Source: a virus (taxonomy: Duplodnaviria > Caudoviricetes). Taken from it: a stretch of 43,950 nt of DNA. A program made the position numbers and the translations under genes. The notes under the pieces are model-generated. The model was not told the origin of the DNA. It worked only from the letters and a program-made list of their open reading frames with translations, and ran no database searches. How positions within the stretch are numbered: position 1 is the first letter of the stretch; every line of letters begins with the position of its first letter. Shown piece after piece: positions 1 through 43,950 of the stretch. The stretch is from IMG/VR virus record IMGVR_UViG_3300012041_000032, positions 1-43,950 of that record. One strand, given 5' to 3'.

Positions 1-1
1 A

Positions 2-823
2 TGGGTCGATTGGGCTGAACGAGTGGACGGTGTGCCCGACAAAATCTACTCCGCTCCCTGCAAGGGGTTGTGGCTGACGTGCCACTCGATTGTGGGCGAG
101 GAAAGCGAGTTTCAGGATGGCATTCCCAACCGATTCCTTTCGACCGAAAAGTGGTTCAACCCCGCAACGAACCGCATCGAGTACACCCCGGCAGCGGCGG
201 CCAGCTGCAAGTTCATCCTCCGCAAGAACGGGCATCTTATCCAGATGTATCCGCTGGTTGCGGCGACATGGACTAGCGGTGGCCCCGAGGCCAATGTCGG
301 CTCCGACGCCATCGAAGCGGAAGGCGGCGGTCCAGCGTGGACCACGGAACCGCTGACGAAAGCCGCTGAGGACACCTTCATCCGGCTCTACACCGAACTT
401 GAAGCGGCACGCGGATGGGACCCGAAGCGCCCGCTGGACTATCTGCGGCAGCACAAGGACGTGGCCAGGGCGTTCGACTACGCACCGACGGCGTGCGCGA
501 GCGACCGCTACAGCAACGCATGGAACCGGCTGGCGGCCGGAGAAAGGTATGGCGAGAACGCCTTGAAGCTCACCGAATTGCAGACCGAGAACCTGCTGCT
601 GCGAGTGTTCGCGGGCAGCGAGTTCGCCACGACAGAGACGCGCCAACAGCGGCTCGAACGGGCGTTGCGCGAACTGGACAAGGCTGAAACCACGCAGTCC
701 GTCAACGACAAGACCGAGAGCATGGTGCTGGGCCTCCGAGACCACATCCAGAACCACGCAGCCGGCGTCTCCGGCCCGACTCGGCAACACGACCACATCC
801 AAAGCAAGGTGGTAGACAAATGA
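2..823 (+). CDS. Endolysin, N-acetylmuramoyl-L-alanine amidase-like (5' truncated by window edge)
   Basis: Frame is open from position 2 (WVDWAERVDG...). Amidase_2-like elements: LTCHS, WTSG..N...IEAEG, QHKDV, TAC. Followed by a holin-like gene. Confidence 0.75.
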   Translation, partial: WVDWAERVDGVPDKIYSAPCKGLWLTCHSIVGEESEFQDGIPNRFLSTEKWFNPATNRIEYTPAAAASCKFILRKNGHLIQMYPLVAATWTSGGPEANVGSDAIEAEGGGPAWTTEPLTKAAEDTFIRLYTELEAARGWDPKRPLDYLRQHKDVARAFDYAPTACASDRYSNAWNRLAAGERYGENALKLTELQTENLLLRVFAGSEFATTETRQQRLERALRELDKAETTQSVNDKTESMVLGLRDHIQNHAAGVSGPTRQHDHIQSKVVDK

Positions 824-1041
824 GCACTCTGAGAGAGTTCTTCAAGACGCCGTTCGGCATCGCTCTGGCGCGCGGGGTGTACTCGGGCGCGGTAATCGGC
901 GGGATTGCCATGCTCACAACGCTCCAGGTGACTGATGACGCCTCGGGCGCGCTGATTGTGGGCGGAATCACCTTCCTGACGACGTTGGGTGCGAGAACGG
1001 GCGTAGAGGGTGTCATCGACACTCGGGCGGCACGGCCCTAG
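820..1041 (+). CDS. Holin
   Basis: 73 aa with two hydrophobic segments; ATGA overlap with the endolysin stop. Confidence 0.7.
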   Translation: MSTLREFFKTPFGIALARGVYSGAVIGGIAMLTTLQVTDDASGALIVGGITFLTTLGARTGVEGVIDTRAARP

Positions 1042-1089
1042 AATCAGAGTCGGTTGGTGGACTCTCGACGGAGAGCCATAAAGCACGCG

Positions 1090-1111
1090 AGGCCCGCTTC
1101 GGCGGGCTTTT
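1090..1111 (+). terminator. Intrinsic terminator, possibly bidirectional
   Basis: GCCCGC-TTCG-GCGGGC-TTTT between convergent lysis and integrase operons. Confidence 0.8.
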
Positions 1112-1114
1112 CGT

Positions 1115-1213
1115 TTACCTGCTATGGCGACGGCAGAGTCCGCCTTGCCAGCGGCACGAGCGGCACCACAAGGCCCACCAGAGGGCGCGAGCGATCCACG
1201 GTAGCCAACTCAC
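1115..1213 (-). CDS. Very small Trp/Cys-rich protein
   Basis: GTG overlaps the stop of 1210..1404; MSWLPWIARALWWALWCRSCRWQGGLCRRHSR. Confidence 0.35.
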   Translation of the reverse strand: MSWLPWIARALWWALWCRSCRWQGGLCRRHSR

Positions 1214-1404
1214 GCGCCGCGCTTTAACTGTTGGCAGAGCGCAAACTTCGCCTCGGAGAGTTCGCACGACAGCCAGTAGCCGACGAGCCAAGTACCGACT
1301 CGCCGGGCGCCGCACGTCCGGCACAACGGGCCGACCGCGCGCGCGTTAACGCCAAGTACCACTTTGATCCCTTCCCATAGAGAGAGTCTGTAATCGTCGT
1401 GCAT
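1210..1404 (-). CDS. Small CxxC protein downstream of integrase
   Basis: Starts 13 nt after the integrase stop with GAGG upstream; contains CRTC. Confidence 0.45.
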   Translation of the reverse strand: MHDDYRLSLWEGIKVVLGVNARAVGPLCRTCGARRVGTWLVGYWLSCELSEAKFALCQQLKRGA

Positions 1405-1417
1405 TGGGCCTCAGCCT

Positions 1418-2410
1418 TTAGGCTAACATCTCATCGGGCGTCCGGTACTCCATCCGCTCCAGGTCGGCGCCGATGCGCTTCAAGTAGCGGTCGGTGGTTG
1501 CGGCTTTCGAGTGCCCGAGGAATTGCTGGACCATCTTGAGGTTCGTGGACTCGGCGTAAAGCTCGCTCGCGGCGGTGTGGCGAAGGCGGTGGACGGTCGC
1601 GTTCTCGACGCCCGCATAGTCGGCAAGGTTGCGAATCATCTTCCACATCGTCGTGTAGCCCATCGGAGTGCGGCGAAGGGTAATCCAAACGGGGTCACTT
1701 GGGCGCGGTTCGCCGGGAATCCAACGCTTGCGGGCCTCGCGCCACGCTTTCAGCGCCGGGTACGCTTTCGCGCCGATGCGAGCGGTGCGTTCCTTCTCGC
1801 CTTTGCCGAGGACCTTGATGCGGCGGTTGGCCCAATCGACCTGGCGCCATTGGAGCGTGACGATTTCGGACGCCCGGCAGCCGCTCGAAAGCAGGAGTAA
1901 GAGCAGCGCCCGGTCGCGGGCCTCGATAACGGGGTCGTCCTTGTAGGAGATCCACCGGAGAAGGCGCTGGACTTCTTCGCGGGAGAAGCCTTCGCGGATG
2001 AGCTTCGATTGAACGGGCTTGCGGACGCGGCGCATCGGCGAGCGCGCAACGTAGTCCATCATCTCCGCCCAATTCCAGAAGGCCCGCAGATAGCCGAAGA
2101 TGCCGTCGATGGTGGCGGTACTGAGGCGGTCGCCGCGGTCGCCATCCCGGCGCTTCGTGGTGCGCGGGCGTTCGGCCTCGTGGCGCATAAACGCCGTCAG
2201 GTGCCCCGACGTGGCCTCGTGGCAGTAGGTGGCGCCCTGGGCGGTCAAGAAGGGCAGCATCCGCGCTTCCACGGCGTCTGCGTAGGATTTCCGGGTCCGA
2301 GGACTGCCGGAGTAGTAGCCATCGAGCCATTCGGAGATGGCTTCCGGCAGAGGGAGGGGTGTCAACACTTGTTGGAAAGCTGACAACGAGACGGATTGGA
2401 TTTGGTTCAC
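1418..2410 (-). CDS. int: Tyrosine recombinase/integrase (XerC/D-like, no obvious arm-binding domain)
   Basis: Catalytic set R (GCRASE), K (GKGEK), HxxR (HRLRH), H (LGH), Y (TDRY); adjacent attP. Confidence 0.95.
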   Translation of the reverse strand: MNQIQSVSLSAFQQVLTPLPLPEAISEWLDGYYSGSPRTRKSYADAVEARMLPFLTAQGATYCHEATSGHLTAFMRHEAERPRTTKRRDGDRGDRLSTATIDGIFGYLRAFWNWAEMMDYVARSPMRRVRKPVQSKLIREGFSREEVQRLLRWISYKDDPVIEARDRALLLLLLSSGCRASEIVTLQWRQVDWANRRIKVLGKGEKERTARIGAKAYPALKAWREARKRWIPGEPRPSDPVWITLRRTPMGYTTMWKMIRNLADYAGVENATVHRLRHTAASELYAESTNLKMVQQFLGHSKAATTDRYLKRIGADLERMEYRTPDEMLA

Positions 2411-2465
2411 AATCGCTGGCTAGCCCGCCGTTTGCGCATCTGTGAGTGACGTAATTCCGCAGGAC

Positions 2466-2499
2466 TGGTGGGCGATACTGGATTCGAACCAGTGACCTC
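2466..2499 (-). other. attP common core = 3' end of a tRNA-Val
   Basis: Minus strand reads GAGGTCACTGGTTCGAATCCAGTATCGCCCACCA (variable loop, T-arm, acceptor 3' strand, CCA). No 5' half present; 55 bp upstream of int. Confidence 0.9.
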
Positions 2500-2588
2500 G
2501 TAGTCCGGCGAATATCTGAGCACTCCAGATTCAAATTCCGGGGGCGTCCCTCCTATCAGTGGTTAGAAAGAGAAGCGTCTTGGGGTAT

Positions 2589-2966
2589 CTACGGCTCGGT
2601 GGGTTCGTAGGCCCCGAGGACTTCTTCGACCTTCCAATGGGCGTCGGCGTGGCGCTTGCGTTCCGGCCCCGCCAGGAGTTCCCAATCGAGCTTGGTCCGG
2701 GGCCATCGTTCGGCCGGCGCGTAGTTCGCGTCCACGAACCATTGGTAGGGGTAGCCCGTCTTTCGGGCGAAGTTCCAGAGGTCGATAGCGTCGATGCCGT
2801 TGTAGCCGTTGGCGATGTTCGAGAGCGTGGATGCCGCAGAGAAGCCGATGGCATCCGCCCCGCGCTGGCGGCTCCACCCCAATTCATCGAGCACGTACTG
2901 GACTCGTGCCCCCAACGCCTTCTGTTGCGCAATGCGTGCGTCGTCGCGTGGCGGTTTCTTTGGCAT
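2589..2966 (-). CDS. XRE-family HTH immunity repressor
   Basis: LGWSRQRGADAIGFSAASTLSNIANG helix-turn-helix; GAGGA RBS before ATG 2966; divergent from a Cro-like gene. Confidence 0.85.
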   Translation of the reverse strand: MPKKPPRDDARIAQQKALGARVQYVLDELGWSRQRGADAIGFSAASTLSNIANGYNGIDAIDLWNFARKTGYPYQWFVDANYAPAERWPRTKLDWELLAGPERKRHADAHWKVEEVLGAYEPTEP

Positions 2967-3139
2967 GAACAATTCCTCGGTTCCTACATACCGCGTATGC
3001 GGCCCCAAGATTAATCGTAGGAAAGTTGTTCCGCAAGTCTTTCCGGTATTGCAGGTAGGTGTGGGCCGGGAGTAGAGTGTGCGGCACGTCACACTTAAGA
3101 ATGATCATCGGAACACCACTACGAATAAAAGGTGGAACA
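2967..3139. promoter_or_regulatory. Divergent lysis/lysogeny control region
   Basis: TTGCAG-N18-TAGAGT (3049-3078) rightward promoter candidate; inverted repeat TTCCTAC/GTAGGAA (2981-3023); several GGAAC/GGAA repeats. Confidence 0.6.
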
Positions 3140-3346
3140 ATGGGAAGCACGTCACGAACTGTCGCCCGGCCGCGTAAGGATTGGACCGTGGTGAAGCAAA
3201 AGGCCGATGCCGAGGGGCAATCCCCGGCGCGATTCCTGGCGAAAGTGCTGGCGCGGCACTCGACTTACGAGGGTGCGGCGCGGGAGTTGGGAGTGACCTC
3301 GCGGGCGCTTCTTAACTACCGGCGCAGATACAACCTACAGGGGTGA
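3140..3346 (+). CDS. Cro-like small HTH regulator
   Basis: YEGAARELGVTSRALLNYRRRY HTH; first gene of the rightward operon. Confidence 0.75.
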   Translation: MGSTSRTVARPRKDWTVVKQKADAEGQSPARFLAKVLARHSTYEGAARELGVTSRALLNYRRRYNLQG

Positions 3347-3350
3347 TCCA

Positions 3351-3515
3351 GTGGTTCAGGCGAAGGACTGTGGGCGGGTAACGACGTGCGCGGAGTGCAA
3401 GGGGACGGGCCTGCGCGAGAAGCTGGTGCCGCGCGAGCCGGGGTCGGCGTTGCGGTACTGGTCGCTCCAGCCGTGCGAGGCTTGCAGGCCCGCTTACACA
3501 CAGAAGAGGGCGTGA
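3351..3515 (+). CDS. Small zinc-finger protein (CxxCxGxG), not in ORF track
   Basis: MVQAKDCGRVTTCAECKGTGLREKLVPREPGSALRYWSLQPCEACRPAYTQKRA; clear paralogue at 23787..23948. Confidence 0.7.
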   Translation: MVQAKDCGRVTTCAECKGTGLREKLVPREPGSALRYWSLQPCEACRPAYTQKRA

Positions 3516-3836
3516 GATTCGTGAACGACGCAAAAACGATTTCCGCGAACCGAAGCATCGTTGGTGGGGCTGAGAGAGCTTCCACTAGCAACTCGGGGGA
3601 TTTTCGCACTCTTGACGTGTATGGGCGACAGCACTTCGCACGCATCACAAAAGGCCGTAAGCGGATTCCGAGGTTTTCCGAAGGGAGATGGCTAGCCCGC
3701 CGCCTCAACGAATCCGTGGTGGACATCTCAGCCGCAAAGGAGGGCCGCAAAGCCACTGTTAACCAATAGGGGAACGACCGAGAGGCGTCCCGAGCTTTTC
3801 GGGGCGCCTCGCCATCTCTAGAGAGGACACCAACCA

Positions 3837-4235
3837 ATGTCTACGACCTATCCCGACGAGCAAGTCCTTCGCAAGCGCGAACTGATGGCGGCCAACCCCG
3901 AAATCATGGAGCGGATGGAAGAGGTTATCCCGCTCACCATGAAGATCGCGGCGAGAGTGCTCGCGGACTTGCCGCCGCTGATGCTGGCGAAGCTCGCTGG
4001 CGACATTCACGTCATTTCGAGCGTGACCGCTTCGGTGCTGCCGTTCGTGAAGGCGGCGCTGGTTTCGCCGGAGTGGGCGGCTGGCCTTGTCGAAAAATTC
4101 GAGTGGATGGATGACGCGGACCCCGAAGGCAACGACGGGATGCCCGCGCTGTTCGAGTGCGCCCGCGAACTGATGGCGGACATTCCCGTTTCCATCGTCC
4201 ACGCGCCGGAGGTTTCCGATGGGCACCGTGACTGA
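3837..4235 (+). CDS. Hypothetical protein
   Basis: GAGG RBS, acidic globular sequence, fits operon. Confidence 0.7.
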   Translation: MSTTYPDEQVLRKRELMAANPEIMERMEEVIPLTMKIAARVLADLPPLMLAKLAGDIHVISSVTASVLPFVKAALVSPEWAAGLVEKFEWMDDADPEGNDGMPALFECARELMADIPVSIVHAPEVSDGHRD

Positions 4236-4887
4236 CATCGCGCCGGGAGTGACCGAGGACTGGACGGCTACCGTGGCCTGTCTCTGCTGGGCGGGGAAGC
4301 GTGCCGCCGGCCTCGTGTTCTGCCCGGAGCATCACATCTACTGGTTCGGTGGCCAGCGCGTCCCGAGCGTCACGGGCATCTTGCGCGGCCTCGACAGCTA
4401 CGTCCACGTTGACGCCGATGTGCTCGAAGCGGCCCGCCAGCGCGGAATCGCCGTCCACTCCGCAACGCAATTCGATGACGACGGCGAACTGGACATGAAC
4501 ACGGTGGACGACATGATCCGGCCGTACCTGTTCGCCTGGCGCTCGTTCCGCAAAGAGAGCGGTTTCGAGCCGCTGCATCAAGAGGGGCGCGTGTACTCGC
4601 CGAAGTACCGCTATGCCGGGACCTACGACGTGATCGGATTCATGGGCGGCAAGCGCGTGCTCATCGACAAGAAGTCGGGCGACCAGGTGCCGCTCGCCGC
4701 GGGGCCTCAGACCGCCGCCTATGCCGCCGCCTACGAAGAGGCTGGGGGCGACCGTATACAGAAGCGGTACGTGGTGCAACTGCGGTCGAACGGCGACTAC
4801 CAACTTATCCCGTATGGCGCGAGTGACGACCTCCAGTGCTTCCTCGCGCATCTCCAGATCCATCGGTGGCGCGAGGCGCACGCATGA
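4219..4887 (+). CDS. PD-(D/E)XK exonuclease (phage recombination nuclease)
   Basis: PSVT, RGxxVH, E..YAGTYD, IDKKS, QTAAY motifs; upstream of Bet. Confidence 0.85.
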   Translation: MGTVTDIAPGVTEDWTATVACLCWAGKRAAGLVFCPEHHIYWFGGQRVPSVTGILRGLDSYVHVDADVLEAARQRGIAVHSATQFDDDGELDMNTVDDMIRPYLFAWRSFRKESGFEPLHQEGRVYSPKYRYAGTYDVIGFMGGKRVLIDKKSGDQVPLAAGPQTAAYAAAYEEAGGDRIQKRYVVQLRSNGDYQLIPYGASDDLQCFLAHLQIHRWREAHA

Positions 4888-5369
4888 GCCGTTTCGCCGC
4901 GACCTGGGCCAAGACGATGAGCGACATCGAGGACACCTTCCGCAAATGGAAGGTTGCCGACTGGACGACCAAGCCGATGCGGGAACTGGACAAGCGCAAT
5001 CACTATTGGGCGCCGGAGGAGTGCGCGGTCGAAGTCCAGTTCGTCCTTCGCGGCGACACGGTGAAGTTGACGTGCGCCGCTCAGCCCTACTACGCCGACA
5101 ATTTCCGCGTTCTCTACTACGCCGTCGAAGCGATGCGAATGAATGAGGATCGCGGCCTCACGAACATCATGCGCGACGCCTACATGCAGCTTTCTGCTCC
5201 CAAGGCGGAGCGCGATCCGCACGAAATTCTCGGGGTTCGGCCCGATGCGCCGTCCGAAGTCGTAGCAGCGAGCTACAAGGCGCTCGTGAAGCAGTACCAC
5301 CCCGACGTTGGCGGCGACGCGGCGAAGTTCAAGGAAGTGCAAGACGCTTACGAAAGGATTTCCAAATGA
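4884..5369 (+). CDS. J-domain (DnaJ-like) protein
   Basis: C-terminal DPHEILGV...YKALVKQYHPDVGGDAAKFKEVQDAYE with intact HPD. Confidence 0.85.
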   Translation: MSRFAATWAKTMSDIEDTFRKWKVADWTTKPMRELDKRNHYWAPEECAVEVQFVLRGDTVKLTCAAQPYYADNFRVLYYAVEAMRMNEDRGLTNIMRDAYMQLSAPKAERDPHEILGVRPDAPSEVVAASYKALVKQYHPDVGGDAAKFKEVQDAYERISK

Positions 5370-6040
5370 CTGAAACCTCGCTAACCATCCCGCCGCCGGA
5401 TGCGGATATGCTCGCCAACGTGCGGGAGTTCGCCCGGAACGCTCAAACGCTCGTTGTCTCCGACCTCGCCAGCCGCGACGGCGCCGCACTCCAACTCAGG
5501 GAAGTGGCGACGTTTATGAAGGTGCTGGACGACAACCGGAAGCAACGCACGCGGCCAATCGACGCGGCCAAGAAAGCCGTGATGGACGAATACAAGCCGG
5601 TGGAAACGGAGCTTGCCACGGCCCGGATGGCGATAACCGCCGGCATCTCGACGTTCGACCGGGCGGAGCGCATGAAGGCGCTCGAAGCCCAACAAGCCGC
5701 CGACGAAGCCGCCGCGAAAGAACGGGCGCGGCTGGCGAAGCTCGCGGAGAAGGCTGAGGCCCGCGGCGACACGGCAAAGGCTGACGAGTTCGAGCGGCGT
5801 TCCGAGTTCGTGGCGACGCAAGCCCCGGTCGCGGTGCCCCCGCCGAAGCTCGAAGGGGTGAGCACGCGCCAGGTGTGGAAGTTCGACGTTGTGGATGCGA
5901 GCCAACTGCCGAACCGCTACCTCGTGCCGGACATGGTGGCGCTGGGCGCTGCGGTGAAGTCGCTGGGCGCGGACGCTACGAACGTGATACCGGGAATCCG
6001 AGTTTGGGCCGAAGAGACGGCCGTTGTGAGGGGGCTGTAA
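5366..6040 (+). CDS. Coiled-coil phage recombination-module protein
   Basis: Long helical region and C-terminal WKFDVVD...YLVPD...IPGIRVW motif typical of genes near Bet/RecT. Confidence 0.7.
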   Translation: MTETSLTIPPPDADMLANVREFARNAQTLVVSDLASRDGAALQLREVATFMKVLDDNRKQRTRPIDAAKKAVMDEYKPVETELATARMAITAGISTFDRAERMKALEAQQAADEAAAKERARLAKLAEKAEARGDTAKADEFERRSEFVATQAPVAVPPPKLEGVSTRQVWKFDVVDASQLPNRYLVPDMVALGAAVKSLGADATNVIPGIRVWAEETAVVRGL

Positions 6041-6357
6041 TGGCCCTCCTGCAATCGGCGCAACGCCTAGAGGCCGCCATTGTCGCGTGGACGGAAGATG
6101 AGGGGTGGGACGGTCCGCTGATGGACGAATTTACCGGCCCCTCGCTGGACGAATTGCGGGCGGCGATTGATACCGAACCGAAGTGGCAAGAGAACGTGTC
6201 GCGGTTACTCGCGAACATCGGCGACCCCGGCCAATGCCGGGGCTGCGGCGCGGACATCTTTTGGGTGATTCACAAGAACGGCAAGCGCGTGCCGTACACG
6301 CCCCAGGCGCTCAACCATTTCATCGACTGCCCGAAGGCACAGGAGTTCAAGCGATGA
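6040..6357 (+). CDS. Zinc-ribbon protein
   Basis: TAATG coupling; CRGCGADIFW...HFIDC. Confidence 0.7.
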   Translation: MALLQSAQRLEAAIVAWTEDEGWDGPLMDEFTGPSLDELRAAIDTEPKWQENVSRLLANIGDPGQCRGCGADIFWVIHKNGKRVPYTPQALNHFIDCPKAQEFKR

Positions 6358-7403
6358 CGACTGCATTGACGGTTACCAAGCCCACGGGGCGCGAAGTCGT
6401 GTTCACCGCGGCACAAGAGGCCATTGTCCGCGAGATGATGCTGCCGGGGCTGGACCAGCTACAGGCCGACTACTTCCTCGAAGTCTGCCGCGTGCGGCGC
6501 CTGAACCCGCTGGCGAAGCAGATTCACCCCGTCATCCATATGGTGAAGAAGAAGGGGAGCAACGAGCGGGAGCCGCGCCTGACGATAATCACGGGCGTCG
6601 ATGGGTTCCGCCTCAACTCTTCCCGCTCGGGCGAGTACGAAGGTCAGACCTCGCCGGAGTGGTGCGGCGACGATTCTATCTGGCGTGATGTGTGGCTGGA
6701 GGACGAACCGCCGAAGGCCGCGCGCGTCGGCGTCTACCGGCGCGGCTTCCGCGAGGCAGTGTACGGCGTCGTCACATGGAAGAGTTACGCACAGTACGTT
6801 CCCCGATGGGAGAACGGCCAGCAAGTCGGCTCGAAGCTCTCGGAGATGTGGGACCGCAGCGGGCCGGAGCAGCTGGCGAAGTGTGCGGAAGCCCAGGCCC
6901 ATCGCAAAGCGTTCCCCGAAGAGTGCTCGGACATGTTCGAGGCCGCGGAGATGGGTGTCGTGGAGCGGGTAGTGTCGGCCGAAGATGAGCGCCGCGCATC
7001 GCCGCGCATCCCCGAACAGCCAAAGCGATTGGCTCCTGCCGCCAAGAAGAAGCCCAAGAGCGCCGCGACAATCCAGCGCGATCAGCCGGAGCAGGAGCCG
7101 TTCGCCGCCGCCGAAGCAATCGACGGCGAGGTTGTAGCAGAGGGGGGCTTGCCATCGGAGACCGGGCAGTCGGCGTCGGAAGCGCGGGCTGAGCCGGGTT
7201 CATTGAACTCCGGGCAAGCCCCCTTCGGTGAGTTCTGGAACGGGCTGGTGAGCCGGAAGCTGGGGCCGATGCCGGATGTCTACGCGGCCATCGGAATCGA
7301 CGCGAACATGCCGGCGCTGCGGGCCTGGTACACGGAGAACGGCGAATCGCTGGAGCTTCTGGACTACGTTCAGGAGGCTGTTGCCGCGGCGAAGGGGGAG
7401 TAG
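6354..7403 (+). CDS. bet: Single-strand annealing recombinase, Bet/RecT family
   Basis: LNPLAKQIH, GVDGFR, W..GPEQLAKCAEAQAHRKAFP. Confidence 0.9.
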   Translation: MTTALTVTKPTGREVVFTAAQEAIVREMMLPGLDQLQADYFLEVCRVRRLNPLAKQIHPVIHMVKKKGSNEREPRLTIITGVDGFRLNSSRSGEYEGQTSPEWCGDDSIWRDVWLEDEPPKAARVGVYRRGFREAVYGVVTWKSYAQYVPRWENGQQVGSKLSEMWDRSGPEQLAKCAEAQAHRKAFPEECSDMFEAAEMGVVERVVSAEDERRASPRIPEQPKRLAPAAKKKPKSAATIQRDQPEQEPFAAAEAIDGEVVAEGGLPSETGQSASEARAEPGSLNSGQAPFGEFWNGLVSRKLGPMPDVYAAIGIDANMPALRAWYTENGESLELLDYVQEAVAAAKGE

Positions 7404-7405
7404 CG

Positions 7406-7729
7406 ATGATTGACCAGGCGCGGCTACAGGAACTGCGGGCTGAGCATCGGCCGATCAGTTGCTATGAGAAAACTTGCGACGGCTCATGCAACCCCGATGA
7501 GGAATGCTGTCTCGAATGTGACGGCGACTCGTGGCCCTGCGAGCAATCAGCCATCTTGGACCTGGCGCTGGAGGCTGAGCGGCTGCGAGCGGACTTACGC
7601 TCGGCACAACGACAGGCGCGGCACTACATGGTGCAGACGCTCCCTGAACCATCGCCCGACCATCGCGGCGTGTTCAACGATTGCGAAGCGTGCGGGCGCA
7701 TCCTCGCAGGCACGGAGGCCAAGGAATGA
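7406..7729 (+). CDS. Cys-rich hypothetical protein
   Basis: CLECDGDSWPC and CEAC; fits operon. Confidence 0.65.
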   Translation: MIDQARLQELRAEHRPISCYEKTCDGSCNPDEECCLECDGDSWPCEQSAILDLALEAERLRADLRSAQRQARHYMVQTLPEPSPDHRGVFNDCEACGRILAGTEAKE

Positions 7730-7839
7730 ATCGCCTCGTGCGTTGCCCCCTGTGCGAACTCTGGACGCTGCCGGTGCCCGATGAGGCATTCTGCCCGACG
7801 CATGGGCCCATCCCCTATCCAGGGCGGCCGAATCCGTGA
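7726..7839 (+). CDS. 37-aa zinc-finger micropeptide, not in ORF track
   Basis: MNRLVRCPLCELWTLPVPDEAFCPTHGPIPYPGRPNP; ATGA and GTGA overlaps on both sides. Confidence 0.6.
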   Translation: MNRLVRCPLCELWTLPVPDEAFCPTHGPIPYPGRPNP

Positions 7840-10013
7840 CTCCCACTCGCCATTGGTCCCGCGAGGAGATACTGGCGCTGCTTGGGCCGGTGAAGCCGAT
7901 AACGGGCGGCGACGTGATGGCCCATTGCCCCGGCCACGCCGACGGGCAGAAGCACAAGATGAAAGGCGGGCACTCGCTCATCGTCCACCCCGACGGGACG
8001 GCCAAATGCTTCGCGGGGTGCTCGTGGCCGCAGATTGAAACGGCGCTGGTGGCGCTCGGGGGCAGCCGGTCGCATGGCCACAGGGTAGCCACAATCCCGC
8101 CCGTGCGCCCGGCGAAGGACGGCGGCGCGAAGTGGATGCATATCGAGTCCTACGACTACGGCCTGGCGGTCAAGGCGCGGTTCGAGCGGCCTGACCCGGA
8201 CTCGGAGAAGGGCTACGAAAAGCGGTTCGCTTGGCGGTTGCCGGCCGCGCAGAAGTGGAGCGGGTTCGAGGGCAAGTACAGCGTCCACGACATGCCGCTT
8301 TACGGCGCGGCGGAGATTGCCGGCGACACGACGCGCGCGGTGTGGTTCTGCGAGGGTGAGAAGGCGACCGCGGCGATACGGAAGGCCGGCGAAATAGCGG
8401 TGTGCGGCGCGTGGGGCGCGTCTCAGCGCGAGTACGGCGATGCGCTCGAGGTATTGCGGGGCCGGAACGTCATCTTGTGGCCTGACAACGACCAGGTGGG
8501 CCGCGAGTACATGCGCGAGGTTCGGAAGGTGCTGCGGCCGCTGGCGAAGTCGATTACGGTGGTCGATGCGCCCGTGCCGCCTGGTGGCGATGCCGTGGAG
8601 TTCTTCAAGGCTGGCGGCAAGGTCGAGGACCTGCTGGCGGGTGTGGTGTTCGAGGCAACGGTCGATGTGCTGGCGGCGGACCGGCTGACGGTGCGGATGC
8701 CGGGCGATTCGGGCGGGGTGATTGCGTTCGAGTTCGCGGACATGCATTACAAGCGCGAGGCGCTGGAGGCGAACCTGGCGGTGCGGCCCTCGTGGGACAC
8801 GGAGAGCTACGAGCAGTTCATCAACCTCAAATCGCAGAGCACGTTCGAGGGGCTGGTGCGCGTGCTCAAGGGGCTGTTCGCGGATACCGACCGGCCGCAG
8901 AACTGGACGCGGGCGGTGCAGTTGGCCTACTCCCGCGTAAAGAAGGCATACGACGAAGTAGAGCGCGCCATCCAGGTCGATTCGCTGCCGGACTACGGCG
9001 AAAACGTGTTCATGGTGGACTCGCTGGTCCCGCTGGGGACGACCACGGTGTTCTTCGGGCGCGGCAAGTCGGGGAAGTCAACGCTGGTGAAGGCGCTGGC
9101 GCTGGAAATCGCGATGGGCGGTGCGTTTCTCGGCCATAAGGTGAGGCACCCCGGCGGCGTGATTGTGGTGGACTACGAAGATGCGCGGGCGTGCAAGCGC
9201 GAGTTTCGGCGCATCCTCTCGGGCGCGGGATTGGACCCGGACATCCTGGGCGAGCTGCCGATTCACTTCTGGCCGACGAACGGCGAGGCGCTGGTTACGC
9301 AGATACCGGGCATCCGGCGATTCGCGGAGAAGCACGAAGCCGTGGCGATGATCGTGGACTCCGCGATGCCCGCGTGTGGTGGCGAGCCTGAGAAGCCTGA
9401 GCCGGCCCTTTCGTTCTTCAACGGACTCAACTCCCTCGGCCTGACGAACCTCGTGGTCTCGCACGTCTCGTGGGGCGAAGTGGAGAACGGGTTGCGCCGG
9501 CCGTATGGCAACGTGGCCTGGGAGAACATGCCGCGGCGCTTGTGGGCGGTCCATGCCGATGTCGAGGCGATGAAAAGCCCGCGTGACGTGATGCTCAAAT
9601 GCACGGCGACGAACGGCTCGTGGCCGGACCCGATTAGCTACCGGACCTACTTCCGCGGGCATCCCGACTTCGGGCCTATCGAGTTCGTGCGGACTGAGGT
9701 TGCGGACACGCCGGAGTTCACGCACGCGCTGCCGATGGATAAGCAACTGGCGCGAGTGCTGGCGGATGAACCGGCGGGGCTGGAGCTTCCGCAGATATGC
9801 GAGAAGCTGGCGGGGAACCCGAAGTTGGAAAGCGTGCGGGCGGTGCTGAACCGGAACAAGGAGCAATTCGAGGGCGAGCGCGTCGGCGCCGGGCGAGGGG
9901 CGCGGACAGTCTGGCGGCTGATCCAGTACATCCCGGTCTGCACGCGCTGCGGGATGCCGTCGGTCGGGGTGAACGCGACGGGGCAGGAAGCGTGTGAGGT
10001 TCATGATGGGTAA
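7836..10013 (+). CDS. DNA primase-helicase (Zn-binding + TOPRIM + RecA-like AAA)
   Basis: CPGH..CFAGC, CEGEK and WPDND (TOPRIM), Walker A GRGKSGKS, Walker B MIVDS. Confidence 0.9.
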   Translation: MTPTRHWSREEILALLGPVKPITGGDVMAHCPGHADGQKHKMKGGHSLIVHPDGTAKCFAGCSWPQIETALVALGGSRSHGHRVATIPPVRPAKDGGAKWMHIESYDYGLAVKARFERPDPDSEKGYEKRFAWRLPAAQKWSGFEGKYSVHDMPLYGAAEIAGDTTRAVWFCEGEKATAAIRKAGEIAVCGAWGASQREYGDALEVLRGRNVILWPDNDQVGREYMREVRKVLRPLAKSITVVDAPVPPGGDAVEFFKAGGKVEDLLAGVVFEATVDVLAADRLTVRMPGDSGGVIAFEFADMHYKREALEANLAVRPSWDTESYEQFINLKSQSTFEGLVRVLKGLFADTDRPQNWTRAVQLAYSRVKKAYDEVERAIQVDSLPDYGENVFMVDSLVPLGTTTVFFGRGKSGKSTLVKALALEIAMGGAFLGHKVRHPGGVIVVDYEDARACKREFRRILSGAGLDPDILGELPIHFWPTNGEALVTQIPGIRRFAEKHEAVAMIVDSAMPACGGEPEKPEPALSFFNGLNSLGLTNLVVSHVSWGEVENGLRRPYGNVAWENMPRRLWAVHADVEAMKSPRDVMLKCTATNGSWPDPISYRTYFRGHPDFGPIEFVRTEVADTPEFTHALPMDKQLARVLADEPAGLELPQICEKLAGNPKLESVRAVLNRNKEQFEGERVGAGRGARTVWRLIQYIPVCTRCGMPSVGVNATGQEACEVHDG

Positions 10014-11511
10014 GAGAATCGATCTTGGGGTAGCACCCCCGGCAGGGGCACCGTTTCCAGACTTGGCACCCCGGAGCCTTGCGGCGGTGCCGACTGTCGG
10101 CAGTGACGGGTTCGTGACATTGCTCCAGGGTGACGCGCTTACCGTGCTGCGGACGCTCCCCGACGGCGCGGCGCAGATGTGCGTTTGCTCGCCTCCATAC
10201 TGGGGCCTTCGCGACTACGGGTGCGATGGGCAGCTCGGGCTGGAATCGACGCCCGAGGAGTACGTCGCGCGGATGGTGGAGGTGTTCGCCGAGGTGCGCA
10301 GGGTACTGAGGGACGACGGCGTTCTTTTTCTCAATATTGGGGATTCTTACGCCTCTGCCACATCCGATCGAACCCTGTCTCGCCCGCCCTCGCGTGCTCC
10401 TGCATGTGGCATTGATGGCACAGAACAATCAGGTTCGCGGGTTCCTGGTTTCGCTTGTTTCGGTCTATGTGGTGGATGTTCAAGCGCTCGGGAGATCCGC
10501 AGTGCTGACAACTCCCAACCGCCTCGCGCCGTCGCCGCGCCTCTGCCGCTGACAGACCGTGGTAACGGGCATCGGGATTCCGAGCTAGCGCCTCCTGGCG
10601 ACGGGCTTCTCGGCGCTCAGGTGTCCACCACTCCCGAGTCTTGCGCGCACCCTCTGGATTGCTGTTGCCACTGCTCCAATTGTGGGGCTTGCCTAGCAGT
10701 GCTTTCGTCATCTTCTCGCGATGCTCAGGAGTGCGTTCGTACGGGCCAGTACACGGACGGCACTTCGCCGCTCGGGTTGGCTGGCCGCAATCAGGGCATG
10801 GGTGTTTCGGACTCGGCATGGGGATATTCTACCACGGCGTCCCTCAAGCCGAAGGACCTCGTAGGAATCCCCTGGATGCTCGCCTTCGCCCTGCGTGCTG
10901 ACGGGTGGTATCTGCGCTCGGACATTATCTGGAGCAAGCCGAACCCGATGCCTGAGTCGGTGACAGACCGGCCCACGAAGGCACACGAATACCTTTTTTT
11001 GCTGAGCAAACGGGAGCGGTATCACTACGACGCGGGGGCGATCCGGGAGAACTGGACTTCGGGGCGCGATGACATGCGAGAGAACGGCATCCGTACCGGA
11101 ATTGCCTACTGGCAGAACGGCGTCGCCTCGAACGATGTAAAGCCTCGCGCCACGGCCAAGCAGCGCGGGCACTCCCGCCGCCACGCCGGTTTCAACGACC
11201 GATGGGATGCGATGGAGAAGTCCGAACAGCAGGTGAACGGGCGCAACAAGCGTTCTGTCTGGACAATCGCCACCGAGCCTTACCCCGAGGCGCACTTCGC
11301 CACCTTCCCTACCGCGCTCGTGAAGCCGTGCATTCTCGCGGGCTGTCCCGAGGGTGGCACGGTTTTAGATCCGTTCGCCGGTTCAGGGACTACGCTCCAG
11401 GTAGCAAAGGAACTTGGGCGCAAGAGCATCGGCATCGAGCTGAACCCCGAGTACATCGTGCTCATCGAGAAGCGCATGGCGCGGGTAACGACGCCGATGT
11501 TCCATGCCTAG
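10003..11511 (+). CDS. Beta-class N4-cytosine/N6-adenine DNA methyltransferase with ~165-aa in-frame insertion
   Basis: SPPY (motif IV), LNIGDSY, LKPKDLVGIPW, HFATFP, DPFAGSGTT (motif I). Confidence 0.92.
   Translation: MMGKRIDLGVAPPAGAPFPDLAPRSLAAVPTVGSDGFVTLLQGDALTVLRTLPDGAAQMCVCSPPYWGLRDYGCDGQLGLESTPEEYVARMVEVFAEVRRVLRDDGVLFLNIGDSYASATSDRTLSRPPSRAPACGIDGTEQSGSRVPGFACFGLCGGCSSAREIRSADNSQPPRAVAAPLPLTDRGNGHRDSELAPPGDGLLGAQVSTTPESCAHPLDCCCHCSNCGACLAVLSSSSRDAQECVRTGQYTDGTSPLGLAGRNQGMGVSDSAWGYSTTASLKPKDLVGIPWMLAFALRADGWYLRSDIIWSKPNPMPESVTDRPTKAHEYLFLLSKRERYHYDAGAIRENWTSGRDDMRENGIRTGIAYWQNGVASNDVKPRATAKQRGHSRRHAGFNDRWDAMEKSEQQVNGRNKRSVWTIATEPYPEAHFATFPTALVKPCILAGCPEGGTVLDPFAGSGTTLQVAKELGRKSIGIELNPEYIVLIEKRMARVTTPMFHA
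10009..10033 (+). repeat. Cassette left end B1 (24/25 identical to 11525..11549)
   Basis: GGTAAGAGAATCGATCTTGGGGTAG. Confidence 0.9.
10331..10819 (-). CDS. HNH endonuclease nested antisense in the methyltransferase
   Basis: CQHCG...NIHHIDRNKRNQEPANLIVLCHQCHMQEH; NUMOD3-like RTPEHREKM; own promoter candidate. Confidence 0.85.
   Translation of the reverse strand: MPSPKHPCPDCGQPTRAAKCRPCTGPYERTPEHREKMTKALLGKPHNWSSGNSNPEGARKTREWWTPERREARRQEALARNPDARYHGLSAAEARRRREAVGSCQHCGSPERLNIHHIDRNKRNQEPANLIVLCHQCHMQEHARAGETGFDRMWQRRKNPQY
10826..10834 (-). promoter_or_regulatory. Extended -10 leaderless promoter for the nested HNH
   Basis: TGG-TAGAAT, 6 nt before ATG 10819. Confidence 0.7.
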
Positions 11512-12895
11512 GAAGGTGTCTCTTGGTAAGAGAATCGGTCTTGGGGTAGGAAGGAGCCTTTCAAATGTGGATTCATGTACCGAACAGCTACTTAGTCTCT
11601 GCACCGGAGCCGGGGGACTCGACCGAGGCGTCCACATGGCGCTCGGAAATGCTCGCACGGTCTGCGTCGTTGAATACGAAGCAAGCGCCATCGAGCTCCT
11701 GGTTACGCGCATGGAAGAAGGGCACCTGGACGACTGCCCTGTTTGGACGAATTTGCACACCTTCCGAGGCAGAGAGTGGCGTGGCCGCGTTTCGGGAGTC
11801 GTTGCTGGAATACCCTGCCAGCCGCACAGCGTGGCCGGAAAGGGACTCGGGGCAGACGACGAGCGTGACCTCTGGCCTGTCACTGCAACCCTCCTTCGAG
11901 ATGTTCGGCCTCGATGGTTCTTCCTCGAAAACGTCCCCGGAATCCTCGGGTACTACTTTGAGCGCATCCGGCCCGAGCTATCGGCTATGGGTTACTGCGT
12001 TGCGGAAGTCCTCGTCACGGCGGCGGAAGTTGGGGCGCCACACCAGCGCGAACGCCTCTTCGTACTGGCAACCAGAAGGTGCGGAATGGCGGACACCGGA
12101 CGCTCCGGGGCAGGGTGGGCCACGGAACAGGCAAGCGAGCCGGGGACACGGGCACCAGGAGACGATTGGGGAACAGGCCGAGAACTGGCCCACGCCCCGC
12201 TCGGAGGACTCGGAGAGCGCGGGGAACCATCCGAAGGCGACCGACAGCCTGACGGGAGCGACGACCGACTGGCAGACACCAGCGGCGGACAGCTTCCGCA
12301 GCCGGGGCGGGGAGCGGGTAGCGGAGATGGGGCTGGACCAACAGGCGCGGGGATGGTGGGCAACACCGAGGGCGGTGGAGGGCAAGACAGGCCCGGAGGG
12401 GAGCGCGAGCTTCGCCTACAGGCTGGAGAAGGGGTATCTGGACGCTCAAGCCGAGAACTGGATTACGCCCTCAGCGAACGAGGACACAGCGGGCACGGTG
12501 GACGGCCAGATGCAACAGATGCTGACCCACCAATCCAAGTCTTTCCTCCCGGCTACTGCCGACGCGGAGACAACCGCCCCTGCTGGGAAGACGGATGCCC
12601 AACCTGCGACGCCTGGAGACGAATCCTTGCCGAGCGCCCCGACCTCGCGCCGGCAACTCAACCCCAAATTCGTGTCCTGGATGATGGGCTGGGAACCATC
12701 TTGGACCTCCCTCGCGCCGCTCAGTTGCGACTCACGGGAAACGGGGTTGTACCTCAACAGGCCGCCTACGCCTTCCGGCTCCTCCAACTGGCCCACGCCG
12801 GACACGCAGAACATTCGGGGGGGGCGATGAGGGCTGAGACGAAGGGGGCGCACGCGCTGTCCCTGCACCACGCGGTGGAGGGTTGGAGTGCCTAG
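11504..12895 (+). CDS. C5-cytosine DNA methyltransferase, alpha chain (alternative start GTG 11567)
   Basis: LCTGAGG (I), GIPCQPHS (IV), LENV (VI), QRERLF (VIII), RLTGNGVVP (X); motif IX absent from this frame. Confidence 0.9.
   Translation: MPRKVSLGKRIGLGVGRSLSNVDSCTEQLLSLCTGAGGLDRGVHMALGNARTVCVVEYEASAIELLVTRMEEGHLDDCPVWTNLHTFRGREWRGRVSGVVAGIPCQPHSVAGKGLGADDERDLWPVTATLLRDVRPRWFFLENVPGILGYYFERIRPELSAMGYCVAEVLVTAAEVGAPHQRERLFVLATRRCGMADTGRSGAGWATEQASEPGTRAPGDDWGTGRELAHAPLGGLGERGEPSEGDRQPDGSDDRLADTSGGQLPQPGRGAGSGDGAGPTGAGMVGNTEGGGGQDRPGGERELRLQAGEGVSGRSSRELDYALSERGHSGHGGRPDATDADPPIQVFPPGYCRRGDNRPCWEDGCPTCDAWRRILAERPDLAPATQPQIRVLDDGLGTILDLPRAAQLRLTGNGVVPQQAAYAFRLLQLAHAGHAEHSGGAMRAETKGAHALSLHHAVEGWSA
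11505..11549 (+). repeat. Cassette junction A1+B2 sharing a GG
   Basis: TGCCTAGGAAGGTGTCTCTT-GG-TAAGAGAATCGGTCTTGGGGTAG; central dyad TCTCTT-GGT-AAGAGA. Confidence 0.9.
11565..12830 (+). CDS. C5 methyltransferase beta chain in overlapping frame (WxTP repeats + motif IX)
   Basis: AAGGAG RBS; six WxTP units; RQLNPKFVSWMMGW resembles motif IX. Confidence 0.8.
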   Translation: MWIHVPNSYLVSAPEPGDSTEASTWRSEMLARSASLNTKQAPSSSWLRAWKKGTWTTALFGRICTPSEAESGVAAFRESLLEYPASRTAWPERDSGQTTSVTSGLSLQPSFEMFGLDGSSSKTSPESSGTTLSASGPSYRLWVTALRKSSSRRRKLGRHTSANASSYWQPEGAEWRTPDAPGQGGPRNRQASRGHGHQETIGEQAENWPTPRSEDSESAGNHPKATDSLTGATTDWQTPAADSFRSRGGERVAEMGLDQQARGWWATPRAVEGKTGPEGSASFAYRLEKGYLDAQAENWITPSANEDTAGTVDGQMQQMLTHQSKSFLPATADAETTAPAGKTDAQPATPGDESLPSAPTSRRQLNPKFVSWMMGWEPSWTSLAPLSCDSRETGLYLNRPPTPSGSSNWPTPDTQNIRGGR

Positions 12896-13172
12896 GAAAG
12901 TGTCTCTTGGGCGTATCATCGCCACCAAGAGCGAATCTGCCGCGAAGGAGAAGCCGCGTGCGCGGATGGGGATGGCCGAAGCGAAGGCGGGCGGGCGCTG
13001 CCAGTGTGAGGGGTGCGGCGCGTGCAACGGCCTTGCGGGGTTCCCGTGCTGCGCGCTCATCGGTCCGGGGCCGTCGTTGTGCCGCTGGTGCGCTCCGAGG
13101 CCGCCTGAATGCGGTGGGTGCCTGATGCATTGGGAGCGGCTGCAAGCGAAGCGAAAGGCGGCGCGGGGATGA
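12888..13172 (+). CDS. Cys-rich small protein
   Basis: CQCEGCGAC...CC...CRWC...CGGC; coupled on both sides. Confidence 0.6.
   Translation: MPRKVSLGRIIATKSESAAKEKPRARMGMAEAKAGGRCQCEGCGACNGLAGFPCCALIGPGPSLCRWCAPRPPECGGCLMHWERLQAKRKAARG
12889..12910 (+). repeat. Cassette right end A2 (21/22 identical to 11505..11526)
   Basis: TGCCTAGGAAAGTGTCTCTTGG. Confidence 0.9.
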
Positions 13173-13582
13173 GCGGCTACGACTGGCAGAAAGCCCAAGA
13201 GCGCCGGGTGAAGCTGCGCGAGCGGCATGGCGTTTGGGAGCCTGCCCACTGCTCCGAGATGTTTGGGGACAACGCAGAAAAGCGGTGCGTGAAATGCGGC
13301 GCGCCGCTCACGGGCCGTCAGCAGCGATGGTGCTCGACGGAGTGCGTGGTTTGGTACATGCAAAACCACCTGTTCGGCTCGGCACGCCGCGCTGTTCAGA
13401 ACTCCGCCACGGCGTGCGCGATGTGCGGGGGGCCGCTCGGCTCGGACATCGAGGTAGACCACATCGAGGCGGCGAACGGCGCACACGCCCTAAAGTCGTG
13501 CCTTCACCACCTCACCAACCTTCGCGCCCTTCACGGCCAGTGTCACCGCGAGCGAACCCGCGAGCAAAGGCGGCGGCGGTGA
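13169..13582 (+). CDS. HNH endonuclease
   Basis: CAMCG...EVDHI...NLRALHGQCH, plus N-terminal CVKCG..WCSTEC. Confidence 0.85.
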   Translation: MSGYDWQKAQERRVKLRERHGVWEPAHCSEMFGDNAEKRCVKCGAPLTGRQQRWCSTECVVWYMQNHLFGSARRAVQNSATACAMCGGPLGSDIEVDHIEAANGAHALKSCLHHLTNLRALHGQCHRERTREQRRRR

Positions 13583-13648
13583 ACTATCGAGAAGGGCGCG
13601 AAGGTTGGTGAGGTTGCGGATTGGCCGAGGGACGATTCCCACAACGTC

Positions 13649-13954
13649 GTGCGGGCTGCCCTATCCGGGGAAATGGGTGCGGCGGTGATTGTCGCGGTTC
13701 CGGGGCGCATCGATGCACTGCCCGAGGGCGCGAACTACCGGGACACGGGTTGCTCGCTGCATTCGGCGTGTCTCAGCTGCCCGTTCGAGCAATGCCGCTT
13801 CGATGGTGAGGGAACCCGAAGCCTCCGGGCTGAGCGCACCAAGCAGCGCGTGCGGGATGCCTGGGTGCGAGGGCTGTCCATCAATGGCATCGCTGCCGAG
13901 GCGGGCATTTCACGCCGCTCGGTGCATAGGGTGCTGCGGGAGTTGCGGGGATGA
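13649..13954 (+). CDS. Cys4 + HTH transcription regulator (start may be GTG 13685)
   Basis: YRDTGCSLHSACLSCPFEQC followed by GLSINGIAAEAGISRRSVHRVL. Confidence 0.75.
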   Translation: MRAALSGEMGAAVIVAVPGRIDALPEGANYRDTGCSLHSACLSCPFEQCRFDGEGTRSLRAERTKQRVRDAWVRGLSINGIAAEAGISRRSVHRVLRELRG

Positions 13955-14337
13955 TGCTCGTGTTCCGCGTGCCGCTCCCGCCTGTGGCGCTTTCGCCTAA
14001 CCGGACACGAAACGTCCATTGGTCGGTGAAGCACGCGGCGGTCGAGCAATACAAGCGTGACGCGGGATACCTGGCGCGGGACGCGGCGAACCGGGCGAAG
14101 TGGTCGGCGCCGGCTAAGGCGCGCATAAGCCTGCTGTTCGGCCTCAAAGGAAAGGCGACTGGCCTCTACCATCCTTCCGATTGGGATAACGGCGCCGGGG
14201 CGATGAAAGCGGCGCAGGATGGCATTGTGCTGGCGGGAGTGTTGCGCGATGACAATTGGGCCGCCCTGGAAGTCGGTAGCATCGCTGCGACGTTCGAGGA
14301 CGGCCCGTGGGTGGAGATCCGTTTGGAAGTGGTCTAG
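13951..14337 (+). CDS. rusA: RusA-like Holliday junction resolvase
   Basis: LPP..SPN, DWDN...K..QDG.....DDN, VEIRL. Confidence 0.8.
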   Translation: MMLVFRVPLPPVALSPNRTRNVHWSVKHAAVEQYKRDAGYLARDAANRAKWSAPAKARISLLFGLKGKATGLYHPSDWDNGAGAMKAAQDGIVLAGVLRDDNWAALEVGSIAATFEDGPWVEIRLEVV

Positions 14338-14567
14338 GGGCCTGTTGTGCTGTGTGTCGGGCGATACGGGGAGGCCGGGACGATGAAGTCGATCCGGGCG
14401 ATTTCGGCCGCGGTCCGGGGGTTGATTCCGCGGTTTCCGGCCTCCCATCGGCAGATCGCCGCGTTGCTCACTCCGAGTTCGGCGCCCATGCGGCGCTGGC
14501 TCCATCCCAGGCGGCCGCGAATGGCGCGGAGTTCGGCGCCGTCGATTACTCGCGAGTGTAGCGCCAT
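14334..14567 (-). CDS. XRE-family HTH protein
   Basis: LRAIRGRLGWSQRRMGAELGVSNAAICRWEAG. Confidence 0.85.
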   Translation of the reverse strand: MALHSRVIDGAELRAIRGRLGWSQRRMGAELGVSNAAICRWEAGNRGINPRTAAEIARIDFIVPASPYRPTHSTTGP

Positions 14568-14752
14568 CCGTTTAGCTCTCCTTCCATGCGGCCGGTGGCG
14601 ATGTGCTCTCCGTCCATGTTCGGCGCCGTCACCAGGTGGCGCGGCTTGCAATCCGGGCAGGGGCCGGCAATGGATACCATGCCGGTATAGCGGTCCGGGG
14701 TGATGCAAACTTGCCAACGATGGTTACAGCTATAAGCGATTGTGATCGGCAT
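14546..14752 (-). CDS. Small zinc-binding protein
   Basis: YSCNH...CPDC. Confidence 0.6.
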   Translation of the reverse strand: MPITIAYSCNHRWQVCITPDRYTGMVSIAGPCPDCKPRHLVTAPNMDGEHIATGRMEGELNGWRYTRE

Positions 14753-14918
14753 TGCGTAGCGTCCCGTCTTGGTTCCAGTTGTGAGCCGGGCAAACGGCGA
14801 TTGTCTGCCCGGCTACGGTTTCGATTCGCCATCCGAGCGGCGCGATAGGCGCGGCCGGCATAAGCGAAGGTTGGGCGGCCGGGCATGGTGCCCGGCACTT
14901 TTCACAACGGAGCTTCAC
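14730..14918 (-). CDS. Small zinc-binding protein
   Basis: CEKC...GW...CPAH; GTGA overlap. Confidence 0.6.
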   Translation of the reverse strand: MKLRCEKCRAPCPAAQPSLMPAAPIAPLGWRIETVAGQTIAVCPAHNWNQDGTLRNADHNRL

Positions 14919-15130
14919 GGCGTCCCCATGTCGTCGATGGCGATGCATCGCACGGTGTAGGGCGCATCGGTCCATACCTGGGCCTCATCCTCGGCGCATG
15001 GCATCGGCTTGCGGTCGAAGTCGGCGCTAAGGGGCTGTTGGGTGATGCGGAGGGCGCTGACAAGGGCCGCGGTGAGCACGGCCCCTATCAGCAACGCGTA
15101 CCAGGGAAAGCGTTGCGTTGGCGGCGTCAT
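14915..15130 (-). CDS. Small membrane-anchored protein
   Basis: WYALLIGAVLTAALVSAL hydrophobic helix; GGAGG RBS. Confidence 0.65.
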   Translation of the reverse strand: MTPPTQRFPWYALLIGAVLTAALVSALRITQQPLSADFDRKPMPCAEDEAQVWTDAPYTVRCIAIDDMGTP

Positions 15131-15378
15131 ACGGCCGCCTCGGTCAGTCTTGGTTGTGTGACGCGCCTCAAGAGGCACGCTACGGCCTGCGCGCGGGTTG
15201 TGTGGCCGTTGGCGTGCTTGTCGGCGTCTCCGGCGGTCCAGCGGCCTTCACGGTGGCGCTGGATGACTTTGCCGGCGTAGTCCACGGTATCGCCTTGCTC
15301 CGTGCGGGTCGGCACGTAGACGCGGTAGGTTCGGTAGGCGGTTTCGGATTGGCGGTCCAGGTAGAGGTGGGTGGTCAT
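15127..15378 (-). CDS. Hypothetical protein
   Basis: ATGA overlap chain in the leftward operon. Confidence 0.65.
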   Translation of the reverse strand: MTTHLYLDRQSETAYRTYRVYVPTRTEQGDTVDYAGKVIQRHREGRWTAGDADKHANGHTTRAQAVACLLRRVTQPRLTEAAV

Positions 15379-15767
15379 CGGTGGGCCTCGATGATTCGTT
15401 CGAGGGCGGCGGTAACGATGTCCTGGGCCTCGTAGGTGAGCTGGTTCCATCCCCATCGCGCTTCCGTGTTCGGGCACTGCCATTCGACGGCGGCGAGAAG
15501 TTGCCCGAGGGCGGCGGTCTTGTTGCCGCGCTTCTGATTGGCGATGGCGTGGGCGCGGTCGTAGGCGCCTTTGCCGTAGTCGCCATTAAACAGCCATCCG
15601 GCGCGCTCGGTGAGCGTGCAATCGTTGGGATGGGCGGCGCATTCGGCGAGGGCAAAGGCCCAATCGACCGCGGCGGATTTGCGGTCGGCCAGGGGTGCGT
15701 TTGAGAGGTCGGCGATTTGCTTGTGCAGCATGGTCGCTTCCCTCTGTTCGTAGGATTCGGCGGTCAT
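15375..15767 (-). CDS. Hypothetical protein
   Basis: GGAGG RBS, ATGA overlaps. Confidence 0.7.
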   Translation of the reverse strand: MTAESYEQREATMLHKQIADLSNAPLADRKSAAVDWAFALAECAAHPNDCTLTERAGWLFNGDYGKGAYDRAHAIANQKRGNKTAALGQLLAAVEWQCPNTEARWGWNQLTYEAQDIVTAALERIIEAHR

Positions 15768-16012
15768 TCCGCGACCTCCACGACGGAGAGAACCTTGACC
15801 TTCTCCTTGTGCGACGGAAATCGGTACTGCCAATCGTCCTGGAGCCTGTTCCAGAATGCCTCGTACAAGTCTTCGACTTCCCACGGGGTGTTGAGATTGG
15901 CGAATAGCGTGTTGTCCGGCGTGATGCGTTCGGTGCGGGCTGGTGCCACGACCTCGCATGTTCGGGGGTCAAGGCAGATCGCGGTTACGTCCCATGTCTT
16001 AGCCATCGTCAT
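15764..16012 (-). CDS. Hypothetical protein
   Basis: AAGGAG RBS before ATG. Confidence 0.7.
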   Translation of the reverse strand: MTMAKTWDVTAICLDPRTCEVVAPARTERITPDNTLFANLNTPWEVEDLYEAFWNRLQDDWQYRFPSHKEKVKVLSVVEVAE

Positions 16013-16045
16013 GGCTCCTTGTTGCGGGGGTTGGTGTAGTGGTTT

Positions 16046-16112
16046 CCCGCTTCCTCCCACGCTGGCGGCGTAGGGGATTCGGCCGCTAACCGGGCGGCTC
16101 TCATCAGGCGGG
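16046..16112 (-). ncRNA. Hammerhead-ribozyme-like three-way junction (variant core)
   Basis: CCCGC-CUGAUGA-G-stem II-C-GAAU-stem III-A-GCGGG. Confidence 0.5.
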
Positions 16113-16271
16113 TTTACAGGGAGTCCCACGCCAGCAGGCGCAAGCTCGTTCGAATCGGCATGGGTGCGCCAGAGCGGGCGCTGAGCGGTTGCAGATGTCG
16201 CAATTAATCACCAGCGGCGTGGAGTGTTCGCGTGATGCGCTGAGCGGCATCGGGCGGGTGGTCGTTTTCAC
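16104..16271 (-). CDS. Small Cys-rich protein, not in ORF track
   Basis: GTGA overlap; CDIC...C...CAC...C; its stop is the TGA of CTGATGA. Confidence 0.5.
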   Translation of the reverse strand: MKTTTRPMPLSASREHSTPLVINCDICNRSAPALAHPCRFERACACWRGTPCKPA

Positions 16272-16621
16272 AGCATTGCTCCTTGTGTCGGGCGGAATCC
16301 GTTTAGCTCGGTTTCCGTCTGGTAGGTGTCAACGATTCCGTCGAACAGCGTTGCTCGCTTGACGGTGGCGGCCGGCTTGCAAGCTCGGCCAGGTGCAACG
16401 CTCATAGGCTCGCCACACTCCGCGCAAAAGCGTTCGGCGTAGCAATCGGCGCAGACTTCCGGAACCATGTTCCCGGGAAGGATTGGACCGCGGCCGCATT
16501 CGCACGGGTAGCTTTCGGATGGGAACGGGTCATCGCATGCGGGTTGCTTCGCTTGCATGGCGCGGAGAACGAGCGGCGCCAGGTCGGCGCCCCATTCGTT
16601 AGCGATTTCTTGCGGCGTCAT
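16268..16621 (-). CDS. Cys-rich hypothetical protein
   Basis: CECG, CADC, CAEC; ATGA overlap. Confidence 0.65.
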   Translation of the reverse strand: MTPQEIANEWGADLAPLVLRAMQAKQPACDDPFPSESYPCECGRGPILPGNMVPEVCADCYAERFCAECGEPMSVAPGRACKPAATVKRATLFDGIVDTYQTETELNGFRPTQGAML

Positions 16622-16857
16622 CGGACGGCCTCGGCGCGCTTGGTGGCGTGGATGCAATTCACCTTGACCGTGATACGGCCGTGGCGCTCCATACTGGCGA
16701 GAATGGCCTGGTAGACTTCGAGGCTTACTCCAAGTCCGTTGACGGCGGAATAGACGAGTCCCGATGGCGCGCCCATCGGTCCGGCTTCGCTCGCTACGTC
16801 TTCGATGATGTCCGCGAGCTTGCGGATTGCTTCGATTTGCTTTTCGGCTGTTGTCAC
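16618..16857 (-). CDS. Small winged-helix-like protein
   Basis: AAGGAG RBS; GAPSGLVYSAV...ILASMERHGRI. Confidence 0.7.
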   Translation of the reverse strand: MTTAEKQIEAIRKLADIIEDVASEAGPMGAPSGLVYSAVNGLGVSLEVYQAILASMERHGRITVKVNCIHATKRAEAVR

Positions 16858-16893
16858 GTCTGACTCTCCTTGCGGGTTGGTTGGTGTAGGTGT

Positions 16894-16943
16894 CCCGCGA
16901 CCGCCCCGAACGGCCGGTTCCTAACCGGCGCTCGTCAGGCGGG
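16894..16943 (-). ncRNA. Degenerate second copy of the hammerhead-like element
   Basis: CCCGC-CUGACGA-G-stem GCCGGUU/AACCGGC-C...GUC-GCGGG; GAAA missing. Confidence 0.35.
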
Positions 16944-16947
16944 GGGA

Positions 16948-17286
16948 TTACTTGACTCCGAGGGCCTGGCGGTTGGCCTCGCAATACCCTTCCCACTCGG
17001 CTTCGCTCATCGGTCCGTTGTCGGCCGCGGTGAGATTCCAAGAGCCGTTATCGGCGCGCTCGTGATGGAACACGCGGCCGGCGGGAGTGATGTAATCCGG
17101 CTTGCTTGCGGTGACGGCCTGGATAACGTGCGTAGCGCCGCAGAAGTGGCCCCACTCTGCCCATTCGTCCGCATCGCGGCGCGTGCTGAACACGTTGCGA
17201 GCGCCATTCATGCATTCGACGTTCCATAGTTGGCGCGGAAGCGGGTTGTAAGTTCCGCCGGCGCTCAGGGTGTTCGGGGTGTTCAT
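16948..17286 (-). CDS. Hypothetical protein, first gene of leftward operon
   Basis: GGAG RBS; TTGACA upstream at 17371-17376. Confidence 0.7.
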   Translation of the reverse strand: MNTPNTLSAGGTYNPLPRQLWNVECMNGARNVFSTRRDADEWAEWGHFCGATHVIQAVTASKPDYITPAGRVFHHERADNGSWNLTAADNGPMSEAEWEGYCEANRQALGVK

Positions 17287-17411
17287 TCGTCAATGTCTCC
17301 GTTGGTTGGTGTCGGTCTCTACCCCAAGGGGAACGGCCGCAGCGCTATCTAACTCGACCGGGGTATGTGGTGTCAATACCTACCCCCAAGAAACTTTACC
17401 AAACTAGCCTT

Positions 17412-17725
17412 GTTACGCTTTCCTCAGACTCGCTCGTTACGCTTGTTACGCTTTCGGCGCCCCCGTGTTTCGCTTCCTCGTTACGCTTCCCAGGGCATAA
17501 GCGAAACGTGTTCCGCTTTTATCCGTAACGTGTTTCGCTTTCCGCTCCGACAGTGTCTCTTAGATTCAAAGTTGACCGAACTTGACACTACCCCTTACGC
17601 TCTGAAGGCAAGGGCGAACCGCTCCAGCGAAGGCGACCGCAGTCCTACAGTGCTTTGGGCAGGCTCTATGCTTACGCCGCATCCAGCCTCCGGCAGACGA
17701 CAGACGAAATAAAGACGTTTCGCTT
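17412..17725. repeat. Cluster of 9-bp GTT(A/T/C)CGCTT repeats (iteron- or packaging-site-like)
   Basis: Copies at 17412, 17436, 17445, 17467, 17480, 17499 (inverted), 17510, 17532, 17717. Confidence 0.85.
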
Positions 17726-17849
17726 TCCTACTCTCTACCAGGTTCAACAGAGATTGATTCTCTTCTCTTTAGTTCCGAAGGCTCCGCCTCCGGCCACTCT
17801 GCGAGTGGATTGCTTTCGCTCGTCGCCAGGTCTGCTAGACTCTCCACAA

Positions 17850-18350
17850 ATGGCCAGACAGGACCCTGAGACAGCGCTCGCCGTATTCCAGGAACAACGA
17901 GAGTTGGAAAAGCGGGAGCTACAAGAGCGGATACGTGTTGCTCGTGACCGTATGGCCGCGGACGGCGCGCGCAGGCTCGTACCCTTCTCGAAGGACCGGA
18001 AAGCCGCGTTCGTCGCCGCTGTAGCGGCCGGCCTGAACGTTCACGCGGCCTGTGACGTGGTGGGAATCGCTACGTCAACGCTCTACGCTCAGCGCAATTC
18101 AGATTCAGAGTTCGCTCGAGCGTGGGCCGATGCGCTCGAAGCCTCCACCGCGCCAATCGAAGAGCGGCTGGCGAACATCGCAGCCATCGGCGCAGCTGAC
18201 AGCATGGCGACCGTGCGCGCCGCTGAGGTTCTACTCAAGCACAGGGACCCCAGGCGCTACACCAAGGCGCCGGCCGTGAGCGCGGAGCTTAGGCAGACCG
18301 CAGAAGGTGGGAGCTTCTCAGTCACACTCGGTACCCGCTTGCCGGACTGA
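17850..18350 (+). CDS. terS: Terminase small subunit
   Basis: HTH AACDVVGIATSTLY...DSEFARAWADALE; upstream of terL; TGC-TAGACT 8 nt before ATG. Confidence 0.8.
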   Translation: MARQDPETALAVFQEQRELEKRELQERIRVARDRMAADGARRLVPFSKDRKAAFVAAVAAGLNVHAACDVVGIATSTLYAQRNSDSEFARAWADALEASTAPIEERLANIAAIGAADSMATVRAAEVLLKHRDPRRYTKAPAVSAELRQTAEGGSFSVTLGTRLPD

Positions 18351-18740
18351 TTGAACCTAGTTTTACCATAAGAGATATAGTACGAACATCTTTCGGCCGC
18401 GATTTTCAGCGTGCGGAGCGAGCGATTTCGGAGCACGGCGAGGCCCGCGGGAGGAGGGTGGAGGGTGGCCCCGGCGTTCCCGTCGCCCCCGCCCCTATTT
18501 CCACACTGTCCGTCACCCCCCTATCCTTCTCGTGCGCGCACAACCTTTTTTCTTCGGCTCCTGAAAATGTTATTTACGCGCGCGGGCAACCCCACTAGAC
18601 TTTCGTGAGTGCTGCTTGGGGCTGGCAAGAGAGGCTATCTCCGTGGTCCGGGCACAGCGTTCTCTGAGTCATTGAGGCGCGACATCTGGTGCAAATCCCG
18701 ATGGCCTTGGCGGCACGAAATTGGGACGGAGGTGTGAACG

Positions 18741-19121
18741 GTGGGAATCACTGAGGATGCGCTGAGGGCGGCGGAGGAGCGGTTGTACGGCAAGGACGTG
18801 TACGAGCGTGCTGGGGCCGTGATGAACCGGGCGATGGATGCGAGCAAGGATTCCGTGGTCGTGCGCTCTGTGTGCGGAGGAACGGACGCTACTCCGGGGG
18901 AAGGTGGGGAAGTTGAAGAGGAAGCTGCGGAAGGCGAGGCGGAAGTGACCTGGCTGCAGCTGAGTGCGGGCCTCTTCGTGCCGATGTCGAGCGTGCTGGA
19001 GGTCCGTCGCAACCAAATGGGCGGGCAAGTGCTGCTGGCGAACGGCACTGAGTTCATCCTGTCGTCGGGCTTTCCGCGGGAGGTTTCGACGCGGGTTGTG
19101 GCTGGGCTGAAAGACGAATAG
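18741..19121 (+). CDS. Hypothetical protein
   Basis: GGAGGT RBS before GTG. Confidence 0.65.
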   Translation: MGITEDALRAAEERLYGKDVYERAGAVMNRAMDASKDSVVVRSVCGGTDATPGEGGEVEEEAAEGEAEVTWLQLSAGLFVPMSSVLEVRRNQMGGQVLLANGTEFILSSGFPREVSTRVVAGLKDE

Positions 19122-19148
19122 AGCGTCTTGGGGTAGGATTTCGCCTGT

Positions 19149-20663
19149 ATGGTGACTGCGACACTCCCGCGCCCCGGCGAGTTGGTCCAGGAGAATTGGG
19201 ACACGACCGTCCTGATGCCGGGCGATGGGAAGAAGGTCGTTTCGGAGTACCGGCCCTGGCCGAAGCAAGTTGCGGCGCACCAGGCGCGGGCGCGATATGT
19301 CTGCTACGGCGGTGCGCGCGGTCCGGGGAAAACGGTCTGGCTGGCGGAACACGCGAAGGCGATGATGCTGCGGTATCCGGGGATTCCGATTCTCGTCGGG
19401 CGCAAGGACCTCATCGACCTCAAGCGCACGACCATCGTGGAGTTCTTCAAGCGCACGCCCAAGGAGTTCTACGACCCCGCGTATGGCGGCCAATGGAACA
19501 AGGGCGAGCATTGGGTGCGCTTCTTCAACGGCTCGATCTGCTACTTCGGCGAGTTGAAGGATTGGGAATCGTACAAGTCGATGACCCTCGGCTGGATCGG
19601 TGTCGATGAGGGCAACGAGGTCGAAGAGGAAACCTACATCAACCTCGACCCGACGCTCCGCTGGACGACCGGGAAAGGGACGTGCGAGCGTCCGGAGTGC
19701 CGGGCGCTCGGTGAGTTCGCGCGCGAGCACAACGAACACCCGTTTTACCAGCTGGCGATGGCCACGAACCCCGCGCCGGGGTGGGTGAAGGAACGCTTTT
19801 GGGACCCGTGGAAGGCCGGGAACGAGCGCCCGAACCATTCGTTTGTGGCGGCAACGAGCTTCGATAATCCCTCGTTGCCACCTGATTTCATCCCTCGATT
19901 GCTCGAAAACCACACGAGCCAATGGGTTCACAACTACGTCTACGGCGATTGGGCGAGCTTCGAGAACATGGTTTGGCCCCGTTTCAGCCGGCCGGACCAC
20001 GGTTGGCGCGACCCGATCCCGTTCGGCAAGTTCACGAAGATTGAGGGCGGAATCGACTACGGCGGGACCACTTCGGAGGCCCACCGCACCGCCGCCTACC
20101 TCACCGGCCAGCTTCCCGGCGGCCAACTCGTGACCTTCTGGGAGTATTCCAAGCAGGGCGGCGCCTCGAAAGATTTCTTCGCCACCATTCGCGCCGTGAA
20201 CCGCCTCTACCGGGTGAATCGGTGGTGGGCGGACTCTTCCCAGCACCGCGCGAACGAGCTTCTGCGGGGCGAAGGCGTCGCCGTCCAGGACGCGGCCCGC
20301 TACAAGGGCGCCGTCAAGGACGGGTTGAACTCCGTTGACCGCGAATTGACCGGGCCGAGCTTGTTTGTCGTGGAATCGGCGTGCCCGCGGCTCGTGAGCG
20401 GCATCGAAAGCTACCAGCTGGACCCGAAGACGGGCGAACCGACCGCGAACCAGGACGACGATGAAGTCAACGCCTGGCGCTACAACATCTTCCACATGGT
20501 GCGGGAGCGCGGAGCACTGCCCGCCGCCCAGCAATGGACCGTGAAGGGCGCCGCGGGCGGAGAGAAGAAGCCCCTGGCCTCGCGAGCGATGGCCGAATAC
20601 CGCCGCCAGAAGCAAGAACGGCTGCGAAAGCAATACGAAAAGGTCGGAATCGGGAGGGATTAA
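19149..20663 (+). CDS. terL: Terminase large subunit
   Basis: Walker A GGARGPGKT, Walker B IGVDE, ATNP, nuclease GIDYG and DDEVNAWRY. Confidence 0.93.
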   Translation: MVTATLPRPGELVQENWDTTVLMPGDGKKVVSEYRPWPKQVAAHQARARYVCYGGARGPGKTVWLAEHAKAMMLRYPGIPILVGRKDLIDLKRTTIVEFFKRTPKEFYDPAYGGQWNKGEHWVRFFNGSICYFGELKDWESYKSMTLGWIGVDEGNEVEEETYINLDPTLRWTTGKGTCERPECRALGEFAREHNEHPFYQLAMATNPAPGWVKERFWDPWKAGNERPNHSFVAATSFDNPSLPPDFIPRLLENHTSQWVHNYVYGDWASFENMVWPRFSRPDHGWRDPIPFGKFTKIEGGIDYGGTTSEAHRTAAYLTGQLPGGQLVTFWEYSKQGGASKDFFATIRAVNRLYRVNRWWADSSQHRANELLRGEGVAVQDAARYKGAVKDGLNSVDRELTGPSLFVVESACPRLVSGIESYQLDPKTGEPTANQDDDEVNAWRYNIFHMVRERGALPAAQQWTVKGAAGGEKKPLASRAMAEYRRQKQERLRKQYEKVGIGRD

Positions 20664-22714
20664 TGGCCGCGAAGAATGACGCGCGGATGCTGGATTACCG
20701 GCCCGGCCGCAAACGCTATGAAGAGAAGCCTGAGCACTACATTACCGGGAAGGTGAAGGACGCCGCGAGCACGATGGGCAAGGCTGGCGGCAACGTCTCC
20801 GCCGGGGCCATCGCCACCCTCGGGCAAGACCTGAAACAGAACCAGCAAACGCAGACCGACAGCATCGACTACATGATCGACCTGTTCCGCGGGAAGCACG
20901 ACCTCGGCATCCCCGCCGACAAGCGCTTCGTGAACTTCGACGCAAAGAGCGCGAAGCCCGCGGATATCATCTTCCGCGTGATGGGGATGCTCGCCACCCC
21001 GTTCAAGTTCCAGTTCATCCCGCCCGATGGAACCTCCGACGAAGCGGTCAAGGCCGACGCGATTGAGGCTCACCTGAACGCGTTTTACCCGTTTATGTTC
21101 CGCAAGTACGGCGTCCGCTTCGACCTCCAGTCGCTCTGGTGGCAGCTGGTGGGCGGGACGTCGTGGATTCAGCAGACCTACCTCCCGTTCTATTGGGACA
21201 AGACGTACATGCGCCAGGCGAAGGCCGAAGGCGACCTCGAATACAACTCGCGCGTGGCCGGGTATCGCGGCTACATGGGGCCGCCGATCATGGTTCAGTC
21301 GTTCGACCCGCGCGTCGTGTTCCCGATTGACTCCCCGATGGGCATCGAAGCCCACGTCAAGGAGTACCGGGTGCAGCGGTTCGAGATGGACGCCGCCTTC
21401 GCCCGTGTCGGCAAGCGCGTCAAAACCGACCGCAACGGCAAGGTCACGGACATCGAAACGAACCGGCCGGGCCAGATATTCCCGCCCGATTCCGCCGGCC
21501 CCGAGCAGAACGCCGACACGCAGAGCTACTACGAATACATCGATGACGTGATGTGCTACTACGTCGTCGGCGACCGCATCGTCCACAAATGGGCGCACAA
21601 CGGCGGCATCGGCCTTTTCCCCGCCTACGGCCTGCAAACAGGCATGGTGGACTCCGCGATGAAGGCGGTCGGCCTGCTCTACGCCGTTCGCAACGAAATC
21701 CCGCAACTCGACTTCGCCCGGACGATGTGGCTCCAGGCTGCCTACCTCACGGTAAACCCGCAACTGTGGGTGCAGCTGGCGGACACGGATGACGTGCTCC
21801 GCGACGAATCCGGCGCGCCCCAGCAATGGAACATCGAGCCGGGCACGGTGAAGCAGATCCGCGGCGTGCTCGTGAACGCGCTCAAAGAGTTCGGGAGCGG
21901 CATAGACTTCCGCGCGTTCGTGGAGATGCTGGCCGGCGACATCGACCTGGCGACGCTCACCCCGCTCGCTCGCGGCATCGCCGGCGCCCAACAGCCCGGC
22001 TACAGCATTAACCAGCTTTCCCAGGCCATGCGCCTCATGTGGAAGCCGATCATCGAATCGCTCGAACTCCAGCGGTCGCTGATGGCGGAACACTATCTGC
22101 GGATGGTGAAGGGGCCGATCGGGCAGGACTGCAGCATCTTCGGCGAGACGGAGATGAGCGAAGAGGGCCGGCGGACGGGCAAGTATTTCAGCATCTCGCC
22201 GAAGGACATCCCCGAATTCTTCCGCGTCCAGGCCATCGTCAACCCCGAACTGCCCATCGACACCGCCGGGAACATGGTGACGTGGAGCGAGATGGCGATG
22301 AAGGGCTACGCCTCGTTCGAGGAAGTCACTCGCGAAGGCTTCAACAAGACGAACCCCGTGGCCCGGAAGAAGCAAATCAACAAGGACATGTTCGAGCGGG
22401 CGATGGCGCCGAAGATCTGGGAGGACGCGATGGCCCTCGGCCGCGTCAAGCTCACGGCGGAAGTCTTGAAGGCATCCGGCGCCGACAAGCTCAACTCGGT
22501 GTTCTCGCAGGATGTCCAGGTACTCAAAAGCGCTGGTGATGGCGGGGCACCATCCGGCGCCCAGCCCGCCGGCGGACCGCCACCGGCTGCCGGCGGGCAA
22601 CCCCCTTCCGCGATGCCGATGGCCGGCGGGAGTGGCGGCACGGGCATCCCGCCGACCACGGGCGCAAATCCAGCCGACCCGCGGCCCGGACCGAGGATGG
22701 GCGACGGTGCCTAA
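20663..22714 (+). CDS. Portal protein (podovirus-like, long)
   Basis: Directly after terL (TAATG), ~683 aa, FDPRVVFP motif, Pro/Gly-rich tail. Confidence 0.8.
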   Translation: MAAKNDARMLDYRPGRKRYEEKPEHYITGKVKDAASTMGKAGGNVSAGAIATLGQDLKQNQQTQTDSIDYMIDLFRGKHDLGIPADKRFVNFDAKSAKPADIIFRVMGMLATPFKFQFIPPDGTSDEAVKADAIEAHLNAFYPFMFRKYGVRFDLQSLWWQLVGGTSWIQQTYLPFYWDKTYMRQAKAEGDLEYNSRVAGYRGYMGPPIMVQSFDPRVVFPIDSPMGIEAHVKEYRVQRFEMDAAFARVGKRVKTDRNGKVTDIETNRPGQIFPPDSAGPEQNADTQSYYEYIDDVMCYYVVGDRIVHKWAHNGGIGLFPAYGLQTGMVDSAMKAVGLLYAVRNEIPQLDFARTMWLQAAYLTVNPQLWVQLADTDDVLRDESGAPQQWNIEPGTVKQIRGVLVNALKEFGSGIDFRAFVEMLAGDIDLATLTPLARGIAGAQQPGYSINQLSQAMRLMWKPIIESLELQRSLMAEHYLRMVKGPIGQDCSIFGETEMSEEGRRTGKYFSISPKDIPEFFRVQAIVNPELPIDTAGNMVTWSEMAMKGYASFEEVTREGFNKTNPVARKKQINKDMFERAMAPKIWEDAMALGRVKLTAEVLKASGADKLNSVFSQDVQVLKSAGDGGAPSGAQPAGGPPPAAGGQPPSAMPMAGGSGGTGIPPTTGANPADPRPGPRMGDGA

Positions 22715-23243
22715 GACCGAACTGAACCCGATGGAAGCCCTCGTAATCGAGATGTCCGATTACTACGTGGACGCCGTGCTGGCGATGACGAAGCACATCG
22801 CCCCCGTGCGCCCGTGGTGGCACACCGAACTCTCCGCCGACGAACAAATCTGGCGCTACCTCGACATCCGCGAGGACGTGATGGCGTGGGTGATGGTGGC
22901 GGGCGTGGCCCTCGGCTACGAATCCGGCGACGAAGTGCTGGCGAACCTGGAGGACATCTTCACGGATGAGCGGCTGGTGGACGCCATCGACCCGATGGTC
23001 GCCATCGCCGTGCCCCACGTACTCATCGAGGCCGTGCAATCCAATGGTCCGAAGGAAGCCGCCAACTGGATTAGGCGTCTCGAAAAAATGGCTGAGGGAA
23101 GGGCTAAGGCCCTCGGCCTCTTGGAGGCCAATCGTGAAGTCAATGTCCCCGAAGCGCCCGATGTTCCACCCCCCTACGAGGTGGCAATCATCGATTCACC
23201 CGGATTCCCGCTTTATGGGGGCGCTCCTACCGAGGACTTTTAG
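22707..23243 (+). CDS. Hypothetical protein
   Basis: Overlaps the portal stop; acidic helical protein. Confidence 0.7.
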   Translation: MPKTELNPMEALVIEMSDYYVDAVLAMTKHIAPVRPWWHTELSADEQIWRYLDIREDVMAWVMVAGVALGYESGDEVLANLEDIFTDERLVDAIDPMVAIAVPHVLIEAVQSNGPKEAANWIRRLEKMAEGRAKALGLLEANREVNVPEAPDVPPPYEVAIIDSPGFPLYGGAPTEDF

Positions 23244-23790
23244 CGCCCCGGAAATTCGCGCGGCCCTTCGCCATCATGTCCGCCGTGTTTTCTGCCGTTG
23301 TGCCAGCGCGCAGGTGGGCCGGTCGCACGCAAGGCCGGTTGTCGCACTTGTGCATTACCACCGGGCGATCCGGCGGCAGGGCGCCGAAATGAAGGATGTA
23401 GGAAAAGCGGTGGGCGGAGATGTAGTGCTTGCCGTCCCAAAACGCACCGTAGCCGTTCGTGGCGAGCGCACCCGTCCACTCCCAACACCCGTCGCCCTGA
23501 GCCACCATTGACCAGAACACTTCTTCGCGGCTTGGCCGCTGCGTGCGCCCCGTGCGGCGCATCCGCTTGTAATGCATCCCACAGAAGCCCCGCTTCTCCG
23601 GTGCGCGTTCACACTCGGGAACCGCGCAACTCGCCGCCTTGGGCACCACAGGGGGCCTCGGAGCGGGTTTCGCCCGGACCGTCTCTAGCGAGCCGCCGTT
23701 CTGCATCCTCTGGTAGTGCAAGTTGCACCAGCCGTGACCGTAGTGCGGCCGCTCACAGTCCGGGACCGTACACCAACGTTTCGGCCTCAT
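23227..23790 (-). CDS. HNH endonuclease (HNH_3 type) with two N-terminal C3H repeats
   Basis: CWEWTG...AHRFSY...VMHKCDNRPCVRPAHLRAGTTAENTAD; CxxxxC...CxxHY twice. Confidence 0.9.
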   Translation of the reverse strand: MRPKRWCTVPDCERPHYGHGWCNLHYQRMQNGGSLETVRAKPAPRPPVVPKAASCAVPECERAPEKRGFCGMHYKRMRRTGRTQRPSREEVFWSMVAQGDGCWEWTGALATNGYGAFWDGKHYISAHRFSYILHFGALPPDRPVVMHKCDNRPCVRPAHLRAGTTAENTADMMAKGRANFRGAKSPR

Positions 23791-23948
23791 GCGGCCTTCT
23801 CCTGGGCGACCGCCCCGGAGCAATGGCACGGGACGCGCGTCCAGAACCGAATGGCGCTGCCGGGTTCGCGGCGCACGAGCTTGTCGCGAAGGCCGGTACC
23901 TCCGCACTTCGCGCAGGGCTTAGGGAACTCGATGATTAGAGCGGACAT
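23787..23948 (-). CDS. Small zinc-finger protein, paralogue of 3351..3515, not in ORF track
   Basis: MSALIIEFPKPCAKCGGTGLRDKLVPREPGSAIRFWTRVPCHCSGAVAQEKAA; GGAGG RBS. Confidence 0.75.
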   Translation of the reverse strand: MSALIIEFPKPCAKCGGTGLRDKLVRREPGSAIRFWTRVPCHCSGAVAQEKAA

Positions 23949-24089
23949 GACAAACCCCCTCCGGGCCGGTTGAGTTGGTTGTCACACACATCTCAGGGGT
24001 CGACCACGAGAGGGGGCAGTAGAGAATGCTAAGCGGAAGGAATGTCGGAAACAACTCAACTGACCCCAAGACTGAAGATATGTGTGACG
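23949..24089 (-). ncRNA. Structured 5' leader with competing pairings that include the RBS
   Basis: Complementary pairs 24072-24088/23981-23996, 24052-24060/23969-23977, 24010-24017/23954-23961. Confidence 0.6.
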
Positions 24090-24095
24090 CTGAAC

Positions 24096-24124
24096 ACACT
24101 ACGCGGCCCGAATTGCCACGTCAA
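24096..24124 (-). promoter_or_regulatory. Sigma70-type promoter
   Basis: TTGACG-N17-TAGTGT. Confidence 0.75.
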
Positions 24125-24164
24125 TAGCGCCTTTACCGGCGCATCTGTGTTAACCTCCCGCGCC

Positions 24165-24620
24165 ATGAAGAAGTGGCGCATCGCAGGTGCGGCAGGGGTC
24201 GTTCTCCTCTTGGCGGCGGGCGCGGTCGCGGTCGTTACGGTGGATAGTGGCGGCGGTGGCGACACCGATAGGGCCGAAGCCGCCGCACCGGAGGGCGCGC
24301 CCCGGCTGCGGGCGGGCGATGTGGCCGCAGTGGTGGGAGAATGGCAGCGGGCCAACCGTGTTCAGGAAGCCCAGGTTGATGAGGCACAGGAAGCGAACTG
24401 CCGTGACAAGGCGTACGCCGACAATGCGACACGTCCGGGCGGACCTTCTGAGCGCTGGCTATCCACAGCACTGAGAAGTTGCACCACGGCAAGCCGCTCA
24501 TCCTCCGGCGGGCCGTACTGCAGCGCGGCCATCGCGAGCTATCGCGGCGAAGGGGTGTGGGAGTGCGGGGCCGTGCGATACGACGAACAGACCGGCCGCA
24601 TCTGGTACGGCGGCTCCTAG
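24165..24620 (+). CDS. Exported/membrane-anchored protein (moron-like)
   Basis: MKKWR plus hydrophobic stretch; four Cys; TGT-TAACCT 8 nt before ATG. Confidence 0.7.
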   Translation: MKKWRIAGAAGVVLLLAAGAVAVVTVDSGGGGDTDRAEAAAPEGAPRLRAGDVAAVVGEWQRANRVQEAQVDEAQEANCRDKAYADNATRPGGPSERWLSTALRSCTTASRSSSGGPYCSAAIASYRGEGVWECGAVRYDEQTGRIWYGGS

Positions 24621-27600
24621 CGCTTGGCCGTGCGCCTCTTCGTGCTCGTGGCGGAGCGCTTTTCTAGGATGGCGGGCTTGGCCCTGGCACTGCCGCCCGA
24701 ACTGGAGCCGCTGCCAGAAACCGGGAACCGCGCTTCCTCTTCCGCCTCGCTCGCGGTGAGGTCGGTGTAAAATTTCACGAATACGGAGTTGTCGGGGTCC
24801 ACGCGGAACGCCCGGCGCGCGGGGTTGAATCCGACCTTGCTTGCGCGGAGCGCGAGCGCATGTTCCTCGGGGGAAATCTCCCCGGTCTGCACAAGTCGAA
24901 TCAGGGCAGCTTTGCGGCTGGCGGCGCGGCCGGTAGACGAGAGCGCGTCCGCACGCTTGAGCACATCCGAGGCGCGCTGGGAATCCTCCAGGGCCATGCC
25001 CTTGAAAGCGGGAATCGCGTAGTAATCTGTTGCGAGATCCTTAGCCTTTCGGAACTCGCGGAGCACGGCGTCGTCGCGAGCGCCCGTGACCTTGGCGACC
25101 TCTTCGTCTATGTCCGGGTTTTTCCGGCGGAAGTCCGCCTGTAGCTCTTCCAGCTTGTCAAAGTCTGTTCGCCCGTTCGCCATCTCGGCCTCTTCGTAGA
25201 GGTCGAAATACCGCGAGACATCGGAATCCTCATCGAACTCATCGGCGGCCTTCATCTCCCCGAGGCGAATTTTCACGGCATCCGAGTACGCCTCGCGGTA
25301 TGCGTTCCCCGTGAACACGCGGCCCTTGGAGTCTTTGCCGTCGGCGAGGAACTTCCCGTTGGCCGCCATCTTCTGGCGGAAGTCGGCGTTGGCTCGCGTT
25401 GATAGATCACCCGTTTCCAGGGCGCGCCGCTCCGCCTCGGACTGATTCTCTTGGATCTCCTCATCCTCGTTGATGATGGATTTCTGTTCGCCCGTGAGTT
25501 CTTCGTACGGTTTGCCGTACTTCTCTTCGGCCAGCTTGTCGCGTCGGAAGTTCCTCTCTTCGGAAGGGCTAATCTCGGACGCCTGCGCGCCGATGAACGA
25601 GGCGGCCACGCCGGGTGCGGCTTCCGCGATGGGCTTAAGGCTGCGCTGCTCAATCGCCGGTTGCACGCCCTGATTCACGAGGGCCTGAGCGGCAAACGGA
25701 ATCGACTCCCTCGCAATGTCTGGAACGGTATCTGTGTAGAACTCCTTGCTGGCGAAGTCCCTCGTGATTGGGCGGCCATCGTAGGTTTGCTCACTGAGCA
25801 GCGACCATGCGGTAGACATCACCGGGGACGACTTCGAGCGCAGTAGCCGCTCCCCGGCCTCCAGCGGGTCGAAGTTGTCCGGTCCGGGGGCGCGACTGCC
25901 AATCTCCAGCCCGTAGCCCACGCCTTCGGCATCGCCCGCCTGTCCACCCACAGCCTGTGCCCCAGCGCGCACCAGCGTCGCGTAGGGGCCGAGAAGGGAG
26001 ATGTCCTGACCTCCCACATTCCGAATCCGCAGAAAGTTGTTCGAGCGGGGGTCTACATCGGTGTTGTACCCGCGAGCCGCGTTTGCCGCGTAGGTGATGA
26101 CGGCAGCGGTGGCAGTGAGCTTGATGAGGTGCCGCCGGGCGATGGACCCTTCCAGCCCGCCTTTCGTGAAGGCCGCGATGGTTTGCTCGATGTTCGCCCG
26201 AAAGAATCGCGGCGCGAAGAGCGCGATGTTCTCCAAACTGCTTGTCTTAGAACCCGTCCACCCTGACATCCGATTGAGACTGGCTCCGGCCTCATCCATC
26301 GCGGCATCCAGCGCCTTGCCGCGCTTGCCCTGGGCGACGGCGCGCTCCAGTTGGTCGGTGGCGAGCGTGAATCGGGAGTAGTTGAGATACCGCGCGAACA
26401 CGTCGTTGGACCAGTCCGCGACTCCGGCGGCCGCGCGCGTCGCCGGGCCGAGCTTGTCCTTCCATCCTTCGGACGCCGGGAACATATATTCATCCGTCTG
26501 CAAGGGCGTTTCGTCGGCGTAGTGGATGCCATGCTGGATGAGCCACTCCAGCGGATCGTCCTCCACCCCGGCCCTCGCCAGCGCTTCGCCCGCTCGCGCA
26601 ACTTCCCCCTCCAGCATTTCGTAGTATTGCTGCGGGTGCTTCGTCGCAGAGGCGATGGTGTTTCCCATGCCCGTAAACGCCTTGATGAAGTTCTTTGGGT
26701 TCGATTCGAGAAACCCGATGCCCTGGTTCATAAACGCCGAAATGTCGGCGGCGGCGCGCATCGGGAGTGCGACCGCGTTGATGGCGGCTGCCTGCTTGCC
26801 AACCGCTGCTTGGTCTAGCCGCGTGGAAGAGAGCAGGGAGTCAAGCTCGCCCGCCACGTCATCGGGGAAGGCGAACGCCTCGCGGCCCACCATCCCAAGT
26901 CCGCTGTCCGTCGTGCCGACGTATTTGAATTTCTCCAAGAGCGGGTGGTTGGACTTGAGAGCGCGGGCACCGAAACCTCGCAGCGCTGCGTCCTTCTCCG
27001 CCAGCGGCTCAATCATCCGCGCCAGGTAGTTCTCCTGCGCGATGCGCGCCTTCGTCCGCATTCCCGCCTTAAGCGCATCCCACGGCTCCGCGTACGTAAT
27101 GCCCGCCTCGGTGCCAGCGGCGACACTCTCCTGTGTTCTGGCGGAGATGCGAGAGCGACCGATGCCGGGCTTGCCGCCACTGCCCTTGCTCGCACCCTTC
27201 GGCAAAAACTCCTCGTTGATTTCCTTGCCCACCACCTTGCGCGGCCAGTATTCCCCGGTGCCCGTCGCACGCTTCGGGACTTCGCCGCCATGGACACTTA
27301 CGGTGTCATTCCACCGCTGGTTCATCGCCTGCACAGCATCGAGCACGGAGCGCTGTTCGGCGCTGAGGGATTCACGCACCGCAAGGGCTTCCGCTGTTGC
27401 GCCTTCCGCAACGTCCTCAATCGGCACCTTCGTCCCTTCGATGACCCACATGTCATCTTCGGGGACAATCCGCAGTCCGGCGCGCTCAGCACGGGCCTTG
27501 AGGCGATCCACGGATGCGCCCGTGGCCTCGCGGACGATTTGCTCCGTGCGCTCCATCTCCGTCCTCACGGCGTCCACATCAGCGTTCTTCTTCACCTGCG

Positions 27601-28837
27601 GCTTAAGGCGTTCCATGCGCCCGCCAAGCGCCTCTTCGCGCTCAGCCACCACCGCATCGCGACCCCGGCGGCGAAGCATGTCAGTCATCTGGCGCGGCTC
27701 GTTTGGCTCCAAAAGTGCCGCGGTTTCGGGCGGCCCTACAGATTCACCGGCGGCGGCTAGCGGGCCTTCGGGGGCGGGGGCCTTTGCAGCGTTTTTGGCC
27801 GCCAGTTTTGCGCGACGACTGGCGGCGGGACTTGGGGCCTCGGCTGTCGCACTTTGTCGCATGTTGTCGCTGATTGGCGCAGTTGGCAGTGCCTCCGGCG
27901 CGCCTTCCGTAACGTCATCAATCTGCGCCCCGAGCGGGAACTTCCGCCCCACTGCCCCCGGGTCCAGCCCGCGCCCTACGTAGCGGCTCGCGCGGCCACC
28001 GAGCACTCCGAGGCCCGCCGCCTTGAGGTTCTGCTCTGTATCCCCGCCAGAGAGCGCCGAAGCCCCGTAGCCAACCGCGCCGCCGATGACTTCGCGGGCG
28101 TACCGGGATTGCGCTATGTCCGCGACCTCGTTCGCCTTCGCAGCCCCGCCGAGGATGCGGCCCGTGATGCTGCCCTTCCGCGCGATAGAGGCGCCGCGCA
28201 GCGCCTTGGTGGCGACGCCGGCGCCCACGATGTTCGTCGGGTCGAAGATGAGTTGGGTAGCGAGCCGGTCCACCGTGCCGCGCTGGTTCAGATCCTCGCG
28301 CTGGCCTTCAATGAACGGCGTGGCACTGCGGGCGCGAACAGCGTCGCGCGCGTTCGCGAGTGAGCCGCCGGCACCCGCCAGGTCACGCAGTCCGCCGCGG
28401 GCGTCGCCAGTAACCGCGCGGCCAGCCAGCCGTCCGAGGCCGACCGGCGACCCTGTGTCGTATGCGTCGCGGCCAGTTTCCGCTGCGGCATCCAAGACTT
28501 CCAGTGCCTTGCCGCCGTACTTCGCGACACCACCACCGAGGCGCTTCGCCAGTCCGAGTGCTCCGCCTTCTTCGCGCTCGCGGTTGACCGGCGACATGAG
28601 GCTTCGGCCGATGTTGCCGCCGATGGATTGGGCCGCCTTCACGGCTTGCCGCTGTTGGCGGCGCTCCCCGCCGAGGCTGTCGAATCCGCCAGAGATGCCA
28701 CGTCGGGGCGTCGCGATAGTGGGCGCGCGGGTTCCACGCCGTTCGGAGGCGATGTCGCCCGCCCGCGTCCGTTCCTTGTCGCGGTACTGGTCGAGCGGTT
28801 CACGCCCGAAGGCCGATCCCCATCCGAAGAGGGCCAC
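24617..28837 (-). CDS. Large putative internal virion/DNA-ejection protein
   Basis: 1406 aa, Ala/Gly/Arg-rich helical, FAPRF and DPRSNNFLRI motifs reminiscent of podovirus ejection proteins. Confidence 0.7.
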   Translation of the reverse strand: MALFGWGSAFGREPLDQYRDKERTRAGDIASERRGTRAPTIATPRRGISGGFDSLGGERRQQRQAVKAAQSIGGNIGRSLMSPVNREREEGGALGLAKRLGGGVAKYGGKALEVLDAAAETGRDAYDTGSPVGLGRLAGRAVTGDARGGLRDLAGAGGSLANARDAVRARSATPFIEGQREDLNQRGTVDRLATQLIFDPTNIVGAGVATKALRGASIARKGSITGRILGGAAKANEVADIAQSRYAREVIGGAVGYGASALSGGDTEQNLKAAGLGVLGGRASRYVGRGLDPGAVGRKFPLGAQIDDVTEGAPEALPTAPISDNMRQSATAEAPSPAASRRAKLAAKNAAKAPAPEGPLAAAGESVGPPETAALLEPNEPRQMTDMLRRRGRDAVVAEREEALGGRMERLKPQVKKNADVDAVRTEMERTEQIVREATGASVDRLKARAERAGLRIVPEDDMWVIEGTKVPIEDVAEGATAEALAVRESLSAEQRSVLDAVQAMNQRWNDTVSVHGGEVPKRATGTGEYWPRKVVGKEINEEFLPKGASKGSGGKPGIGRSRISARTQESVAAGTEAGITYAEPWDALKAGMRTKARIAQENYLARMIEPLAEKDAALRGFGARALKSNHPLLEKFKYVGTTDSGLGMVGREAFAFPDDVAGELDSLLSSTRLDQAAVGKQAAAINAVALPMRAAADISAFMNQGIGFLESNPKNFIKAFTGMGNTIASATKHPQQYYEMLEGEVARAGEALARAGVEDDPLEWLIQHGIHYADETPLQTDEYMFPASEGWKDKLGPATRAAAGVADWSNDVFARYLNYSRFTLATDQLERAVAQGKRGKALDAAMDEAGASLNRMSGWTGSKTSSLENIALFAPRFFRANIEQTIAAFTKGGLEGSIARRHLIKLTATAAVITYAANAARGYNTDVDPRSNNFLRIRNVGGQDISLLGPYATLVRAGAQAVGGQAGDAEGVGYGLEIGSRAPGPDNFDPLEAGERLLRSKSSPVMSTAWSLLSEQTYDGRPITRDFASKEFYTDTVPDIARESIPFAAQALVNQGVQPAIEQRSLKPIAEAAPGVAASFIGAQASEISPSEERNFRRDKLAEEKYGKPYEELTGEQKSIINEDEEIQENQSEAERRALETGDLSTRANADFRQKMAANGKFLADGKDSKGRVFTGNAYREAYSDAVKIRLGEMKAADEFDEDSDVSRYFDLYEEAEMANGRTDFDKLEELQADFRRKNPDIDEEVAKVTGARDDAVLREFRKAKDLATDYYAIPAFKGMALEDSQRASDVLKRADALSSTGRAASRKAALIRLVQTGEISPEEHALALRASKVGFNPARRAFRVDPDNSVFVKFYTDLTASEAEEEARFPVSGSGSSSGGSARAKPAILEKRSATSTKRRTAKR

Positions 28838-30801
28838 TAGCTGAACCGCCTACGCCCGAACGCGCCCACGGCGTATTGCGTGACCGGCGAGGCCCGGAGC
28901 GATTGCGCCACCGCCGTCGGGAAATACTGGCCGGTGCCTTCCACTGCCCCCTGAATCATCTGCTGTTGGTCCGGGTTCGACTTCAACAGAAGCCCCGCGT
29001 TGATGTCCTGCCCGGAGCGGATGCCGAGCGGGATGCCGAACGCGCCGATTTCGGAGAAGCGTTCCCCGCCCAACGCCGTCGGGTCCGCCGTCCGCGCCCC
29101 GCTCAGCCGGTCGCGCTGGTTGACGAGCGCCTGGATGACGGGCGAATTGGCGATGACTTCGGTGGAGTAGCCTCCAGCCTGCAGGTTCGTCGGGATGAGG
29201 TTTCGGAGCGTGTTCACGTCCATCCCCAGCTGGGCAGCGAGCGTCTGAATCAACATGTCGCCCTGGGGGTTCACTGCCGACGCCATCGCCGTCGCGCCCG
29301 TGGATGCCGGGATAGGGGTGTTCGCCGCAGCCTCCGTCGGAGCGCCCGTGAAGGGGCCGGTGTTCTGCGTGGCGGCGGCAACGGGCGTGCTCGCGGTGGG
29401 CGCGTTCGATGTTGCGCCAGCCTGCGCCGTGCGTTGGCGCGTCATCAGCGGGTTCACCGGGTTGGCGAGGTCCACTTCGGGGCCATCCTGCCATTGGCCG
29501 GCGGAGTTCTTCGTGAGCGGCAAGCCATAGGCCCCCGTGGGCACCGGCGGGGCGGCCGGTTCCGGTACAGGCGCGGGCGCACCCGTTCCGTCGGCCGCAA
29601 TCGGCCCCGTGACGATCTGGTTGGTTCCCGTGAGCGCCTGCGTACTCGACTGGAGCGCCTGCGTGGTCACCGGGTTGACGCCGATGGCCTGCGGAAGCTC
29701 TTCCACGCGCGCGGCGGCGAGTTGCTGGTCTACGCCCTGAATACCGCCCGGCTCCGACGCTTCGATGTTCGCGGCGGTTGCATCCGTACCAAGCCACGAC
29801 ATCGTTTGCGGGCCTTGCGAGGCATAGCCGGGGTTGGCGGAAACAGCTTCCGTGAGCGGGACGAATCCCGCCTGCGCGCCCACGGACTCCGCAAGCTGCG
29901 TGTCGCCATCCATCGCCGCCGGGCCACCGACCACGGGGCCGGCTGCCGAAGGGCCGGACGGGGGAATCGCGCCCATCATGTTCGCTGCCGCCGTCATGTT
30001 CACGAACGAGAGCGGGATGTTCAGGTTCTGCATGTAGAACTGGTGCGCCACCCAGTCCACCGGGTTCTTCGCCAGCTGCACGCCGACCTGGAGGATGTTC
30101 AGCGCCATCGTGCCGTTAAACTGCCGGCGCTCTTCGGCGATGCTGAGGTCGAACTGTCGTACCTGTTCTCCGAAGGATTTGTTGAACTGGCGGGCATTCT
30201 CGGCCCGGTCCGCGTTGGCGATGCCCACCGTTGCGGCGGTGCGCTCGCGGTCGGCGGCAACCTGGGCCATGCCGATGGTCAGACGGTTAGCGGCGTCCGC
30301 GGCCTGGGCGTTGGCCGAGATGAGCGCGGCCTGCCCCTGCGCCCGGTCCTTTTCCGCCTGCGCTTCGGCGGCGATACGGCCGGAAACGGAGTTGTACGAG
30401 TCAATCGCCAGTCCGGGGTCAACGTAGGGGATGTTCTGGAGCGGCTTTCCGTCCGGGCCTACGGGATTCAGGAACGCTGCCTGCTCCTCCGGCGAGAGGC
30501 TGTCCCAATTGTTGAAGGCGTAGGCCGCCGCCTGGGCGAACGCGCCGTAGGTGTGCGGGTCGAGCGCGCTGCCGCCGCCCGTGGCGTAGCTGGACGGGTC
30601 GATGGTGGTAAGGCCGCGCGAGTTGAAGGTGTCGCTGGCGAAGAAGTTATTGGCGAAGGGGGAGTCCACGCCGTTCTGGTAGTTGACCGTCCACGAAATC
30701 GCGTGCGTCGCGATCCATTCGTCCATCGTTTGCGGCCCGGCGTTGACGGGGGCCGAGGCGCGGGGGTCGGCGTTAACCGGATATGGTGCTGGCGGCGGCA
30801 T
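28837..30801 (-). CDS. Putative internal virion/ejection protein
   Basis: 654 aa, Ala/Gln/Pro-rich with repeated RQFN/RQFD units; coupled to the 1406-aa gene. Confidence 0.65.
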   Translation of the reverse strand: MPPPAPYPVNADPRASAPVNAGPQTMDEWIATHAISWTVNYQNGVDSPFANNFFASDTFNSRGLTTIDPSSYATGGGSALDPHTYGAFAQAAAYAFNNWDSLSPEEQAAFLNPVGPDGKPLQNIPYVDPGLAIDSYNSVSGRIAAEAQAEKDRAQGQAALISANAQAADAANRLTIGMAQVAADRERTAATVGIANADRAENARQFNKSFGEQVRQFDLSIAEERRQFNGTMALNILQVGVQLAKNPVDWVAHQFYMQNLNIPLSFVNMTAAANMMGAIPPSGPSAAGPVVGGPAAMDGDTQLAESVGAQAGFVPLTEAVSANPGYASQGPQTMSWLGTDATAANIEASEPGGIQGVDQQLAAARVEELPQAIGVNPVTTQALQSSTQALTGTNQIVTGPIAADGTGAPAPVPEPAAPPVPTGAYGLPLTKNSAGQWQDGPEVDLANPVNPLMTRQRTAQAGATSNAPTASTPVAAATQNTGPFTGAPTEAAANTPIPASTGATAMASAVNPQGDMLIQTLAAQLGMDVNTLRNLIPTNLQAGGYSTEVIANSPVIQALVNQRDRLSGARTADPTALGGERFSEIGAFGIPLGIRSGQDINAGLLLKSNPDQQQMIQGAVEGTGQYFPTAVAQSLRASPVTQYAVGAFGRRRFS

Positions 30802-30804
30802 AGC

Positions 30805-32301
30805 CTACCTCCCGAGGATCGAGGGCGTGATGGTTCGCGTTGCCAGGCTTGGGCCTACGCGAGTCGGGGTCGGAGTGGATGTGGCTGTTGGATAGCCGGA
30901 GCGCATCGGCAGCTGCGGCCCTTGCTGGCGGCTCGCGAGGTCGTCCGCCAACCGGAACGCGGATGTGTCTCGCACGGGTTCTTGTCGGCGACGCTGGCCG
31001 AAGCTAAATACATCGGACAGCCGCTGGGCGGTAGCGGAGCGGGCGGTGGTGCTTGGCCCGGCTTCCCGCGCCGCGTTATCCGCGGCTTCACCCTCTTCGG
31101 CGCGCTGGCGGCCCCGGTCGGTGATCTTCGGCCCACCGCCGAATGCGGAGTTGGCGGTCGATACGCCGCTGCTCGCGCGAGCGTTGAACGCGCCCGCTTG
31201 CCCTCCGCTCATCTGAAAAGGGTAGGGCTTGCCCGGAACCTCGGGCAGTCCGGCGGACACCATCTCGCGGGCCTTGTTGTAGAAGTCCTCGTAGGGCGTC
31301 ATGCGCTTGTACGGCACCGTCGCCGCCATCGTTTCCTTCCGCATAAACGCGCCGGTCGAAGCAACCGCATCAGCCTGGCGGTCGGTTTCTTCGGTGTATT
31401 GGTCGCCCGCAATCTGGCGCGCTTCGGTGCGGATGTCCAACTCGCGATTGAACGCATCGGCGGCGTTCTCGGCATCTATCAGCCGCGGGTCGGTGTCCGA
31501 GTAGTGGTCGAGAATGGTGAGCAGGCGGTCAAGGTCCTCGCCTTGCTGCTCGTAGATTCTCTCCCATTGGTCGAGCGAGTCCGAGAGGGAGTAATACTCC
31601 TCTTCCTCTTCCGGGGTGAGTGGACTAATCGGCTCCTCCGGTGGCGCGACCGGGTTCCTCTGGGCGTCATAGCCGGAGAAGTCCGACATCGCCTTGTTCC
31701 ACGCATCCCATTGGGATTCGTAGGCGGCGATTTTGCGGTCGATCACATTCCAGCGCGCGAGTTTCCCGTAATAATCAGCCGTACTAAACGGCAGTGCGGG
31801 AATATCGTAGGCCGACACATCGAAGCCGCCGGAGCCGCCAGCCACGCCAGCGGCGGCGGGCACTCCGGCGGCGGCATCGGAGCGGAAACCAACCCGGTTG
31901 TCGCCGGACGCCTGGAATCCAAGAATGTCGCTAGGGTCGATGGCGTTTCCGTTGGGGTCCAGCACGTCGAAGCTCAGGTGCGGCCCGGTCGAGGCCCCCG
32001 TGTTTCCGCTGGCGCCGACTACGGTGCCGGGGCCGATGCGGTCGCCGACGCGCACGTCCGCGCTGCTCAGGTGGCCATAATTGACCACACGCCCATCGTC
32101 CATCCGCACTTTGACCGAGGTTCCCCATCCGTCCGAGCCGGGGCCAGCCTGGATGACTACGCCGTCAACGACGTTTGTGATTGGGGTTCCTACCGGAACG
32201 CCGAAGTCCACGCCCTTGTTGATGCCGCCTGAATCTAGCGGCTCATTCGTCGGCCCGAAAATCGCTGTGATGGGGGAGCCGGCCGGTACTGGTAGTGCCA
32301 T
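30805..32301 (-). CDS. M23-family peptidase-domain virion protein
   Basis: N-terminal GVDF...YGHL...GASGNTGASTGPHLSF; helical C-terminal part. Confidence 0.85.
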   Translation of the reverse strand: MALPVPAGSPITAIFGPTNEPLDSGGINKGVDFGVPVGTPITNVVDGVVIQAGPGSDGWGTSVKVRMDDGRVVNYGHLSSADVRVGDRIGPGTVVGASGNTGASTGPHLSFDVLDPNGNAIDPSDILGFQASGDNRVGFRSDAAAGVPAAAGVAGGSGGFDVSAYDIPALPFSTADYYGKLARWNVIDRKIAAYESQWDAWNKAMSDFSGYDAQRNPVAPPEEPISPLTPEEEEEYYSLSDSLDQWERIYEQQGEDLDRLLTILDHYSDTDPRLIDAENAADAFNRELDIRTEARQIAGDQYTEETDRQADAVASTGAFMRKETMAATVPYKRMTPYEDFYNKAREMVSAGLPEVPGKPYPFQMSGGQAGAFNARASSGVSTANSAFGGGPKITDRGRQRAEEGEAADNAAREAGPSTTARSATAQRLSDVFSFGQRRRQEPVRDTSAFRLADDLASRQQGPQLPMRSGYPTATSTPTPTRVGPSLATRTITPSILGR

Positions 32302-32434
32302 CGTGAGCTACCATCGCGCGTCACTCGCCGTCGCCCGGAAAGGCAGGGGGCTGCGGCAAAAGAGTACACCTTGCTTGCTCCGGAGTCATTAGTGGGGTTA
32401 GTCTGGCACGCAGAACGACTGATGGAGGTCGTGC

Positions 32435-33421
32435 TTGTCGCCAGAGGCCCCGGTACAAGAACCCGCCGGAACGCCGTCCCCAGCCGCGCCCATAGAGGCA
32501 GCGCAGGATACGGCAGTTACCACAATCGAGCGCGGGAACGTCGTTAGCCACGAGTTCCGCAACCCGGATTCTGCACCCAAGAGCGAGACGCAGACCCCGG
32601 CAACGGAATCGGCAACGGCCGAAGCCACGGCAGCCACAGAAGCCGCAGCGCCAGAAGGCGAGCGAACCGCAGCTGACGACATCTCGGACGATGAACTTAA
32701 GCGTCTAGAGAAGTCGGCAAAGCTCCAGGCCCGCATCGAGCAATTGGCGAATAACAAGGCCGGAAACCTCGCTCAGCGCGACCGCGAACGCATCCGCGCA
32801 GAAGAGCGTCAGCGCTTCCAAGAAGAGTCTGCCGCATGGGAGAAAGCCGACGAGGGCTATCAGTTACTCGTTAGCAAGGGCCGCGACAGCTTCAAAGAGC
32901 GCTATGGGATGACGGAACCGCAGGCTGCGGCGTGGGAGGCGAACTACCTTGCGGAGCGCGAGAAGCGCGATGCAGCGCCACAAGTACAGGCCACTCAGTC
33001 GGACGAACAAATCCGTTCCGACTTCAACAGCGGAGCCATCGCGGAGTTCCAGGCCGGCATCAAGACTTTGCTGCCCTTCTATGGCGACTTGCCAGAAGAG
33101 ACGCGCAAGACGATTGAATCGGCGAGGTTCGACCCCGAAGGCAACTGGCTTGCGGATTCCCTCGAAGCGTTGGCCGCGGGCGTAGCTGCCCGAGACGAAC
33201 GAGTCGCACGGGAGCACAAGGCGGCGCTGGCAGAGGCGCGAACGGCAGGCGCAAATTCCGCGCTCGCCGACCGCGAAGAGGCGTCCCCGGTAATCATCGA
33301 CCCGAAGCCAAACAACCTCGCTGCGATGAGCAATGCGGAGTTGAACATGGCATACGCGGAGAACGTGATAGACCGGACGACGTACAACGCAGAGAAGAGG
33401 CGGCGCGGGATCGACTACTAA
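32435..33421 (+). CDS. Capsid scaffolding protein
   Basis: Acidic N-terminus, coiled coil, directly before the capsid gene; GGAGG RBS before TTG. Confidence 0.7.
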   Translation: MSPEAPVQEPAGTPSPAAPIEAAQDTAVTTIERGNVVSHEFRNPDSAPKSETQTPATESATAEATAATEAAAPEGERTAADDISDDELKRLEKSAKLQARIEQLANNKAGNLAQRDRERIRAEERQRFQEESAAWEKADEGYQLLVSKGRDSFKERYGMTEPQAAAWEANYLAEREKRDAAPQVQATQSDEQIRSDFNSGAIAEFQAGIKTLLPFYGDLPEETRKTIESARFDPEGNWLADSLEALAAGVAARDERVAREHKAALAEARTAGANSALADREEASPVIIDPKPNNLAAMSNAELNMAYAENVIDRTTYNAEKRRRGIDY

Positions 33422-33433
33422 GGAGATCCCACC

Positions 33434-34339
33434 GTGGTCAACACTGGCAATACCACCAGTACGACCCTGGCCAACGTCATCGCGACCGTTCTTTCGCGTG
33501 CGAAGGACGTGATCGAGAAGCCAACCGTGATGAGCGAGTTCGTCACGAAGGTCAAGCTCGAAGATGGCGCCGGCCTGACGTACAACTGGCCCAAGTTCGC
33601 AACGAAGCTGGACGCCCAGGCGCTTGCCGAGGGCACCCCGATCAACAACCCGCAGAAGCTCATCCCTTCCTCGCGGCAGTTCACGACCTCGGAAGTCGGC
33701 GTCCATGTGGTGCTGACCGACAAGGCCATTCGTGTGACGCCGGAGAAGATGGTCGCTCGCGCCGGCCGCTTCATGGGTAACGCCATGAAGCGCAAGAAGG
33801 AAACCGACCTTCTGTCGCTGTTCTCGGGCCTCTCGCGCGACCTCGGCACCGCAAACAACCCTTTCAACCCTCAGTTCCTCTCGGCTGGGTACGCGCGCCT
33901 CACGGCGGCTGCGGAGTCCGGGCAGAGCGAGCCGGTTGAAGGGCGCGTGTACGCGGTGCTCCAGAACTTCGCGTACCACGACATCCTGGCTTCGGGCGCG
34001 ACCCTCGGCTCGAACATCAACACCTCTTCGGGCTACTTCCCCATCGAGGGGCTGACCGAAGAGTTGGTGAGAAACTACCGGCTCAAAGAGCTTTACGACT
34101 GCGTGATCGCCCTGGCCCCGTTGATTTCGATTGACGGCTCGGACGATGCAGTCTCGGCGATTTTCGGCGAGGAAGCCTTCATCCTCGTCAACACGTCTGT
34201 CTCGATGCGGATGGAGCGAGAGCGCGACATCTTCATGCGGGGCGAGGCGATGGTCATCACCAGCGAGTACGGCACCGGCGAACTTGACGACCAGATGGGG
34301 ATCAAGTTGACCGCCGACGCCACGGCTCCGGTCGTTTAG
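33434..34339 (+). CDS. Major capsid protein
   Basis: 301 aa; WPKF...LAEG, VVLTD, ERD...ITSEYGTGELDD pattern of HK97-fold capsids; AAGGAG RBS. Confidence 0.85.
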   Translation: MVNTGNTTSTTLANVIATVLSRAKDVIEKPTVMSEFVTKVKLEDGAGLTYNWPKFATKLDAQALAEGTPINNPQKLIPSSRQFTTSEVGVHVVLTDKAIRVTPEKMVARAGRFMGNAMKRKKETDLLSLFSGLSRDLGTANNPFNPQFLSAGYARLTAAAESGQSEPVEGRVYAVLQNFAYHDILASGATLGSNINTSSGYFPIEGLTEELVRNYRLKELYDCVIALAPLISIDGSDDAVSAIFGEEAFILVNTSVSMRMERERDIFMRGEAMVITSEYGTGELDDQMGIKLTADATAPVV

Positions 34340-34354
34340 GGAGGAGGCACAGAA

Positions 34355-34804
34355 ATGTCTTGGGCCTTCGCAGAAAAGTCCGTCAGTTCCTCGATGGCGC
34401 TCAACACCGCGGGCACCGTCTACCACATGTTCTATTTCGCCAAGAAGGCGCGCATCAAGCGGTATTGGGCCGTCCCGCAGGCAGCCCAGGCCGCGCACTC
34501 CACCATCGTCGATACCGTGACCTTCACCGACAAGAGCACGGACGGCAGCGGCTCGACGACTCTGGCGATTCTCACGAACGACTCCGACCTCGCCGATTCC
34601 ACGACTCGCGAAAGCGGTGCGTGGGTGGCGTTCGACGCGAAGTTCGTGGACACCGAGGACCGCCCCGGCGCGCCCGGCAACACGGGCAACGTCGCGGACG
34701 AAATCGCTGCTGGCACCGTCATCTCCGTCGCCGTTCTCGGCGCCGGCACCACTCCCGATGCCAACTGGTTCACGGTCGGCATCGACTTCGTGGAATCCGA
34801 CTAG
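34355..34804 (+). CDS. Putative capsid decoration/structural protein
   Basis: Thr/Ala beta-rich, follows MCP, GGAGG RBS. Confidence 0.6.
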   Translation: MSWAFAEKSVSSSMALNTAGTVYHMFYFAKKARIKRYWAVPQAAQAAHSTIVDTVTFTDKSTDGSGSTTLAILTNDSDLADSTTRESGAWVAFDAKFVDTEDRPGAPGNTGNVADEIAAGTVISVAVLGAGTTPDANWFTVGIDFVESD

Positions 34805-34821
34805 GCGCACCGAGGGGTCAA

Positions 34822-35292
34822 ATGGCCGTCACCATCCAAACGCGGAAAGCAATGCCAACGGAGCTTGATGAGCTTTGGCGAGACTTCCGGCCACTCACCG
34901 TCTCCGAAAAGGATGTCACGGTGGGGCCGAGGCTCGGCAAGGACATGTTGCTCCGGGTAGAGCAGATTCGCGTTGTGGAAGTGGTGTTCGTTGACCCCGA
35001 GGACGCCAACCAGGTCCGCAAGATTTGCTTCGAGCTAGGCCCGGCGACCGGCGAGGACGCGATCACGATCCCCTGTGAGGGGGCCGTGGACATGGCCCAG
35101 GTCCGGGATGTCTGGATGGCTCAGAAACAGGAGCGGATTCCCCAGCACATGCGCGAGCGGGCGTTGCGCCAGGAGGACCGTGACCGGCGGTTCTACGAGG
35201 GGCTAGTGCGGGAAGCGGACGAACAAACGAAACGAAAGCTCGGCATGTCCACGTTTGGACCGGGCGGTTCGACTCAAAGGAGCACCCCATGA
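34822..35292 (+). CDS. Hypothetical protein
   Basis: GAGG RBS, fits operon. Confidence 0.65.
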   Translation: MAVTIQTRKAMPTELDELWRDFRPLTVSEKDVTVGPRLGKDMLLRVEQIRVVEVVFVDPEDANQVRKICFELGPATGEDAITIPCEGAVDMAQVRDVWMAQKQERIPQHMRERALRQEDRDRRFYEGLVREADEQTKRKLGMSTFGPGGSTQRSTP

Positions 35293-35528
35293 GCCTCAAT
35301 GCAGGCACGGTGCTGGCCCGGCTCACGGAGTTGGGGCACGACACCAGCATCACCAAGCAGGTGTACCGCTCGGAAATCAACGGGCAGACCTGCGTGGTTT
35401 ACGACCCGAACTCGCTCGCGGAAGTCTCCGTCCGGGCGAGCCAGGTAGACCACTACGTCGGCAAAGGCTTCCTCGTGGAGCTTCCTGCCGCCGAAGTCGA
35501 GGCCCCGGCCAAGAAAGGGGCGAAGTAA
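35289..35528 (+). CDS. Hypothetical protein
   Basis: AGGAG RBS, ATGA overlap. Confidence 0.7.
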   Translation: MSLNAGTVLARLTELGHDTSITKQVYRSEINGQTCVVYDPNSLAEVSVRASQVDHYVGKGFLVELPAAEVEAPAKKGAK

Positions 35529-36191
35529 ATGACGACCCAGCCAGTCAGTCTCTACGGCACGCGCCGCGGCGGAACCGGCGATGACAGCATCATCGACCAG
35601 CTCCGCACGACCGAAGACCGCGACCTCCTGGTTGCGTTGGGCGCTCCGCCCTACATGGAGTTCTCGCGTCGCTACGAACATCTGAGCGCCATGAACACGT
35701 CGGCTCTCGCGGCTCTTGTCGTGCGGCCGTCCACCACGGCGAACTTTACGATCTTCAACAACGAAGCGGCCGGCGGGAAGTCCTACGTGATGGACCGCAT
35801 GTTCGCCTTCAACCTCGTGACCACGGCGGCACAGGCGAAGCAGGGTATGTGGTATTGTGTCCACAAGCCGGGCCTCGCCTCGCCGACCAACGACATCACC
35901 GCTCGCGCATCCGGGCGCGGCAACGGGGCCGTCGTCACCACCAGGTCCGTTGCCGACACGGCGATGGTCGTTGTGGATGACGGCTGGTTCCCTGCCGGCA
36001 ACTGGTCGGATGTCGAGCCGACCGGCGTGCTTCCGGGCGCGATCATGGAGCACAAATTCGAGGGGCGAGTCATCGTTCCCCCGCAGTGCGGTATCTCCGG
36101 CCAGGTCATCTCCGGCGTGGTGGGCAACACCTTCACGATGGGCTTCTCCTGGTGGGAAATCCCGGCGGCCAAGATCACGCTTGACGCGTAG
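35529..36191 (+). CDS. Putative virion structural protein
   Basis: Beta-rich, ends FSWWE; late operon. Confidence 0.65.
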   Translation: MTTQPVSLYGTRRGGTGDDSIIDQLRTTEDRDLLVALGAPPYMEFSRRYEHLSAMNTSALAALVVRPSTTANFTIFNNEAAGGKSYVMDRMFAFNLVTTAAQAKQGMWYCVHKPGLASPTNDITARASGRGNGAVVTTRSVADTAMVVVDDGWFPAGNWSDVEPTGVLPGAIMEHKFEGRVIVPPQCGISGQVISGVVGNTFTMGFSWWEIPAAKITLDA

Positions 36192-36198
36192 TAGCTGA

Positions 36199-36222
36199 GG
36201 GGGCCGGGCGACCGGCCCTTTT
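36199..36222 (+). terminator. Intrinsic terminator candidate
   Basis: GGGCCGG-GCGA-CCGGCCC-TTTT. Confidence 0.65.
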
Positions 36223-36237
36223 CGGAAAGGCAATCCC

Positions 36238-36603
36238 ATGCCGTATCCAGCGGGCTTTCGGGCCAACAGACAGGGCTTTACTCCCGGCACCAAGACCGTC
36301 ACGCAGCAAACGAACCGCGCGACCGGGGTAACTCTCGACGCTCTGAACGGCACAATCGTCACGAACAACGCCTCGCTCGCGGCGGAAGTGTCGGCAGTGT
36401 TCACCGTCACGAACGCGGAAGTGGACATCGGCGATGTCATTGTGCTCGCGATTCGCTCGGGCATGGTGGGGCTGAACACGAGCGTCAGCGTCACGACAGT
36501 CGCGGCCGGGTCGTTCGCCATCACCGTCACCAACGGAAACGCCGCGGCGGGCGCTGCGGAAACCGGCGCCATCATCATCAACTTCGCCGTGATCAAGGCG
36601 TAG
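36238..36603 (+). CDS. Putative head fibre/decoration protein
   Basis: TVTQQTNRATGVTL...GSFAITVTN...IINFAVIK; Thr/Val/Ala-rich. Confidence 0.65.
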   Translation: MPYPAGFRANRQGFTPGTKTVTQQTNRATGVTLDALNGTIVTNNASLAAEVSAVFTVTNAEVDIGDVIVLAIRSGMVGLNTSVSVTTVAAGSFAITVTNGNAAAGAAETGAIIINFAVIKA

Positions 36604-36605
36604 GA

Positions 36606-36836
36606 GTGGGCATGTTCAAGAAGCGCAAGATACGGAAGATCCTCGGCGGGCCGGAGTCGGCGGACGCTTTCATTGAGAAATGGGAGGCGCTGGCGGCGGG
36701 TGAGAGGCCCACCCCGGACACCTTCTGTCTGCTTTGCGGGACGGACATCTATCCCCACTCCCACTCCGAACTCCAGATAGCCCAGCGCCGAGGCCACATC
36801 AAGGCGCACATCGAAGCGGGCATCAAGCTCGCGTAA
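36606..36836 (+). CDS. Small zinc-binding protein
   Basis: CLLC...H...H. Confidence 0.6.
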   Translation: MGMFKKRKIRKILGGPESADAFIEKWEALAAGERPTPDTFCLLCGTDIYPHSHSELQIAQRRGHIKAHIEAGIKLA

Positions 36837-36847
36837 GGAGGCCCGAC

Positions 36848-37753
36848 GTGGCTGTTTTGAGTTACGTAACGGTTGCGACGGCGCTGGAAGCGTTCGATGG
36901 CGCTGAGCACTCTTCGGAGGCCCAGCAGTACCTCAACTCCATCGGCGGCGACACCGTGGTCATTCCCGGCTCCGGCGCGGTCGTACCGGCTTCGCAGGCG
37001 CTCGTCCACAAGCGGAAGCACGCGCTGGACCGGACGATTCGCGACGGCCCCGATGCTTTCCCGGCGCGGCTGAACCTGACGCGGGAGTCGCTGCGGAACG
37101 ATGAGATGCGCGTGACGCTGCCAGCGTTCGCGTACGACGCGACCCTTGGGGTTGACTTGATCACCACGCCCGCCGACCTCTACAGCGCACTCGCGGCTGC
37201 GGATGGGCAGGAGTTGGCCGCGCTGCAAGCCTCACTTGGCAACGTCAAGGCGCGGATTTGGGATCTGTATGCCAATTACATCGCTGTCCCAGCGCGCGAC
37301 TACCTGTACTACTACGCCAAGGGATTCTATTGGAGCGAAGTCATCGACGGCGAATATATCGACCTCTCGGGGACTGGAGAGGCGTGCTCCGAGACGGAGA
37401 TCATCACTGGTGGGCAGACTGCCATCCTTACGCTGTCGGGTGGCTTCACATGGGCGGCCGAGGGGGCAACTTTCAACGCGCTCCGGCAGGGCTTCATTGA
37501 TGCGATCTCGCCGGGCGGAGTCCAGGCAAACGGGTTCGAGGTAGAGGTCATCCCGTTGATGGCCGTAGGCGATGTGGTCCGCACATCCGACACAGTTGTC
37601 ACCATCACCTTCCCCGCCGCCGCCGGCTACTCCATCGAAGGCGACCCCGAAAGCTGCGACATCTACGTCCCGCCCAAGGCCATCATCACGCCGCCTGGCG
37701 GTGCTGTGCAGATCCTCCGCCTCGCCGGCGCCGTCACTGTAACCCCCGACTAA
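36848..37753 (+). CDS. Putative virion structural protein
   Basis: AAGGAGG RBS before GTG; beta-rich C-terminal domain. Confidence 0.65.
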   Translation: MAVLSYVTVATALEAFDGAEHSSEAQQYLNSIGGDTVVIPGSGAVVPASQALVHKRKHALDRTIRDGPDAFPARLNLTRESLRNDEMRVTLPAFAYDATLGVDLITTPADLYSALAAADGQELAALQASLGNVKARIWDLYANYIAVPARDYLYYYAKGFYWSEVIDGEYIDLSGTGEACSETEIITGGQTAILTLSGGFTWAAEGATFNALRQGFIDAISPGGVQANGFEVEVIPLMAVGDVVRTSDTVVTITFPAAAGYSIEGDPESCDIYVPPKAIITPPGGAVQILRLAGAVTVTPD

Positions 37754-37764
37754 AAGGAGCTTCC

Positions 37765-38796
37765 ATGCCCACTGCAACCCCCGTTTCTCCTGCCGACATG
37801 CGCTCAATCATCGACCCGATGGATGCCCTCGGGATGGAGGACGAATATCGCCGCTCACAGGAGGACGCGGCGGGCGGAGTGACAACCGCCGCCGATGTCA
37901 TGGGCATCCCGCGCGGCATCGACCAGGACGTTCTCGACGGCTTCGAGGGCGAAATCTTCGAGGACAAGCAGCCGATGCCGATGCCCGAGGGGATTATCAG
38001 CGAGTTCCGGCTGTCCAAGGGCGTCCACCCTGACAGCGAGCTTGCCTATGCCCCGGAGGAAATGGTCGGCGGCTCGGCGAACCACGAGCGCCGGATTGTG
38101 TTCGACTGCCAGGGGCGCCGGGTGGAAGTCCAGTTCGCGAAGCTGCGGCACTACCTGACGAAGCCGTGCGCGGAGCCAAAGCACAACCACCGGGCGTTCT
38201 ACGCGACGGTTGAACAGTCCGTGCGGTACGGCGGTGCGAACCCGCCGGCGGAACCGTCCATCCCGTGCCGGCTTGCCCCACGCTGTACCAAGATGTTCAG
38301 TTCGATTGCGAACCGGGACGACCACTTCCGCAACCGCCATCAGAACAGCTTTCGCCAGCACACCGAAGGGCGCCGGATCGAGAACGAGGATTCGCAGCTG
38401 GCGACCAACGCGGCGATGCTCAAGGTGCTCACGAAGATGGCGGAAGCCCAGGGCGTCGTCGTGGATGACACGGGCGAGCCGGATGATGAGATGCCGGAAG
38501 GCGGCTATACCGCTATCGGGGTGCCCTTCGATGGTTCGGCGCTCTTCCAGCAGGCCCGGACACACGCGGCTCCGGCGGCCAAGAAGCCCGCTGCCAAGGC
38601 CAAGCCCGCGAAGAAAGCCCGTGCCGTGCCGACGAAAGCCCCGCGCCCGGAAGGGACTCCGGCGGAAGGCTGGAAGGTCTACCACATCACGGACTGGCTG
38701 GCTGAGAACGGCCATCCGCTGCCGAAACAGACGTTCCCGCCGATGAAGCTGGGCGACGTGCTGGCCTACGCACAGGGATTCGTCCCGAAGGAGTAG
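37765..38796 (+). CDS. C2H2 zinc-finger-containing protein
   Basis: C-X5-C-X3-F-X8-H-X4-H (CRLAPRCTKMFSSIANRDDHFRNRH); AKKP-rich linker. Confidence 0.7.
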   Translation: MPTATPVSPADMRSIIDPMDALGMEDEYRRSQEDAAGGVTTAADVMGIPRGIDQDVLDGFEGEIFEDKQPMPMPEGIISEFRLSKGVHPDSELAYAPEEMVGGSANHERRIVFDCQGRRVEVQFAKLRHYLTKPCAEPKHNHRAFYATVEQSVRYGGANPPAEPSIPCRLAPRCTKMFSSIANRDDHFRNRHQNSFRQHTEGRRIENEDSQLATNAAMLKVLTKMAEAQGVVVDDTGEPDDEMPEGGYTAIGVPFDGSALFQQARTHAAPAAKKPAAKAKPAKKARAVPTKAPRPEGTPAEGWKVYHITDWLAENGHPLPKQTFPPMKLGDVLAYAQGFVPKE

Positions 38797-38799
38797 CGG

Positions 38800-39459
38800 A
38801 TGGCGACGATTCTCCGCAAGGGACTGATCCACGTCCGCAAGACGATCGCTTTCGACGGATCTGCCGGGAACGGCGCTGTTGGGACGGTCTTGGTGTTCAC
38901 CATCACGGGCCGCGTGGCCGTCCAGTGGGTGAGTGCGCAGTGTACGGAGAACATCGTGGACGCCGGGGGCGGAACCCCCGCCGTAATGGCGATGGGCGTC
39001 GTCGACGGCGAGTCGTGGATTTACTCACAGTTAGAACCCGATGGCCTGCCGTCCGGTTCCTTTTGGACTACCATCGGTGGCTGGTCGGTAGCCGCGGGCA
39101 TGGTTCCCTACACGATCGGGGACTCCTTCACCGGTAGTGGCCCGCTCGCGATTGTCGGAAACGTCATCATCACTGTTGAAAACGAAGCGATTACCGACGG
39201 CACGCTTGTCATCGACTTCTGGTACTTCCCCATGACCGACGACGGGGCGCTCGCGGGCGACGACTCCGACGAGGGCGCAATCGACGGGTACGACCTCGAA
39301 GAAGCGATGCGGATTGTGCTGGCGGCGCTGGCGGGGAAGGTGAGCGGCGCGGAGAGCAATGAGCCCGTGTTCCGTTCGGCCGACGACGCGAAGGACCGCA
39401 TCACGGCGACCACCACGGCGGCGGGAAACCGGACTGCCGTGACGCTGGACGGTAGCTAG
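38800..39459 (+). CDS. Putative virion structural protein
   Basis: Beta-rich; C-terminal AALAGKVSG...RITAT...GNRTAVTLD. Confidence 0.65.
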   Translation: MATILRKGLIHVRKTIAFDGSAGNGAVGTVLVFTITGRVAVQWVSAQCTENIVDAGGGTPAVMAMGVVDGESWIYSQLEPDGLPSGSFWTTIGGWSVAAGMVPYTIGDSFTGSGPLAIVGNVIITVENEAITDGTLVIDFWYFPMTDDGALAGDDSDEGAIDGYDLEEAMRIVLAALAGKVSGAESNEPVFRSADDAKDRITATTTAAGNRTAVTLDGS

Positions 39460-39663
39460 ATGTTCTTCGGGAGCGCCTACTTCAATCCGGGCTACTTCGC
39501 CATCGGCTACTTCGTCGCGGTGCAAACCCGAGTCGGCGCTACACCGAAAGCGGGAACGAGTGCTATTCTTCCCACACCAAAAGCAGGTTACGCCCTCAAC
39601 ACGCCAGTCCCGAAAGCGGGCGGCGGGACGGATCGGAACCAGCGACCACTACCAGGCAATTAG
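39460..39663 (+). CDS. Small protein (FxxxYF repeats, PKAG x3)
   Basis: Abuts the previous stop; internal repeats. Confidence 0.6.
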   Translation: MFFGSAYFNPGYFAIGYFVAVQTRVGATPKAGTSAILPTPKAGYALNTPVPKAGGGTDRNQRPLPGN

Positions 39664-39678
39664 CCTCGGGAGTCCGCT

Positions 39679-40899
39679 GTGGCCGAAGCGAATGTTTCCC
39701 TAACCGTCGTTGACCCCGACAAACTCATGTCGGCGACCACTTCGCCGTATGGGTTCGCGGCAGCTTCCATCAAGCTCTATCGCTACACGACAGAGGCGCT
39801 GGCGCGTGCCGCGACTTCGGCCTCTCCGGGCGGCACGCTCGCCACTACGTTTACGCTAGTAGCGTCCACGACCACACCGGCAGACCCGGACATCGCGGGG
39901 CCGTACCGCTTCGGCTATTACGATTCCTCCCAGGGCGCGGGCAGTTGGTATCGGTATTTCATCCAGGACTCGGGCGGCTCGAACCTCTCGCCGATGTCGG
40001 ACCCGTGGGAAGCCGATAACCGGCCTACATGGAAGCTCCGCGACATCCTCTTTGAAGTCGGCTCCGCGATGGGCGAATCGGTGCTCAAGGGCGTTGCCGC
40101 CTCGAACTCCACGGCGGGACTGGTGGACTGCGACCCGCTGTTCAAGACGACCTTTCAAGACGCCCGCTTCCACGAAGGCTGGTGGCTGTTGTGCTCCGAG
40201 GATCAGGCCGGCGCTTCTGCCGCACCAGAGGGCGAAGAGGGCCGCATTGACTCCGTAGCGGTGTCCACGGGCATTGCGACGCTGGAACGCGACCTGAGCG
40301 CCGCCGTGACGACGGGCGACACCATCCTCATCTCCGCCTTCACATCGTTCGCTTCGATGATCCGGGCGATTAACCGGGCGCGGGAGCGCATGAAGATGCT
40401 CGTGACTCACGACATCGCGCTCACCAAGAACGAGAACAAGTACCCCGCGCCCTACGGCGTGCGGTCGGAGTCGGACATCATCGACGCGGTTGGCGTGATG
40501 GTTGACCCGGCGACCTACTCGAACCGCGAAACCGAGTACGAAATCCCCATCCGCATCGAGTTCGACGGCTTCCGGGGATGGATCTACGTCGATGCCGACA
40601 TTCCCCTCTCGTCCATCCTGCGCGTCCGCATGGAGCGTTCCTACCGGGATGTCGAAGGGAATCTCACGCTGATGGCGGATTCCACCCAGGCCCCGATTGA
40701 GTGGCTTCGGCCGGCGGCGGCGTATGCGATCTCCGAAATGCTGGCGGATGACGACCCCGACAACGCGGCGTTCGGCCAGATGGTCGGCCGCTGGCGGGAA
40801 GAGGCTTCGCGGGCGAGTGGGGCCTATGCCCCGGAGATTGTGCGGAAGATCCGCCGGCGCTCGCCGACGCTGCCCGGTCCGGTAGGTGCGCCGTGGTAG
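39679..40899 (+). CDS. Putative head-tail adaptor (tail tubular A-like)
   Basis: Position; RAINRA and AAAYA helical bundle pattern. Confidence 0.55.
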   Translation: MAEANVSLTVVDPDKLMSATTSPYGFAAASIKLYRYTTEALARAATSASPGGTLATTFTLVASTTTPADPDIAGPYRFGYYDSSQGAGSWYRYFIQDSGGSNLSPMSDPWEADNRPTWKLRDILFEVGSAMGESVLKGVAASNSTAGLVDCDPLFKTTFQDARFHEGWWLLCSEDQAGASAAPEGEEGRIDSVAVSTGIATLERDLSAAVTTGDTILISAFTSFASMIRAINRARERMKMLVTHDIALTKNENKYPAPYGVRSESDIIDAVGVMVDPATYSNRETEYEIPIRIEFDGFRGWIYVDADIPLSSILRVRMERSYRDVEGNLTLMADSTQAPIEWLRPAAAYAISEMLADDDPDNAAFGQMVGRWREEASRASGAYAPEIVRKIRRRSPTLPGPVGAPW

Positions 40900-41093
40900 C
40901 ACTCATGGGGCTAACGGCACCGGAGATGAAGAGCAACGAACGGCTCATCACGGATGAGGGCCGCCTTATGCCGATGGTGGCGATTACGTTCGCGTGCCAG
41001 CACAAGGCGCTCGTGTCAGTTCACCCCCATGCGTGGAACTTCTCGTTCTGGTCGCCGTTCGTTTGCCGTGGCTGCCGGAGCATCGAACCGTGA
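40893..41093 (+). CDS. Small zinc-ribbon protein
   Basis: FACQH...CRGC; overlaps both neighbours. Confidence 0.55.
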   Translation: MVALMGLTAPEMKSNERLITDEGRLMPMVAITFACQHKALVSVHPHAWNFSFWSPFVCRGCRSIEP

Positions 41094-42976
41094 GCGTGCG
41101 CCAGGGCCAGCCGGCCGACAGCGACCTCATCATCGACAGCGTTTCGTACCCTCTGGACGATACGGCAGGGGCCGACCCGCCCCACATCATGCGCGTGGTG
41201 GCGACCCAGCCGGGCGACTCCAACCAGGAGTTCGAGCGGCGCATCGAAAACCTCGCGCAAGGCTTCGGGAACTCCCGCTACATCCGCGCCGGCGGCTATG
41301 ACTACGCGGACACGGCGAACCTCCACAAGCGCCTGAGCTTCCTGCCCGGCGCGGCGGTGACATCGCGCCTCGGGGCACTCACGGCGCCGACTGACCCCGG
41401 TGGATTCGCGGAGTATTGGGACGGCACGGTTGCGAACCGGCGGCTCATCATCATCGCGGGCGCGCGGGCCTATGAAGTGCAGGCCAACGGGACCATCAAC
41501 GAATACAGCCTTGCGGCGCTCGTTGGCTCCGGCAAGGCGCGGATTGCCAAGCGGTACAAGGCCCCGACTGCGATGACGGTGCCGAAGATGTACATATCGG
41601 TCCAGGGCGGCGGCGCTACGGACTACATGATCGAGCGCACGTCGGCGGGCACGTATGCCGAGATAGCCGGGAACCTGCGGGCGGTCGCGGTCGCCACGGT
41701 GAAGGACTCGAACGGCGACGATGTGTTTGCGCGCGTGACTGAGGCCGGGAAGCTGAACCTCACGACAGCGGACACGGACCCCAGCCTGCTCGCATCGTGG
41801 GCGGCTTCGGAATACTCCATCGGCGAACACTCGGCACTGGTCAACGACATCGTGCAACAGGGGCGCTCCATCATCATCGGGCGGGCGGATGGCGCGTTCA
41901 CGTTCGACTCCCTGACCAACGCCGTGCCGATTACGCGAGGGATGGAACAGACCCCCCACGACGACAACTTCAAGTGGTTCAAGGACTTCAACGGCCTGGT
42001 GCTGGCCCCTACCGCCGCGGGCCTCGTCTATATCGACGGCCTCGATTGGGACGTGTGCGGGCCAATTTCGAGCAATGAGGACGCGCGCAACCTGCGGGGC
42101 ACGGAGACGGCGGTTTCCTCCCAGGCGGGCGCGTACCTCTACTCGGCGGTGTACGACGGCTCCGCGACCTCCTACATCTTCCTCGGGACGCCTCGGCGGG
42201 ATGAGGGCACGGGGCACGGGCCGTTTGTGTGGCACGGGCCTATCGCGAGCGTGTCGGGCAAGGTCGTTGACCTCTTCGTCTCGACCGTATGGGGCCGGAA
42301 GCTGTGGCTTCTCACGGCGACCGCGTTCTCCACGATTGAGCTGGCGGTGGACTTTTCGCCGGCCACGGATGCCACGAGCGGGAACATCTACCTACCCGAA
42401 GGCGTGTTCGACATGGACGGCGGACCGGGCGTCATCAAGGACTTCCGCAAGGTGGAGTTCATCGCTCCGGCGGCGCGGCCCTTTTCGGCCACGAATGCAT
42501 GGACGCTTTCGATGGAAACCACTCCTGGCGGCGGCTCCTATGTCGATGTCGATGGCGGTGCGACAGGTTCGGGCGATGGAGTGGTGGGTTCGCGATACTG
42601 GACGACGGAAACGAGCGGGAAGCGGCTGCGCGGACGGATTGAGTACAGCGGCAACTCGGGCGGCACGGCGGAGCTTGAAGCGGTGGTAGTGCGCGGCACG
42701 ATGCGCCCGGAGACGACCGACGAACACGAGTTCCGGCTGCTCCTGGCGGACGGCGAACGCACCCCGCGCGGCGTTCGGACAGGAGCCACGGCTTCGGCTG
42801 CCTACGATGTGCTGCGCGGCTTGGTCGATAGTGGGCGCAAGACGACCATCACTTATGGCGAAGCGAGCTTCCAGGCGCGGGTGACGAGCATTCGTGAAGT
42901 GCCGGTGAAACCCGCTCGCGGGGGCGCTCCGAAGCGGGCGATCTCCCTGACCGTGCGGCGGATGGTGCTGGCGTGA
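41090..42976 (+). CDS. Putative tail nozzle/stabilisation protein (beta-propeller-like)
   Basis: 628 aa, beta-rich, late IKDFRKVEF motif; lies between adaptor and fibre. Confidence 0.6.
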   Translation: MSVRQGQPADSDLIIDSVSYPLDDTAGADPPHIMRVVATQPGDSNQEFERRIENLAQGFGNSRYIRAGGYDYADTANLHKRLSFLPGAAVTSRLGALTAPTDPGGFAEYWDGTVANRRLIIIAGARAYEVQANGTINEYSLAALVGSGKARIAKRYKAPTAMTVPKMYISVQGGGATDYMIERTSAGTYAEIAGNLRAVAVATVKDSNGDDVFARVTEAGKLNLTTADTDPSLLASWAASEYSIGEHSALVNDIVQQGRSIIIGRADGAFTFDSLTNAVPITRGMEQTPHDDNFKWFKDFNGLVLAPTAAGLVYIDGLDWDVCGPISSNEDARNLRGTETAVSSQAGAYLYSAVYDGSATSYIFLGTPRRDEGTGHGPFVWHGPIASVSGKVVDLFVSTVWGRKLWLLTATAFSTIELAVDFSPATDATSGNIYLPEGVFDMDGGPGVIKDFRKVEFIAPAARPFSATNAWTLSMETTPGGGSYVDVDGGATGSGDGVVGSRYWTTETSGKRLRGRIEYSGNSGGTAELEAVVVRGTMRPETTDEHEFRLLLADGERTPRGVRTGATASAAYDVLRGLVDSGRKTTITYGEASFQARVTSIREVPVKPARGGAPKRAISLTVRRMVLA

Positions 42977-43950
42977 GCGAAATCGTCATCACGCAGACCG
43001 AATTGGCGGACATCTCCGAGGACATCGTGCGGCGGCTGGCCCCGCGTTCGACCGCGGCGGAAGTGGAGCGCATTCGGCGGAAGCTGCGGGAAGTCGCGAG
43101 CGGCGTCCAACTGAACCAGGCGCTCACCCAAATCCTCAACACGACCACGGAGTCGAACACGGCGACGTTGGAGGCGATCGAGACGATCGCGGAGTTCCTT
43201 GAGCAGATTGCCAGCCTCGGCGAGTTCGGCATCCAGTGGCCGTTCAACAACGCTTCCGTCACCGACCTCACGGTTGCGGCTCCGGCTAACCTCTCGCTGA
43301 CCGACGGCGTGGCGATGTACCGGGACGTGACGGTCAATAGCACCCTTACCGTGACCTCCAGTCCGGCGTTCCTGTTCTGCCGCAACCTCGTGCTTGGGGC
43401 CTCGGGGATTATCTCTGCCGATGGGGTTGGCGCGGCGGGCGGGGCGGCCGCTACAGGCCCAGCGGGGACAGTCGGCGAAACCGGAGATACTGGCTCCGGG
43501 CAGGTTGTCGGGAATGACCAGAATGGCACGGTCGGCACCGCAGGGAATGCCGGACAGAACGGCTACTACGGCGGGGACGCCCTGCACGGCATCGCCACTG
43601 GCGGCTCGGGGGGCGGTGGCGGTGGCACCCAGCACGCGGGCGACGGTGGTAGCGGCAGCGGGGGTGGCTCCACGGGAGGGGTAGCGGGCGGGGACAACAC
43701 TGGCGGAGCGGGAGGCGACGGTGGAGATTCGGGAAGCACAACAGCCCTTGCCGGACCATCGGGCGGTACGGCAGGCGCCGTCCTTGGCGGCAATGGCGGC
43801 GCCGGGACGGCCGGTTCGCGAACGCATCTCCTGAGCGTCTTGGGGTTGCTTATCAGCTACTACCTCGCCCAGCGCGGCGGCAGTGGTGGCGGTGGCGGCG
43901 GCTCGGGCGCTGGTGGCCCTGGTGGTGGCGCTGGCGGCGGCGATGGCGTG
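42973..43950 (+). CDS. Glycine-rich tail-fibre-like protein (3' truncated, not in ORF track)
   Basis: GTG overlapping the previous stop; open to window end; FLFCRNLVLGASGIISADG then GGxGG runs. Confidence 0.75.
   Translation, partial: MSEIVITQTELADISEDIVRRLAPRSTAAEVERIRRKLREVASGVQLNQALTQILNTTTESNTATLEAIETIAEFLEQIASLGEFGIQWPFNNASVTDLTVAAPANLSLTDGVAMYRDVTVNSTLTVTSSPAFLFCRNLVLGASGIISADGVGAAGGAAATGPAGTVGETGDTGSGQVVGNDQNGTVGTAGNAGQNGYYGGDALHGIATGGSGGGGGGTQHAGDGGSGSGGGSTGGVAGGDNTGGAGGDGGDSGSTTALAGPSGGTAGAVLGGNGGAGTAGSRTHLLSVLGLLISYYLAQRGGSGGGGGGSGAGGPGGGAGGGDGV

Follow-up and report, generated by a model that had tools for sequence, protein, structure and literature searches.

Restriction-modification (R-M) genes can insert with a long target duplication and can undergo allelic substitution (Furuta et al. 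2010, PMC2853133). The locus described here resembles the cases treated there in that a methylase-type gene enters at a gene boundary without a mobility gene of its own and is left between direct repeats, and in that unrelated modification genes replace each other at one locus. It resembles the PeSLs of T4-type phages in that short regulatory repeats between nonessential genes act as exchange points (Arbiol et al. 2010, PMC2839356). Homologous recombination between PeSLs can release one-gene circles, which the authors liken to integrons (PMC2839356; PMC4122927), and the T4-type cassettes and mini-circles are described by Comeau et al. 2014 (PMC4122927). Integron cassettes, including those in phages (Qi et al. 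2023, PMC9892861), share with the locus an organization as tight, single-gene tandem modules with little noncoding DNA. IS607-type elements (Chen et al. 2018, PMC6188088) share GG junctions, the lack of terminal inverted repeats and short, directly repeated end motifs. The stoperators of cluster A mycobacteriophages (PMC9283540) are comparable as short, asymmetric motifs repeated near promoters and at gene edges of a temperate phage.

We analyzed a 43,950-nucleotide stretch from the genome of an uncultured, temperate tailed phage (the window; IMG/VR record IMGVR_UViG_3300012041_000032), in which two unrelated DNA methylase genes lie back to back, each with a border repeat of 22 to 25 bases on the left (B) and on the right (A). 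The locus is likely a swappable phage methylase slot with duplicated borders, resembling R-M insertion and substitution. Coordinates refer to the plus strand unless noted. The 25-bp left border B1 (10009..10033) holds an 18-bp unit with a 7-bp spacer (10011-10028) and the motif TCTTGGGGTAG. The 22-bp A1 (11505..11526) carries the stop codon of gene 1 together with a duplicate of the opening codons of the downstream Cys-rich gene, and its 18-bp unit is at 11509-11526. B2 (11525..11549) shares the GG at 11525-11526 with A1, and a 6-bp dyad spans this joint; at the right border, A2 (12889..12910), the Cys-rich gene likely has its native start. A CATG at the end of the upstream primase gene (10002..10005) is repeated before A1 (11503-11506) and is a candidate border of an older insertion. 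The repeat periods are 1516 and 1384 bp. At up to three mismatches, the A and B patterns have exactly two matches each, with none in 100 shuffles; the two copies of each repeat differ by one base, and divergence is immediate outside the repeats. Pattern and frame checks confirmed what the initial annotation had read from the sequence: the shared B-gene-A layout, the repeat coordinates, the GG overlap, the junction dyad and the reading-frame coupling, in which each gene ends at the TAG of A while A opens the next frame. The proposed GG-to-GG join across the pair does create an in-frame downstream open reading frame (ORF), plus a 5-bp dyad whose spacer is 7 bp; it also extends the primase from 725 to 757 amino acids, which had been overlooked.

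Methyltransferase 1 (N6/N4 type, PF01555; 9994..11511) has a frame open from 9994, a likely true start near 10087 and its stop at the TAG in A1. An HNH endonuclease gene (PF01844; 10331..10819, minus strand) lies antisense within its variable loop, which measures 165 amino acids against a median of 36 (range, 7 to 70) in 69 relatives; the methyltransferase frame stays open across the HNH gene. In methyltransferase 2 (C5 type, PF00145; 11504..12895), a purine-rich ribosome site follows immediately on B2 and the stop is the TAG of A2; an overlapping 421-amino-acid ORF with W-x-T-P repeats lies inside this gene in an alternative frame (phrog_1008; 11565..12830). Judging from the sequence and from relatives, each methylase seems to be equipped with a ribosome-binding site and start of its own (~10087 and 11565-11567), so they are likely independent of the start encoded by A or B, a point that had also been overlooked. 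There is support for the proposal that the genes are exchangeable modules of gene size with common borders, and the likely benefit of the pair is two methylation specificities against host restriction.

It went unnoticed in the initial annotation that A and B are themselves variants of a single, directly repeated 18-bp unit, with 11/18 positions identical. This unit, TA[AG]GA-N7-TCTTGG, occurs four times, at gene borders, and its dyad core, A[AG]GA-N7-TCTT, is found in only one further place in the contig. The units of A1 and B2 form an exact 18-bp tandem, and both copy-to-copy mismatches fall within the 7-bp spacers, the arms being free of mismatches, as expected of bound dyads. Tyrosine recombinase core sites have inverted arms around an asymmetric spacer of 6 to 8 bp. 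Both A and B have inverted arms around a 7-bp spacer, but a 4-bp arm pair with a 6- to 8-bp spacer arises in 14% of random 25-mers. GG is found at all three junctions, but the outer two read TGGG and the middle one only GG, so the middle joint lies one base off the longest microhomology. Among 200,000 random GG joints, a 6-bp dyad arose in 1.5%, dyads in both reciprocal products in 0.12% and an 18-bp direct repeat with at least 11 identities in 0.4% (three mutually dependent rates); the middle joint is unusually tidy. The region 9500-13500 contains no sigma70-like promoter site (the method's scope being this promoter type) and one terminator-like site, which lies within gene 1 and outside A and B. 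Folding of the A-B junction, a 6-bp stem only, was not significant (z = -0.80 and -1.12); values were -1.6 and -2.0 at the right junction and +0.4 and +0.1 at the left.

The distal half of B recurs elsewhere in the phage, again unremarked before. Six matches at up to one mismatch were found against 0.32 expected, and the motif is the most overrepresented 9- to 10-mer of the contig, which suggests a role for B outside the slot. A degenerate third B copy with a 6-bp spacer (2568..2588; its local score of 16 exceeds the highest value, 14, reached among 60 resampled windows) lies between the repressor stop and a putative attP, ~70 bp from the latter. Further copies of the motif are located near a leftward TTGACA-type promoter (17319..17329, minus strand), before the large terminase gene (19126-19136) and inside an ORF (43838-43848). 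The motif is phage-wide and operator-like, and B is likely a regulatory border. Unlike stoperators, this putative regulator motif has only ~6 to 8 copies, and its orientation relative to transcription is not uniform.

The flanking genes bear on which border is native. The upstream primase-helicase gene (Toprim and AAA_25; 7836..10013) stops at a TAA inside B1, and the relatives of its product, one of them from a Tepidiformaceae genome, share 42 to 61% identity across the C-terminal region. The small Cys-rich gene (94 amino acids; 12888..13172) belongs to a nameless phage family. All four proteins closely related to its product begin with the peptide encoded by A (they fall into two 90% clusters, with representatives at 65 to 73% identity), and among close relatives the first 14 residues are the best-kept stretch of the N-terminal third (12 to 13 of 14 conserved, versus 6 to 12 of 21 for residues 15 to 35). 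The closest primase relative, P0025 (61%), ends in His-Ala-stop, as A encodes; three of the five relatives end differently (His-Leu-stop twice and His-Val-Lys-stop once). As the homologues start with the A peptide and the closest primase ends as A predicts, the Cys-rich gene probably has its native start in A. The longest contig is 10,935 for both P0025 and the Cys-rich homologue P0002, in which primase and A would be adjacent, to judge from the protein ends. Removing the CATG-to-CATG segment and then the A-to-A segment from the window yields a primase ending in His-Ala-stop followed by an A-started gene; this matches the arrangement suggested for P0025 and P0002 and supports a native A. The empty site that had been proposed, with a GG core, is not supported: it would add 32 residues to the primase, none of the five relatives has the primase end predicted by either the full or the empty form of that site, and the A peptide is kept in all four downstream homologues.

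As previously annotated, the only site-specific recombinase found is a XerC/D-like tyrosine integrase (1418..2410, minus strand), the single PF00589 gene in a contig that is ~63% complete, which bounds the recombinase inventory. It is not an IntI: it scored 54.5 bits against the integron-integrase model TIGR02249 (cutoff, 265), matching at the C terminus only, and its best models are XerC/D-like, all below their cutoffs. No resolvase (0 matches to PF00239), IS110 or Y1 transposase gene was found in the contig. Beside the integrase gene lies a stretch resembling the 3' end of a tRNA, from T arm to CCA (2466..2499, minus strand), the likely attP core of the phage integrase. The arm sequences of this putative attP are unrelated to those of A and B, with 1 to 4 of 11 identities in the 7-bp register and 6 of 11 only with a 5-bp spacer, which is below the 6- to 8-bp range of tyrosine recombinase sites. 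The phage also encodes a Bet/RecT single-strand annealing protein (6183..7403; TIGR01913 above cutoff; PF03837). When either methylase is lost through recombination of B with B or of A with A, the neighbors stay intact and in frame, so the Bet-mediated route put forward earlier as an alternative is plausible. The perfect runs within the repeats (10 to 14 bp) are nevertheless shorter than the minimal pairing of 23 to 27 bp reported for Red-beta (PMC3945230).

Contigs from metagenome runs other than the possible source run, X1, span all three junctions: the left one in X2 and X4, the middle one in X2 and X3, and the right one in X3. No alternative letters are listed there. Depth was ~2 to 6, and contigs rather than reads were compared. 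No excision or circle joint appeared in the contigs of any of the four runs at this depth, and neither A/B with other cargo nor an empty-site allele was found in viral and metagenome collections; in the search for B with a different spacer or cargo, all 11 viral matches lie in low-GC contigs without a partner dyad. The initial annotation had named such absences, together with operator-like behavior of the repeats, as evidence against excisable cassettes. Part of this pattern is observed, namely the absences and the operator-like motif in B, but the negative results for alleles and joints are weak because they come from low-depth contigs and relatives compared at the protein level.

The locus shares with the R-M insertions direct repeats around methylase genes and the absence of a mobility gene inside. 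The units described by Furuta et al. are bacterial, combine restriction and modification genes and have duplications of >30 bp and a sequenced empty allele, whereas the locus has two solitary phage methylases and two chained repeats of 22 and 25 bp, and its empty allele is deduced at the protein level only (P0025 and P0002). PeSLs, as described, are many-copy units of a sigma70 promoter and a stem-loop terminator; A and B, in contrast, have two full copies each, carry coding start and stop signals and lack a consensus promoter, a terminator or a stable fold. Unlike an integron, the locus has no IntI, attC-like single-strand hairpin or attI, its symmetry lies in the middle of a joint, and the start of the host gene itself probably forms the right border; with no circle joint or other cargo in the contigs and collections searched, the integron-like mechanism suggested earlier is not supported. 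Unlike IS607-type elements, the locus has no TnpA, its shared ends are too short for a 20- to 60-bp motif array, and on the right it seems to end in sequence native to the phage. IS607-type 9-bp motifs are absent 20 to 60 bp inside the left end, cassette similarity ending at 25 and 22 bp, and although the terminal GG is present, the relatives' protein ends instead indicate A as the duplicated target.

In the reading that we favor, at a probability of about 60%, the locus is a slot for swappable methylases that was doubled when a single unequal recombination event, not site specific, created a new joint. Its borders are likely scars of ordinary gene swapping that copied the start of the following gene and a motif recurring in the phage. 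The ancestral site would have been primase-A-Cys-rich gene, with the TAG in A as the primase stop. A methylase preceded by B would have entered at the CATG overlap, and sister phages would have held different methylases between the same functional borders, retained because B (primase stop and phage-wide motif) and A (next start) must be kept. A sister-phage fragment may then have recombined through long homology on the right and one short-homology GG joint on the left, duplicating A and B to give B-MT1-A-B-MT2-A; the joint at B2 is the sole one that must be new. Annealing by Bet, whether B x B or A x A, could reduce the pair to an in-frame single-methylase allele and a one-gene circle, probably rarely, as one central mismatch leaves such short perfect runs. 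An inserted gene placed between copies of its neighbor's start signals breaks nothing downstream, and the locus, if read correctly, is a clear snapshot of phages swapping and stacking antirestriction methylases. Against a doubled slot count the tidiness of the middle joint and its offset from the longest microhomology, the mismatches confined to spacers, the B-like site near attP, the short perfect runs and the three primase relatives that end differently; so does the chained two-repeat layout, seen in none of 160 other phage loci.

A less likely alternative treats A and B as recombinase sites that share their arms but differ in their 7-bp spacers. A tyrosine recombinase, be it the integrase of the phage, an enzyme of the host or one encoded in the missing part of the genome, would pair A with A and B with B. 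One-gene circles with an A-B joint would be excised, and insertion at the native A would restore the Cys-rich start; alternatively, cargo would be exchanged between B and A, the leftmost A being lost later. Invariant arms, mismatches in the spacers only, the exact tandem, the unit at four gene borders with a core in one other place, the 6-bp-spacer version adjoining attP and the rarity of the chained layout all fit such sites, and the better-kept residues 1 to 14 of the Cys-rich protein hint at constraint on the DNA. Yet arms of this kind are common in random sequence, those of attP match poorly, an extra left-border deletion is needed, the viral matches included no B whose spacer or cargo differed, and motif copies at promoters and gene edges suit a regulator site equally. 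The fuller version is doubtful: a natural cassette-exchange platform in the replication operon, where a recombinase swaps, excises and stacks methylases while rebuilding the next start, tied to the integration machinery by the B-like site beside attP. It would let the phage retune its methylation pattern; if the dyads are recombinase sites, the cassette system would differ from integrons and offer a compact, natural tool for cassette exchange.

We consider improbable the original model, in which B-gene-A units cross at the GG core and the target is the primase end plus the Cys-rich body. The enzyme behind it would resemble that of integrons or, which suits a GG core without duplication better, be a serine transposase of the IS607 type working in trans; IS607 termini are GG and (G)GG targets are preferred without duplication (PMC6188088). 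The G count is conserved from substrates to products, both hypothetical substrates are dyads (the 0.12% class of random joints), the join is in frame, and no left-border deletion is needed. These points are set against the primase and Cys-rich relatives, two dyads that are not GG centered in the same register, and the lack of an IntI, a resolvase-family gene or an attC-like fold in the contig; the shared ends also stop well short of the motifs reported ~20 to 60 bp inside the left end of IS1535. As the window is a metagenome contig of low depth, assembly might have fused two strains with one methylase each at the short repeats, making the tandem a chimera. With separately assembled X2 and X3 contigs agreeing across the middle junction and repeats shorter than the 31-letter assembly words, this is hardly credible.

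Short border repeats are not confined to this window. Direct repeats of 15 to 35 bp bracket 9 of 66 scorable, unrelated N6/N4 phage methylase loci at a score of at least 14 and 6 of 66 at a score of at least 17; the controls gave 2/612 and 1/612 other genes, 1/600 cross-locus pairs and 1/228 shifted windows. The difference, about 1 in 7 methylases (a small sample) against about 1 in 300 other genes, marks such repeats as a general trait of methylase genes in phages and suggests a general, testable route by which these genes move, a side result that may prove more useful than the locus itself. By eye, the bracketing repeats have no common sequence between phages, and about six of the nine copy a ribosome site or a start codon.

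The two methylase genes are arranged as B-gene-A-B-gene-A, with B a 25-bp left border (10009-10033 and 11525-11549) and A a 22-bp right border (11505-11526 and 12889-12910). Each border has two matches in the window and none in 100 shuffled sequences; its two copies differ by one base, and similarity ends immediately outside the repeats. Gene 1 encodes an N6/N4 methylase (PF01555) and gene 2 a C5 methylase (PF00145); both stop codons lie within A, which also opens the next reading frame. All three junctions are bridged, with the same letters, by contigs from sequencing runs other than the possible source. The tandem is therefore not an assembly error, an explanation that we give practically no weight, and the repeats, genes, and frames are as described in the initial annotation.

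To characterize A, we compared the ends of the flanking proteins with those of their relatives. The start encoded by A is present in all four close homologues (two clusters) of the 94-residue Cys-rich protein encoded 3′ of the second A copy, with one Lys-to-Arg change in one homologue. Full-length primase relatives (n = 5) end one or two residues past a conserved His, as His-Ala (two), His-Leu (two), or His-Val-Lys (one). Placed directly after the primase, A encodes His-Ala-stop, which is how the closest relative, P0025, ends; the longest contigs encoding P0025 and the Cys-rich homologue P0002 are equal in length. The sequence CATG occurs both at the end of the primase gene (10002) and ahead of the first A copy (11503), and in silico removal from CATG to CATG and then from A to A gives a 724-residue primase ending in His-Ala-stop, followed by the A-started gene. 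Because of these starts, ends, and removal product, A is likely the native overlap between the primase stop and the next start, as judged from proteins whose phages might all carry cassettes. The empty site proposed initially, a join of GG (10009-10010) to GG (12909-12910) that deletes 2,900 bp, instead gives a 757-residue primase with a tail of a kind seen in none of the five relatives. With the A peptide kept in the Cys-rich homologues, this product is, on the same protein evidence, likely not the ancestral state. In one of these homologues (P0004), the gene call adds six residues before the A peptide; the frame that would stop in A suggests a gene end there unlike that of the primase, and, judging from this protein, its phage may carry another gene in the slot. 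Codons 7 to 15 of the Cys-rich gene (12904-12931) are spanned by an inverted repeat whose 7-bp arms lie 14 bases apart (fold z, −1.6 and −2.0). The stretch is well kept in the homologues and might serve as a site, at the level of DNA or RNA, within the native junction.

B, on the other hand, contains a motif found throughout the phage. Its distal half, TCTTGGGGTAG, has six matches at ≤1 mismatch (0.32 expected), and the 9- and 10-mers of this motif are the most overrepresented in the contig. Copies are found past the repressor stop (2578), close to a leftward promoter (17319-17329 and about 17390), immediately ahead of the large terminase gene (19126), and within a plus-strand open reading frame (ORF) (43838), the last of which rules out a strictly intergenic distribution. 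When partial copies are included, (G)TCTTGGGGTAG occurs at 2578, 3009, 17319-17390, 18615, 19126, 24070, and 43838, with several copies near promoters or gene edges. The motif is asymmetric and operator- or stoperator-like, and B is likely a regulator-binding site. B also supplies the primase stop; as it holds both this stop and the recurrent motif, its functions would retain it as the left border of whatever gene occupied the slot. The copy at 2568-2588 resembles almost all of B (score of 16; the highest among 60 resampled windows was 14) and lies ∼70 bp from a tRNA T-arm-like stretch (2466-2499), which we take to be a tRNA 3′ end and which is the likely attP core of the integrase. This putative attP sits between the repressor and integrase genes (2410-2590). 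The N terminus of the integrase is short, seemingly without room for an arm-binding domain, and its C terminus is Leu-Ala; together, these features may resemble integration-dependent immunity switches. An unrelated 58.8-kb virus record (G001, with loci L176 to L178) has its own motif, TGTCAGCAC, in 16 copies (0.64 expected).

We propose, with a probability of roughly 0.6, that a methylase slot was doubled by one unequal recombination event, a reading that builds on the observed locus anatomy, frames, motif recurrence, and baseline of other methylase loci. The slot would have the primase on one side and the Cys-rich gene on the other, with functional B and A as its limits, and sister phages would carry unrelated methylases in it. 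A single unequal event, by homology on its right side and through a GG joint on its left, would then have duplicated A and B and stacked the two genes. Computed collapse through either border yields single-gene alleles that are intact and in frame, and it would set one-gene circles free; the locus could therefore function in the manner of PeSL cassettes, although it is not one itself. PeSL shuffling (PMC2839356) and the insertion of restriction-modification genes with target duplication and allelic substitution (PMC2853133) are the closest described processes, but the locus does not formally belong to either. Bet, which scores above the cutoff in the window, would probably collapse the repeats infrequently, because their perfect runs (10 to 14 bp) are shorter than the minimal pairing reported for Red-beta (23 to 27 bp) (PMC3945230). 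This agrees with the single allele seen in four runs: their contigs contain the tandem and, at a depth of about 2 to 6 at which rare alleles may escape, no joints or indels. The excision joints anticipated initially were thus not found in these contigs, which is weak evidence with respect to rare alleles.

A and B are themselves related. The 18-bp units at 11509-11526 and 11527-11544, in direct orientation, agree at 11 of 18 positions (consensus, TA[AG]GA-N7-TCTTGG). Both units are small dyads whose arms flank a 7-bp spacer, and it is in the spacers that the two mismatches between copies lie. Besides the four borders, the dyad core appears in coding sequence at position 224 and, in a version with a 6-bp spacer, at 2568. 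The larger dyad noted earlier at the middle junction is real yet partly a by-product of two small dyads that abut. B may have arisen long ago as a copy of A and since diverged, or a single protein may recognize both. Small dyads of this kind arise in 14% of random 25-mers and are weak evidence alone; among random GG joints, a 6-bp dyad arises in 1.5%, dyads in both reciprocal products in 0.12%, and such an 18-bp direct repeat in 0.4%, figures that are not independent. If A and B were recombinase sites with the same arms and different spacers, the tidy middle joint, the mismatches confined to spacers, and the B-like site beside the putative attP would all be accounted for, but an extra deletion would be required and no enzyme matches; we consider this unlikely, and we likewise doubt that the locus is a natural cassette-exchange platform. 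Neither border matched the putative attP arms of the integrase in the 7-bp register. As annotated initially, the integrase is the only site-specific recombinase found: the contig, estimated to be 63% complete so that more than one-third of the genome could be absent, has one tyrosine recombinase and no detected resolvase, IS110 transposase, or Y1 transposase. The integrase is XerC/D-like and far under the integron-integrase cutoff, and no attC-like fold was found at the junctions, which speaks against the suggested integron-like array; the locus also falls formally outside integrons (PMC9892861). The GG-core model of the initial annotation finds its closest chemistry in IS607 elements (PMC6188088), to which the locus does not formally belong. 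It is contradicted by the relatives' protein ends, and we regard it as improbable. IS200/605-type insertion was rejected for lack of a common 4- to 5-base target motif and of a Y1 transposase, and IS110 insertion for the absence of PF02371.

For a baseline, we took the best 80 of 597 confirmed viral loci for methylase 1 and, after dropping 14 (4 duplicates, 4 near a contig edge, and 6 without a parsed ORF), scored 66 for gene-bracketing direct repeats. Such repeats, 15 to 35 bp long, were found at 9/66 loci at a score of ≥14 and 6/66 at ≥17, compared with 2/612 and 1/612 for other genes in windows of the same sizes (crude ORF calls). Further controls gave 1/600 cross-locus pairs and 1/228 shifted windows. 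Unrelated N6/N4 methylase genes lie between 17- to 35-bp direct repeats at L146:3958-5025, L096:3968-5047, L132:3910-4980, L104:3935-5076, L154:2313-3388, and L117:1981-3031. Most bracketing repeats duplicate the next gene's ribosome site or opening codons (e.g., L146, L096, and L132); visual comparison showed no sequence common to different phages, and internal inverted arms are 2 to 5 bp in the six checked. Given the excess over other genes, a 22- to 25-bp repeat bordering a phage methylase is commonplace and does not call for a dedicated site. A chain of two different repeats occurred in none of 160 methylase and primase loci; the chained layout is a rare feature of this locus.

Neither exact A, exact B, nor relaxed A had a match in viral contigs. 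The B arms with a free spacer had 11, all in loci of 28 to 39% GC without a partner dyad, which we treated as chance. In metagenome contigs, B was found at eight loci, two being the window's own record and six having unrelated flanks and no A. Among the contigs searched, there was thus no carrier of other cargo or of an empty site of the kind suggested in the initial annotation. The A-B junction had one match in GenBank phages (E = 6), the slot region matched plasmids only in methylase cores among the matches listed, and none of eight candidates scored in a 40-residue search for other proteins that begin with the A-B peptide, which is weak evidence. The Cys-rich protein alignment found nothing in viral contigs, and its 16-residue match in a Treponema genome was taken as chance; in the protein atlas, this protein matched only unnamed viral clusters, at under 0.9. 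Full-length primase matches in viral contigs were ≤31% identical, and the best primase record (G001) had no long match to the window among those listed and lacked the motif. In titles and abstracts, covering few subscription journals, we found no description of such a layout or of phage methylases in start-duplicating repeats.

The methylase genes have further features of their own. A complete HNH gene (10331-10819, minus strand) lies antisense in the variable loop of methylase 1, whose frame stays open; the loop is 165 residues long, compared with a median of 36 (range, 7 to 70) in 69 measurable relatives, a set that leaves out a few long-span loci (e.g., L118, L160, and L165). The element TG-N-TAGAAT 6 bases ahead of the HNH gene's ATG suggests a leaderless transcript. 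In run X3, contigs have other letters at 10953, 10965, and 11276 of the methylase 1 gene, which shows that the sample also contains a related methylase, carried by another strain or phage. Nearly the whole C5 methylase gene (11565-12895) is overlapped by a 421-residue alternative-frame ORF with W-x-T-P repeats, the two starts lying 2 bases apart after one ribosome site. A G-run near 12820 is followed by a further repeat-like unit in the methylase frame as far as the second A copy.

Scanning 57 of the 267 listed ORFs of the 43,950-bp linear record, we found a tyrosine integrase, an HTH repressor, exonucleases, Bet/RecT, a primase-helicase, terminase subunits, and a capsid protein; no Rfam families or whole tRNAs were found. 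The host is likely in the Chloroflexota, since the source named for one primase relative is a Tepidiformaceae genome. A second HNH gene (13109-13582) is overlapped at its 3′ end by an inverted repeat (13509-13614) whose 27-bp arms are 96% identical and 52 bases apart. Upstream of the small terminase gene, at 17400-17600, GTTACGCTT occurs four times, along with a 10-bp stretch (about 17552) matching the A half-site; this region may serve packaging or late control.
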